In this document: piece after piece, positions 1 through 47,628 of the stretch
Position numbering within the stretch: position 1 is the first letter of the stretch
Layout: each line of letters begins with the position of its first letter
Source of the DNA: Candidatus Saccharimonadales bacterium
GTDB lineage: Bacteria > Patescibacteriota > Saccharimonadia > Saccharimonadales > JAUPVS01
Direction of reading: 5' to 3'
DNA: 47,628 nucleotides
NCBI GenBank assembly: GCA_039920385.1
Contig: JBDSDR010000019.1
Coordinates: 1-47,628, forward strand
Position numbers and translations under genes: made by a program
The notes under the pieces: model-generated
What the model was told of the DNA's origin: nothing
Database searches by the model: none
Seen by the model: only the letters and a program-made list of their open reading frames with translations

Positions 1-390
1 ATCTCCAGCGACAAGATCAAGGCGAACCTGAACAAGGCACTCGACATGCTCCGCGATGCCCACTGGGCCTACCAGGGGGCATCTCCGCTCAGCCGGCGCC
101 ACTGGAACCACGCGTTCTTCGAGTACATCGAGGTAGACCACGACGGCAAGGTGTACAGCCGGCTGGCCGATCCGTTCGAGCAGCTCGTCGAACACGAGGT
201 CCGGTCGCGGGCCGGGCTGGATCTTTCGAACCAGGAGCCACTCTGGGTGACCCCTGGTTCGAAAGAGAGCTACTTGGCTGGGGATGAGGGATTCGAACCC
301 CCGATCGTGGAACCAGAATCCACTGCCTTACCACTTGGCCAATCCCCATTACCTCGAGGGATTATACCGAAAAAAGGTAATTTCCGCTAG
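1..390 (+). mobile_element. 3' end (5'-truncated by window) of a high-GC ORF resembling a large serine recombinase C-terminus, reading through the 3' end of tRNA-Gln
   Basis: Frame 1 is open from position 1 (ISSDKIKANLNKALDMLRDAHWAY...RRHWNHAFFEYIEV...GSKESYLAGDEGFEPP). Bases 1-240 are 152/240 (63%) GC with mostly G/C third positions. The ...GDEGFEP tail is the antisense tRNA acceptor/T-arm, a pattern typical of tRNA-integrating recombinases. No catalytic domain lies in the window. Confidence 0.5.
275..348 (-). tRNA. tRNA-Gln(CTG)
   Basis: Reverse complement TGGGGATTGGCCAAGTGGTAAGGCAGTGGATTCTGGTTCCACGATCGGGGGTTCGAATCCCTCATCCCCAGCCA. Anticodon arm GTGGA-TTCTGGT-TCCAC; encoded CCA. Confidence 0.95.
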
Positions 391-409
391 GGGTGGTAGC
401 TGTAGTAAT

Positions 410-1348
410 ATGAGTACAGTGAAATTTACCAAAAGCACCGTTTTTCGAATCATTGGTATTGCCGGCACTATTGCTGGTGCGATTATCTATGTGCGCAACC
501 CCAGCTGGCCAACACCAGATAAGATTTTGGTTTACCTAACCTTCGTCTTTATGGCCTTCGGTCAGGCTAAGGCCATGCTCAAACACCTCTTGCCGTTTAT
601 TGTCTTACTACTGGTCTACGAATCATTTCGTGGGTTGGCGTCTACCCTAAACCATAATGTTAACTACCTGTGGATGCCTGGCGTTGATAAATTATTCTTT
701 GGTAATTTACCGACCTCTACTCTGCAAAACTGGCTCTGGCAAGGCAAACCGATGTGGTGGGATTTTGGCTTCTACTTTGTGTACATGATGCATTTCATAC
801 TGCCAATTACCCTGGCGCTACTGGTCTGGAAGTTTAAAGAAAGTCATTATTGGCAGGTTGTCAGTACCTACGTAGTGGTTTCGTTCATGGGCTTCTTAAC
901 CTTTTTGCTATTCCCGGCCTCACCACCTTGGTTGGCTTCTGACAAAGGCTTAATCCAGCCGGTTGTGCATACCTCTAACTACGTCTTTGGGGCCTTAGGC
1001 TTCCATGACTTCCCAACCCTCTACAGTAAGATATCTCCCAACCCAGTGGCCGCCATACCGTCACTACATGCCGCCTACGGCACCCTGCTAGTGATTTTTA
1101 CCTACAAGTTGTTTGGCAAAAAGTGGGCGGCTTTAGCTTTTTTGTACCCGTTGATTATATACGTCGGTACCGTCTACAGTGGCGAGCATTATGTTATCGA
1201 CGAAGTTCTGGGGGCATTTTATGCTATTGCCGCTTACTTGTTAGTTCGGTGGCTTTTTAATAACACGCATTTGCAAAAAAAGTTCAATTCTTTAGTACAC
1301 TATAAGAACGATGTCCGTTCCCGCATTAAAATTCGACCACGTCAGTAA
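410..1348 (+). CDS. PAP2-superfamily membrane phosphatase/phosphotransferase (Aur1/inositol-phosphorylceramide synthase-like, PAP2_3)
   Basis: Multiple TM helices with FPASPPW, AAIPSLHAA and GEHYVIDEVLG motifs. Start moved to ATG 410 because the longer ORF overlaps the tRNA. Confidence 0.8.
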   Translation: MSTVKFTKSTVFRIIGIAGTIAGAIIYVRNPSWPTPDKILVYLTFVFMAFGQAKAMLKHLLPFIVLLLVYESFRGLASTLNHNVNYLWMPGVDKLFFGNLPTSTLQNWLWQGKPMWWDFGFYFVYMMHFILPITLALLVWKFKESHYWQVVSTYVVVSFMGFLTFLLFPASPPWLASDKGLIQPVVHTSNYVFGALGFHDFPTLYSKISPNPVAAIPSLHAAYGTLLVIFTYKLFGKKWAALAFLYPLIIYVGTVYSGEHYVIDEVLGAFYAIAAYLLVRWLFNNTHLQKKFNSLVHYKNDVRSRIKIRPRQ

Positions 1349-2213
1349 ACGTTATGGCTCCAGCCGAGGAGTCGAAGACTTAGATTTTAGTGTTCCCCAG
1401 GGTGAAATATTTGGCTTCTTAGGGCCTAACGGAGCTGGCAAGACTACCACTATCCGGATGATTATAGACGCGATTCGTCCCAGCCAAGGGTCAATTAAAG
1501 TCATGGGCCTTGATAGTCGCAATGACAGCGTTAAGGTTCACCATAAAATTGGCTATCTAAGCGGCGATATGGAGATGGATAGACGCTTAACTGGTCAGCA
1601 ATACCTAGAATATATGGCCAACCTACGTGGCAATATATCTTGGAATGCCGTTCAAAAATTGATCGATCGACTCGATTGCCAGACCGACAAAAAAATTGCT
1701 TTCTTGTCGCGTGGTAATAAGCAAAAGATTGGCCTTGTTGCCGCTCTAATGCATAACCCAGATATCTTAATTTTAGACGAGCCAACCAGCGGTCTTGATC
1801 CACTCGTTCAGCAAGAGTTTCAAAAGATTATTCAGCAACATAAGTCTCAGGGTAAATCAGCCTTTATCTCGTCGCATGTTTTAAGTGAGGTCCAGGAGAT
1901 CTGTGATCATGTTGGCTTTATCCGCGAAGGCCGACTAGTTGATGTCCAGCCGCTCAAGTCATTGGAGCGGAAAGCACTTCGTAAGGTTAGGGTGACTTTG
2001 TCACAAAAACGCCCCAAAGCTTTGGCCGGTCTGGTTGGTATACACAACCTTACGGTACATGATAAGCAAATTAGCTGCACCGTCACCGAAAACTTTTCTG
2101 GGTTAATTAAAGCCTTGGCTAGTCTACCGGTTAAAGACCTAGTAATTGAAGAAGCCAGTTTGGATGACTTATTCATGCACTACTATCAAGATAGCGAGGC
2201 AAAAGATGCTTAG
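1311..2213 (+). CDS. ABC-2 type exporter ATP-binding protein
   Basis: Walker A GPNGAGKTT, signature LSRGNKQK, Walker B ILILDEPT, H-loop SSH. Confidence 0.92.
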   Translation: MSVPALKFDHVSKRYGSSRGVEDLDFSVPQGEIFGFLGPNGAGKTTTIRMIIDAIRPSQGSIKVMGLDSRNDSVKVHHKIGYLSGDMEMDRRLTGQQYLEYMANLRGNISWNAVQKLIDRLDCQTDKKIAFLSRGNKQKIGLVAALMHNPDILILDEPTSGLDPLVQQEFQKIIQQHKSQGKSAFISSHVLSEVQEICDHVGFIREGRLVDVQPLKSLERKALRKVRVTLSQKRPKALAGLVGIHNLTVHDKQISCTVTENFSGLIKALASLPVKDLVIEEASLDDLFMHYYQDSEAKDA

Positions 2214-3003
2214 TAACGTCTTCCGCAAAACAATTTACGAAAAGCGCTGGTTCTTGCTGTCTTGGTCGCTTGGTATTATTGCCATGACCATACTAACGAT
2301 GATTTTCTACCCCTATTTTAAGGACGCGGGTTTTGATGAGTTAATCAACAGTCTACCTAAGTCATTTGAGGGTCTCTTGGGTGAAGCTAACAATTACCGA
2401 ACAGTTGGCGGCTATGTGGGCGAGCAGATATTCGCTATGCGCCTGCCGATGCTAGTTTTAATTATGGTAATTACCCTATTTACTGGCATTGGTGTTGGCG
2501 ACGAAAACCGCGGCAACCTAGAGACCTTGTTAGCCCAACCAATTTCGCGGGCAACTGTTTACTGGCACAAGTTTTTGGCAGCTTGCCTAATTACAGCGAT
2601 TGCCTGTGCGGCAATTTTTGTAGCGGTTTGCCTTAGTTTTATTAGTATCCACGACACCATGAACCTCACTCGTCTAGCCGAAGCCAGCCTTGCTTGTTGG
2701 CTGTTAGGTGTAACTGTTGGCGCCTTTACCTATGCTATCGGTGCCATCAGTGGTCGGCGCAGTTTAACAATCGGTTTGGCCAGTGGTATTACCTTTTTAA
2801 GCTTCCTAATTAGTTCGATGGCGCCAGCCGTCGCCGGACTTAAGCAAGTTCAGAAATTATCTATCTTCTACTACTACAATACCCCCGCGGTAGCTCAACA
2901 TGGCCTGCAGTTGCGCAACACTGTGGTACTAGTGGGGATTAGTTTATTCTTTGTTCTGGTTGGTTTAGTCGTCTTCCAACGACGCGACCTTGTACGTGAC
3001 TAA
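2206..3003 (+). CDS. ABC-2 type exporter permease
   Basis: About 6 TM helices, DENRGNLETLLAQPISR loop, C-terminal FQRRDL. ATG 2206 overlaps the ATPase stop. Confidence 0.85.
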   Translation: MLSNVFRKTIYEKRWFLLSWSLGIIAMTILTMIFYPYFKDAGFDELINSLPKSFEGLLGEANNYRTVGGYVGEQIFAMRLPMLVLIMVITLFTGIGVGDENRGNLETLLAQPISRATVYWHKFLAACLITAIACAAIFVAVCLSFISIHDTMNLTRLAEASLACWLLGVTVGAFTYAIGAISGRRSLTIGLASGITFLSFLISSMAPAVAGLKQVQKLSIFYYYNTPAVAQHGLQLRNTVVLVGISLFFVLVGLVVFQRRDLVRD

Positions 3004-3280
3004 CTGGTAACCAGCCAAACTGGCGGCTATCGGTACTCTTTAAAGGATTATCGCCCAGCAAATATATCTGACCGTCTTTGACATCTTGGATTCGTTTAAT
3101 TTTCTCTAGGCCATTATGGTGAACTACAACCACACTGCCTGGTCGTGGTTTAGCCCAGCGCCAGACCACTACAAGTTGACCGTTTAACAGCGTTGGCTCC
3201 ATGCTTCGGCCGCTAACCCGCCGAATGGCAAACGGCAGTTTAGGCTTTTTTGGTTTCTGTAAAGATTGCGGCGATGTCAT
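2939..3280 (-). CDS. sodX: Nickel-SOD maturation protease (S26 signal-peptidase-like)
   Basis: VSGRSMEPTL (catalytic Ser), IKRI (Lys), GDN..STDSRQFG; immediately downstream of sodN. Start uncertain (ATG 3280 or TTG 3283). Confidence 0.85.
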   Translation of the reverse strand: MTSPQSLQKPKKPKLPFAIRRVSGRSMEPTLLNGQLVVVWRWAKPRPGSVVVVHHNGLEKIKRIQDVKDGQIYLLGDNPLKSTDSRQFGWLPVSHVQGRVVGRRLNQPEQRIN

Positions 3281-3626
3281 CAATCATGTCCAAAAGCTTT
3301 TGACCCTCTTCTGGGTTGACTGACTTTTTACAGTTACCGGCTTGCTTGGTAGCCTGCCAAAATTTATCGTGCAAATCGGGGTACTTCTCGAGGTGCTCCG
3401 GTTTAAAGTAATCTGTCCATAGCACCCACAAGTGATGTTTAACTAGTTCGGCACGCTGCTCTTTAATAATAATGGCGCGGATCTTATCTTCTTCATGTAA
3501 ATCTGGACCATACTTGTCCATAATCGCCTTGACCGACTCAGCCTCAATGCGAGCTTGGGCCGGATCGTAGACACCGCATGGCAAATCGCAATGCGCGTAA
3601 ACTGGTTTTATAAATGGTAGTTTCAT
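3240..3626 (-). CDS. sodN: Nickel superoxide dismutase precursor
   Basis: Ni-hook HCDLPCGVYDP after an 11-aa propeptide; conserved VKHHLWVLWTDYFK helix. Confidence 0.95.
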   Translation of the reverse strand: MKLPFIKPVYAHCDLPCGVYDPAQARIEAESVKAIMDKYGPDLHEEDKIRAIIIKEQRAELVKHHLWVLWTDYFKPEHLEKYPDLHDKFWQATKQAGNCKKSVNPEEGQKLLDMIDDIAAIFTETKKA

Positions 3627-3659
3627 GAGGCCCCCTAGTTATACTTATATTATAGCAAA

Positions 3660-4526
3660 CTAGTCATCTTGATCATGGAGGTCATACTGATCGCCAAAAG
3701 ACTGATAATAGGCAGCAGCGTCGCGTGGTTCGAGACTGCTAAAGTGAGCCCTAATTTGCTGTGCACCATAGCAAGCTTGTTGAGATCGGGCAATCCGACC
3801 GACGACTTTTTCTGCCATTTGGTGACTGTCAAACAGAGCATGCTTAAGAAGTGTCTCGCCTAAACGAATTAATCCAAAACCGGCTTTAAGGCGTTGAAAA
3901 TCCTCAAAGGCCGTCATGGTACCTTCTGGCAAAGCCAGCTTTTTTATATACTCGATGCTTGAAGTATGCTCTAGTAAAAAGCCGGGACTTTGCCCGTCGA
4001 GATCACGCATGTAGTGCCCAATCGTTCGTTGCATATAGACGGCATTACCTAAAGCATAGGTGGCCTGTTCGGCAAAAATCCAGTCCATGGCAGCACCACT
4101 TAAATCATCGGCGTGGCTTTCTCTATCGTCTTCATCCATAGTGCCAGCCCTAGCGATTTGACGCTGCCGATCATCTATATCTTCTTGCCCAACTACTAAT
4201 ATGCGTTTCCAGCTTTTAATGGCATCTTGGTTTCGAACGTCAGTATCAATTGATTTATCGTAAATCGGCTGAACATCAATCTCGGTACGTTGTCGACCTC
4301 CTTCCCAAAAAGCTGGGTAGGTACAAACCACCAAATTGAGATCGGCTAGGTGCTGCCGGAATATATCTCCAAACTCTGGGTGCAAACCCAGACGCATGGC
4401 AGTATCTGTAATAACTTCGGCCTGACCAGTCGAATAACTGGTCCCTTCATTCCGATACATAAGACGTTCGTTAGCAGTCGGAAAGTGGACCAACTTACCC
4501 ATCGCTTCGGGGTTCTCGGCTGACAT
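3660..4526 (-). CDS. Hypothetical protein (ORFan-like)
   Basis: 288-aa ORF starting 2 nt after the trmD stop; no motif recognised. Confidence 0.7.
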   Translation of the reverse strand: MSAENPEAMGKLVHFPTANERLMYRNEGTSYSTGQAEVITDTAMRLGLHPEFGDIFRQHLADLNLVVCTYPAFWEGGRQRTEIDVQPIYDKSIDTDVRNQDAIKSWKRILVVGQEDIDDRQRQIARAGTMDEDDRESHADDLSGAAMDWIFAEQATYALGNAVYMQRTIGHYMRDLDGQSPGFLLEHTSSIEYIKKLALPEGTMTAFEDFQRLKAGFGLIRLGETLLKHALFDSHQMAEKVVGRIARSQQACYGAQQIRAHFSSLEPRDAAAYYQSFGDQYDLHDQDD

Positions 4527-4528
4527 AA

Positions 4529-5182
4529 TTAGGCCGTATCCTTACTGTTGGTTTTTTGCCACTTTTCGATCTCGGCATGGTGGCCACTCAACAAAACATT
4601 TGGTACTTTGTTGCCACGAAAATCTTCGGGCCGAGTGTACTGTGGATGTTCTATCGATAGGTCATCAGCTTGGAATGATTCTTTTTCGGCGCTTGTCTCA
4701 CCACCCAAAACACCAGGTAATAGACGAACAATGCTGTCGATCATGGTCATAGTTGGGATCTCGCCACCTGTTAAGACATAATTACCTAAACAAAACTGCT
4801 GGTCGATATAATCGGTGACGCGTTCATCGTAACCTTCATAGCGTGAGCAGACAAAAATTAAATCTTGCTTTTTAGAAGCTAGCGTTTTGGCATGAGATTG
4901 CTTGTAGGTTTCACCACGGGGTGTAGCTAAGATAACTAACGCATCGGGGCTTTGCTTTTTGGCATGCTCGATAGCAGCCACTAACGGTTCTGGCTTGAGT
5001 ACCATACCATCGCCACCACCATAGGGAGTGTCATCAACTTGTTTGCGCGGTCCAATCCCGTAGTCACGCAAATTAACGTACTCAAAGGTAACGGCGCCTT
5101 GCTCCTGAGCCTTCCAAAGCATGCTGGCATTTAGCACGCCTTCGAACATCTCTGGGAACAAGCTAATGATTTGAATCTTCAT
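4529..5182 (-). CDS. trmD: tRNA (guanine37-N1)-methyltransferase
   Basis: VDDTPYGGGDGMVL, SRYEGYDERV, YVLTGGE, HPQYTRP, VPNVLLSGHHAEI. Confidence 0.97.
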   Translation of the reverse strand: MKIQIISLFPEMFEGVLNASMLWKAQEQGAVTFEYVNLRDYGIGPRKQVDDTPYGGGDGMVLKPEPLVAAIEHAKKQSPDALVILATPRGETYKQSHAKTLASKKQDLIFVCSRYEGYDERVTDYIDQQFCLGNYVLTGGEIPTMTMIDSIVRLLPGVLGGETSAEKESFQADDLSIEHPQYTRPEDFRGNKVPNVLLSGHHAEIEKWQKTNSKDTA

Positions 5183-5188
5183 TTGCTT

Positions 5189-5197
5189 ATTTTAGCA
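5189..5197 (-). promoter_or_regulatory. Extended -10 (TGcTAAAAT) 6 nt before the trmD ATG; leaderless-type promoter
   Basis: Minus strand TGCTAAAAT-AAGCAA-ATG, no SD. Confidence 0.6.
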
Positions 5198-5214
5198 TTT
5201 TATTGTGTTATTTA

Positions 5215-5640
5215 CTAGAGGTCGAGGTCGTCAAGCTCTTCGAGCTCTTTGCGGGTTTTGCTGAGGTTGCTCTCGGTGTCTTCGACTTCGTCAACTTCGG
5301 CTTCAACAGCTTCGACAGCGGCTGGCTCTTCGGTCTTTTTTTCTTCTTTTGGAGGACGGCTTTCGTCGCGTTCGCGCCGTTCCGGCTTTTCGACACCATT
5401 ATCGACAATCTTCAGGTTGTAACGAGCATCATTCTTAGTGCCAAGGGCTCGAAGTAAAGTTCGGAGGCTTTGGGCGGTTGCTCCCCGCTTACCAATCACC
5501 CGGCCGAGATCTTCTGGGTCAACGGTTAGCTCTAGTAGGACACCCTTTTCGTCAATGGTACGTTCGATACTAACAGCATCCGGTTTACCGACTAGGGATT
5601 TAACAATATACTCAATAAATTGTTGGTCAATGTCGCTCAT
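5215..5640 (-). CDS. khpA: KH-domain RNA-binding protein (KhpA/YlqC) with acidic C-terminal tail
   Basis: DLGRVIGKRGATAQSLRTLL GxxG KH motif; lies after rpsP. Confidence 0.92.
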   Translation of the reverse strand: MSDIDQQFIEYIVKSLVGKPDAVSIERTIDEKGVLLELTVDPEDLGRVIGKRGATAQSLRTLLRALGTKNDARYNLKIVDNGVEKPERRERDESRPPKEEKKTEEPAAVEAVEAEVDEVEDTESNLSKTRKELEELDDLDL

Positions 5641-5704
5641 ATAGGAACTCCCTTCCTTAACTGGTACTACCTTATTATAGCGCAGTTAATCAGCTTTAGC
5701 GGAA

Positions 5705-6145
5705 TTAAGCTTTTTCTTCGGTGGCTTCTTCGGTTTCGGCTGTGGTTGCTTCGGCAGGAGCCTCGGCTACAACTTCTTCTTCAGATGGTGCTTCTTCGGC
5801 AGGAGCAGCCGGTTCTTCAGCCTTTACTTCTTTTGGCTGGTTTTTACGAAGCTTTTCGGCATTACGTAGAGCGCCCTTTTTGTTAGCTTCTAAAACTACC
5901 CAGTCAGGTAATTTGACACCTTCTTGCTTCAATAAACTGGCCACTCGGTCAGATGGGCGAGCGCCATTTTTGAGGTACTCGGCAGCCTTATCTTTATTGA
6001 TTTGAAGGGTTTTGCTGTGCGGATCGTAACTACCTAATAGACAGACGAAACGTCCACTGGTAGGAGTCCGCCGCGAGTCCTGGACAACCATCCGGAACAT
6101 CGCATGGCCTTTGCGGCCGGTTCGTTGCAAACGAATTGCTAACAT
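5705..6145 (-). CDS. rpsP: 30S ribosomal protein S16 with Ala/Glu-rich C-terminal extension
   Basis: MLAIRLQRTGRK...VVQDSR...LGSYDP...GARPSDRV. Confidence 0.96.
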   Translation of the reverse strand: MLAIRLQRTGRKGHAMFRMVVQDSRRTPTSGRFVCLLGSYDPHSKTLQINKDKAAEYLKNGARPSDRVASLLKQEGVKLPDWVVLEANKKGALRNAEKLRKNQPKEVKAEEPAAPAEEAPSEEEVVAEAPAEATTAETEEATEEKA

Positions 6146-6225
6146 ACGCGTTATTGCTCTCTTTCTACGTTATTATTAATGCCTTATGACAATCTGACTA
6201 TTTTAACAGATGTCGACCTCTGTTG

Positions 6226-6924
6226 TCAACTCTGGTACTTGGCGAGCGCTTCGGTAGCAGCCGACTGCTGACCGGCTTGCTTGCTGGGACCGGTTCCCTT
6301 ACCGCGTAGAGTGCCATCGATAAAAACACCAACCGTGAAGACCTTGTCATGATCGGGGCCTTCTTCGCTCAATACCTTATAGACGGGAGTCCGGTTCTCG
6401 CGTGATTGGGCTTGTTCCTGCAAGCTCGACTTAGGATCCATCCAGGAGCCAGTCTTCAAAATGTCTTCAAAAGTGATTAACAAACTGTTTTCGATAAACT
6501 TCTTAGCGGCATCGTAGCCTTGATCTAAATAGATAGCGCCCAAGACTGCTTCGTAGCTATTGGCTAATATTTGGTCACGAGCTCGGTCGGTGCCGCGTTT
6601 TTCGCCCCTGCTTAGCCGTAAGAATGGCTCAAAACCAGACCGCTTGGCAGCTTCACCGATACTCTCGGTGCGCACCAAAGAACTGCGCCAGTTAGTTAAG
6701 ATGCCCTCTGGTTCGCTAAAGTTACCGTACAAAAATTGAGTAACGACCAGTTCTAAAACGGCATCTCCCAGAAACTCCAATCGTTCGTTATGAACTTGGG
6801 CAGTTTTTTTATGCTCGTTAACGTAAGACCGGTGGGTAAAGGCGGTGATTAGTAGTTGAATGTCATTGAATGTAACGCCAAGAGTTTCTTGGGCGAAAGC
6901 TTGGTAACTGTTAGAGTCTTGCAT
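6226..6924 (-). CDS. rnc: Ribonuclease III
   Basis: AFTHRSY, NERLEFLGDAVL, EAVLGAIYLD and dsRBD (DPKSSLQE...GPDHDKVF). Confidence 0.97.
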   Translation of the reverse strand: MQDSNSYQAFAQETLGVTFNDIQLLITAFTHRSYVNEHKKTAQVHNERLEFLGDAVLELVVTQFLYGNFSEPEGILTNWRSSLVRTESIGEAAKRSGFEPFLRLSRGEKRGTDRARDQILANSYEAVLGAIYLDQGYDAAKKFIENSLLITFEDILKTGSWMDPKSSLQEQAQSRENRTPVYKVLSEEGPDHDKVFTVGVFIDGTLRGKGTGPSKQAGQQSAATEALAKYQS

Positions 6925-7411
6925 CGCGAATTTTCTTTAAGGCTAGTAAAATGATTTTGCCGATGTCCTCGTATTCTATTTTATCAAGAGCTTCGGCTGT
7001 CGAAAACCACTTAATGCCATTCATCCAATCTTCTGGCACGATTTTATCGGTATCACCGAGGGCTTTAACCAAGAATATCTCGGTTGTCATCAGCACCAAA
7101 CTGGTTTGGCGGCGATAACGAAAGTTGATTTTACCAAGCCAGTTGAGGACTTTGACTTGCATTAAGCCAGTTTCTTCGCCGATTTCGCGTTGGGCGCATT
7201 CTTTGGCCGATTCGCCTTCTTCGATATGCCCCTTAGGAATGGTCCAGCGATTTTTTGCATCTTGAATTAGCAGAATTTCGAGTTGGTTCTGCTTGTTGCG
7301 GCGAAAAACAATGCCGCCGGCAGTTGGTTCACGGACAACTTCTTTAATAGTTGGCCGATGCTTGTTTACAAATTGCTTAATACCTTTAATTGGTTTTGGT
7401 CGATTAGCCAT
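6911..7411 (-). CDS. NUDIX hydrolase (Ap4A-hydrolase-like)
   Basis: WTIPKGHIEEGESAKECAQREIGEETGL Nudix box. Confidence 0.88.
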   Translation of the reverse strand: MANRPKPIKGIKQFVNKHRPTIKEVVREPTAGGIVFRRNKQNQLEILLIQDAKNRWTIPKGHIEEGESAKECAQREIGEETGLMQVKVLNWLGKINFRYRRQTSLVLMTTEIFLVKALGDTDKIVPEDWMNGIKWFSTAEALDKIEYEDIGKIILLALKKIRDARL

Positions 7412-7417
7412 AAAAAA

Positions 7418-7867
7418 TTACACTTTCTTTTCTGATTCAGGAGCTTCTTGGTCGCGAAGCACGGTACCGAGTACACCGTTAACAAATTTGGACGAATTCT
7501 CGCCGCCAAAGGCTTTGGCAAGCTCAACGGCTTCGTTAATGACAACTTTGGGTGGAACTGACGGCTCATGTAGTAACTCGTACAAACCAAGCCGCAAAAC
7601 TAGGCGATCCATCCGGGCGATTTGGTCGATTGGCCACTCTGGGGCGACTGGTTGTAAGGCGGCATCAAGTTCGTTCTGCTCTTTAATAACACCTTTGACT
7701 AACTTAATAATAAAGTCTTGGTCTTCGATGGTGTCTTTGTAACGATGAATGTTACGTTGCAGAATTTCGTCAACATCGAGGTTGGTGTCGTTACACGACA
7801 AACGAAACTCTTGTTCGTAGAGCGTTTGCAGTGCGACGATTCGGCCTAAGTGACGATTTGATGCCAT
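7418..7867 (-). CDS. nusB: Transcription antitermination factor NusB
   Basis: RHLGRIVALQTLYE, DRLVLRLGLYEL, VVINEAVELAKAF, KFVNGVLG. Confidence 0.96.
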   Translation of the reverse strand: MASNRHLGRIVALQTLYEQEFRLSCNDTNLDVDEILQRNIHRYKDTIEDQDFIIKLVKGVIKEQNELDAALQPVAPEWPIDQIARMDRLVLRLGLYELLHEPSVPPKVVINEAVELAKAFGGENSSKFVNGVLGTVLRDQEAPESEKKV

Positions 7868-7933
7868 GTTGTTAAGTTCCTCTTTTACAGGTACTGCCTA
7901 AGTACTAGTATACCTGCTGGACGTTGATAACGC

Positions 7934-8089
7934 CTATGCTTTTGTAGTAGTTTTTTTACCAAACTCTTTGCGAGTAGTAAATGCTTTAACTGGTGAACTG
8001 CCATTAACTTTGCGAGCTAATGTGAGCACCAAGTGGCTACGACGGGTTCCCGTGCGACGGGGGCTGGTTCGTTTTTTGGGCTTACCCAT
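7934..8089 (-). CDS. rpmF: 50S ribosomal protein L32 (no Zn-ribbon cysteines); absent from the ORF track (51 aa)
   Basis: Manual translation MGKPKKRTSPRRTGTRRSHLVLTLARKVNGSSPVKAFTTRKEFGKKTTTKA*. Matches the L32 N-terminal PK+RTS..R...RR.H motif; AAGGAG SD upstream. Confidence 0.88.
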   Translation of the reverse strand: MGKPKKRTSPRRTGTRRSHLVLTLARKVNGSSPVKAFTTRKEFGKKTTTKA

Positions 8090-8213
8090 AGAAAGAATGC
8101 TCCTTTTAACTGAATATTATCTGATAAACTTAACGCTATTATAGCGGAAAAACACCTTAAGCACAACCAGTAGAATTGACAAGCATAAGCTTTAGTTGTA
8201 TAATGGGCTGATT

Positions 8214-8690
8214 ATGGGTTATGCCTTTCCCGAGAAGCGACCAGCTATAGATTATCCCGATGTTGATTGGGACGCCGCTGGGTCAGAAATTGGTGCTAAA
8301 TATAACGGTATGCAATCTGCCGAATTATTAGGAATTGCCCTCGAACCAGCTGCTCTAGCAGATGCTGACTTATTTGAGCACGACATCAGCAGCGATCCTC
8401 TTGGACAAGGCTCTAGTGATGGTGAGCACTTTAACCACCGACAAGCTGTAGCCGGTGAGCTAGAGCAAGTTGTTGCCCACAAAGTCTCTGGTCGTAAGCT
8501 TATAGCTGGAGCTTTATTGGTGATTTCTGGCATTCTACTTACCAGCGACGGGCTAGTTAGCGCCGCCGAAGAACCAGTTCGCACAAACGACGCTTGTGCC
8601 GAAATAGTTAGTCAATCGCCAGTCTTTAACCCAACCGATGCCTTAATAAAACTTAGCGATTGCCGCCAAAAACAGGTACTGGACCGTTAA
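8214..8690 (+). CDS. Hypothetical protein with one hydrophobic segment
   Basis: ORF with TATAAT 9 nt before ATG 8214; LIAGALLVISGILL TM-like stretch. Confidence 0.6.
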   Translation: MGYAFPEKRPAIDYPDVDWDAAGSEIGAKYNGMQSAELLGIALEPAALADADLFEHDISSDPLGQGSSDGEHFNHRQAVAGELEQVVAHKVSGRKLIAGALLVISGILLTSDGLVSAAEEPVRTNDACAEIVSQSPVFNPTDALIKLSDCRQKQVLDR

Positions 8691-11563
8691 GCAGCCACAA
8701 AGCTAACTAATTTGCCCGGCACGTAGATAGTCTTCTTTACAGTTTTACCATCTAGGTAACTAGAGATTTTTTGGTCAGATTTAGCCGTCTCAATAATCAT
8801 TTCTTCGGTACTGTCAGCTGGAACTTCAACTTGGGCCCGAACTTTGCCATTAACCTGCACGACGATTGTCATAGTATCGGCAATCAGGTACTTTTCTTCC
8901 CAAGTCGGCCATTGGCTGGTGTGAATAGTTTGCTCGTGGCCCAACTGCTTCCAAAGTTCTTCGCTAATATGTGGAGCGTACGGTGCCAATAGTTGCAGTA
9001 GGGCTTTTAGTGCAAACGGCCATTCTTTGGAGGCAAATTTATCTTCGGCTTTAATTTTATACAATTCGTTAACGAATTCCATCAAGGCGGCGACGGCCGT
9101 GTTAAAGCTCATTTGATGCAGGTCTTGGCTAACTTTCTTAATTGCCTTATGGGTAGCCGTGGCTAACTTAGGGTTTAAAGATTCGGATTTGCTATCTGCC
9201 TCGAGATACTCTTGAGTCAAAGTCCAAACCCGTTGCAAGAACCTAAATGTCCCGCCGATGCCCTCTGGGCTCCACGGTGTGGTTTGGTCGTAGGGTGCCA
9301 AAAAGACAATTGATAGACGCAAAGCATCAGCACCATAGCCCTGCTCAAGAATTTCGTTCGGGTTAACAATGTTGCCCTTACTCTTACTCATCTTAGTGCC
9401 ATCAGCCGCCAGAATAATCCCCTGGCCTCTTCGCGACGCATATGGTTCTGGGGTCGGTACTAGGCCTTGATCGTAAAAGAACTGGTGCCAAAAGCGCGAG
9501 TAAAGTAAGTGCAAGGTGGTGTGTTCCATGCCGCCCAGGTACATGTCGACTTCGCCCCAATATTTTAGCTTTTCTTTATCAGCAAAAGCCTTGTCGTTGT
9601 GGGCATCGTAATAACGCAAGTAATACCAAGAAGAACCGGCCCAGTTAGGCATAGTGTCGGTTTCGCGCTTAGCATCACCGCCACACTTAGGGCATTTTAC
9701 GTTCACCCAATCGGTAATCTCGGCTAATGGGCTTTGCCCATCGTCAGTTGGTTCGTAATGCTCGACTTTTGGTAGTACCACCGGTAATTGATCTTCGGGT
9801 ACTGGCACAGCGCCGTCTTTTGGACAGTGAATTATTGGAATCGGTTCACCCCAATAATGTTGGCGACTAAAAATCCAGTCCCGCAAACGGTAGTTAATCT
9901 TTTCTTCGCCATTTCCTGCCTTAACTAAGTCAGCCACAATTTTGTCGCGAGCTTCGCTCGAAGGCATACCGTTGTACTTGCCAGAGTTGATCATTTGGCC
10001 TTCGCTGCCATATGCATTTGGCTGAACCAATTGCAGGTAGCCATGTAAATGCGCTTCATCGGTGATAGTGTTTGAGATCTTGCTTTCGGCGACCCATTCC
10101 AATTTAAATTGACCTTCGTTGTCATCGAGGTTTGTTTCGACCTGCGCTTCATCAACGAGCTCAAACAGCATCGGCAAGAAACGTGCTTTGTAATTTTTGT
10201 TCTTCACATTTGAAAAGAAATAATTATTTACGTAGCTGGCTGATGTTTTAATATGCTTAAGATTGGTATAGCCTGTTTCTTCGGTAATTTCGCGAACGGC
10301 ACAATCAATTGGGTCTTCGTCCTTTTCGATACCACCACCAATAAAAAGATTGCCGCCCCAATTATCGCGTCGAGGTCCCCAGTTCAGCACTAGAACTTTT
10401 TTGGTCTTTGGATTGCGAACGATAGCAATAATAGCTTCTTTATGAGTCTCGTCACCTTGTATCTTTCCAAATTCCGGCTCAATCACTTCGTTAATTGGCA
10501 GCTCAAACTTTTGGGCAAATTCGTAATCGCGCTCGTCGTGAGCCGGTACGGCCATAATAGCGCCAGTACCGTAGCCGGTTAAAACATAGTCGGCAATCCA
10601 GACCGGAATTTTTTTACCATTCACCGGGTTAATGGCATGTGCGCCGGTAAAGACACCGGTCTTTTCGCGGTCGGTGTTTTGACGCTCAATTTCGGATTTG
10701 CCCTGGGCAGCCTTTATATAACTGTTTACGTGGGGCTTTTGCTCGGCACTCGTAATTGATGCTACTAGTGGGTGTTCTGGCGCCAATACCACAAAGGTGG
10801 CACCAAATAAGGTATCGGGGCGAGTTGTAAAAACTCGGATCTTGTTGCCGTCTTCTAGAGCAAAATCAACCTCAGCACCCTTGCTGCGGCCAATCCAGTT
10901 AACTTGCTGGTCGGCAATTCGGCTAGGGTAATCAACGTCTTGCAAGCCGTCAATCAAACGGTCGGCGTACTTAGTGATAGCCAGCATCCACTGTTTTAAG
11001 GTCTTTTTCTCAACCAAGGTGTCGCAGCGTTCGTGGCGGCCATTAACGACCTCTTCGTTAGCTAGACCGGTCTTACAATGTGGGCACCAGTTAATGGCGA
11101 CTTTGTCTTGGTAAGCTAAGCCCTCTTTAAAGAATTGTAAGAACAGCCACTGCGTCCATTTGTAGTAGTCCGGGTCGGTTGTTCTAAAAGAGCGGTCCCA
11201 GTCGATGCTATAACCTAACGAATCAAATTGCTTTTGAAAGTTGCCAACATTGCGCTCAGTAGCCACTTGGGGGGCAATTTTGTTTTTAATGGCGTAGTTT
11301 TCGGTCGGCAAGCCAAAAGCATCGTAACCCATCGGATAGAGAACGTTATAGCCATGTTGGCGCTTGTAACGCGCCATGACATCGCCCAAGGTGTACTCAC
11401 GCACATGACCAAGGTGTAAACCATCACCTGACGGATACGGAAATTCGGTCAGCACAACATATTTAGGCCGAGTTTTGTCAAAGTCGACAGCCTTGTACAG
11501 CTTGTCGCTAGCCCAAGTTTTTTGCCACTTAGGTTCGAGGTCTTTGGGATTATAGCGCTTCAT
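8687..11563 (-). CDS. leuS: Leucine--tRNA ligase with inserted Nudix domain
   Basis: HIGH-like PYPSGDGLHLGH, editing motifs FTTRPDT and GTGAIMAVPAHDERD, RLRDWIFSRQHYWG, KMSKSKGN, C-terminal VQVNGKVR. Contains a ~150-aa insert with a perfect Nudix box. Confidence 0.97.
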   Translation of the reverse strand: MKRYNPKDLEPKWQKTWASDKLYKAVDFDKTRPKYVVLTEFPYPSGDGLHLGHVREYTLGDVMARYKRQHGYNVLYPMGYDAFGLPTENYAIKNKIAPQVATERNVGNFQKQFDSLGYSIDWDRSFRTTDPDYYKWTQWLFLQFFKEGLAYQDKVAINWCPHCKTGLANEEVVNGRHERCDTLVEKKTLKQWMLAITKYADRLIDGLQDVDYPSRIADQQVNWIGRSKGAEVDFALEDGNKIRVFTTRPDTLFGATFVVLAPEHPLVASITSAEQKPHVNSYIKAAQGKSEIERQNTDREKTGVFTGAHAINPVNGKKIPVWIADYVLTGYGTGAIMAVPAHDERDYEFAQKFELPINEVIEPEFGKIQGDETHKEAIIAIVRNPKTKKVLVLNWGPRRDNWGGNLFIGGGIEKDEDPIDCAVREITEETGYTNLKHIKTSASYVNNYFFSNVKNKNYKARFLPMLFELVDEAQVETNLDDNEGQFKLEWVAESKISNTITDEAHLHGYLQLVQPNAYGSEGQMINSGKYNGMPSSEARDKIVADLVKAGNGEEKINYRLRDWIFSRQHYWGEPIPIIHCPKDGAVPVPEDQLPVVLPKVEHYEPTDDGQSPLAEITDWVNVKCPKCGGDAKRETDTMPNWAGSSWYYLRYYDAHNDKAFADKEKLKYWGEVDMYLGGMEHTTLHLLYSRFWHQFFYDQGLVPTPEPYASRRGQGIILAADGTKMSKSKGNIVNPNEILEQGYGADALRLSIVFLAPYDQTTPWSPEGIGGTFRFLQRVWTLTQEYLEADSKSESLNPKLATATHKAIKKVSQDLHQMSFNTAVAALMEFVNELYKIKAEDKFASKEWPFALKALLQLLAPYAPHISEELWKQLGHEQTIHTSQWPTWEEKYLIADTMTIVVQVNGKVRAQVEVPADSTEEMIIETAKSDQKISSYLDGKTVKKTIYVPGKLVSFVAA

Positions 11564-11591
11564 ATGGGGTCATTATACCGTAAATTAAGTT

Positions 11592-12356
11592 TTAGCTGGC
11601 GTGTAGCTGGCGAATTGCCTTCACAATGCCGTGGGCGCTCATTAAGGGGTTAACACAAATGTGGTAGACCCAACGGGTAGTTTCGGGCATTTCTTCGACA
11701 ACATGGACGGCTTCGCTACGCTCAAGTTCCGCCAAAACCTCTTTGAGGACTTTGCGACTACTATCCAGTTTATCCCAGTTATCATGCGGCATCCGGGCAT
11801 GAATAGCTTGGGTAACTCCTTGGCGAGTAAGATACAGGCCGCAGCCATCCAGATCAAAGGCCTCACCAAACTCATGCGAACTGTGCTCGTCGTCAGCCGG
11901 GTTGACACTCGGCTGGCGCGGGTTAAGCGTGGCTAACCGGGCCTGATAAGTGGTTGATCGTACCATCGAGGTAACTGGCAACTGCCAGATTGAGTTGTCA
12001 GCATCTGACCCTTCGGCATCGGCCCAAACCTGGCCAATTGCCTCTAATGCGGCATCGGCGCGAGGGGTCAGGTAGGGCGGTGAGTAGCCTTCGAACTGAT
12101 TGCGCAACCGAGGTATTGCCCTGATGCCAGGCTTGTCTTCGACAACAATGAGTTTTCCCCTTTGTACGGCCTGATCAACATCCATGTCAGTGGCAAGCGG
12201 TTGGCGGCCCGACTCGGCAAACCAGGCCTGTTCAAAGGCAATCCCTTGGTGGATATCTTCTAGAACGGCCCGAGCCTCAGCGTCAGAATAATCAGCTGGG
12301 TTGTAAAAGTCTTTTAATTGGCCCTCCGGGGTTGGGATTGCTTCACTAACCAACAT
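11592..12356 (-). CDS. DUF5715-like / Zn D-Ala-D-Ala peptidase (LAS, M15-like) fold protein
   Basis: PYLTP, VTSMVRS...Q..L, SSHEFGEAFD (H-x6-D) and WVYHI (third His ligand); starts 1 nt after the ddl stop. Confidence 0.6.
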   Translation of the reverse strand: MLVSEAIPTPEGQLKDFYNPADYSDAEARAVLEDIHQGIAFEQAWFAESGRQPLATDMDVDQAVQRGKLIVVEDKPGIRAIPRLRNQFEGYSPPYLTPRADAALEAIGQVWADAEGSDADNSIWQLPVTSMVRSTTYQARLATLNPRQPSVNPADDEHSSHEFGEAFDLDGCGLYLTRQGVTQAIHARMPHDNWDKLDSSRKVLKEVLAELERSEAVHVVEEMPETTRWVYHICVNPLMSAHGIVKAIRQLHAS

Positions 12357-12357
12357 A

Positions 12358-13524
12358 TTAAAACTGCTTTAAATAATTAGTACTAAAAGCGGTGGCAATC
12401 TTTTGCTGAGCCTGCCAGCGGGCCTCGGCGTAATCGACCAGTTTAGTAACTAGCTCGACATTAGAGATACCAGCCTGGTTCCAGTTGTGACTATACAAAC
12501 TGCCTGGTAATGGGTTGATTTCGTTGAACATGACTTGCTTGGTTTTGCCATCGATTAGCATATCGACACGGGCAATACCGGTACAACCAACAGTTTTATA
12601 AACGTCGAGTCCGAGCTTAACAGCTTGGTCGTACAAATCTTTGGGTATATCAGCCGGCAACTGGCTATAGCCTTGAGCACCTTGCTCACCACCACCCTTT
12701 TTACCGCCTTTTTTGCCACCTTGCATATACTTGGTTTCAAAATCAAAGAAATCTTCACTTTTAAGCAAGGGTTGTTCGAGCAAGGCTGGCACTGGTTCTT
12801 CGTTACCAATAATTGGCAAAGTTACCTCAATTAAATCGGTTACACCCTGTTCAACAATAACTTTGTCGTCGTAGTGAGCGGCCACTTCTAGAGCGTTCAT
12901 TAGGCCATCTTTGCTCTCGACGCGAGTAATACCGATACTGGAACCGAGGTGAGCCGGCTTTACAAATAATGGGTAGTGTAGCTTTTCGATGTCCTTCAAA
13001 ATTGCAGCGTGATCACGACCGAGGTTGCGTGAATAAAACCAAGTCCAAGGCGTCGTTGGCAAGCCAGCCGAGCCAGTAACTTGCTTAGATAGCACCTTAT
13101 CCATAGCAATCGCACTGGCCGGAACGCCACAGCCGACATAGGGCACATTGGCCATTTCGAGGATTCCCATTAGTTCACCATCTTCGCCGTGAGTACCATG
13201 CGTCGCCGGAAAGACGACATCGATCTTTTTGTACATCTTGCGGCCAGCAAACTGGCTGGATTTAACTAAGGTTAGGCCATTATCAAATAACAGATGCACC
13301 TTGGGCGCCTTGCGCATAAAATCTTCGATCTCACCAGTTTGGTAGAAAGCAATGTCTTTGAGTTTGTCGTCCCAATACCAAGAACCGTCCTTGGAAATAT
13401 AAACAGCTTCGACTTTGTACTGTTTACTGAGTTCGAGCGGCTTAATAATGCTAGCTAGGGCCGTAATAACAGAAACGTCGTGCTCGGTAGAGCGGCTACC
13501 AAAAATAACTGCGATTGTTTTCAT
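12358..13524 (-). CDS. ddl: D-alanine--D-alanine ligase
   Basis: FGSRSTEHDVS, HGTHGEDG, MDK, FVKPAHLGSSIGI, FDFETKY, ARVD, NEINPLPG. Confidence 0.95.
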   Translation of the reverse strand: MKTIAVIFGSRSTEHDVSVITALASIIKPLELSKQYKVEAVYISKDGSWYWDDKLKDIAFYQTGEIEDFMRKAPKVHLLFDNGLTLVKSSQFAGRKMYKKIDVVFPATHGTHGEDGELMGILEMANVPYVGCGVPASAIAMDKVLSKQVTGSAGLPTTPWTWFYSRNLGRDHAAILKDIEKLHYPLFVKPAHLGSSIGITRVESKDGLMNALEVAAHYDDKVIVEQGVTDLIEVTLPIIGNEEPVPALLEQPLLKSEDFFDFETKYMQGGKKGGKKGGGEQGAQGYSQLPADIPKDLYDQAVKLGLDVYKTVGCTGIARVDMLIDGKTKQVMFNEINPLPGSLYSHNWNQAGISNVELVTKLVDYAEARWQAQQKIATAFSTNYLKQF

Positions 13525-13549
13525 GGCCTAATTATACAATTAATTGCTA

Positions 13550-14986
13550 TTAATTGTAATTGTCGGTCCAGTCGTTTTGTAACATAATGACATCCCCGGC
13601 CGCTAAGATATGTTCGAGATTAGAATAGAACTCTAGTGGCTTAGGTTCGATCTGCAAATCGCCATCGTAATTGCCCTCTTCTAGCCCGGCTTTTATATAG
13701 TCGGTGGCAGAGTTCTGCATAAGCACGACTCGATCCGGTCGAGCCGCCGCTATAGCCCGCCCTAATTCTAGGTGAACCGACTTGGTTTCGACCCCTTGGT
13801 CAACTAGACCAGGCGTAACATAGATCTTCCGTTTACCGTGTAAGGCTTGTAGCAATTTTAAGCCAGCCTTCATGCCATCGATGTTACCGTTGTAGCTGTC
13901 GTCTAAGATCCAGGCGCCGCGCAGTGAGCGGGGCTGCATACGGTGCTCAAAGGCTTTGGTTTTGGCCACGCCGGTCTCGATCTGGTCTTTAGTTAGCCCG
14001 AGTTGGTGGGCCAAGGCTGCTACCAGAGCTAGCGGACCGACTTGGTGAGCGCCCAGTAAGCCACTTTTGAGCCGAAAACTATGCTTTGCCTTCTCCATCA
14101 CAAAACTAGTACCCGTAAAATCAATCTTAATATCTTTGATTTTCCAATCTAGGACAGTTTTGTAATTATACGAGTTGTAGGTGGGCTTAATAAAAGCCTG
14201 AGCGGCTTCGGAGTCACTGTTGACATAAGTTTTGGCATCACCGACGTATTCGGCTAAAGAGAATATGTCTTCGCCAGCCGCCTGCAAACTAGGGTAGTTA
14301 TCGAGGTGAGCCGGCGCTAAACCGGTAATAATACCGATGTTTGGCTGGGTTACTTGGGCAAAGCGGGCCACATCGCCCGGTGCTCCCTCGCCGTACTCAA
14401 TAATCAAGACTTCTTCGTGACCAGTTAGCTTGCGTGCAAAATCGGCATGCGACACTGCCACATTTTTGTTAGCTGGTGTGGCCGCCACGGCCTTGCCTTC
14501 GGATAGTACAGTTTTAAGCAATTCTTTCATGCTAGTTTTGCCATAGCTCCCAGCCACGGCGATTTTAATAGCTGTATGGTTAGCAAAAATCGCACCGGAG
14601 GCTTTAACCAAACGGCGGTTGCGCGGATTAATAATTGCTAGCCGACCGAGCACCAAAGGGAAAACCAGCAAGTAAGCCCAAACTATCGGGTAAGTTACGA
14701 TAATAAATAGCGCTAAAAAGGTTAGGGCCGGTTTATTGCCAAAGTAGCCAACTGCTAGGACTGCTAACCCAACTAAGACCTGGGCTAGCATCCCTAACGT
14801 CACAGCCAATAGTAGTAATTTAGCGGCCTTAGTTTTGTCGAGCGAGCGCCGGTACATAACTTTAGAGAAATCCTTCGTCCGCCAGAACCATTGCAGGTAA
14901 GGTTTGGCCTGGTATTCGGTGCTTTGCAGCATATAAACCAGAGTTTGAGGGTATTTAGGCAAAAATAGGCTTAGTAGCAGTTTCAC
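13550..14986 (-). CDS. murF: UDP-MurNAc-tripeptide--D-Ala-D-Ala ligase with N-terminal TM segments
   Basis: VAGSYGKTSMKE P-loop, EHR, ILDDSYNGN, TPGLVDQG; adjacent to ddl. Confidence 0.85.
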   Translation of the reverse strand: MKLLLSLFLPKYPQTLVYMLQSTEYQAKPYLQWFWRTKDFSKVMYRRSLDKTKAAKLLLLAVTLGMLAQVLVGLAVLAVGYFGNKPALTFLALFIIVTYPIVWAYLLVFPLVLGRLAIINPRNRRLVKASGAIFANHTAIKIAVAGSYGKTSMKELLKTVLSEGKAVAATPANKNVAVSHADFARKLTGHEEVLIIEYGEGAPGDVARFAQVTQPNIGIITGLAPAHLDNYPSLQAAGEDIFSLAEYVGDAKTYVNSDSEAAQAFIKPTYNSYNYKTVLDWKIKDIKIDFTGTSFVMEKAKHSFRLKSGLLGAHQVGPLALVAALAHQLGLTKDQIETGVAKTKAFEHRMQPRSLRGAWILDDSYNGNIDGMKAGLKLLQALHGKRKIYVTPGLVDQGVETKSVHLELGRAIAAARPDRVVLMQNSATDYIKAGLEEGNYDGDLQIEPKPLEFYSNLEHILAAGDVIMLQNDWTDNYN

Positions 14987-15735
14987 TTTAGGAACTCCTC
15001 AATTAAACCAAGTGTTGCCTGAAGCTGATCGTGGTGCACAAAGTGACCGGCGTCGGGAATTACATGTAAGTCAGAGCCTTTGATTAAATCGGCATAGATT
15101 TCGCCAAAGACAGGAGGAGTAGCCGTATCATTCTGGCCGTATATAAGCAGGGTTGGTAGAGTCAACTTGGCGGCATCAGCTTGAACATCGTACTGGACGG
15201 TCTTCTTAAAGGTTTCTTGCATGTTTGGTATATCAAGCATCTCGGATCCGACTACCCCGTATAGCTTCTTTTGTAGCTTCTGGCGGCTGGACTTTGGCAG
15301 CCAGAAAGTGGTAGCTTTGCCGACTTTGGCAACAGTTTTTATAGCCAAGCGTCGCTTCGTCTGAGTATTACGAATACCAGCCGCGCCAATTAGCACCAAT
15401 TTTTGACTGTTTAGCTTACCGTTAGCTAGGCCATAAATGGCTAAGGCACCACCGTTGGAATGACCGATTACGGTATAGATGGCTTTAGTTTGGGTTTTCT
15501 TTAGAAACGCCTCGATAAAGTTGGCATAATCTTTAAAGCCCCAAACGGCGGGCGGTGCCTGGGTGGCCCCAAAACCAGGTAAATCTAGGCTAATCACGCT
15601 GTAACTTTTGGCTAAGGCTGCCTGAATCGATTGATAAGATTTGCTACTATCGCCCCAGCCGTGTAAAAGCAGGATGTTTTTGCCAGAGCCTTGTTTAGAG
15701 TAGTTGGTCAGTAAATCTTGAATGACTATCTGCAT
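14983..15735 (-). CDS. Alpha/beta hydrolase
   Basis: LLHGWG, DLPGFG, GHSNGG nucleophile elbow, GQND, AGHFVH. Confidence 0.9.
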   Translation of the reverse strand: MQIVIQDLLTNYSKQGSGKNILLLHGWGDSSKSYQSIQAALAKSYSVISLDLPGFGATQAPPAVWGFKDYANFIEAFLKKTQTKAIYTVIGHSNGGALAIYGLANGKLNSQKLVLIGAAGIRNTQTKRRLAIKTVAKVGKATTFWLPKSSRQKLQKKLYGVVGSEMLDIPNMQETFKKTVQYDVQADAAKLTLPTLLIYGQNDTATPPVFGEIYADLIKGSDLHVIPDAGHFVHHDQLQATLGLIEEFLK

Positions 15736-15737
15736 GC

Positions 15738-16655
15738 CTAGTTCTCTTTTAACAGCCCACTAAGCTTGGCCTGAAGGTCTTCTTGGCTGATAGTTTTAGT
15801 TGGCAGCTCAAAACTACGCTGAACGCCATAAGCCGAGTAGTTAGAGGTTCGGTTGTTATCGACATAAGTCAGTGATGCCAACTGGTGGGCGACAGCGTCA
15901 ACAGTCACCTTAACTTGAATTGGTGCACCGCCTTGATACTGTGTAGGATCAAGTTCTTTAAGCTGGTTAAGCCCCATCATGCCATCGAGTTTTTTGAGCA
16001 AGGCGATGTACTTGTCGCTGGTAATGCCGACGTTGTAGGTGTAGTACAAGCGGCCGTCTTTGCGTTCTTTACTAACTTTGGCAAAATCGACGTCATAGAC
16101 TTGGTCGTTTTTTATGTCATGCATAACCTGCTTTGTCTGAACTCCATTGAGGTGAGCAAACGGCAAGGCATCAAAGATCGCTGTGGCAAACATACCGCTG
16201 GCGCTACCGCCAAGCTCAGTTTTGCTCCAAACATTAAGGACTGGCTTAAAGTCGGCGGCTTGGCCATCCTTAGATTTCTGCGAAGTTTCGATTTTGGTAT
16301 AGCGCGCAAAGTTAGCTTGTGGCGTACCAAGCGTTTCGGTCACCACGGTACTTTTTGGTTCTTCGGTTTGGGTAATAGTCGCAAAAGTTTTTACAAAGTT
16401 TTGCGAACCAAGTGTAATTTGCTCATATTGATCGAGTTTTTGACTGTTAACAGCACTGACGGTTTGCTTAGTAACGCCACTTGTAACCAAGTTATTTTTA
16501 ACAGCTGCCCAGTAAACATTTTGCGGGTTAAGATACATAAAGTGCCACCACAACCAAGTTGTAAGCACCAATAAAACCACCCCACCACCTAGAGTTACAC
16601 CGTAAAACAGGGCTTGACCACGTGACTGGGCCCGATCGAGATAGTATTCAAGCAT
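15738..16655 (-). CDS. Membrane-anchored exported hypothetical protein
   Basis: N-terminal TM helix followed by a beta-rich soluble domain; TGtTACAAT 6 nt before the ATG. Confidence 0.7.
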   Translation of the reverse strand: MLEYYLDRAQSRGQALFYGVTLGGGVVLLVLTTWLWWHFMYLNPQNVYWAAVKNNLVTSGVTKQTVSAVNSQKLDQYEQITLGSQNFVKTFATITQTEEPKSTVVTETLGTPQANFARYTKIETSQKSKDGQAADFKPVLNVWSKTELGGSASGMFATAIFDALPFAHLNGVQTKQVMHDIKNDQVYDVDFAKVSKERKDGRLYYTYNVGITSDKYIALLKKLDGMMGLNQLKELDPTQYQGGAPIQVKVTVDAVAHQLASLTYVDNNRTSNYSAYGVQRSFELPTKTISQEDLQAKLSGLLKEN

Positions 16656-16717
16656 ACCGCTATTGTAACAGCTTTATTTTTAGGGGTGAATGCTGTAAAA
16701 TAACGGATTGTTAACAA

Positions 16718-16794
16718 GGGGATATAGCTCAGTTGATTAGAGCGCTGCCCTGGCAGGGCAGAGGTCCAGGGTTTGAGTCCCTGTATCTCCACCA
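16718..16794 (+). tRNA. tRNA-Ala(GGC)
   Basis: GGGGATA...TATCTCC-A-CCA with the G3:U70 identity pair. Anticodon arm CTGCC-CTGGCAG-GGCAG; atypical A19/U56. Confidence 0.93.
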
Positions 16795-16800
16795 AATAGC

Positions 16801-16827
16801 ACCCCACCATGCGTGGGGTTTTGTTTT
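16801..16827 (+). terminator. Rho-independent terminator after tRNA-Ala
   Basis: ACCCCAC-CATGC-GTGGGGT followed by TTTGTTTT. Confidence 0.75.
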
Positions 16828-16863
16828 CCCTGATATAATGACTGTACTAACCGGAGGAACTCA

Positions 16864-17115
16864 ATGGCAGCAGGCGATCAATTACGAAACGCAGCCAGTA
16901 GTGCCAAAATGGCCGCTACCGACAAACGCAAGCAAATACTCAACGTCCGTGACACCGTCGAAAAAATGAAGCGTGACATGGAACATCTCCAAAAAACCGC
17001 TGATGAATGGGAAAAACAAATTAATGATCTAGAAAACCAGGTTAGAAACCTCGAACAACAAGCTCGCCAGGCTGACGATGCCGAAAGGCGCATGCGCGAG
17101 GCCCAACAGCAATGA
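16864..17115 (+). CDS. Small coiled-coil protein
   Basis: GGAGG SD; heptad-like E/K/Q/R-rich sequence; ATGA overlap with the next gene. Confidence 0.75.
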   Translation: MAAGDQLRNAASSAKMAATDKRKQILNVRDTVEKMKRDMEHLQKTADEWEKQINDLENQVRNLEQQARQADDAERRMREAQQQ

Positions 17116-17429
17116 GCCTAAAGGCTTACCAAAAACAGATTGACGATATGGTCCAAGGGCTCGAAAAGCCCTACTGGAGCCCCCTAAGTATTATGGCGCG
17201 TATGAGTGAAGAAGTTGGCGAAGTCGCCCGCATTATCAACCATAAGTTTGGCGACAAACCCAAAAAACCCACCGAAGAACACGAAGATCTGGCCGATGAG
17301 TTAGCCGATGTTATGTATACCGTACTTTGCATGGCCAACAGTCAAGGTATCGACCTCGACCCAGCCATGGAAAAGGTTATTGCCAAACTAAGTACCCGCG
17401 ACAAAGACCGTTTCAAAAAGAAAGCCTAG
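17112..17429 (+). CDS. MazG-like nucleotide pyrophosphohydrolase (YpjD-type)
   Basis: YWSPLS..ARMSEEVGEVAR...ELADV..: ExxE...ExxD metal motif. Confidence 0.9.
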   Translation: MSLKAYQKQIDDMVQGLEKPYWSPLSIMARMSEEVGEVARIINHKFGDKPKKPTEEHEDLADELADVMYTVLCMANSQGIDLDPAMEKVIAKLSTRDKDRFKKKA

Positions 17430-17438
17430 CCCCGCCCC

Positions 17439-17467
17439 TTGAGTAAAAGGCTGTTTTCTAGTAGAAT
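17439..17467 (+). promoter_or_regulatory. Sigma70 promoter of tRNA-Phe
   Basis: TTGAGT-17 nt-TAGAAT. Confidence 0.65.
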
Positions 17468-17481
17468 AGCGAGGTTAGCGT

Positions 17482-17557
17482 GGCTCTTTAGCTCAGTTGG
17501 TAGAGCAACGGATTGAAGCTCCGTGTGTCCCCAGTTCGAGTCTGGGAGGAGCCACCA
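17482..17557 (+). tRNA. tRNA-Phe(GAA)
   Basis: GGCTCTT...AGGAGCC-A-CCA; anticodon arm ACGGA-TTGAAGC-TCCGT. Confidence 0.95.
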
Positions 17558-17578
17558 ATTTTAGGCTGACATTAAATG

Positions 17579-17598
17579 AGGGCAAAGGCCCTTTTTTT
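17579..17598 (+). terminator. Terminator after tRNA-Phe
   Basis: AGGGC-AAAG-GCCCT followed by TTTTTT. Confidence 0.65.
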
Positions 17599-17603
17599 GT
17601 ATT

Positions 17604-18992
17604 ATGGCACAACTCGCTCCCGACCAACCACGTATCATGGGCTCCGAAATGGAGTACGGTTTAATTTCTTATGACAAATACGATAGTCTGCTAATGGATT
17701 GGCCAGGCAAAGATACCTTTCGACTCGGCCTGCCAAAAAGCTACATCCAGAGGAGTTTGTTCTTAGCCAATGGCGCTCGCTTTTATATCGATGTCGGTAA
17801 CCACCCGGAGTACGCTACCCCGGAATGCAACGATCTGGATGATCTAATTGCCCATGAATTTGCCGGTGAGGCAATTGCCTACCAAACTTTTAGTCAAATT
17901 GCCGCCAAAGACAACACCCCAGTTGAGCGCTTTAGGCTCAATAAGAGTGTGGTTGATGATAATGATAACTACTGGGGCTACCACGAAAACTACCAATCGG
18001 CTGGTATCGAACAAAAGGCTTTTCGAGAAAATGTCGTCCCTTTACTAGCAATTCACATTGCCACGCGAGGCAGTTTATTTGGGGCCGGCCACGCTGGAGT
18101 ACAGTATCAAACCACCCAGAAAGGCTTAGCGGTTCGTACTTTAACAGATGGCGCCGCTAATTCGATTGACTCACGACCTTTAATCGACAGCAACCGCTCG
18201 GAACCTCATGCCGACGGCGAAGAATGGCGCCGCATCCACATAACATCTGGTGACCCTAACATGTTGCCCTGGCCAACCTGGATGAAATTTGGCACCACCT
18301 CAGTTGTCTTACGCATGATCGAAGCTGGTGTTAATTTAGATGATCTGCGCCTTGCTCAACCGGTCGAAGCCGTCCATACGGTTAGTCGTGATACCGACCT
18401 AAAAGCCAACCTGTCACTAAAAAACGGCCGTAATACGACGGCCTTAGAGATTCAGACCGAACTAGCCAAACGGGCCGCCAAGTTTGCCGAAAGTCACCCC
18501 CTAAGCGATCAAGAAATGGATGTTATCCAAGAATGGCAAGCTGCTTGTGCCGACCTCCAACAAGATTCCGATCTCTGTTATGGTCGAGTCGAATGGGTAA
18601 CCAAGCAAACTGTTTTGGCGGCCTTTACGATGCGCAACCAAATAAGCTACGAAAGTCCAAAACTAAACCTGCCAATCAACTTATGGACCAACCTCGACCC
18701 TAACCAAAAGGGCGGCGCCCGAAAACTACGTAACAGTGGTCTACTACCAAAAATGCCAACTGCCGAGGCTATCGAATACGCCATTAACCACGCCCCGGCC
18801 ACCCGGGCAAGCCTACGTGGCCGTGTCGTATTGGCGCTCTGTAAAGCCAATATGCAGGGGGTAGTAAATTGGGCGAAAATTAATATTTCTAACGAAGACT
18901 ACGACTTACCCGACCCTAGCCAAACCGAAAATCCCGAAATCGAAGAACTGATTAGAAAAATTCTGGCTGAGGCCGAACCAGCCCTTGCATAA
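17604..18992 (+). CDS. pafA: Pup-protein ligase PafA-like (Pup ligase/deamidase, glutamine-synthetase fold)
   Basis: RIMGSEMEYG, FLANGARFYIDVGNHPEYATPEC, YWGYHENY, SRPLID..R.EPHAD, RRIHI..GDPNM, MKFGTT, EW.TK, P.TRA.LRG, VNW. These are colinear with actinobacterial PafA; there is no Dop loop. Confidence 0.85.
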   Translation: MAQLAPDQPRIMGSEMEYGLISYDKYDSLLMDWPGKDTFRLGLPKSYIQRSLFLANGARFYIDVGNHPEYATPECNDLDDLIAHEFAGEAIAYQTFSQIAAKDNTPVERFRLNKSVVDDNDNYWGYHENYQSAGIEQKAFRENVVPLLAIHIATRGSLFGAGHAGVQYQTTQKGLAVRTLTDGAANSIDSRPLIDSNRSEPHADGEEWRRIHITSGDPNMLPWPTWMKFGTTSVVLRMIEAGVNLDDLRLAQPVEAVHTVSRDTDLKANLSLKNGRNTTALEIQTELAKRAAKFAESHPLSDQEMDVIQEWQAACADLQQDSDLCYGRVEWVTKQTVLAAFTMRNQISYESPKLNLPINLWTNLDPNQKGGARKLRNSGLLPKMPTAEAIEYAINHAPATRASLRGRVVLALCKANMQGVVNWAKINISNEDYDLPDPSQTENPEIEELIRKILAEAEPALA

Positions 18993-19013
18993 CGGAGTAA
19001 AATTAGCTATACT
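18985..19013 (+). promoter_or_regulatory. Sigma70 promoter of tRNA-Gly
   Basis: TTGCAT-17 nt-TATACT. Confidence 0.6.
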
Positions 19014-19105
19014 CTCCCTGTTCAGGTGAGCATGGCAGGGCCACACAATAGCCCAAACAGCCAGCAAATATATGCCGGTATGGCTTAGTTAACAATTCAC
19101 AATAT

Positions 19106-19181
19106 GCGGGTGTAGCTCAGTTGATAGAGCGCTTCCTTGCCAAGGAAGAGGCCAGGAGTTTGAGTCTCCTCACCCGCACCA
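19106..19181 (+). tRNA. tRNA-Gly(GCC)
   Basis: GCGGGTG...CACCCGC-A-CCA. Anticodon arm CTTCC-TTGCCAA-GGAAG; A19/U56 and A73. Confidence 0.93.
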
Positions 19182-19188
19182 AAGAAAC

Positions 19189-19217
19189 AGTCCTAGCTTG
19201 CCTAGGGCTTTTTCTTT
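19189..19217 (+). terminator. Terminator after tRNA-Gly
   Basis: AGTCCTAG-CTTGC-CTAGGGCT followed by TTTTCTTT. Confidence 0.7.
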
Positions 19218-19355
19218 GGTCATGGATAAGACTTAAACTCCAGCCCGCAGGGCGAGTTTGATAATTGGAAGCTCTCGCAGAAGCTTGCTTCGAGAAAGCT
19301 GAACAATTTCCGGTTTGTCTCCTTGCGACACGATTGAAATACAAATCTATACTAC

Positions 19356-19385
19356 TTGACATGATACCCCCGGGGGGTATACGAT
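19356..19385 (+). promoter_or_regulatory. csoR promoter with CsoR-type operator between -35 and -10
   Basis: TTGACA-18 nt-TACGAT. Perfect inverted repeat ATACCCCC-G-GGGGGTAT (19364-19380) matches C/G-tract CsoR operators; ATG 6 nt after the -10. Confidence 0.85.
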
Positions 19386-19391
19386 AAGACC

Positions 19392-19676
19392 ATGATTACA
19401 GAATTAAAGAAACGTGCACTGCACCGTGCCAAGATACTAGAAGGTCAAATGCGTGGTGTCCAAAAAATGATTGAGAACGAAGATTATTGTATGGACATAC
19501 TTACGCAAAGTCTGGCCATCCAAAAATCTATCGGTTCACTTAATAAACTAATACTCGAAAATCACATCCGTACCCACATCAAAGAAAGTCTTAGTTCCGA
19601 TTCAGAAAAAGCCCAACAACAAGCTCTTGAGGAGTTATTGGGTTTATATGAGTTATCAAATATTAGAAGTAAATAA
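19392..19676 (+). CDS. csoR: CsoR/RcnR-family metal-sensing repressor
   Basis: R.K.LEGQ.RG...M.E...YC.DIL.Q..A...ENH; operator directly upstream. Confidence 0.88.
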   Translation: MITELKKRALHRAKILEGQMRGVQKMIENEDYCMDILTQSLAIQKSIGSLNKLILENHIRTHIKESLSSDSEKAQQQALEELLGLYELSNIRSK

Positions 19677-19686
19677 GGGGGTCATC

Positions 19687-20121
19687 ATGAATAAAGAAAA
19701 TCTAATGTTTGGGGTAATCGGATTGCTTTTAGGCGTTGTAATTGCAGGTTTTGCTGCCGGTCAAGCTGTAAATAATAACCATACCGGACTGATGGGTATG
19801 ATGGGTATGAACACTTCAAACAAGCAACAAGTTGCAACCGATCATAGCACCATGTCTATGGCTGATATGAGCAAGCAACTACAAGGTCTAAACGGTGATG
19901 ATTACGACAAAGCCTTTATCGAAATGATGATTGATCACCACGAAGGCGCCGTTGATATGGCCAGGCTTTCAGACACTAGCGCAAAACACGATGAAATAAA
20001 ACAACTCAGCAAAAACATCATCGTAGCTCAAGAAAAAGAAATTGCCGAGATGAAGCAATGGCAACAAAATTGGGGCTATTCCAGTAACGAAATGATGAAT
20101 ATGATGCATAGCGGCCACTAG
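19687..20121 (+). CDS. DUF305 (ferritin-like, CopM-type) Met/His-rich exported metal-binding protein
   Basis: N-terminal TM; DKAFIEMMIDHHEGAVDMA...IIVAQEKEIAEM. Confidence 0.85.
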   Translation: MNKENLMFGVIGLLLGVVIAGFAAGQAVNNNHTGLMGMMGMNTSNKQQVATDHSTMSMADMSKQLQGLNGDDYDKAFIEMMIDHHEGAVDMARLSDTSAKHDEIKQLSKNIIVAQEKEIAEMKQWQQNWGYSSNEMMNMMHSGH

Positions 20122-20122
20122 A

Positions 20123-22120
20123 ATGGATCACTCACAGCACAATCATCAAGACCACGACAAACACGCTGGTCACTCAGTAGCTATGTTCAGAGACAAGTTT
20201 TGGCTTAGCCTCATCCTGACTATACCCGTTTTGGCTTATTCCGAGATGATACAAGATTGGGTAGGCTTCACGCCGCCAGTCTTCCTTGGTTCGCAATATG
20301 TACCATTCGTGTTTAGTACCATCATCTTCTTTTATGGTGGGTTAGTCTTCATCAAGGGCGCTGTAGCAGAAATAAGATCTAGATTACCGGGTATGATGAC
20401 GCTTATCAGCCTGGCGATTATCACGGCCTATACTTACAGCGTTGCAACCCAGTTCTTTATAAGTGGCGACGGTTTCTTTTGGGAACTGGCTACACTTGTA
20501 ACCATTATGTTACTAGGGCATTGGCTCGAAATGGCCTCGGTTGCCAAGGCCGAAAACGCCCTTGATGCAATTTCTAAATTACTCCCCGATACAGCCGAAA
20601 AACTAGTAGACGGTAAGCCCAAACAGGTGCTAGTTAGTGAACTAAAAGTTGGCGACCTAGTATTAATCCGACCTGGTTCAAGCATACCTGTTGACGGCCT
20701 AATTGTTGACGGCAAATCGGCTGTTGACGAAGCGGCTATTACTGGCGAAAGCAGACCCGTAAGCAAAACCGCGGGTGATGAAGTCATTGCTGGCACTGGC
20801 AATCAGGACGGTTCACTAACTGTAAAAGTTACAAGGCTTGGTCAGGACACCGCCCTGGCTGGCATTATGCGGTTAGTGGCCGAGGCCCAAACCTCAAAGT
20901 CTAGCGTCCAAGTGTTAGCTGACAAAGCGGCTTTTTATCTGACAATTGTCGCCATCGCCACAGCGATTGTCACATTCATATATTGGCTAATAGCCAAGGA
21001 CGCAAGTTTTGCGCTAGAGCGGTCGGTAACGGTACTGATAATTGCTTGTCCGCACGCCCTTGGCTTAGCTATCCCACTCGTGGTGTCTATATCTACTGCC
21101 TTATCGGCTCGCAATGGTTTGCTGGTTCGCAAACGGCTAGCCCTAGAGTCGGCCCGAAAACTAGACTGGGTCTTGTTTGATAAAACCGGCACTTTAACCA
21201 AGGGTGAACATGGCGTTACTGATATTTGGGCAACTACTGGCTACAGCAAGGAAGATATTCTGCACCTAACTGCTAGCCTTGAGCAAAACAGTGAACATAT
21301 TGTCGGTAAAGGTATTGTCCAAAAAGCCGCAGAGCAACACGTCCATCTAGATAAAGTTAGCAATTTTAAGGCCTTACCTGGCCTCGGGGTTCAGGGCACA
21401 TTACATGGCAAAGACACCTTTATTGCCGCTAGCTACCGCTATATTGAAGAAAACAAGCTGACCGTTCCGGCCGAAATAGCAACCGCCGTTAAGCAAGCTG
21501 CTAAGCAAGGCAAAACCGAGGTGTACTTGATCACCAATAAAAAGGTCGTTGGTGCCTTAGGGCTAGCCGATATCGTACGAGACCAATCAAAACAAGCTAT
21601 CAAAACACTCAAAGAAATGGGAATAAAGACGGCGATGATTACCGGCGACAGTGGCGAAGTTGCTGCTTACGTGTCGAAGCAACTCGGTTTAGACCAATAC
21701 TTTGCAGAAGTTAGGCCAGAAGATAAAGCCGCTAAAGTCAAAGCATTGCAGCAGGATGGCCAAAAGGTAGCCATGGTTGGCGATGGTATCAACGATGCGC
21801 CTGCCCTGACGCAAGCCGAAATTGGCATAGCCATTGGTGCGGGTACCGATGTAGCCATAAAATCGGCGGATATTATCTTAATAAAAAATGATCCGCAAGA
21901 TGTTGTAAAGGTGATCAACTTGTCAAAAGCGACTTACAAAAAGATGCAGCAAAATCTGGCCTGGGCAACTGGCTACAATATACTCGCCATACCATTAGCC
22001 GCTGGCGTGCTTTATGGAGTGGGTATTGTTTTGGCGCCCGCTGTTGGTGCAATTCTGATGTCGGTTTCAACAATTGTAGTGGCTTTCAATGCCCAGCTAT
22101 TAAGAAGCACAAAACTGTAA
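20123..22120 (+). CDS. copB: Copper-exporting P1B-3 type ATPase
   Basis: His-rich N-terminus, [33 protein letters not shown] and MSVST. Confidence 0.93.
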
Positions 22121-22258
22121 ACAGGGCAGTTCCTCTTAAAGTCGATGGCTTCATTTCGCATACTTAATATGTAGCCAAGAACCTATACAACAACCACTCT
22201 TGTATCTAGAGACTTGTAAGTAATGAAGTTATACTTTCGTTAAAATATAAACTTTATT

Positions 22259-22278
22259 GACACTTCGGTGTCTTTTTT
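22259..22278 (+). terminator. Terminator downstream of copB
   Basis: GACAC-TTCG-GTGTC followed by TTTTTT. Confidence 0.7.
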
Positions 22279-22355
22279 CCTTTAGGATAGGTATAATGGT
22301 CAGGCGTTACTATAAGCAAGCTACGCAATAATAATCAACTTCAGGGGAGATAAAC

Positions 22356-22547
22356 ATGGCTACAGGATATTGCGTTAAGTGTAAGGAAAAAGGTGTTGAA
22401 TTATCATCACCAGAAATCGTTCAAACTGCCAAAGGTGGCTTTATGGCCAAGGGCAAGCATGAAAAATGCGGAACAACTGTCTGTGCAATGATGTCTAAGG
22501 ACAACGCCGAAAAAGAAGTCCAAAACGGCGCCAAAAAAGCTTACTAA
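22356..22547 (+). CDS. DUF5679-like small Zn-ribbon protein
   Basis: YCVKCK...KGKHEKCGT; GGGGAG SD. Confidence 0.75.
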   Translation: MATGYCVKCKEKGVELSSPEIVQTAKGGFMAKGKHEKCGTTVCAMMSKDNAEKEVQNGAKKAY

Positions 22548-22589
22548 GTTTCTTGCAAAGTTAGCTCGCTGCCCATCAAGCAGTATTTT

Positions 22590-22610
22590 AAACCGCCTTC
22601 GGGCGGTTTT
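22590..22610. terminator. Terminator between convergent genes
   Basis: AAACCGCC-TTCG-GGCGGTTT. Confidence 0.8.
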
Positions 22611-22623
22611 CTATTTGGAATGT

Positions 22624-23184
22624 TTAGTAAGAGACTTTAAATGTAAGGCTGGTTCTCGCTGGCGTGGTTTTTTCAACCTTTATTCTTTCCAACTTAATCT
22701 TGTCAGTATCAATATTCTCAAATAGCCTAAGGCCTTTTCCGAGCAGGATCGGCATAACATCTATTCCCAACTCATCGCACAACCCCGAGTTTAGAGCCTG
22801 CTGAATCGTATCACCACCACCGATTATTTGCACCATCTTGTCACCAGCCGCCTTTTTAGCTTTATTAATCGCACTCTCGATTCCATCAGTTACAAAGTTG
22901 AGGCTAAGTTTATCGTTGCCTTTAGGAAACTTGGCCGGTGGGTTATGCGTCAGGATAAATATTGGCACCTGAAATTCATAATCATCATTAATCCATAAAA
23001 ATGGATCGGCCATTTCATAAGTGTGGCGACCCATAATGACCGCTCCGGTATTGTCTACCATCTCTTTAAACGATGGTGCTGCCAGCAATTCTTCAAAATC
23101 TGGGCTCAGGCTCTGGGCGCTACCGTTATGGTCATTCATAAAGCCGTCGAGAGATATTGTCATTCCAGCCAGTACTTTTGCCAT
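22624..23184 (-). CDS. RibD C-terminal / dihydrofolate reductase-family protein
   Basis: ISLDGF, GAVIMGRHTYE, IIGGG, DELGIDVMPILLGKGLRLF. Confidence 0.9.
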   Translation of the reverse strand: MAKVLAGMTISLDGFMNDHNGSAQSLSPDFEELLAAPSFKEMVDNTGAVIMGRHTYEMADPFLWINDDYEFQVPIFILTHNPPAKFPKGNDKLSLNFVTDGIESAINKAKKAAGDKMVQIIGGGDTIQQALNSGLCDELGIDVMPILLGKGLRLFENIDTDKIKLERIKVEKTTPARTSLTFKVSY

Positions 23185-23334
23185 AGATAACCTTTCTTAT
23201 TACATTACATTCGCTACCAAAATTATATCAACCAATCGACTATTTCTTATAATCGCACCATACTATTTCAAACATACCCAAACCAAAATCGGTCAAGCAC
23301 CTAATGTTATTATTCGTGCTAAGATATTACGGTA

Positions 23335-23751
23335 ATGAATTTCCCTGACATCCATAAACTCGCTACAACGCCTGTGCTTGATGTTGTCCGATTAGTGTCG
23401 ATGAAAAATGGCGAAGTCCTACTGGTTAGAGAGTCCGATGACCCTAATTGGAAGCTGCCGGGTGGTAAAATCCACGCCGCTGAAACCATCTTCCAGGCCG
23501 TCGTCCGCGAAATCGACGAAGAGCTTGGCTACGCAACCCAAGAAGCAGACCTACTCAAATACCACCCCACGACTATCCCGCATAGTCCTAATATTCGACA
23601 TATCTTTTTAATGCGCCAACTGGCCGACAACGAGATTAAGCCCACCGAGGACGTTGAAGAAGCCAAATATTTTCCGGCTAATAATCTGCCTGAGACTAAG
23701 TTTAAGGAACACATCACCAGCGCTATTCAGTTTGTGGCTGGTTCAAAGTAA
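23335..23751 (+). CDS. NUDIX hydrolase
   Basis: WKLPGGKIHAAETIFQAVVREIDEELGY. Confidence 0.88.
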   Translation: MNFPDIHKLATTPVLDVVRLVSMKNGEVLLVRESDDPNWKLPGGKIHAAETIFQAVVREIDEELGYATQEADLLKYHPTTIPHSPNIRHIFLMRQLADNEIKPTEDVEEAKYFPANNLPETKFKEHITSAIQFVAGSK

Positions 23752-24750
23752 ATGCTCGATAGAATTAAAGTCAACGGTAAATTAACCCTTATGTGGACCG
23801 AGGCCCTACGGGCATTGGTTTGCATGCTGCCAATGTTTGTCGCCACCGGTTTAGGTAAGACTACCTTCCTGGTCTCCCTCGGGCAGGGTGGCTTCTTTTT
23901 TAGTACCCTATTTTTACCTAAAAAAATCAGTGCAAGAGCAGTTATGGGCTCCCTGATCTTGGCGCTTGGCCTAGGTTTTTATTTAATTGGCGGTACTGTC
24001 GCCCCAAACCCAGTTCTGGCGATTATCTTTACATTTATGGTCTGTCTAAATCTCAGTTTTTTGAGTGGTTGGACGATTGGCGGACCGCTGGCGCTAACAT
24101 TAGTTATGATTTACACAGCCGGTTTAAATACCGGTTCGCCAGAAAAAGCATCGGCCAATTTCTTGGCATTTGCTATAGTTTTGGGCTGGTCGGCGCTGAT
24201 ATCTCTATTACCGATCTGGAAACCGGTTGAACCTCCTAAAGTTGACACCACTCAAACTAATCCGGCTTTGGCTGAGCAAGGCCTCAGAATGGCGATTGGT
24301 GCGTCTCTAGCCCTAGCAATTTCGTATGGTGCTGGATTTGCAAAGCTCGGTTGGGCGCCTAGCGCTGTCGGCAACGTGGTCCGCTATGATACTAAGTTGT
24401 CCAAAATGCGTGCTATGGCCAGGACAATTGGAACTGTCGCTGGGGCTTTACTGGCGGCCGTGGCGCTAGCCTTTGTTTCGAGTGTTTCGGTTCTGGTGGT
24501 AATCGGTGGAGTATTTGCGGTATTAAACGGGCTATTCAAAAAGACCAAGCTTGGTATGATGCCATTCTTCTACACCGCCACTATACTTTTACTATACTCA
24601 GCCAATGACTTGTCTTCCGGGAATAGTAATGTTTTGCAACGGGTTGCCTATAACTTGGTGGGGGTTATTATTGCCATCGCCGTTGTTACCTACCCTTTCC
24701 CCTACCTGATGAAGAAAGTTAACCCTAAGGGCCAACTTGGGCATCCTTAG
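23752..24750 (+). CDS. FUSC-like multi-pass membrane protein
   Basis: About 10 TM helices; RAMARTIGTVAG motif typical of FUSC_2. Confidence 0.7.
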   Translation: MLDRIKVNGKLTLMWTEALRALVCMLPMFVATGLGKTTFLVSLGQGGFFFSTLFLPKKISARAVMGSLILALGLGFYLIGGTVAPNPVLAIIFTFMVCLNLSFLSGWTIGGPLALTLVMIYTAGLNTGSPEKASANFLAFAIVLGWSALISLLPIWKPVEPPKVDTTQTNPALAEQGLRMAIGASLALAISYGAGFAKLGWAPSAVGNVVRYDTKLSKMRAMARTIGTVAGALLAAVALAFVSSVSVLVVIGGVFAVLNGLFKKTKLGMMPFFYTATILLLYSANDLSSGNSNVLQRVAYNLVGVIIAIAVVTYPFPYLMKKVNPKGQLGHP

Positions 24751-25249
24751 AACTGTCGCCACTGATTAGACTTTTGCCCGTAAAATAAAAGATTGTTGCC
24801 AAGCCGTAGGACAAACCAAGCATAACCCCTGAGTCAATAATCCCCCGCCAAGGTTGATTGAACTGCCTGACGATAATAATCAAAATAATAATCCCGAGCG
24901 TAAGTAGCCAGGTTCGTTTTAGACGCTTACGGGTAGCGTGGAAATAACCCATACAAAAGATGGGCGCTAAAATTAAGTCGATTAACTTAGGTTTCCCGTG
25001 CAGTAGGTACATGACTCGGGCGGCTACCATTGGCGAGAACTGTTTTTGGAACCCTCGATAGCCTTCGGTAATAATCATAAAAGCGCACCAGATCACTAGT
25101 ACCAGCCAGTGCTGCCAGCCAAACTTATATTCAAGCGACCTAGCAAAATATGGCACCATCCGCACTATAGCCTCAATAAATATTAGCGATACTCCCAAAA
25201 TCGCCCAGAAAGCCGCTAGTTTTCTAATAAAGTTTTTGGGTTGATTCAT
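24725..25249 (-). CDS. Hypothetical membrane protein
   Basis: 4-5 TM helices (EGYRGFQKQFSP, PWRGIIDSG); TGtTACTAT 6 nt before the ATG. Confidence 0.75.
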   Translation of the reverse strand: MNQPKNFIRKLAAFWAILGVSLIFIEAIVRMVPYFARSLEYKFGWQHWLVLVIWCAFMIITEGYRGFQKQFSPMVAARVMYLLHGKPKLIDLILAPIFCMGYFHATRKRLKRTWLLTLGIIILIIIVRQFNQPWRGIIDSGVMLGLSYGLATIFYFTGKSLISGDSSKDAQVGP

Positions 25250-25341
25250 CGATTAATAGTAACATCCTAGAAGCCCAAAAGCTTAACTGTGGTAGCCCCT
25301 GGTTCTAACAGATGATACAATAGGCACGTTACCATTACTTT

Positions 25342-25415
25342 GGCGCCGTGGCGGAGTGGTTACGCAGCGGTCTGCAAAACCGCGTACACCGGTTCAAATC
25401 CGGTCGGTGCCTCCA
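25342..25415 (+). tRNA. tRNA-Cys(GCA)
   Basis: GGCGCCG...CGGTGCC-T-CCA; anticodon arm GCGGT-CTGCAAA-ACCGC. Confidence 0.95.
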
Positions 25416-25431
25416 TTAATCTAGGATTACT

Positions 25432-25821
25432 ATGAAATCAGTTGTTGTCTGCGGTTCAAAAAGATACAAGAAAGAAATTGCTGCCTTCTGTAAGCAGCTC
25501 GAAAAACTTGGTGTCCTCTGTTTTGAACCAAGCATTCAACAACCAATACATGAAGATGCCCTGATTAGTAATGAGTACGTAACATCTAAAGTTTTCAAAG
25601 GACTAACCCTTGAACATTTTGATTGGATTAGAAAAGCCGAAGTCTGCTATATCTTTAACAAAGATGATTATTGCGGCATTAGTGTCAGTATGGAGATGGG
25701 CTATGCAGCTGCTTTGGGCAAGCCAATTATTGCCTTATCTCCCAAAACTGGCGATCCAACCCGCGACACATTAATCGATAAAGTAGTTACCACACCTAAA
25801 CAGCTAGCCAGTTTACTTTAA
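25432..25821 (+). CDS. Nucleoside 2-deoxyribosyltransferase-like protein
   Basis: VVVCGS N-terminal strand, HFDWIRKAE.., G.SVSMEMGYA..LGKPI (conserved Glu). Confidence 0.65.
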   Translation: MKSVVVCGSKRYKKEIAAFCKQLEKLGVLCFEPSIQQPIHEDALISNEYVTSKVFKGLTLEHFDWIRKAEVCYIFNKDDYCGISVSMEMGYAAALGKPIIALSPKTGDPTRDTLIDKVVTTPKQLASLL

Positions 25822-25872
25822 AGCACTACTGTACTCGTGCAGCTACTCTGTTATAATACCTTCGTTAGTTTT

Positions 25873-25960
25873 GGGCGAGTGGCGGAATTGGTATACGCGA
25901 CGGACTTAAAATCCGTTGGCTGAATAAGCCTTGTGGGTTCAAGTCCCACCTCGCCCACCA
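25873..25960 (+). tRNA. tRNA-Leu(TAA)
   Basis: GGGCGAG...CTCGCCC-A-CCA; anticodon arm ACGGA-CTTAAAA-TCCGT; long variable arm. Confidence 0.95.
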
Positions 25961-25961
25961 T

Positions 25962-25992
25962 AAGAGATCAGTCTGTGAACGGCTGGTCTCTT
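25962..25992. terminator. Bidirectional terminator between tRNA-Leu and ligA
   Basis: AAGAGATCAGTC-loop-GGCTGGTCTCTT followed by a T-rich run. Confidence 0.7.
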
Positions 25993-28955
<2,963 letters not shown>

Positions 28956-28956
28956 A

Positions 28957-29832
28957 CTATTGATGACTTTCCATCTGCCTGAGTCGGGCGATTCTTTCGT
29001 CAATCGGCGGGTGCGTACTAAATAGGCCAGTAATCTTTTTGCCCTTTAGTGGGTTAGCAAAATAAAGATGGGCTGTCGAAGCATTTTGGCGCTTTGTGGC
29101 GCTACCGGACTGCTTGATTTTTTCTAGAGCAGTGGCTAGCCCTTCCGGGTACCGGGTTGTTAGCGCGCCGGTAGCATCGGCTAGATACTCACGCTTACGT
29201 GACACGGCCATCTGAATTAAGAAGGCAATAATTGGCGCCAAGATAGCCGCCGCAATGCCCACAACCAACATCACACTACTATTGTTATCATCGTTATCGC
29301 TAAACCAGGTCATTCGTAGCATAACGTCGGCTAGCAAACTAATGGCGGCGACCAAGCCAAATACCATCATCGCTACCCTAATGTCGTAGTTTTTAACATG
29401 GCCAAGCTCGTGCGCCAAGACGCCCTCCAACTCAGTGTCGGTCATAATAGCCAGTAAGCCGCTCGTAACCGCCACTGTGGCGTGCTGAGGGTCACGACCG
29501 GTAGCAAAGGCATTTGGTGCCGGATCATCAATAACATACACCTGAGGCATCGGCAGGCCATCGGTAATACTTAGATTTTCGACAATTCTAAACAACCGAG
29601 GATTATCTTTTTTGGCAATCGGCTTAGCCCGGTTTAGCGCCAAGGCCGCCTTACTAGATACAAAATAAGCAATCGCCGCGTAGGCCACAGCACTAACAAC
29701 TACATAAACTGTAATGCTAGGATTGCCCGTAGCATACAGGCTAAAGGCCCAGCCCAAGATGCCAATAATCAATAGAAAGACAATGATTAGGTAGATTGTT
29801 TTACGCTTATTGGCGGCGATCTGACTATACAT
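28957..29832 (-). CDS. htpX: Zinc metalloprotease HtpX (M48)
   Basis: PNAFATG, HELGH (HExxH), SRKREYLAD, FSTHPPI.ERI. Confidence 0.95.
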   Translation of the reverse strand: MYSQIAANKRKTIYLIIVFLLIIGILGWAFSLYATGNPSITVYVVVSAVAYAAIAYFVSSKAALALNRAKPIAKKDNPRLFRIVENLSITDGLPMPQVYVIDDPAPNAFATGRDPQHATVAVTSGLLAIMTDTELEGVLAHELGHVKNYDIRVAMMVFGLVAAISLLADVMLRMTWFSDNDDNNSSVMLVVGIAAAILAPIIAFLIQMAVSRKREYLADATGALTTRYPEGLATALEKIKQSGSATKRQNASTAHLYFANPLKGKKITGLFSTHPPIDERIARLRQMESHQ

Positions 29833-29857
29833 AGACTAGGGTTATTGAGGGGCTTAA

Positions 29858-30418
29858 TTAGAACTGAACGTCAGTTGGCTTGGCAATCGCAGCCGCTTCG
29901 GCTTCTTCAACCTCAAAGAATTCGCGACTCTTAAAACCTAGCATGTTGGCGAAAATATTGGTCGGGAAAGTCTTAACTTTGATGTTAAGATCGCGGACTG
30001 AACCATTATAGAATCGACGAGACGCTTGGATTTTGTCTTCGGTATCAACTAGTTCTTCCTGAAGATGCTGGAAGTTTTGGTTGGCCTTTAGGTCTGGGTA
30101 AGCTTCGGCAACGGCAAATAGGCTCTTAAGAGTTTGCTGGAACTGGTTCTCGGCTTCGGCAGTTTCTTTAACACCTGTGGCGCCCATAGCGTTACTGCGA
30201 GCCTTGGTAACATCCTCAAAAACTGACTTCTCGTGCTTAGCATAGCCCTTAACGGCATTAACTAGGTTGGGAATGAGGTCATAACGGCGCTTAAGTTGTA
30301 CGGTAATATCGCTCCAGGCTTCATCAGTACGAGTGTTAAGGCGAACCAACGCGTTATACATAAAGATCACTGCCAGAACGGCAACAGCTATTACTACCAG
30401 AACAATCGTAAGAATCAT
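29858..30418 (-). CDS. lemA: LemA family protein
   Basis: AWSDI.VQLKRRYDLIPNLV, AEAYPDLKAN, SRRFYN, FPTN. Confidence 0.96.
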   Translation of the reverse strand: MILTIVLVVIAVAVLAVIFMYNALVRLNTRTDEAWSDITVQLKRRYDLIPNLVNAVKGYAKHEKSVFEDVTKARSNAMGATGVKETAEAENQFQQTLKSLFAVAEAYPDLKANQNFQHLQEELVDTEDKIQASRRFYNGSVRDLNIKVKTFPTNIFANMLGFKSREFFEVEEAEAAAIAKPTDVQF

Positions 30419-30462
30419 GCTACTTCTCCAAGGGTTAATTTATACCTTTAGTATAGCACTTT

Positions 30463-31146
30463 CTAGTTGTCTTGGCAGTCAGTTATAGCCTGAATATTAT
30501 TGATACTTTGGCATTCTCGGCCTACTAAAATGGCGTAATCATCGACCCCGGAGGTCTCAAACACGTTTTCCTGGAACACTGCCTTACCAGTTGTCGACAA
30601 TATTAAACCCTCGCTTTCTTTAGAGTTAGAAATATACCGGCTATTACTAATATTGATCCGGGCTTCTGTATCATCATCACCGCCGCCGGTTGTCATAACA
30701 ACAGACAGTGGATACTTAAAACTACTCTCCGAAACAGTCACTGAGCTTCGTGGTGGTTTTAGCTGAATTTGCAAACCACCAACACTACTCTGTAGCTGTG
30801 AGCGGTTAAATACAACATGAGCAGCACCTTTGGCTCCTTCTTTCGACACTATAAGTAGGTTACTAGTTGTTAAATTAACGTTGTTGAACTGAACCGTGCT
30901 ACCATCTTCGATTTCGACCTTGCACGGTATAAAGATTTGGGCAGTTTCATCATGGAAGTTCACACCGCCTAACTTGGCATGCCCGAAGCCATCTGAGTCT
31001 ATACTGTTCCGGCATTGCTTGGACAATGATTTTAGAGATATTGACTGGCTAGATCTGGTACGCCCAGCAATCGCGATAGAACTGGTTACTAAAATTGCTA
31101 CTGCTGCTATACCCGCTACAATTTTTAAAGTTAGCTTAGTCTGCAT
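30463..31146 (-). CDS. Exported hypothetical beta-rich protein
   Basis: Signal-like N-terminus, Ser/Thr/Asn-rich strands, four Cys; overlaps the SGNH gene stop. Confidence 0.65.
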   Translation of the reverse strand: MQTKLTLKIVAGIAAVAILVTSSIAIAGRTRSSQSISLKSLSKQCRNSIDSDGFGHAKLGGVNFHDETAQIFIPCKVEIEDGSTVQFNNVNLTTSNLLIVSKEGAKGAAHVVFNRSQLQSSVGGLQIQLKPPRSSVTVSESSFKYPLSVVMTTGGGDDDTEARINISNSRYISNSKESEGLILSTTGKAVFQENVFETSGVDDYAILVGRECQSINNIQAITDCQDN

Positions 31147-32128
31147 TGTTATACTCCCTTAAGATTGATTGAGCCATAGTTACAGTGCCCTTATTATTTG
31201 GATGGGGGTCAAAAGCAATTGAAATTGCCTTTTTAGGATCACCTCCTTGCGCCCAAGCTGAGAACCAACTTGATAGCAAACCCCCAACACTGCATTCCGT
31301 CCCAAAAACATAAGAATCTTCACTGCCGGCCCCATGCCCCTGAAAGCCCCAACGAAAATCGGCCACACCAAACCCAGCCTGATGAGCACGATCGGTTAGT
31401 TCGCTGTCGAGCGGATCAACAATTCTACTTCCAATATCTTTCAGCTCCGAACAACTAGGTTTATCAACATCGTAGGGGTTATAGTACAGACTTACTATGA
31501 CGCTAGCTCCGTTGTCTTTAGCTTTCTCAAGAGCGGTGAATAGCCTATCGAAATCAGCTGAATTTGCAGAAATATTGGCCTCGACAGCCGGCGTAATGCG
31601 GTCTGCTCCAGGTTTTAAGTAAAGTTTAAGCCACTTACCTATATTGCTGAAATGGAGATCGTTTATACCTAAACTACCTGTAACTAACTGACTTGCGCGG
31701 CTTATCGCCTCAAGCTGGCTCATCCAGTGGTTTGAGCCTGACTGAGCTGCTTCTTTTATGGTATAACCCCAGATTCCGGAGCGATAAAGATCGACCGGAG
31801 AATCATGCAAATTTTTAGGTTTATACATTTCTGGGCTATCCGTATAGCGATAACCCGATGCCCTGGCCACCCGATCGGGATACGGGACTGCTGCTGTTGG
31901 TGTTTCAGTGCATCCCCAAGGCGAAGCTTTGCGATTATCGAGACAGCTTGCGATTGACGAGCCGGTTGTTAGCGAATCTCCAAAAGCTACGTAAGGTATA
32001 CCTGCCTGTTTAGACTTTGCGGTATTTCTTAGGGTATGGGTTGGTGTTGATAAAGGGTTTAGTGCAGTAACTGTACTGACAGCAGTTATGCCAACTTTAT
32101 ACAGTAACGGAATTGTTGAAAAGTTCAT
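31136..32128 (-). CDS. Secreted SGNH/GDSL hydrolase
   Basis: Block I FGDSLT, block III GINDL, block V DPHPN; N-terminal hydrophobic segment. Confidence 0.85.
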   Translation of the reverse strand: MNFSTIPLLYKVGITAVSTVTALNPLSTPTHTLRNTAKSKQAGIPYVAFGDSLTTGSSIASCLDNRKASPWGCTETPTAAVPYPDRVARASGYRYTDSPEMYKPKNLHDSPVDLYRSGIWGYTIKEAAQSGSNHWMSQLEAISRASQLVTGSLGINDLHFSNIGKWLKLYLKPGADRITPAVEANISANSADFDRLFTALEKAKDNGASVIVSLYYNPYDVDKPSCSELKDIGSRIVDPLDSELTDRAHQAGFGVADFRWGFQGHGAGSEDSYVFGTECSVGGLLSSWFSAWAQGGDPKKAISIAFDPHPNNKGTVTMAQSILREYNNAD

Positions 32129-32175
32129 GGAAACCCCTTTTGTATTAAAAAGAGTCTCTGGAACTTCAAAAATTT

Positions 32176-32252
32176 TGGTGGGTGATGAGGGACTCGAACC
32201 CCCGACCCCCTCGGTGTAAACGAGGTGCTCTAGCCAACTGAGCTAATCACCC
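32176..32252 (-). tRNA. tRNA-Val(TAC)
   Basis: rc GGGTGAT...ATCACCC-A-CCA; anticodon arm CCTCG-TTTACAC-CGAGG. Confidence 0.95.
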
Positions 32253-32326
32253 AAGATTGTTATTGAATTGTAACCGGCTTTGCTAAAGTAAGCAAAAATG
32301 ATTTAGTTTTAATTAAATCATTCTTT

Positions 32327-32412
32327 TGGTGCGCGAGAGAGGACTTGAACCTCCACAGGATTACTCCCACTACCACCTCAAGGTAGCGCGTCTACCATTC
32401 CGCCACTCGCGC
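32327..32412 (-). tRNA. tRNA-Leu(GAG)
   Basis: rc GCGCGAG...CTCGCGC-A-CCA; anticodon arm CTACC-TTGAGGT-GGTAG. Confidence 0.95.
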
Positions 32413-32444
32413 CCGGTTATCATAAATTATCAAAGAACCTAGCT

Positions 32445-32473
32445 ATCTTACGGTGTTTAGGCAAAAAACTCAA
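32445..32473 (-). promoter_or_regulatory. Promoter of tRNA-Leu(GAG)/tRNA-Val
   Basis: TTGAGT-17 nt-TAAGAT on the minus strand. Confidence 0.65.
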
Positions 32474-32487
32474 GGGGTAAGCCAAAC

Positions 32488-34128
32488 TTAGCTAGTCGAA
32501 AAATGGTCGAATAAATGATCCATTGTATACTCGTGACGCAATAAAGGCTTAATATCGTCAACCGAGACGCCGATTTTAACACCCGGGTTAAGCGTGCCGT
32601 GCGGATCAAAAATTAGCTTAATCCGTTCGAATACTTGGTATATTTCTTCGCCGTAGAGTTGCTTAAGATATGGGCCGCGTAAGCGTCCGTCGTTGTGTTC
32701 ACCACTAGTACTACCGCCCAAATCTATAACCATCTGGTAGTACTCTTCGGCCAATTTAAAGACTTTTTGACGATCTGCTACCTCTGATAAGTCCAGGAAA
32801 GGTTGCATGTGCAGGTTGGCATCGCCGGCATGGCCCCAAACGGCCGCTTTTAGATGATACTTATCAAATAGGGCGTAAATGTTATCGAGATATTCCTGGA
32901 ATCGGTCGGTTGGTACAATACCGTCCTCAATAACTGGTAAGGCTTTTAGGTTGCCTTCATTGTGAGTAATAATTGAAGCAGCGCTGCGTCGAATTTTCCA
33001 TAGTTCGGCCTGTTTTTGGCTATCCCGTTCCAGCTGGTAACTAATTTCGTATTTGTCGAATATTTTCTGGGCCTTCTTGGTTAGTCGGCGCTGTTGACGA
33101 TCATTATTATCATCGAATTCAACCAGCATGATTATTTTGTGGTAGGGTTTGGTGACAACGTCATTTAGTGAGTTAGGGTTATGTTTGTCGATGAATTCTA
33201 GAAGTTTGCCATCGACCATCTCAATAGCACTAGGGCCATCCGCCAAGGCTCTTAGCTCTAAAGCGACTGTTTCGGCAATTTTGATATCATCAAAGGAGCC
33301 AACCAGTAAAGTTGTCTGGGTATTAAATGGTTCGGTATTCAGCTCAACCTGAGTAACAATCCCCAGGGTACCCTGCGAACCAACAAAAAGCGGCGTCAAA
33401 TCGTAAGATCCATCTTTATTTTTGATATCCCAGATGTCGTAGCCGGCTGAGTTTTTAGTAACTTTGATTGGGTCAACGTCGCCAATTATATCTTGTTTCT
33501 CTTCAAATAATTTATCTAGGGCCCGATAAATTTCGCCTTCAAAAGTAGCCAAGCCGAGCTTTTTATTAACTTCGCGCTTGTTAATTCGGCCAGTCTGAAT
33601 AACCTCACCGTTTGCTAAGACAACCCTTAGACTACGAACATATTTACGAGTTTTACCATATTTGACACTTTTTTCACCACCGGCATTATTAGCTACCGCC
33701 CCGCCGATAGTACTGTAGTCAACAGATGATGGATATGGCGGTAAATAACGACCATGAGTGTGCAACGACTGTTGTAAACGGCCATAGTTAATACCTGGAT
33801 CAACTATTACTACGCCGCTCTTGCCATCCAATTCGCTAATCTTATTCATGTGAGCCGGAAAAACCATCATTATGCCGCTACCGATAGCCGCGCCGGCTTG
33901 GTCGGTACCCATGCCGCGAGCAGTAATCGGTATGACCCGGCCTCTTTCGGCCAATTGCCAACTAAAACGCGCCGTCTTGCGAACATCATTTTCGTTTCGT
34001 GGGTAAAGTACCACTGAAGGAGTAACTGTAAATACACCGCCATCGGTCGAAAAATAATTACGCATGTCTGTCGACGTCATAACTTCACCCAGAACATGCT
34101 CTTGCAAATAGTGCGCGATTTTACTCAT
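32488..34128 (-). CDS. FAD-binding oxidoreductase (GlcD/D-lactate dehydrogenase, VAO family)
   Basis: ARGMGT, TIGGAVANNAGG, GSQGTLG, GHAGDANLH, GEHNDG, FDP.G.LNPG. Confidence 0.9.
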   Translation of the reverse strand: MSKIAHYLQEHVLGEVMTSTDMRNYFSTDGGVFTVTPSVVLYPRNENDVRKTARFSWQLAERGRVIPITARGMGTDQAGAAIGSGIMMVFPAHMNKISELDGKSGVVIVDPGINYGRLQQSLHTHGRYLPPYPSSVDYSTIGGAVANNAGGEKSVKYGKTRKYVRSLRVVLANGEVIQTGRINKREVNKKLGLATFEGEIYRALDKLFEEKQDIIGDVDPIKVTKNSAGYDIWDIKNKDGSYDLTPLFVGSQGTLGIVTQVELNTEPFNTQTTLLVGSFDDIKIAETVALELRALADGPSAIEMVDGKLLEFIDKHNPNSLNDVVTKPYHKIIMLVEFDDNNDRQQRRLTKKAQKIFDKYEISYQLERDSQKQAELWKIRRSAASIITHNEGNLKALPVIEDGIVPTDRFQEYLDNIYALFDKYHLKAAVWGHAGDANLHMQPFLDLSEVADRQKVFKLAEEYYQMVIDLGGSTSGEHNDGRLRGPYLKQLYGEEIYQVFERIKLIFDPHGTLNPGVKIGVSVDDIKPLLRHEYTMDHLFDHFSTS

Positions 34129-34215
34129 AAATTAGTGACTACCCCAAAGAATAATTGTTGTTTGTAACAGGGCTTATAATAGCATAACTGGCTACAGTGG
34201 TGGAAATACTCACGT

Positions 34216-34302
34216 TGGTGCCGCGAAGAGGACTTGAACCTCCACGGAGTTGCCTCCACTAGTCCCTGAAACTAGCGCGTCTACCAATTTCGCCATCGCG
34301 GC
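34216..34302 (-). tRNA. tRNA-Leu(CAG)
   Basis: rc GCCGCGA...TCGCGGC-A-CCA; anticodon arm CTAGT-TTCAGGG-ACTAG. Confidence 0.95.
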
Positions 34303-34338
34303 ATCAACGACAATATCTACACCTAAGGATCGCTGTTT

Positions 34339-34367
34339 ATCTTACGATTATTGACCTAAAAACTCAA
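34339..34367 (-). promoter_or_regulatory. Promoter of tRNA-Leu(CAG)
   Basis: TTGAGT-17 nt-TAAGAT on the minus strand. Confidence 0.65.
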
Positions 34368-34368
34368 G

Positions 34369-36156
34369 TTATTGAACAATATCTTGACGAGTTTGCCGAA
34401 CCATCCAATTCTCGACATTACTGTAGCGATCGGTTGGCGTATTGATAGTATGCTCGTTTAGTCCCGAGATAGTTTGCCGAGCGATATACAAAAAGCGCGG
34501 CTGGTAAAGACCGATTGCCGGGGCATCATTTCGCCAGGCATCTAAAAATGGGCGGTACTTAATGGCCCTTAGGCCGGCATCGGTACGGGTGCGACCGGCT
34601 TCTAGAGCGCTGTCGGCAACCTTTGACTTATACTCCGAGAAGTTTAGACGATTGTCGGAACGAATATCGGCCTGTGAGCTGTGCCAGTAGGCTAAGACGT
34701 CCGGGTCAACACCAATTGATATGCCATAAAGTAAGGCGTCGTAGGTATGAAATGCCAGAGCCGACTGCAGGTCACTGGCGGTATCGAGGTTAACTTGCAC
34801 GTCAACACCGATGGCCTTCCACTGTTGCTGTAGCTTACTAGTTACGTAAGAGTACTCTGGCGTGCTTTCGGTAGTAATTGTAAAGGTAAGTTTTTGGGTG
34901 CCTTTGGCGCGCATACCGTCACCTCCCTTAATCCAGCCAGCCGCATCAAGCGCCTGTTCGGCTGCCGCTGGGTTGTAAGCCAACTGCGCCAAGCTTTTAT
35001 CGTAACCCGGCTGGAAGCGCAAGAAAGGCTGATCAACTGTCTTGGACGGATAACCAAGCCCCTTAGCAACGGCACTTATATCGGTGGCCTGAACTAGTGC
35101 CTTCCGAACTGCCGCATCGGCCAGAATGCCATCGGTTGTCTTAAAGAAAACCATGGTTTGGCTGGTCAACGGGAAGTTATACAGACGGGTAGCAGTTTGC
35201 TTAGAGATTTTTTCGGGAAGCTTATTAAAGCCAACTACGCCATCCAACTCCTGTTTATTAAAGCTGTTAATTATCGATTCCTCGGAGCGGAAGGCACGAA
35301 CCGTAAATGTACCTAGTTTTGGCTTGGTGCCATTGTAAAATTCGTTTGGTGCCATGGCGATTCGCTCTTCTCGGTTATTGGTATCGTTGCCGGTAACCTC
35401 GATGGCTTTCCACTTAAACGGCCCTGCCCCAACTGGGCTGGTAGTATCGAATGGGATTGAGCGCAGCTGACTAGCCGGGATGCCTTTTAGGATATGTTGC
35501 GGTATCAGACCATTGACCATGGAGTAAGGAAATGAACTGAGAGCCTGAGGGAGCGTAAAGCTGACTGTTCGGCTGTCTATCGCCGTAACAACGACACCCT
35601 TCCAGCTATTTAGCAAGATCGAATCGGCATCTGGGTTTTGAATAGTTTGGTAGGTAAAAACTACGTCTTTAGAGGTTAACTCCTGGCCGTCTTGCCAGCG
35701 TAAGTCCGGCTTAAGCACGACTGTATAGACATTCCCTCGCTCATTTACTGCCCAAGACTCTGCCAAGTCGCCGACTAAGGCATTTTTGTCATTAAACTTG
35801 AATAGGCCGCTAAATATTAACCGCGAAACCGAGCTATCGACAGCACCAGTGGCATATAGAGGATTAGCCGTCGTAAAACTACCGATAATTCCTTCGGTGT
35901 AGTTACCGCCCGGGATCGGTTGTTCAGTCTGATAATAATTGCCCAAAGCCCGTGTTTGCACGACAAGTGTGGTAATTAGCAGGATTATCAGTAATACCCA
36001 CGCAAACAAAAAACGCTTAACTTGCCATAGTCGGCCAAGGCGGTCAATCACATGTTCTTCAAGATGCTGTTCGGCTTGCTCGCCCAAGTTCCCAACTTGC
36101 TTTCGGCTACGTCTAAAGCGCCGGCGCCAGCGAAGTTTTGTTGCTCGATCAACCAT
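34369..36156 (-). CDS. Peptide/nickel ABC substrate-binding protein (family 5), TM-anchored
   Basis: LIFSGL, GDLAESW, WQDGQELTSKDVVFT, PVGAGPF, VRKAL, W..IGV.V. Confidence 0.88.
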   Translation of the reverse strand: MVDRATKLRWRRRFRRSRKQVGNLGEQAEQHLEEHVIDRLGRLWQVKRFLFAWVLLIILLITTLVVQTRALGNYYQTEQPIPGGNYTEGIIGSFTTANPLYATGAVDSSVSRLIFSGLFKFNDKNALVGDLAESWAVNERGNVYTVVLKPDLRWQDGQELTSKDVVFTYQTIQNPDADSILLNSWKGVVVTAIDSRTVSFTLPQALSSFPYSMVNGLIPQHILKGIPASQLRSIPFDTTSPVGAGPFKWKAIEVTGNDTNNREERIAMAPNEFYNGTKPKLGTFTVRAFRSEESIINSFNKQELDGVVGFNKLPEKISKQTATRLYNFPLTSQTMVFFKTTDGILADAAVRKALVQATDISAVAKGLGYPSKTVDQPFLRFQPGYDKSLAQLAYNPAAAEQALDAAGWIKGGDGMRAKGTQKLTFTITTESTPEYSYVTSKLQQQWKAIGVDVQVNLDTASDLQSALAFHTYDALLYGISIGVDPDVLAYWHSSQADIRSDNRLNFSEYKSKVADSALEAGRTRTDAGLRAIKYRPFLDAWRNDAPAIGLYQPRFLYIARQTISGLNEHTINTPTDRYSNVENWMVRQTRQDIVQ

Positions 36157-36182
36157 TCACCACCTCTGTTTCATTATGATTA

Positions 36183-36395
36183 CTAGGCGACAACACTTAG
36201 TAAAATTGAGCCTGCAAAAACCACTGCCACAACAATTGTTATCTGGTGAAGGCTTTTGTCTGAACCGCGTCGTACGGTGTTAACTTCACCACCACCACCC
36301 ATACCGGCCCCAAGGGTTGCTCCCCTAGTCTGAATCAGGATTAAAATAGTCAATAGAACGGCTGAACCAATTGTTAGAAAATTATAAAAACTCAT
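36183..36395 (-). CDS. secG: Preprotein translocase subunit SecG
   Basis: Two TM helices flanking ILIQTRGATLGAGMGG...RRG. Confidence 0.9.
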   Translation of the reverse strand: MSFYNFLTIGSAVLLTILILIQTRGATLGAGMGGGGEVNTVRRGSDKSLHQITIVVAVVFAGSILLSVVA

Positions 36396-36421
36396 CTGTT
36401 CTATTGTAGAGCAAAGTTAGC

Positions 36422-36802
36422 TTATCGTGAAGTGCTAAGTCGCTGGTTATCGAGTATGGTGGTAACTAAATAATTAACCAAGCCAATTACCATACCGGCC
36501 AGCATGGCAGCTCCAAAGTTGCTAACCTGCAGCGGAGAATAAAGCTTACTAGCTAGTAGTACCATTAAGCCGTTTATAACAATCATAAATAACCCCAGGC
36601 TAAACAAGATGGCTGGTAATGACAAGATGACCACAATTGGCTTAATTATAGTGTTGAGTATGGCCAGCAATAGCCCCGAGATAACTAGAACCGGTGCGCC
36701 ATTTTCGAAGATAATTCGGCCTCCCAAAAAGGCGGCCGCAATCCACAGCCCCAAAGTACAGACAAACCAACGAAGTAAAAATCTACCAATTGCAGTGTTC
36801 AT
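36422..36802 (-). CDS. YvlD / 4-TMS 'phage holin family' membrane protein
   Basis: LN.IIKP...LSLP....SLGLF..VING motif. Confidence 0.85.
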   Translation of the reverse strand: MNTAIGRFLLRWFVCTLGLWIAAAFLGGRIIFENGAPVLVISGLLLAILNTIIKPIVVILSLPAILFSLGLFMIVINGLMVLLASKLYSPLQVSNFGAAMLAGMVIGLVNYLVTTILDNQRLSTSR

Positions 36803-36830
36803 TTTTGTAACCCTTAATGCTCATTGTAAA

Positions 36831-38054
36831 TTAGCTTATGCTTCGTGGCAAGCTGGATGACAAAATCTGGTGGCCTTTAGCGGTAATCAAAACGTCATCT
36901 TCGATTCTTACACCAATCGCTTCCTCGGCGATATAAATACCCGGCTCAACTGTTATGACCATCCCGGCTTCGAGCGGTCGGTCGTAGTCGCCGACATCAT
37001 GTACATCCAACCCTAAGTAATGCGATGTGGCATGCGGGAAATACTTGCGGACACTATCGCGGTCGATTGTCTTAATTAAACCTAGCTCTCTTAGCTTCTC
37101 GCCCATAAAGTGTTCGATCAGAGCTTCGTTCTGGCGAATTGTTGGGCCTGGTTTAAGTAAACTGTAAGCATAATCTTGAACTGCTTGGACAGCGGCGTGA
37201 ACAGCTTTTTGACGTTTGCTAGCAGTTTTTGTTTGGCTATAAGTTCGGGTGATATCGGCGGCATAGTTGTCGATTTCGGCACCAACATCGATGGTCAACA
37301 ACTCTTTAGGACCAATTAGGCTATCGTTGTCGTCACGATGCAAGACACAAGCCCGCTCCCCGCCAGAAATAATTGGCGCAAAAGCATGGCCCTTGGCACC
37401 GGCCTTGCGAAACTGCTTAAAAAGCTCGGCCTCAATTTGGTACTCATACTGATATTGGCGTTTTTGGACATACTTTAGGGCCTTAACCGTAACGTCAATC
37501 GCTTCCTGAATAGCTGCCAGCTCGGGCGCTTGCTTAATTATGCGCATGAGCGACAGCTGAGGGCGCAAGTCTAGTAGTTCAAAATTATTATCTTCGCTCT
37601 TTAAGCGCTCAATTAAGCTAGCACGGGCTGGGTTGGCATAAAAGCCTAGTTGATCAATATGGGCGGCTGGGGCCGATAGGGTGGCGACATGCTTAACCTT
37701 CTTGAGGCGGCTTTGCAGGCGTTTCCAGCCATCAACCTGACTACAGATGTCACTTATGCCTGATATGGTCGTTAAAGCCTCTTTATTAGAAGCGTCGTGA
37801 AAAATATCTAAGTAGTCCTGCTGAGCAGGCATAATCAAGTATTCCTTGCCCTTGTCCATCACCAAAACTACATCTGGTTTCTGTATGCCCGTTAAATACC
37901 AAAAGCTACTATCTTGGCGAAAACTAAAGGTATTATCGCCATTACGCTGCAAAACGCCGTTGGCCGTAATAACAATTGGTGCCGTTCCCACAAATAGTTC
38001 CCGCAACCGTTTGCGGTTATTAACAAAGAACTCCGTCGAGAAATGATGGTACAT
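36831..38054 (-). CDS. pepP: Xaa-Pro aminopeptidase (M24B)
   Basis: FRQDSSFWYLTG, IDVGAE..YAADITRT, H.TSH.LGLDVHD, TVEPGIY, GVRIEDD. Confidence 0.92.
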   Translation of the reverse strand: MYHHFSTEFFVNNRKRLRELFVGTAPIVITANGVLQRNGDNTFSFRQDSSFWYLTGIQKPDVVLVMDKGKEYLIMPAQQDYLDIFHDASNKEALTTISGISDICSQVDGWKRLQSRLKKVKHVATLSAPAAHIDQLGFYANPARASLIERLKSEDNNFELLDLRPQLSLMRIIKQAPELAAIQEAIDVTVKALKYVQKRQYQYEYQIEAELFKQFRKAGAKGHAFAPIISGGERACVLHRDDNDSLIGPKELLTIDVGAEIDNYAADITRTYSQTKTASKRQKAVHAAVQAVQDYAYSLLKPGPTIRQNEALIEHFMGEKLRELGLIKTIDRDSVRKYFPHATSHYLGLDVHDVGDYDRPLEAGMVITVEPGIYIAEEAIGVRIEDDVLITAKGHQILSSSLPRSIS

Positions 38055-38078
38055 ACCTTTAATCTAGTATAGCAAAGT

Positions 38079-39569
38079 CTAGTCTTTTAGGTATTTCTGA
38101 AGCAAGTTGGCTTTTTGCGAGCCAACAATGGCCTCCAGGTCATCATAGCTGGCTTGTTTAACACCCCGAACCGAGCCGAACGTCTTTAGGAGCTTTTTAC
38201 GGGTGGCCGGCCCAATCGTCGGGATATCATCTAGCAAGCTACTGGTTTGGCGATTAGCTTTAAGTACGCTGTGATAGCTGACAGCAAATCGGTGCGACTC
38301 GTCGCGAATACGTTGCAACAGTTTAATTAAATTGGTGTTGTGCGGCACATTTACCAAAATAAAATCTTCGCTAGGACTCATAAAACCACCGAGTTTCTGC
38401 AGGTAAGCTTCGTTAAGACTTACGTTAGAACGATCACGAGCAATCACAATTTGTTCTTCCCTTTTAGCCAGACCAATAAAAGGTGTCTTACAGCCCTGCT
38501 CGTCACGGGCTCGGATGGCAGCATCAAGCTGACCTTTACCACCATCAATCAAAACCAAACTCGGCAGCCCCCAAGCTTTACGGTTTTTTTCGCTGAAACG
38601 TCGAGTAATTGTTTCGTGCATATTATAAAAGTCGTTGTTATGGTCAATCTTGGTTTTAAACTTGCGGTACTCGCCTTTGTTGCTAACACCGTTAGTAAAA
38701 ACCACCATGCTAGCTACTACGTCGGTACCGGACATATGACTAATGTCATAACCTTCGATCCGCTTTGGGAATTTGTCGATACCCAAAAGCTCTACTAACT
38801 CGCCTAGGGCGTGGTCTTTGCTAATATCCATAAACTCTTTGTCGCTGAAAATAATTTGTTTATTAAGATTTTGTAACGAGTAGAGTTGGTTGCGAACTTT
38901 GGTGGCCCGTTCGTAGTTCTGGTCTTTGGCAGCCTGCTTCATGTCCTTTTCAAGGTCTCTAATAATCGCCGTCCGCTTGCCTTGAATATACGATATTAGC
39001 TTACGCAAATTGGACCTATAATCTTCCAGACTGGTGCGACCTTCTTCTAGCCCAGGGTCCAAGCCCAGATGATAATGTAAGGTGGCCCGCTTTTGGCCAG
39101 GCACTTTTTTGGTAGCATATGGGAAGACCCGCCTGAGTAGTTTTAGGGCTTGGCGCACTTGATAAGTGCTAAAATAAGGCCCAAAATACTTGGCGCCGTC
39201 ATCGAGTGGCCGCCGCGTCGTTCCGACTGTTGGGAAGTCACTATCGTAGTCAATTCGGATGTAGCTCATCGCTTTATCATCGCGCAACAGAATATTGTAC
39301 TGCGGCATATAACGGCGGATCATTTCGGCCTCTAAAAACAGGGCTTCGATTTCGCTTTCTACTACCATCCAGTCAGTGTCAGCAATATCCCGTACTAAAG
39401 CATCTGTTTTAGGCTCGCTCACCCGCGATTTTTGAAAGTATTGCTTAACTCGGTTACGCAAATTGGCGGCTTTGCCAACATAAATAATCGTGCCGGCTTT
39501 ATCTTTGTGAAAATAAACACCCGGTTCCTTAGGAAGATCCGCTAACTTTTTTTCAAGCTGCTGATTCAT
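38079..39569 (-). CDS. uvrC: Excinuclease ABC subunit C
   Basis: GIY-YIG (PGVY..IIYVGKA..LR.RV.QY), UVR coiled coil, YDISH, IDGGKGQL, RDESHRFA, HhH. Start set to ATG 39569. Confidence 0.95.
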   Translation of the reverse strand: MNQQLEKKLADLPKEPGVYFHKDKAGTIIYVGKAANLRNRVKQYFQKSRVSEPKTDALVRDIADTDWMVVESEIEALFLEAEMIRRYMPQYNILLRDDKAMSYIRIDYDSDFPTVGTTRRPLDDGAKYFGPYFSTYQVRQALKLLRRVFPYATKKVPGQKRATLHYHLGLDPGLEEGRTSLEDYRSNLRKLISYIQGKRTAIIRDLEKDMKQAAKDQNYERATKVRNQLYSLQNLNKQIIFSDKEFMDISKDHALGELVELLGIDKFPKRIEGYDISHMSGTDVVASMVVFTNGVSNKGEYRKFKTKIDHNNDFYNMHETITRRFSEKNRKAWGLPSLVLIDGGKGQLDAAIRARDEQGCKTPFIGLAKREEQIVIARDRSNVSLNEAYLQKLGGFMSPSEDFILVNVPHNTNLIKLLQRIRDESHRFAVSYHSVLKANRQTSSLLDDIPTIGPATRKKLLKTFGSVRGVKQASYDDLEAIVGSQKANLLQKYLKD

Positions 39570-40443
39570 GTACAACCTGCTGACATGCTTTGTTCTCACA
39601 GCGGCTCTGGCCAGTATCGCATTCTGCACAAACCAAGACTAAGCGGTTGCAGGCAATATTGGCACAGTTAATGTAATTACTGGTTTTGGCTTGGCAATGG
39701 ACACATTCGCCAATGTCTTTGGCTTTATCGGAGAATTTGTGTTGCATGCGGTCATCAAAAATATGTAAAGTGCCTTCCCACAAGCCATCATCTTTGTACT
39801 TTTCGCCATACTTAACGACACCACCATCCATCTGGTAGACCTCTTTAAAACCTTCTTGTTTCATGATGACACTTAATATTTCGCAACGCACCCCACCAGT
39901 GCAATAAGTAACAACTGGCTTATCTTTTAAGTTGTCGTACTTAGAACTGCGGATTTCCTTGACGAAGTCATGGGTAGTTTTAGTGTCTGGCACAACTGCT
40001 CCCTTAAAGCGACCAACGGCGGCTTCGTAGGCATTGCGACCATCAAAGAAAACCACATCATCGCGCTCTTCAACAAGCTTATGGACCTGCTCGGGCTTGA
40101 GGTGCTTACCGCCACCGACTACACCCTTTTCGGTGACTTTGATTTCGGGGACCTGAAAGGCTACCAACTCGGGACGAACTTTAATACTTAGGCGCGGGAA
40201 CTCTTCGCCGGTGCCGTCACTCCATTTATAAGTAATGCCTTTAAAGGTAACTGATTTGTTCATCTCACGCTTGTAAGCTCGTAAGTTTTCGATGTCGCCA
40301 CCAAGTGTACCGTTGATGCCGTGCGGGCTGACAATAATCCGCCCCTTTAGACTTAGCCGGCTACAAAGTTCTTTTTGCCAACGAACCGTCATGGCTGGGT
40401 CGGCCACGGGCACAAATTTATAGTAGAGAATCACCTTATTCAT
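39553..40443 (-). CDS. trhO: O2-dependent tRNA U34 hydroxylase (UPF0176 rhodanese family)
   Basis: LYYKF, GRII...GINGT, D.RN.YE..VG.F, YCTGGVRCE, GG..KY, FD.R. Confidence 0.9.
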   Translation of the reverse strand: MNKVILYYKFVPVADPAMTVRWQKELCSRLSLKGRIIVSPHGINGTLGGDIENLRAYKREMNKSVTFKGITYKWSDGTGEEFPRLSIKVRPELVAFQVPEIKVTEKGVVGGGKHLKPEQVHKLVEERDDVVFFDGRNAYEAAVGRFKGAVVPDTKTTHDFVKEIRSSKYDNLKDKPVVTYCTGGVRCEILSVIMKQEGFKEVYQMDGGVVKYGEKYKDDGLWEGTLHIFDDRMQHKFSDKAKDIGECVHCQAKTSNYINCANIACNRLVLVCAECDTGQSRCENKACQQVVHESAA

Positions 40444-40474
40444 AAGGAATTATTATAACATTTTACGGACTTTT

Positions 40475-40503
40475 TTGGTAATGCTTGACGCTTGTAGTAT
40501 AAT
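40475..40503 (+). promoter_or_regulatory. Promoter for the leader ORF / ABC exporter
   Basis: TTGGTA-17 nt-TATAAT. Confidence 0.5.
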
Positions 40504-40541
40504 TGTGAAATCTTCAATAAATTAACGGAAAGGACGAGGCA

Positions 40542-40595
40542 ATGAACAAATCAATTACAAAAAGCACTACACTGCCCGTCCCTACGGCGTGCTAA
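40542..40595 (+). CDS. Putative leader peptide MNKSITKSTTLPVPTAC
   Basis: Manual translation. Purine-rich GAAAGGACGAGG upstream; sits in the 5' leader of the ABC exporter. Confidence 0.5.
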   Translation: MNKSITKSTTLPVPTAC

Positions 40596-40642
40596 ACGCT
40601 TCCGTAACTCTTCATAAAACTAATACTAATTTACTAAATAAC

Positions 40643-40663
40643 CACATCGCAGGAGGCGATGTG
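40643..40663 (+). promoter_or_regulatory. Perfect 8-bp hairpin enclosing the SD of the ABC exporter
   Basis: CACATCGC-AGGAG-GCGATGTG, ending 2 nt before ATG 40666. Confidence 0.65.
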
Positions 40664-40665
40664 TC

Positions 40666-42444
40666 ATGAAAACCCCAACTACTACCCGACAAACTATCCA
40701 AATATACTGGCAACAAATCCGTAAGTACCCTATCTACTTTATTGGGCTAATTTTTTCTGTCCCTCTCACAACGTTGGTGAATCAATACTTACCTCCTCTT
40801 ATATTGGCTAACGTCCTTGATAAATTGGCCAAAGGTCAGTTTATAAAAGATCAGGTTTGGGCTAGCTTCGGAACTGCTCTTATTCTTTATACACTGCTGC
40901 TTTTTATAGGACCTTTCTTCTGGCGTCTGGTTGATGCTTTTAACTGGCGCCTAGAGGCAAATGTTCAAAAAGATTTAGCTGAACGAATCTACAAGCACCT
41001 CGTTGAACAGAGTGCCAACTTTCACGCCAACAGTTTTGGAGGCTCATTAGTTTCGCAAACCAACAAGATTCTTGGAGCCTACGTGCGAATTGTCGATACA
41101 ACCACTTATAACGTTATGCCACTTATGTGGGGGGTGATCTTTGCGTCGATCATTCTTATTCCACGTGCACCGCTATTCGTAGCAGGGTTCCTGCTAGTGA
41201 CTTTTATGTATGTATTGGTGGCCCTGAAGGCTAGTAAACCAACGCGCGAATTAAGCTCTAAGCACGCTGCTACCGAAAGTAAACAGACGGGCTATTTAGC
41301 AGATAGCGTAACCAATGTCATGGCTATTAAGAGCTTTGCTGGTAGCAAGCATGAATACCAGCAATTCAGCAAACATACCGCAGAAACAAAATCCGCCCTA
41401 TTTAAACTTATGCGAGCCATGCAACTCTTAATGATGTACTTCGCGGGTTTGAGTCGTTTAATGCAGGCTGTGGCATTGGTTGCAGCTGTTATTAGTGTGG
41501 TTACATTTGACGCTAATATCGGTACCGTCTTCTTGGTGCTGAGCTTTGCCAGTTCTATCTCTGAGCAGCTATTTGCGTTCAGTAATAATGCCTTGCGTAA
41601 CTATAACCGAGCCTTTGGCGATGCTGCTGAAATGACTCAAATACTCCAGCTCGAACCAGAAATTAAAGATGCCCTTAAGCCCGAAAAGTCCCAGATCAGA
41701 GATGGTAGCATTTCGTTTAATGACGTCGTGTTTACGCATGATGGTAACAATGATGCGCTTTTTGACAACTTAAGTTTCGATATTAAACCAGGTGAAAAGA
41801 TTGGTTTAGTCGGCCACTCTGGTTCAGGCAAAACAACCTTTACCCGATTACTCCTTCGTTTTAGCGAAATTGACGGTGGCGAAATTTGCATCGATGGACA
41901 AAACATCAGCCACATAACACAGGATGATTTACATAGCGCGATTGCCTATGTACCGCAAGAACCAGTCATGTTCCACCGAAGTCTTTACGAAAATATTCGT
42001 TACGGTAACTTTAAAGCTGATGAGGCAGCCATTGTACGAGCCGCCAAGGTTGCGCACGCCGATGCCTTTATTCGAGATTTACCAGAGGGTTACAAAACCT
42101 TGGTTGGTGAACGCGGCGTCAAGCTATCTGGCGGTCAACGTCAGCGAATTGCTATTGCTCGAGCGATGCTTAAGAACGCCCCTATCCTAGTTCTCGACGA
42201 AGCTACTAGCGCCCTCGACTCCGAAAGCGAAGTCTTGATTCAGGACGCCCTTTGGAAGCTCATGGAAGGTCGTACCGCCATCGTCATCGCCCACCGCTTA
42301 AGCACGATCCAAAAAATGGACCGCATTATAGTTCTCAGTAATGGAGAGATCTCGGAGCAAGGTACCCATAAAGAGCTCGTCAAAAACAACGGGACCTATG
42401 CCAGCCTATGGGCTCACCAAAGCGGTGGGTTCTTAGAGGACTAA
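40666..42444 (+). CDS. Fused TMD-NBD ABC exporter (MsbA/MdlB-like)
   Basis: About 6 TM helices, GHSGSGKTT, LSGGQRQR, LVLDEATSALD, AHRLST. Confidence 0.93.
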   Translation: MKTPTTTRQTIQIYWQQIRKYPIYFIGLIFSVPLTTLVNQYLPPLILANVLDKLAKGQFIKDQVWASFGTALILYTLLLFIGPFFWRLVDAFNWRLEANVQKDLAERIYKHLVEQSANFHANSFGGSLVSQTNKILGAYVRIVDTTTYNVMPLMWGVIFASIILIPRAPLFVAGFLLVTFMYVLVALKASKPTRELSSKHAATESKQTGYLADSVTNVMAIKSFAGSKHEYQQFSKHTAETKSALFKLMRAMQLLMMYFAGLSRLMQAVALVAAVISVVTFDANIGTVFLVLSFASSISEQLFAFSNNALRNYNRAFGDAAEMTQILQLEPEIKDALKPEKSQIRDGSISFNDVVFTHDGNNDALFDNLSFDIKPGEKIGLVGHSGSGKTTFTRLLLRFSEIDGGEICIDGQNISHITQDDLHSAIAYVPQEPVMFHRSLYENIRYGNFKADEAAIVRAAKVAHADAFIRDLPEGYKTLVGERGVKLSGGQRQRIAIARAMLKNAPILVLDEATSALDSESEVLIQDALWKLMEGRTAIVIAHRLSTIQKMDRIIVLSNGEISEQGTHKELVKNNGTYASLWAHQSGGFLED

Positions 42445-42445
42445 A

Positions 42446-43123
42446 CTACTCTTCTTCTTTGGTTTCCGTGGCGTCAGCTGGTGTAGCTTCGTCGGTTGGG
42501 CCAGCGGCTTCGGCAGCTTCGGCGGCAGCCGCTTCGTCTTCTTCGGCTTGTTCGGCGGCTAGTGAACGAGGCTCATCAATGATTGCTACTGCGTGGTCGG
42601 CGTCGGTCAAAATGGTGACGCCCTTAGGAATAACGATGTCGGAAACTTGTAGTTTATCACCGACTTCGGTTAGGCCAGACACGTCAACTGTGACTTCGTC
42701 TGGAAGGTCTCGTGGTAGAGCTTTGACTTCGACGTTATCAATCTGGCGCAGCAACATAAGGCCGACTTTTTCGGCTTCTGGAGTACCTTCAAATACGACC
42801 GGAACTTCAGTTTCAACCGGCTTATTTTGCTCAATGGCGTTAAAGACAACGTGACGAAGTTCATTCTTGCGCGGTTCAAAATCGGCATCACGAATAATAG
42901 CTAGGTACTTTTTGCCGTCGACGGTTAAGTTAACCGGGTGGTGCTTACCAGCTTGCTTGTAAACTTTAAGGAGGTCGATATATGACGCCATGACATGAAT
43001 AGAGGCTTTGCCGTGATCATGAATAACAGCAGGCGTAAGGCCGTCTCGGCGGATTTGTTTTACGGCTTTACCAAGCGCTTCGCGGTTTTGTAGGGTAATC
43101 GAAATATCTTCTTGAACAGACAC
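42446..43123 (-). CDS. rplY: 50S ribosomal protein L25 (TL5/CTC long form)
   Basis: RE..GK...IRRDG..PAV, VP....G, LP..LP..V.VDVS.L..GD; GTG start with AGGAGG SD; acidic tail. Confidence 0.93.
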   Translation of the reverse strand: MSVQEDISITLQNREALGKAVKQIRRDGLTPAVIHDHGKASIHVMASYIDLLKVYKQAGKHHPVNLTVDGKKYLAIIRDADFEPRKNELRHVVFNAIEQNKPVETEVPVVFEGTPEAEKVGLMLLRQIDNVEVKALPRDLPDEVTVDVSGLTEVGDKLQVSDIVIPKGVTILTDADHAVAIIDEPRSLAAEQAEEDEAAAAEAAEAAGPTDEATPADATETKEEE

Positions 43124-43222
43124 TGAGCCTCCTTTGGTTGATAGAAGTTATTATAACAGAAAAAGCCCTCCGTAGACAGTTTTACTGGACTGAAAGCCCC
43201 ATAATTAGTAAGCTAGAGTCTC

Positions 43223-43873
43223 ATGGCACTCAATATTGATAAGGTAATTCTCGGCGCAGGCTTGATAGCTATTGGCGGTACCGTCTTTGCAGAATCGGGT
43301 TTATTGATTGGTTTTTTCTTACCTGGTGACACATTGCTGTTTGGGGCGGGTATTTTGGCCTCACAAGGCACCATTAACTTGTGGCATCTGTTAATCGTAG
43401 TAATTGCTGCAGCAATTTTGGGAGATAATGTTGGTTACAGCATTGGTGAGCGTACCGGCAAACGCCTGTTTAACAAGAAGGATAGCCTGCTTTTCCGCCA
43501 CGAACACATCGAAAAAGCCGAAAAGTTTTACGAAAAACACGGCGGTAAAACCATTATTATGGCCCGTTTTATCCCAATTATTCGCACATTTGCGCCAATG
43601 GTGGCCGGCATGGGCAAAATGTCCCGCAAACGGTTTATGTTCTTTAACGTTATTGGCGCTACTTTATGGGCCGGTGGGGTGATTATGCTTGGTTATTGGC
43701 TTGGCACTAAAGTACCTTGGGTAGAACATTTTATAACGCCAATTATCCTCGGTGTCGTCTTCTTAAGTATTGCCGGCTCAATGATACATATTTTTAGAGA
43801 GCCTGAATCGCGGGCAATATTAGCCAAGCGGGTTAAGCATTTACTGGAACGTATAAAGCTTAAAAAGAGCTAA
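43223..43873 (+). CDS. DedA/VTT family membrane protein
   Basis: FAESGLL.GFFLPGD.LLF, GDN.GY, ARF.PI.RTFAP. Confidence 0.93.
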
Positions 43874-46680
43874 AGAATCTTTTTTAAGAATTGACCGGTG
43901 TACGACTTGGCGACTTTGGCGACTTGTTCGGGGGTACCTTCGGCGACAATTTGACCACCACCATTACCGCCTTCTGGCCCCATATCGATAATGTGATCGG
44001 CCGCCTTAATAACGTCAAGGTTATGCTCAATAATAATCATACTGTTACCGGCATCAACTAAAGCATGTAAAACGTGCAGTAGTTTATTTATGTCGGCCAT
44101 GTGCAAACCGGTGGTTGGCTCGTCAAGGATATAAAGTGTACGGCCGGTTGGTCGGCGCGATAGTTCGGTAGCCAACTTAATTCGTTGGGCTTCGCCACCA
44201 CTTAAAGTCGTAGCCGATTGGCCTAAAGCAATGTAGCCCAAGCCGACATCAACCAAAGTTTGTAGCTTACGAGCAATTGACGGAATGTTTTCGAAGAATG
44301 CCAAGGCAGCTTCGCAGGTCATTTCGAGCACATCACTAATGGTTTTACCTTTGTAATGAATCTCAAGAGCCTCGCGGTTATAGCGCTTACCATGGCAAAC
44401 TTCGCACGGCACGTAAACATCCGGCAAAAAGTGCATCTCAATTTTAATGATGCCGTCGCCGGCACAGTTTTCGCAGCGACCACCCTTCACATTAAAACTA
44501 AACCGACCGGGCTGATAGCCGCGCAATTTGGCTTCGGGGGTTGAGGCAAATAATTCACGAATTGGTGTGAACAAACCGGTGTAAGTAGCTGGGTTAGACC
44601 GTGGTGTTCGACCAATTGGCGACTGATCAATCACAATCGCCTTGTCGAGTTCCTTGATACCTATAATTTCATCATGGCGGCCGGGCACTGTATTGGCGCG
44701 GTGCAAACGGGCCTGTAATTCTTTGGCGACAATGTCATTAATTAGACTGGACTTACCCGATCCGGACACGCCAGTTACCAAAACCATCTCACCTAACGGA
44801 ATCGTCACGTCAACATTTTGTAAGTTATTTTCGCGGGCACCTTTAATAACCAAAGCCTTGCCATTGCCTTTACGACGTTTTTTAGGAATCGGGATAGATT
44901 TTTCACCTCGTAAGTACTGTCCTGTCACACTCTTCGGATTTTTAGCGACTTCTTCCGGTGTACCCGATGCCACCACATGGCCACCATGGATACCAGCGCC
45001 CGGCCCAATATCTAATAAATAGTCTGCTGTTCGGATAGTATCTTCATCGTGTTCAACTACAATTACCGTATTTCCTAGGTCCCGCAAATGCTTGAGAGTT
45101 TTGATCAGTCGTTCATTGTCGCGTTGGTGTAAACCAATTGACGGTTCATCAAGCACGTATAATACGCCCTGCAAGCCTGATCCAATTTGGGTGGCCAAAC
45201 GAATTCGCTGGGCTTCGCCACCACTTAATGTCACGGCACTGCGCAGCAATGTTAAGTAATTAAGGCCAACGTCTTGCAAAAACTGCAAGCGCGAACAAAC
45301 CTCTTTAAAAACCTGAACAGCAATATGGGCGTCTTTTTTGTTAAGTTTAAGGTGATTGAAGAAGTCGATAGCGTCATCGATCGATAGTTCACAAATATCC
45401 ATAATCGATTGGCCACCAACCGTAATAGCTAGAACTTCGGGTTTCAGACGTCGACCATTACAGGCATGGCATGGTCGCTCCTGCATAAACCGTTCAATAT
45501 CACGACGCATAAAGTCACTGTCGGTTTCTTTGTGGCGACGCTCTAGGTTAGGAATCACACCTTCGTAAGTGGTATCGAATGAACGACCCATCCCCAACGA
45601 TATCTTATAAGTCTCTTTATCGGTGCCATATAAAATCTTTTGGAGTTGATCTTTAGTCAAATCAGCCGTTGGTACATGGACACTAAATTTGTAGCGCTCG
45701 GCTAAAGCTTGAAGTTTTTTCATGTACCAGTTGTCGGTATTAATACGGTTATACGGCCGTACGGCGCCTTCTGCCAGCGTTAATCGTCCATTAGGGATAA
45801 CTAGCTCGGGGTCAACTTCTAGGCGCGAACCAAGACCGGTACAAACCGGGCAAGCACCTTGCGGGCTATTAAAACTAAAGGTCCGCGGCTCCAGTTCGGG
45901 AATGGCCACATCCGGGTGATCCAAACAACCGTACTTCAGGCTATAGAATTTTTCTTCCTTAGTGTCAGCATTTAAAACACTAACATGGCCATCGGCGACT
46001 TCCAGGGCTTGTTCGACCGACTGGACCAAACGGCCACGACTTTCGTCATTATTAACTAAGCGGTCAACCACGATTTCAATGGTATGTTTATAGTTTTTAT
46101 CGAGCGATGGGAACTCGTCAAGTGAGTAGACAACGCCGTCTACCCGGGCACGAGCAAAACCGGCCCGAGCGTACTGTTCTGGGATATGTTCGTAAGCCCC
46201 TTTTTTGGCATTAATAATTGGTGCCAATATCATAAGCTTGGCATCAGCCGGCAAACCGGTAATTTGGTCGACAATGGCTGAACTAGTGGTTCGAGCAACT
46301 TCTTTACCGCAGACCGGGCAATGCGGCACACCAATCCGAGCATACAACAAGCGTAAATAGTCGTAAATTTCGGTCACCGTCGCCACGGTCGAACGAGGGT
46401 TGCGACTAGTTGATTTTTGGTCGATAGAAATTGCTGGGCTTAAACCATCAATCTGGTCAACATCTGGCTTTTCCATTAAACCTAAGAATTGCCGGGCATA
46501 AGAACTCAGGCTTTCAACATAACGACGTTGACCTTCGGCATAGATGGTATCAAACGCTAAAGAGGATTTGCCCGAACCGGATAGGCCAGTAATCACGACT
46601 AGTTTAGAGCGCGGAATAGTAACATCAATATTCTTGAGGTTATGCTCTCGGGCTCCTTTAACTACAATCGCGTCGCTCAT
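43870..46680 (-). CDS. uvrA: Excinuclease ABC subunit A
   Basis: [24 protein letters not shown], two LSGGEAQR signatures, Zn fingers, GVSGSGKSS. Confidence 0.98.
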
Positions 46681-46727
46681 AAGTCGACTAATTATACAGA
46701 TTTTTAAGAGGTTTTACTAGAGTGTTT

Positions 46728-47519
46728 CTAGTTAACAACAGTTGGCTGACGGGGGATCTCACCCATCACACCCCTAATTGGCAGCTGGTCATCGAGTACC
46801 TTCATAAATCGTTCAAGCTCCTCGGGTAGACTGTCTTTTGGTAATCGCAAAAAGGGCACGTTTAGAGGCTTTGCGCCATCGTTAGGGTAGACCGCCTTTC
46901 GGGATATTCGGCCCAATCCCCTGTAGCATTCGTACATATGGGCGACGTTCATATGAGTAACCATATCGGCCGGCGAAGGAACCAGCGCCAACTCCATACC
47001 TTTGTTTGCAAAATCTGGATCGGGATTAATGGTGTAACCTGTGAATTTAATCGGCACCTCGTCTTGCCGGGGGACGTCATACTGATAGCCAATTCGAGCT
47101 AAGATATCCTGTAATGCGGTAGTCCTGTCCTTGCTCTTCGAGCCATCTTCATCCACCCGAGTCAACTTGCGACCGGCCGTACGAAGTTGGCTGGTACCGT
47201 TAAGGTCAAGTGGCAATCGACGGTGTAATAGAGTCAAACGTAAATCATCTTCGTTATAAACCTGCAATCGCGGCGTACCAATTCCTTCAATCTTGAGAAT
47301 TTCCGGGTACTCACCAGTTTCATCATTTGGGGTATCGAATCCGTTAATTTGGGCATCTGTGTCTGTCTCACCTAGACCTGTGTAAACCGAGCTTTCGTCG
47401 GTTCCAAAAATTATATTACCGGTGTGGCGGGCCACATTTAAAAGCTTAACAACGCCCGGCCCAGTAACGGGTCGACTTATGTCGATGGAACTAAAGTTAT
47501 CTGCTTCTCTTAGTGGCAT
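46728..47519 (-). CDS. Hypothetical protein (possibly degenerate 2H-phosphoesterase fold)
   Basis: 263-aa ORF with a GGAG SD; family call tentative. Confidence 0.65.
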   Translation of the reverse strand: MPLREADNFSSIDISRPVTGPGVVKLLNVARHTGNIIFGTDESSVYTGLGETDTDAQINGFDTPNDETGEYPEILKIEGIGTPRLQVYNEDDLRLTLLHRRLPLDLNGTSQLRTAGRKLTRVDEDGSKSKDRTTALQDILARIGYQYDVPRQDEVPIKFTGYTINPDPDFANKGMELALVPSPADMVTHMNVAHMYECYRGLGRISRKAVYPNDGAKPLNVPFLRLPKDSLPEELERFMKVLDDQLPIRGVMGEIPRQPTVVN

Positions 47520-47537
47520 ATGTCACTCCATCCTCTA

Positions 47538-47627
47538 CTATTGCAAGCTTGGTTCGTTAGAGTTGACCCACATACGTGGGGCATCGAGCGCAATCATATT
47601 GGGTGGGGCTATCGCACTTAAGGCCGC
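47538..47627 (-). CDS. 3' end of a CDS that starts beyond the window
   Basis: Open frame ...AALSAIAPPNMIALDAPRMWVNSNEPSLQ* ending at 47538, just upstream of the next gene's SD. Confidence 0.4.
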   Translation of the reverse strand, partial: AALSAIAPPNMIALDAPRMWVNSNEPSLQ

Positions 47628-47628
47628 A

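Follow-up and report, generated by a model that had tools for sequence, protein, structure and literature searches.

A Saccharimonadales-specific lineage of the PafA/Dop ligase family, predicted to be catalytically competent in genomes without a recognised Pup gene

A ligase gene between two tRNA genes

The window, that is, the whole stretch of 47,628 nucleotides that was analysed, carries a single-copy gene of the Pup ligase family (Pup_ligase, PF03136) at positions 17604..18992 of the plus strand. Translation gives a protein of 462 aa with an ATG start, in exact agreement with the original prediction. The gene had also been described as intact and catalytically complete; the frame is indeed open over its full length and all the motifs quoted are found in the translated ORF, which supports both points. 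It stands alone, again as described, between tRNA-Phe(GAA) (17482..17557), directly upstream, and tRNA-Gly(GCC) (19106..19181), directly downstream, both likewise on the plus strand. Between tRNA-Phe and the ATG lies a terminator-like hairpin (17578-17593) followed by a T-run (together 17578..17603, plus strand), a consensus match only, which agrees with the terminator that had been placed a few bases upstream of the start codon.

Upstream of tRNA-Phe, an ORF for an 83-aa coiled-coil protein and a MazG-like gene (16864..17429, plus strand) form the backbone context. Since both are kept beside tRNA-Phe with or without the ligase, they are probably not its partners. The coiled-coil ORF itself (16864-17115), whose product ends in QQQ, was considered as a substitute for Pup and rejected: the C-termini of its homologues differ (...AAQWG at loci L021 and L022, ...GMKY at L006), and it is also found beside MazG and tRNA-Phe in the ligase-free genomes G013 and G005. 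Searches with Pfam and PADLOC gave coiled-coil noise only for this ORF.

A mobile-element origin of the ligase gene finds no support, because an att-like repeat of the tRNA-Phe 3' end was looked for around the gene and not found, no integrase is present among the scanned ORFs of the window, and the composition is typical. As the original prediction had stated, the GC content of the gene region (0.478-0.499) falls within the range of the window (0.409-0.510). In another genome, G105, a serine recombinase follows tRNA-Gly. Membership of a defence system was likewise rejected, as the ligase matches 0 PADLOC-DB families. The absence of pup, dop, mpa and prcBA from the window held in a scan of 49 of the 50 ORFs, the one left out being an 81-aa minus-strand ORF (19117-19362) that overlaps tRNA-Gly. 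The proposed saccharibacterial origin also stands, since a same-genus genome and the nearest relatives are titled Saccharibacteria or Saccharimonadales. One sequencing run, labelled as a rhizosphere metagenome, contains most of the stretch; as it may be the source sample, we deduce no habitat from it.

Active site and placement relative to PafA and Dop

The catalytic motifs were located in the translated protein and compared with an alignment of 58 family members (A3); all lie on the plus strand. Strand beta-1 carries G13-S-E15-M-E17-Y-G19 (17640..17660), the nucleotide- and metal-binding motif named GhExE in PMC7947786, in which E17 does not vary and both G13 and E15 reach at least 90% conservation. 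The stretch Y61-IDVGNHPEYATPE74 (17784..17825), spanned by positions 9-15 of Table 1 of PMC7947786, holds the catalytic Asp63 and a PafA-like V64-G65 insertion; D63, E69 and E74 are invariant, and D63 aligns with D64 of Corynebacterium glutamicum PafA (4b0t), a position occupied by N in the Pup-PafA complex entry 4bjr. In the active-site motif W124-GYHEN129 (17973..17990), part of G125-YHENY, H127 is invariant across A3, and W124, G125, H127, E128 and N129 are all invariant within the clade of the window enzyme (alignment A1). Also present are S190-RP...R198-S-EPHAD204, R209-RIH...G216-D-P-NM and, towards the C-terminus, T400-RA-S-LRG406 followed by V421-N-W423 (18801..18872), with R401, R405 and W423 invariant in A3.

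Overall, the window protein matches the listed family residue at the 13 invariant columns and the 22 columns that are at least 90% conserved among the 58 members. Of the 65 columns that 18 or more of 19 canonical PafA/Dop sequences conserve, it keeps 51; the figure for the remaining 38 non-canonical rows is 40-55. Within the window clade (eight members, 33-61% identity) 70 columns are invariant, every catalytic motif included. We therefore predict that the gene encodes a catalytically competent, single-copy enzyme of the PafA/Dop family.

Profile searches place the protein firmly in this family (PF03136: 304.9 bits against a cut-off of 25, E 1.4e-90, residues 45-426) and below the cut-off of both equivalogs, with 264 against 551.3 bits for PafA (TIGR03686) and 250.9 against 492.3 bits for Dop (TIGR03688). 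All 32 other Saccharimonadales homologues tested also fall below both; one NCBIfam scoring run covered 91 of 133 proteins, the 42 left out being unlabelled representatives. HMMER aligns the protein with C. glutamicum PafA (4b0t) over its full length (residues 10-458, E 1.8e-56), while Dop chains align from residue 51 only and have about 39 extra residues between beta-1 and the catalytic Asp, which means that the Dop loop is absent, as had been proposed. The window sequence YIDVGNHPEY corresponds to YVDH-AHPEY in Dop.

In the phylogenetic analyses PafA and Dop formed one clade to the exclusion of the window protein, with a support of 99 in a quick tree of 88 rows and of 100/99 in a careful mixture-model tree of 45 rows, where the window clade received 97/84, the family tree lacking an established root. 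An AU test (27 rows, LG+G4) rejected a grouping of the window clade with PafA, chosen after the tree had been seen (lnL 126 lower, p-AU 1.5e-51). Of the 23 rows that discriminate Dop from PafA in Table 1 of PMC7947786, nine are PafA-like by our mapping, one is Dop-like and 13 are neither. The label 'PafA-type' given to the protein by the original prediction thus holds for its architecture, which lacks the Dop loop and has the V-G insertion beside the catalytic Asp, and fails for orthology, given the score below the cut-off, the position outside the PafA+Dop clade and the AU rejection. Judged from these sequence comparisons, the window enzyme is not a PafA orthologue; it belongs to a lineage specific to Saccharimonadales whose branch falls outside the pair of PafA and Dop.

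The AF2 model of the protein (pLDDT 94.6, pTM 0.94) predicts a glutamine-synthetase-like beta-sheet cradle and a C-terminal helical domain, and in a Foldseek search it matched PafA 4bjr with a TM of 0.86 and Dop 5lrt with 0.87, the next-best match being YbdK at 0.47. Two parts of the protein stand out against the canonical enzymes. The alpha-loop, whose role in PafA and Dop is treated in section 8 of PMC7947786 together with a Thr-Thr pair common to both, corresponds in the columns of A3 to T181-D204 (TDGAANSIDSRPLIDSNRSEPHAD; 18144..18215, plus strand); it is of unusual length and without the conserved Thr-Thr pair, and it retains R198. It is about five residues shorter than that of PafA in the HMMER alignment, residues 182-191 are modelled without a helix, and of the PafA-type residues (H, W, E, G, S, S, A, R, S) G183 and S190 alone agree, in a stretch where three positions fall in a gap and the alignment is uncertain. 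The second part is the helical region of residues 323-381 (18570..18746, plus strand), in which the predicted complex places the Pup-binding groove. Comparing eight window-clade with 14 canonical PafA sequences, mean identity in the groove is 0.26 in the window clade against 0.39 in the neighbouring region, a value matched or undercut by 2.1% of random draws, and 0.41 against 0.35 in canonical PafA. An Asp found family-wide, at window position 358, is lost in five of the eight clade members. The changes in the alpha-loop and the weak conservation of the groove suggest that the partner has changed.

Against this reading, modelling of the enzyme together with the C-terminal half of a canonical saccharibacterial Pup suggests that the groove can still take up a Pup-like helix. 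The complex passed clearly, with an ipSAE of 0.79 (median of three runs) against 0.01 for the best control, a mark attained by 58 of 80 solved complexes and by two of 110 mismatched pairs; the three runs had at least 87% of contacts in common and the partner pLDDT was at least 71. Since PafA-Pup and Dop-Pup complexes have already been solved, this pass may reflect likeness only.

These structural features bear on whether the enzyme acts on proteins at all. A small-molecule carboxylate-amine ligase or amidase outside protein tagging, for example a gamma-glutamyl-amine synthetase, would suit a superfamily that has glutamine synthetase and in which GCS2/YbdK proteins are the next-best structural matches, and would suit the altered alpha-loop and groove as well as the absence of a tag gene described below. 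We nevertheless consider it unlikely, as the helical groove domain is retained in full, like the C-terminal domain, at high model confidence, the fold is much nearer to PafA/Dop (TM about 0.86) than to GCS2/YbdK (0.47), and modelling seats a Pup helix in the groove (0.79 against 0.01), possibly through likeness to solved complexes.

Pup and proteasome genes in the genome and in the order

The genome to which the window belongs (801,588 bp in 24 contigs, 97.94% complete) was searched in full with family profiles. It contains one copy of PF03136 and 0 matches to the proteasome (PF00227); Pup and UBact (NF033388) gave 0 matches at E<=10, and the best score for Mpa/ARC was 148 bits against a cut-off of 504.75. 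In the control genome of C. glutamicum the same search was positive for PF03136, Pup and Mpa and negative for PF00227. The whole-genome search for Pup, UBact, Dop, ARC and 20S genes and for PafA paralogues that the original prediction had called for therefore found none besides the ligase itself, and nothing it had named as speaking against it, such as a full pup-dop-mpa-prcBA set elsewhere in the genome, came to light.

A Pup profile specific to the clade, built including the divergent Pup of G002, also gave nothing at E<=10 in this genome, and at maximum sensitivity its best E value was 2.9 over 31,054 stop-to-stop frames. It found Pup in 0 of the 5 genomes G049, G105, G037, G089 and G064, which have window-like ligases, and gave nothing in G198, so that all seven genomes with window-like ligases that were tested (our own and six others) are without Pup by this profile; all seven assemblies are drafts, in 6 to about 50 contigs, and a Pup gene is short. 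In three of three control genomes outside its training set the profile recovered Pup. Just one ORF of the genome ends in GG[QE], and it encodes a basic 37-mer. Of 32 further small ORFs that stand free in the genome and have E or Q as their last residue, among them an acidic, Pro-rich 86-mer (C20:57290-57550) and a 98-mer (C4:50875-51171), none was convincing as a tag.

Across the order, sampled as the genomes titled Saccharimonadales, the PF03136 family occurs in 47 of 301 genomes, as against five of 301 phylum-wide, three of these five being in the order. Canonical Pup, ending in GGQ or GGE, is encoded by 16 of the 301; by the Pfam model, five genomes have Pup only, 36 the ligase only and 11 both. 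A proteasome is found in two of the 301, both ligase-negative, and Mpa exceeded its cut-off in 0/5 Pup-plus-ligase genomes tested. None of the 11 genomes with both matches supplied a ligase to the window clade, nine of their ligases having been placed in the 88-row tree. Relatives in the order and even in the genus thus encode canonical Pup, a point that the original prediction overlooked; its description of the gene as an orphan is right in that the gene is alone in its own genome, and does not hold in the sense of a singular case, as this is the property of a lineage.

The position of the gene is shared as well. When the loci of 12 relatives were scanned along with the window, tRNA-Phe was followed by the ligase at seven loci (the window, L065, L066, L068, L006, L024 and L028), a position common to several families of the order, and in L065, L066 and L068 tRNA-Gly(GCC) again follows the ligase. 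In genomes G013 and G016 the two tRNA genes are adjacent and the ligase is missing between them. The congeners G001 and G002 have a different pup-ligase cassette, beside a rarA-like gene, which is absent from our genome at the junction of its flanking genes. In G102 broken ligase fragments with a stop codon were observed.

We think it very unlikely that the enzyme is the ordinary ligase of a dispersed, proteasome-less Pup system whose Pup gene either sits in a gap of the assembly or has diverged beyond recognition. In G025 and G018 canonical Pup and the ligase do lie on separate contigs, the Pup of G002 escaped the Pfam model, our own genome is in 24 contigs, and the Pup complex passes in modelling (0.79 against 0.01), although this may reflect likeness to solved complexes. 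Such a system is, however, hard to reconcile with a clade-specific profile that is empty in our own and six other genomes yet found all three controls, with a sole GG[QE]-ending ORF that is a basic 37-mer, with the missing cassette of the congeners at its junction, and with the fact that no window-clade ligase comes from the 11 genomes that have Pup and ligase.

Proposed function and comparison with known systems

The explanation that we favour, at roughly even chances, is that the gene encodes an active carboxylate-amine ligase of the PafA/Dop family with a non-canonical partner, in a lineage specific to Saccharimonadales. The enzyme would activate a carboxylate with ATP as an acyl-phosphate (the carboxylate being, in this family, that of the side chain of a C-terminal Glu), and the acyl group would then be passed to an amine, probably a protein lysine; given the place of the enzyme outside the pair of PafA and Dop, hydrolysis of the bond so formed may be a further activity. 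The carboxylate partner, which is the weakest step, would be an unrecognised peptide or protein and not a canonical, genome-encoded Pup, and the outcome of tagging would be other than proteasomal degradation. More specifically, the tRNA-Phe-linked ligases of Pup-less genomes might constitute a working tagging enzyme, with either foreign Pup (from a host or neighbour) or a new endogenous tag, a proposal that we make tentatively and regard as rather unlikely to hold.

The original prediction had suggested that the enzyme acts on the Pup of an actinobacterial host, and in this form, whether in the host or on imported Pup, with host protein turnover redirected, the idea seems very doubtful to us. 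The family is concentrated in Saccharimonadales within the phylum, cultivated members of the order grow on Actinobacteria (PMC10633639), the genomes are without a Pup of their own, and the modelled groove takes the C-terminal half of canonical Pup (0.79 against 0.01, possibly through likeness to solved complexes). On the other hand, with only about nine residues ahead of the catalytic strand beta-1, which begins at residue 12 in the model, the protein has no signal peptide and no N-terminal extension, and its gene is set among housekeeping genes, with none for secretion or effectors close by. If the partner were foreign and conserved, the groove should moreover have been kept; in this clade it is instead less conserved than its surroundings, the Asp at window position 358 is lost in five of eight members, and the alpha-loop, which lies near the C-terminus of Pup, has changed. 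That the gene is a remnant without function of a Pup system in decay is hardly credible, since the patchiness of the family (47/301), the separate occurrence of Pup and ligase (five Pup-only and 36 ligase-only genomes by the Pfam model) and broken copies such as the G102 fragments are countered by a full-length open frame, catalytic motifs that are invariant in a clade of just 33-61% identity, and a post-tRNA-Phe position retained in several families.

Pupylation has been regarded as a pathway of Actinobacteria (and Nitrospirae) that is coupled to Mpa and the proteasome. What is new here is an order of ultrasmall epibionts with a ligase family in about one-sixth of its genomes, sometimes with canonical Pup, essentially proteasome-free and, in the six ligase genomes tested, without Mpa, and within it one conserved ligase branch that retains the catalytic residues in genomes without a tag gene. 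The presence of the gene is not new to databases, as NCBI names the relative P0008 'PafA2 family protein'; our literature search found no paper connecting Saccharibacteria with pupylation or PafA. Because the branch lies outside the PafA/Dop split, it supplies natural single-enzyme forms for a question raised by Hecht et al. (PMC7947786), the function of the ancestral, possibly bifunctional, PafA/Dop enzyme. Should the tag prove to be foreign Pup or a new one, either the interaction between host and epibiont or the tagging system would be of a new type: Pup from host or neighbours would mean cross-species pupylation by an epibiont, and a new endogenous tag would add to Pup and UBact a third Pup-like system in bacteria. 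If an ordinary Pup sits in the assembly gaps, a minimal proteasome-independent Pup system would still be documented in CPR.

Among known enzymes, PafA (4b0t/4bjr, TIGR03686) resembles the window enzyme in fold (TM 0.86), in full-length alignment (10-458) and in the lack of a Dop loop. The two have in common GhExE, the catalytic Asp, HPEY, HENY, R..EPHAD, RRxH..GD, TRAxxRG and the stacking Trp and, by Table 1 of PMC7947786, the V-G insertion and the residues F39, F53, A71 and T72 of the window protein. Identity is, however, just 30-32%, the alpha-loop of the window enzyme is shorter, without the T-T pair and without a predicted helix, and its genome is without pup, mpa and prcBA. Dop (4b0r, 5lrt, 9cku; TIGR03688) is as close in fold (TM 0.86-0.87) and nearly equal in HMM score (251 bits), and P73 of the window protein and an alpha-loop modelled as a loop and not a helix agree with the description of Dop in PMC7947786; unlike Dop, the window protein has about 39 fewer residues from beta-1 to the catalytic Asp and reads DVGNH in place of DH-AH.

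The family set of Hecht et al. 2020 (PMC7947786) has 2,689 members, and the phyla named there are Actinobacteria, Nitrospirae, NC10, Armatimonadetes, Verrucomicrobia, Nitrospinae, Firmicutes, Proteobacteria and Planctomycetes, a list that does not include CPR. The single-copy Dop/PafA homologues of Planctomycetes, used there as outgroup, resemble the window enzyme in occurring as one copy, in having about 30% identity to PafA and Dop each and in lying outside the duplication; compared by description only, they differ in aligning partly with the Dop loop, with which the window enzyme does not align at all.

Within the order, the genomes with the G001/G002 cassette, which are of the same genus, and those with dispersed Pup sets in other Saccharimonadales likewise have one enzyme of the PafA/Dop family and lack both proteasome and Mpa, but encode a Pup ending in GGQ or GGE. 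Their ligases are only 29-31% identical to the window enzyme and belong to other clades, and their locus adjoins the rarA-like gene, whereas that of the window follows tRNA-Phe. Corynebacterium, which keeps both PafA and Dop, offers a parallel in having pupylation genes without a 20S proteasome; the C. glutamicum genome has Pup and ARC/Mpa, whereas the window genome has one enzyme only.

The ligase gene and its active site

The 462-aa window enzyme is read from an ATG in an open frame at 17604-18992 (+), alone between tRNA-Phe(GAA) (17482-17557) and tRNA-Gly(GCC) (19106-19181) and with a GC content typical for the window, both as originally described. A terminator-like hairpin with a T-run (17578-17593) ends just 5' of the start codon; upstream of tRNA-Phe, at 17439-17467, lies the closest + strand promoter-like site, and inspection of the sequence at the gene start revealed no Shine-Dalgarno. 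The backbone of the window is ordinary chromosomal (TrmD, S16, RNase III, NusB, LeuRS, Ddl, Mur ligase, LigA, UvrC, UvrA, L25), and a profile scan of its ORFs found no integrase and, in agreement with the original prediction, no pup, dop, mpa or prcBA.

Elsewhere in the window, LeuRS (8690-11563, -; 958 aa) carries a NUDIX domain match (residues 374-496, E 5.9e-14) directly following the editing domain, an unusual insertion. A nickel superoxide dismutase (Sod_Ni, 2.4e-44; 2942-3626, -) is encoded in this very small genome, and the S26/S24-type peptidase adjoining it is probably its maturation protease. A Phage_holin_4_2 family protein (2.5e-22; 36425-36802, -) is flanked by SecG and an M24 aminopeptidase, and the ORF profile scan found no further phage genes near it.

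The window enzyme matches Pfam Pup_ligase (PF03136) at 1.4e-90 and aligns over its full length (residues 10-458, E 1.8e-56) with Corynebacterium glutamicum PafA (PDB 4b0t). The alignment of Dop chains starts no earlier than residue 51, and in them beta-1 and the catalytic Asp are some 39 residues further apart; the enzyme therefore lacks the Dop loop, as first claimed, and all motifs quoted with that claim were found in it. Its AlphaFold2 model, built from a 58-sequence alignment (pLDDT 94.6, pTM 0.94), fits PafA (4bjr, TM 0.86) as well as it does Dop (5lrt, 0.87; 4b0r, 0.86), with the YbdK/GCS2 fold next at 0.47. The 58 family members share 13 invariant columns (E17, D63, E69, E74, H127, G160, G162, R198, R210, W311, R401, R405, W423) and a further 22 that are at least 90% conserved, and the window enzyme has the listed residue at every one. 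Of the 65 columns conserved among the canonical enzymes (at least 18 of 19 sequences), it retains 51, the departures including positions 134, 173, 185, 195, 199 and 358. Across the eight members of its clade (33-61% identity) 70 columns are invariant, every catalytic motif among them, which argues for purifying selection on catalysis.

Position relative to PafA and Dop

Against the NCBIfam profiles the window enzyme scored 264 bits for PafA (cut-off 551.3) and 250.9 bits for Dop (cut-off 492.3); in 32 of 32 other Saccharimonadales homologues tested, both scores also fell far below the cut-offs and were mostly near each other. Database representatives were labelled by these cut-offs before tree building. 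In a quick LG+G4 tree of 88 rows, 22 PafA or near-PafA and six Dop rows formed one clade (support 99); the 33 Saccharimonadales rows all fell outside it, as did 27 unlabelled ones. A careful LG+C20+F+G4 tree of 45 rows recovered PafA+Dop (100/99), PafA (100/98), Dop (100/98) and a window clade (97/84) that comprises the window enzyme, the database proteins P0002, P0003, P0122 and P0144, and the ligases of loci L021, L022 and L026. Holding this clade with PafA, a grouping chosen after the tree had been seen, costs 126 log-likelihood units in an AU test (27 rows, LG+G4; p-AU 1.5e-51). By these alignments the window enzyme is without specific kinship to PafA, wherever the root falls. The label 'PafA-type' holds for the missing Dop loop and the full-length PafA alignment, but not for the score, which is below the PafA cut-off, nor for descent, since the window clade does not group with PafA and the AU test rejects that placement.

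Table 1 of Hecht et al. (PMC7947786) was mapped onto the window enzyme via the PafA/Dop alignment, in which the alpha-loop stretch is uncertain; nine rows are PafA-like (F39, no Dop loop, F53, V64 insertion, G65, A71, T72, G183, S190), one is Dop-like (P73) and 13 are neither.

Distribution, locus types and the tag gene

PF03136 occurs in 47 of 301 order genomes, at least 10 of them with two or more matches, and phylum-wide in 5 of 301, three of these in the order. The gene had been called an orphan, which does not describe a single event, as the family is spread over these 47 genomes and its tRNA-Phe linkage recurs. The assignment to a Saccharibacterium is borne out by the nearest ligase relatives, which come from Candidatus Saccharimonadales or Saccharibacteria. 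Pup (PF05639) exceeds its cut-off in 16 of the 301 order genomes, 11 with a ligase match and five without, and their Pups are canonical (...LLDEIDxVLExNAExFVxxYxQKGG[QE], ending in Q or E). The proteasome profile (PF00227) matches two order genomes, both without ligase, and Mpa (TIGR03689) exceeds its cut-off in none of five Pup-plus-ligase genomes.

The genomes with Pup and no PF03136 match (G084, a single-contig genome, L049:1498-1719; G082, G092, G224, G244) are the mirror image of the window case. Pup adjoins a rarA/mgsA-like AAA+ gene in four genomes (L016, L051, L017, L069) and enolase in two (L049, L054), and G126 has an FtsH-like gene some 2 kb away from Pup.

Two types of ligase locus were found. 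G001 and G002, two congeners, carry a Pup gene ending GGQ (L007:1241-1444; L008:1136-1387) directly 5' of the ligase, which is the sole PafA/Dop homologue of each genome. A Gln-ending Pup normally requires deamidation by Dop before ligation, so the single enzyme may do both jobs. A rarA-like gene borders this cassette on one side and the gene of a 298-aa membrane protein on the other; in the genome of the window these two are convergent, immediate neighbours (contig C9:9705-10871 and C9:10849-11742), the rarA-like gene being inverted relative to G001, with no cassette or anything else in between. The window ligase is only 31% identical to the G001 ligase and 29% to that of G002.

In the second type, seen in the window and six further loci, the ligase lies directly 3' of tRNA-Phe on the same strand. 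The order is tRNA-Phe-ligase-tRNA-Gly in L065 (G049), L066 (G105) and L068, and tRNA-Phe-ligase in L006 (G037), L024 (G089) and L028 (G064); the remaining five ligase loci scanned have no tRNA nearby. The backbone of tRNA-Ala, coiled-coil gene, MazG and tRNA-Phe occurs also without the ligase, tRNA-Phe and tRNA-Gly then lying 78 nt apart in G013 and 3 nt in G016. Orthologues of the MazG-like gene of the window (17112-17429, +) in other genera and families (G016, G005, G013, G006; loci L071-L074) are 67-75% identical to it, whereas the four congeners have only paralogues, at about 30% identity, so the genus does not share a conserved stretch from tRNA-Ala to tRNA-Phe. The cargo 3' of tRNA-Gly varies, being a CsoR/DUF305/copper-ATPase set in the window (19392-22120, +), a 498-aa recombinase, by eye a serine recombinase, in G105 (L066:6533-8029) and, by eye, a cytosine DNA methyltransferase gene in G049 (L065:10290-11336); the site looks like a variable-island site.

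The absence of tagging genes extends from the window to its whole genome (801,588 bp, 24 contigs, 97.94% complete), which has one PF03136 match and none to Pup (PF05639, E<=10), to the proteasome (PF00227) or to UBact (NF033388, E<=10); the best Mpa/ARC match (TIGR03689), in a 630-aa frame, reached 148 bits against a cut-off of 504.75. The one ORF ending GG[QE] is a basic 37-mer, and an HMM from 17 saccharibacterial Pups, run with filters off on 31,054 stop-to-stop frames, gave a best E of 2.9. A second profile from 15 saccharibacterial Pups, the divergent G002 Pup included, found none in this genome at E<=10, none in G049, G105, G037, G089 or G064 at E<=1, and none in G198 or G113; it recovered Pup in three of three genomes not used in building it (G297, G130, G082). 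G113, whose ligase (L023) lies outside the window clade, is left out of the seven Pup-less genomes. None of the 11 genomes with Pup and a ligase match supplied a window-clade ligase, nine of their ligases having been placed in the 88-row tree.

The candidate partner

According to Hecht et al. (PMC7947786), it is the alpha-loop that tells ligase and hydrolase apart, with an Arg and two Thr common to PafA and Dop. The T-T pair is absent from the window clade (window enzyme AANS, PafA SSAT-TR, Dop LET-T), the loop length differs and 'IINT-RDE' becomes 'LIDSNRSE', with the Arg (R198) retained; the window enzyme model has no helix at residues 182-191. Mean pairwise identity within the clade is 0.26 at the 25 predicted groove positions and 0.39 over the other positions of residues 300-399, the groove value being matched or undercut by just 2.1% of random draws. 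The corresponding values for canonical PafA are 0.41 and 0.35, and 82% of draws match or fall below the former. Five of eight clade members have lost the Asp at position 358 of the window enzyme, which all 19 canonical rows share.

The modelled complex of the window enzyme with residues 30-66 of G025 Pup counts against this evidence for an altered partner. Its ipSAE was 0.79 (median of three runs; best control 0.01), a mark attained in 58 of 80 solved complexes and in 2 of 110 mismatched pairs, and at least 87% of contacts were common to the runs, with a partner pLDDT of at least 71. The model puts the C-terminus of Pup at E17 and N66-H67 and the Pup helices on residues 323-381. PafA-Pup and Dop-Pup complexes have already been solved, so the model shows likeness to them rather than proving Pup binding.

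On the simplest account, the single PafA/Dop-type enzymes of Saccharimonadales belong to several old lineages, and some of them act together with a canonical Pup encoded by their own genome, in the absence of proteasome and Mpa. The window lineage would have kept catalysis and not the tag gene, its changes falling exactly at the would-be sites of the tag C-terminus and helices. Taking into consideration (i) the retained catalysis, (ii) the missing tag gene and (iii) the changed tag-site regions, we favour an active ATP-dependent carboxylate-amine ligase, possibly an amidase too, with a non-canonical peptide or protein partner, a reading to which we give an even chance. That the substrate is instead a small molecule seems unlikely. 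Still less probable is a canonical Pup concealed by gaps in the assembly: all genomes are drafts and a short gene could escape in any single one, but seven independent misses in tRNA-Phe-linked or window-clade genomes seem unlikely. We consider the use of host Pup, as first proposed, just as improbable; the order-specific distribution of the family and the modelled complex speak for it, whereas the enzyme has no export signal, its gene lies in a housekeeping context and the groove is relaxed in the window clade. A functionless relic is very improbable.

A full-text literature search found no paper joining Saccharibacteria with pupylation and nothing relevant on PafA with Saccharibacteria; the papers that name UBact together with pupylation do so only in passing. 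The gene itself is not new to databases, its relative P0008 (the same sequence as the G089 protein of the 88-row tree) being titled 'PafA2 family protein [Candidatus Saccharibacteria bacterium]' at NCBI; the clade structure, tRNA-Phe linkage and Pup-less state appear to be new. The phyla with homologues listed in PMC7947786, whose supplements may add such sequences, include no CPR group. Hecht et al. used single-copy Planctomycetes homologues as root of the Dop/PafA duplication (PMC7947786), and the window enzyme resembles these in lying apart from PafA+Dop.
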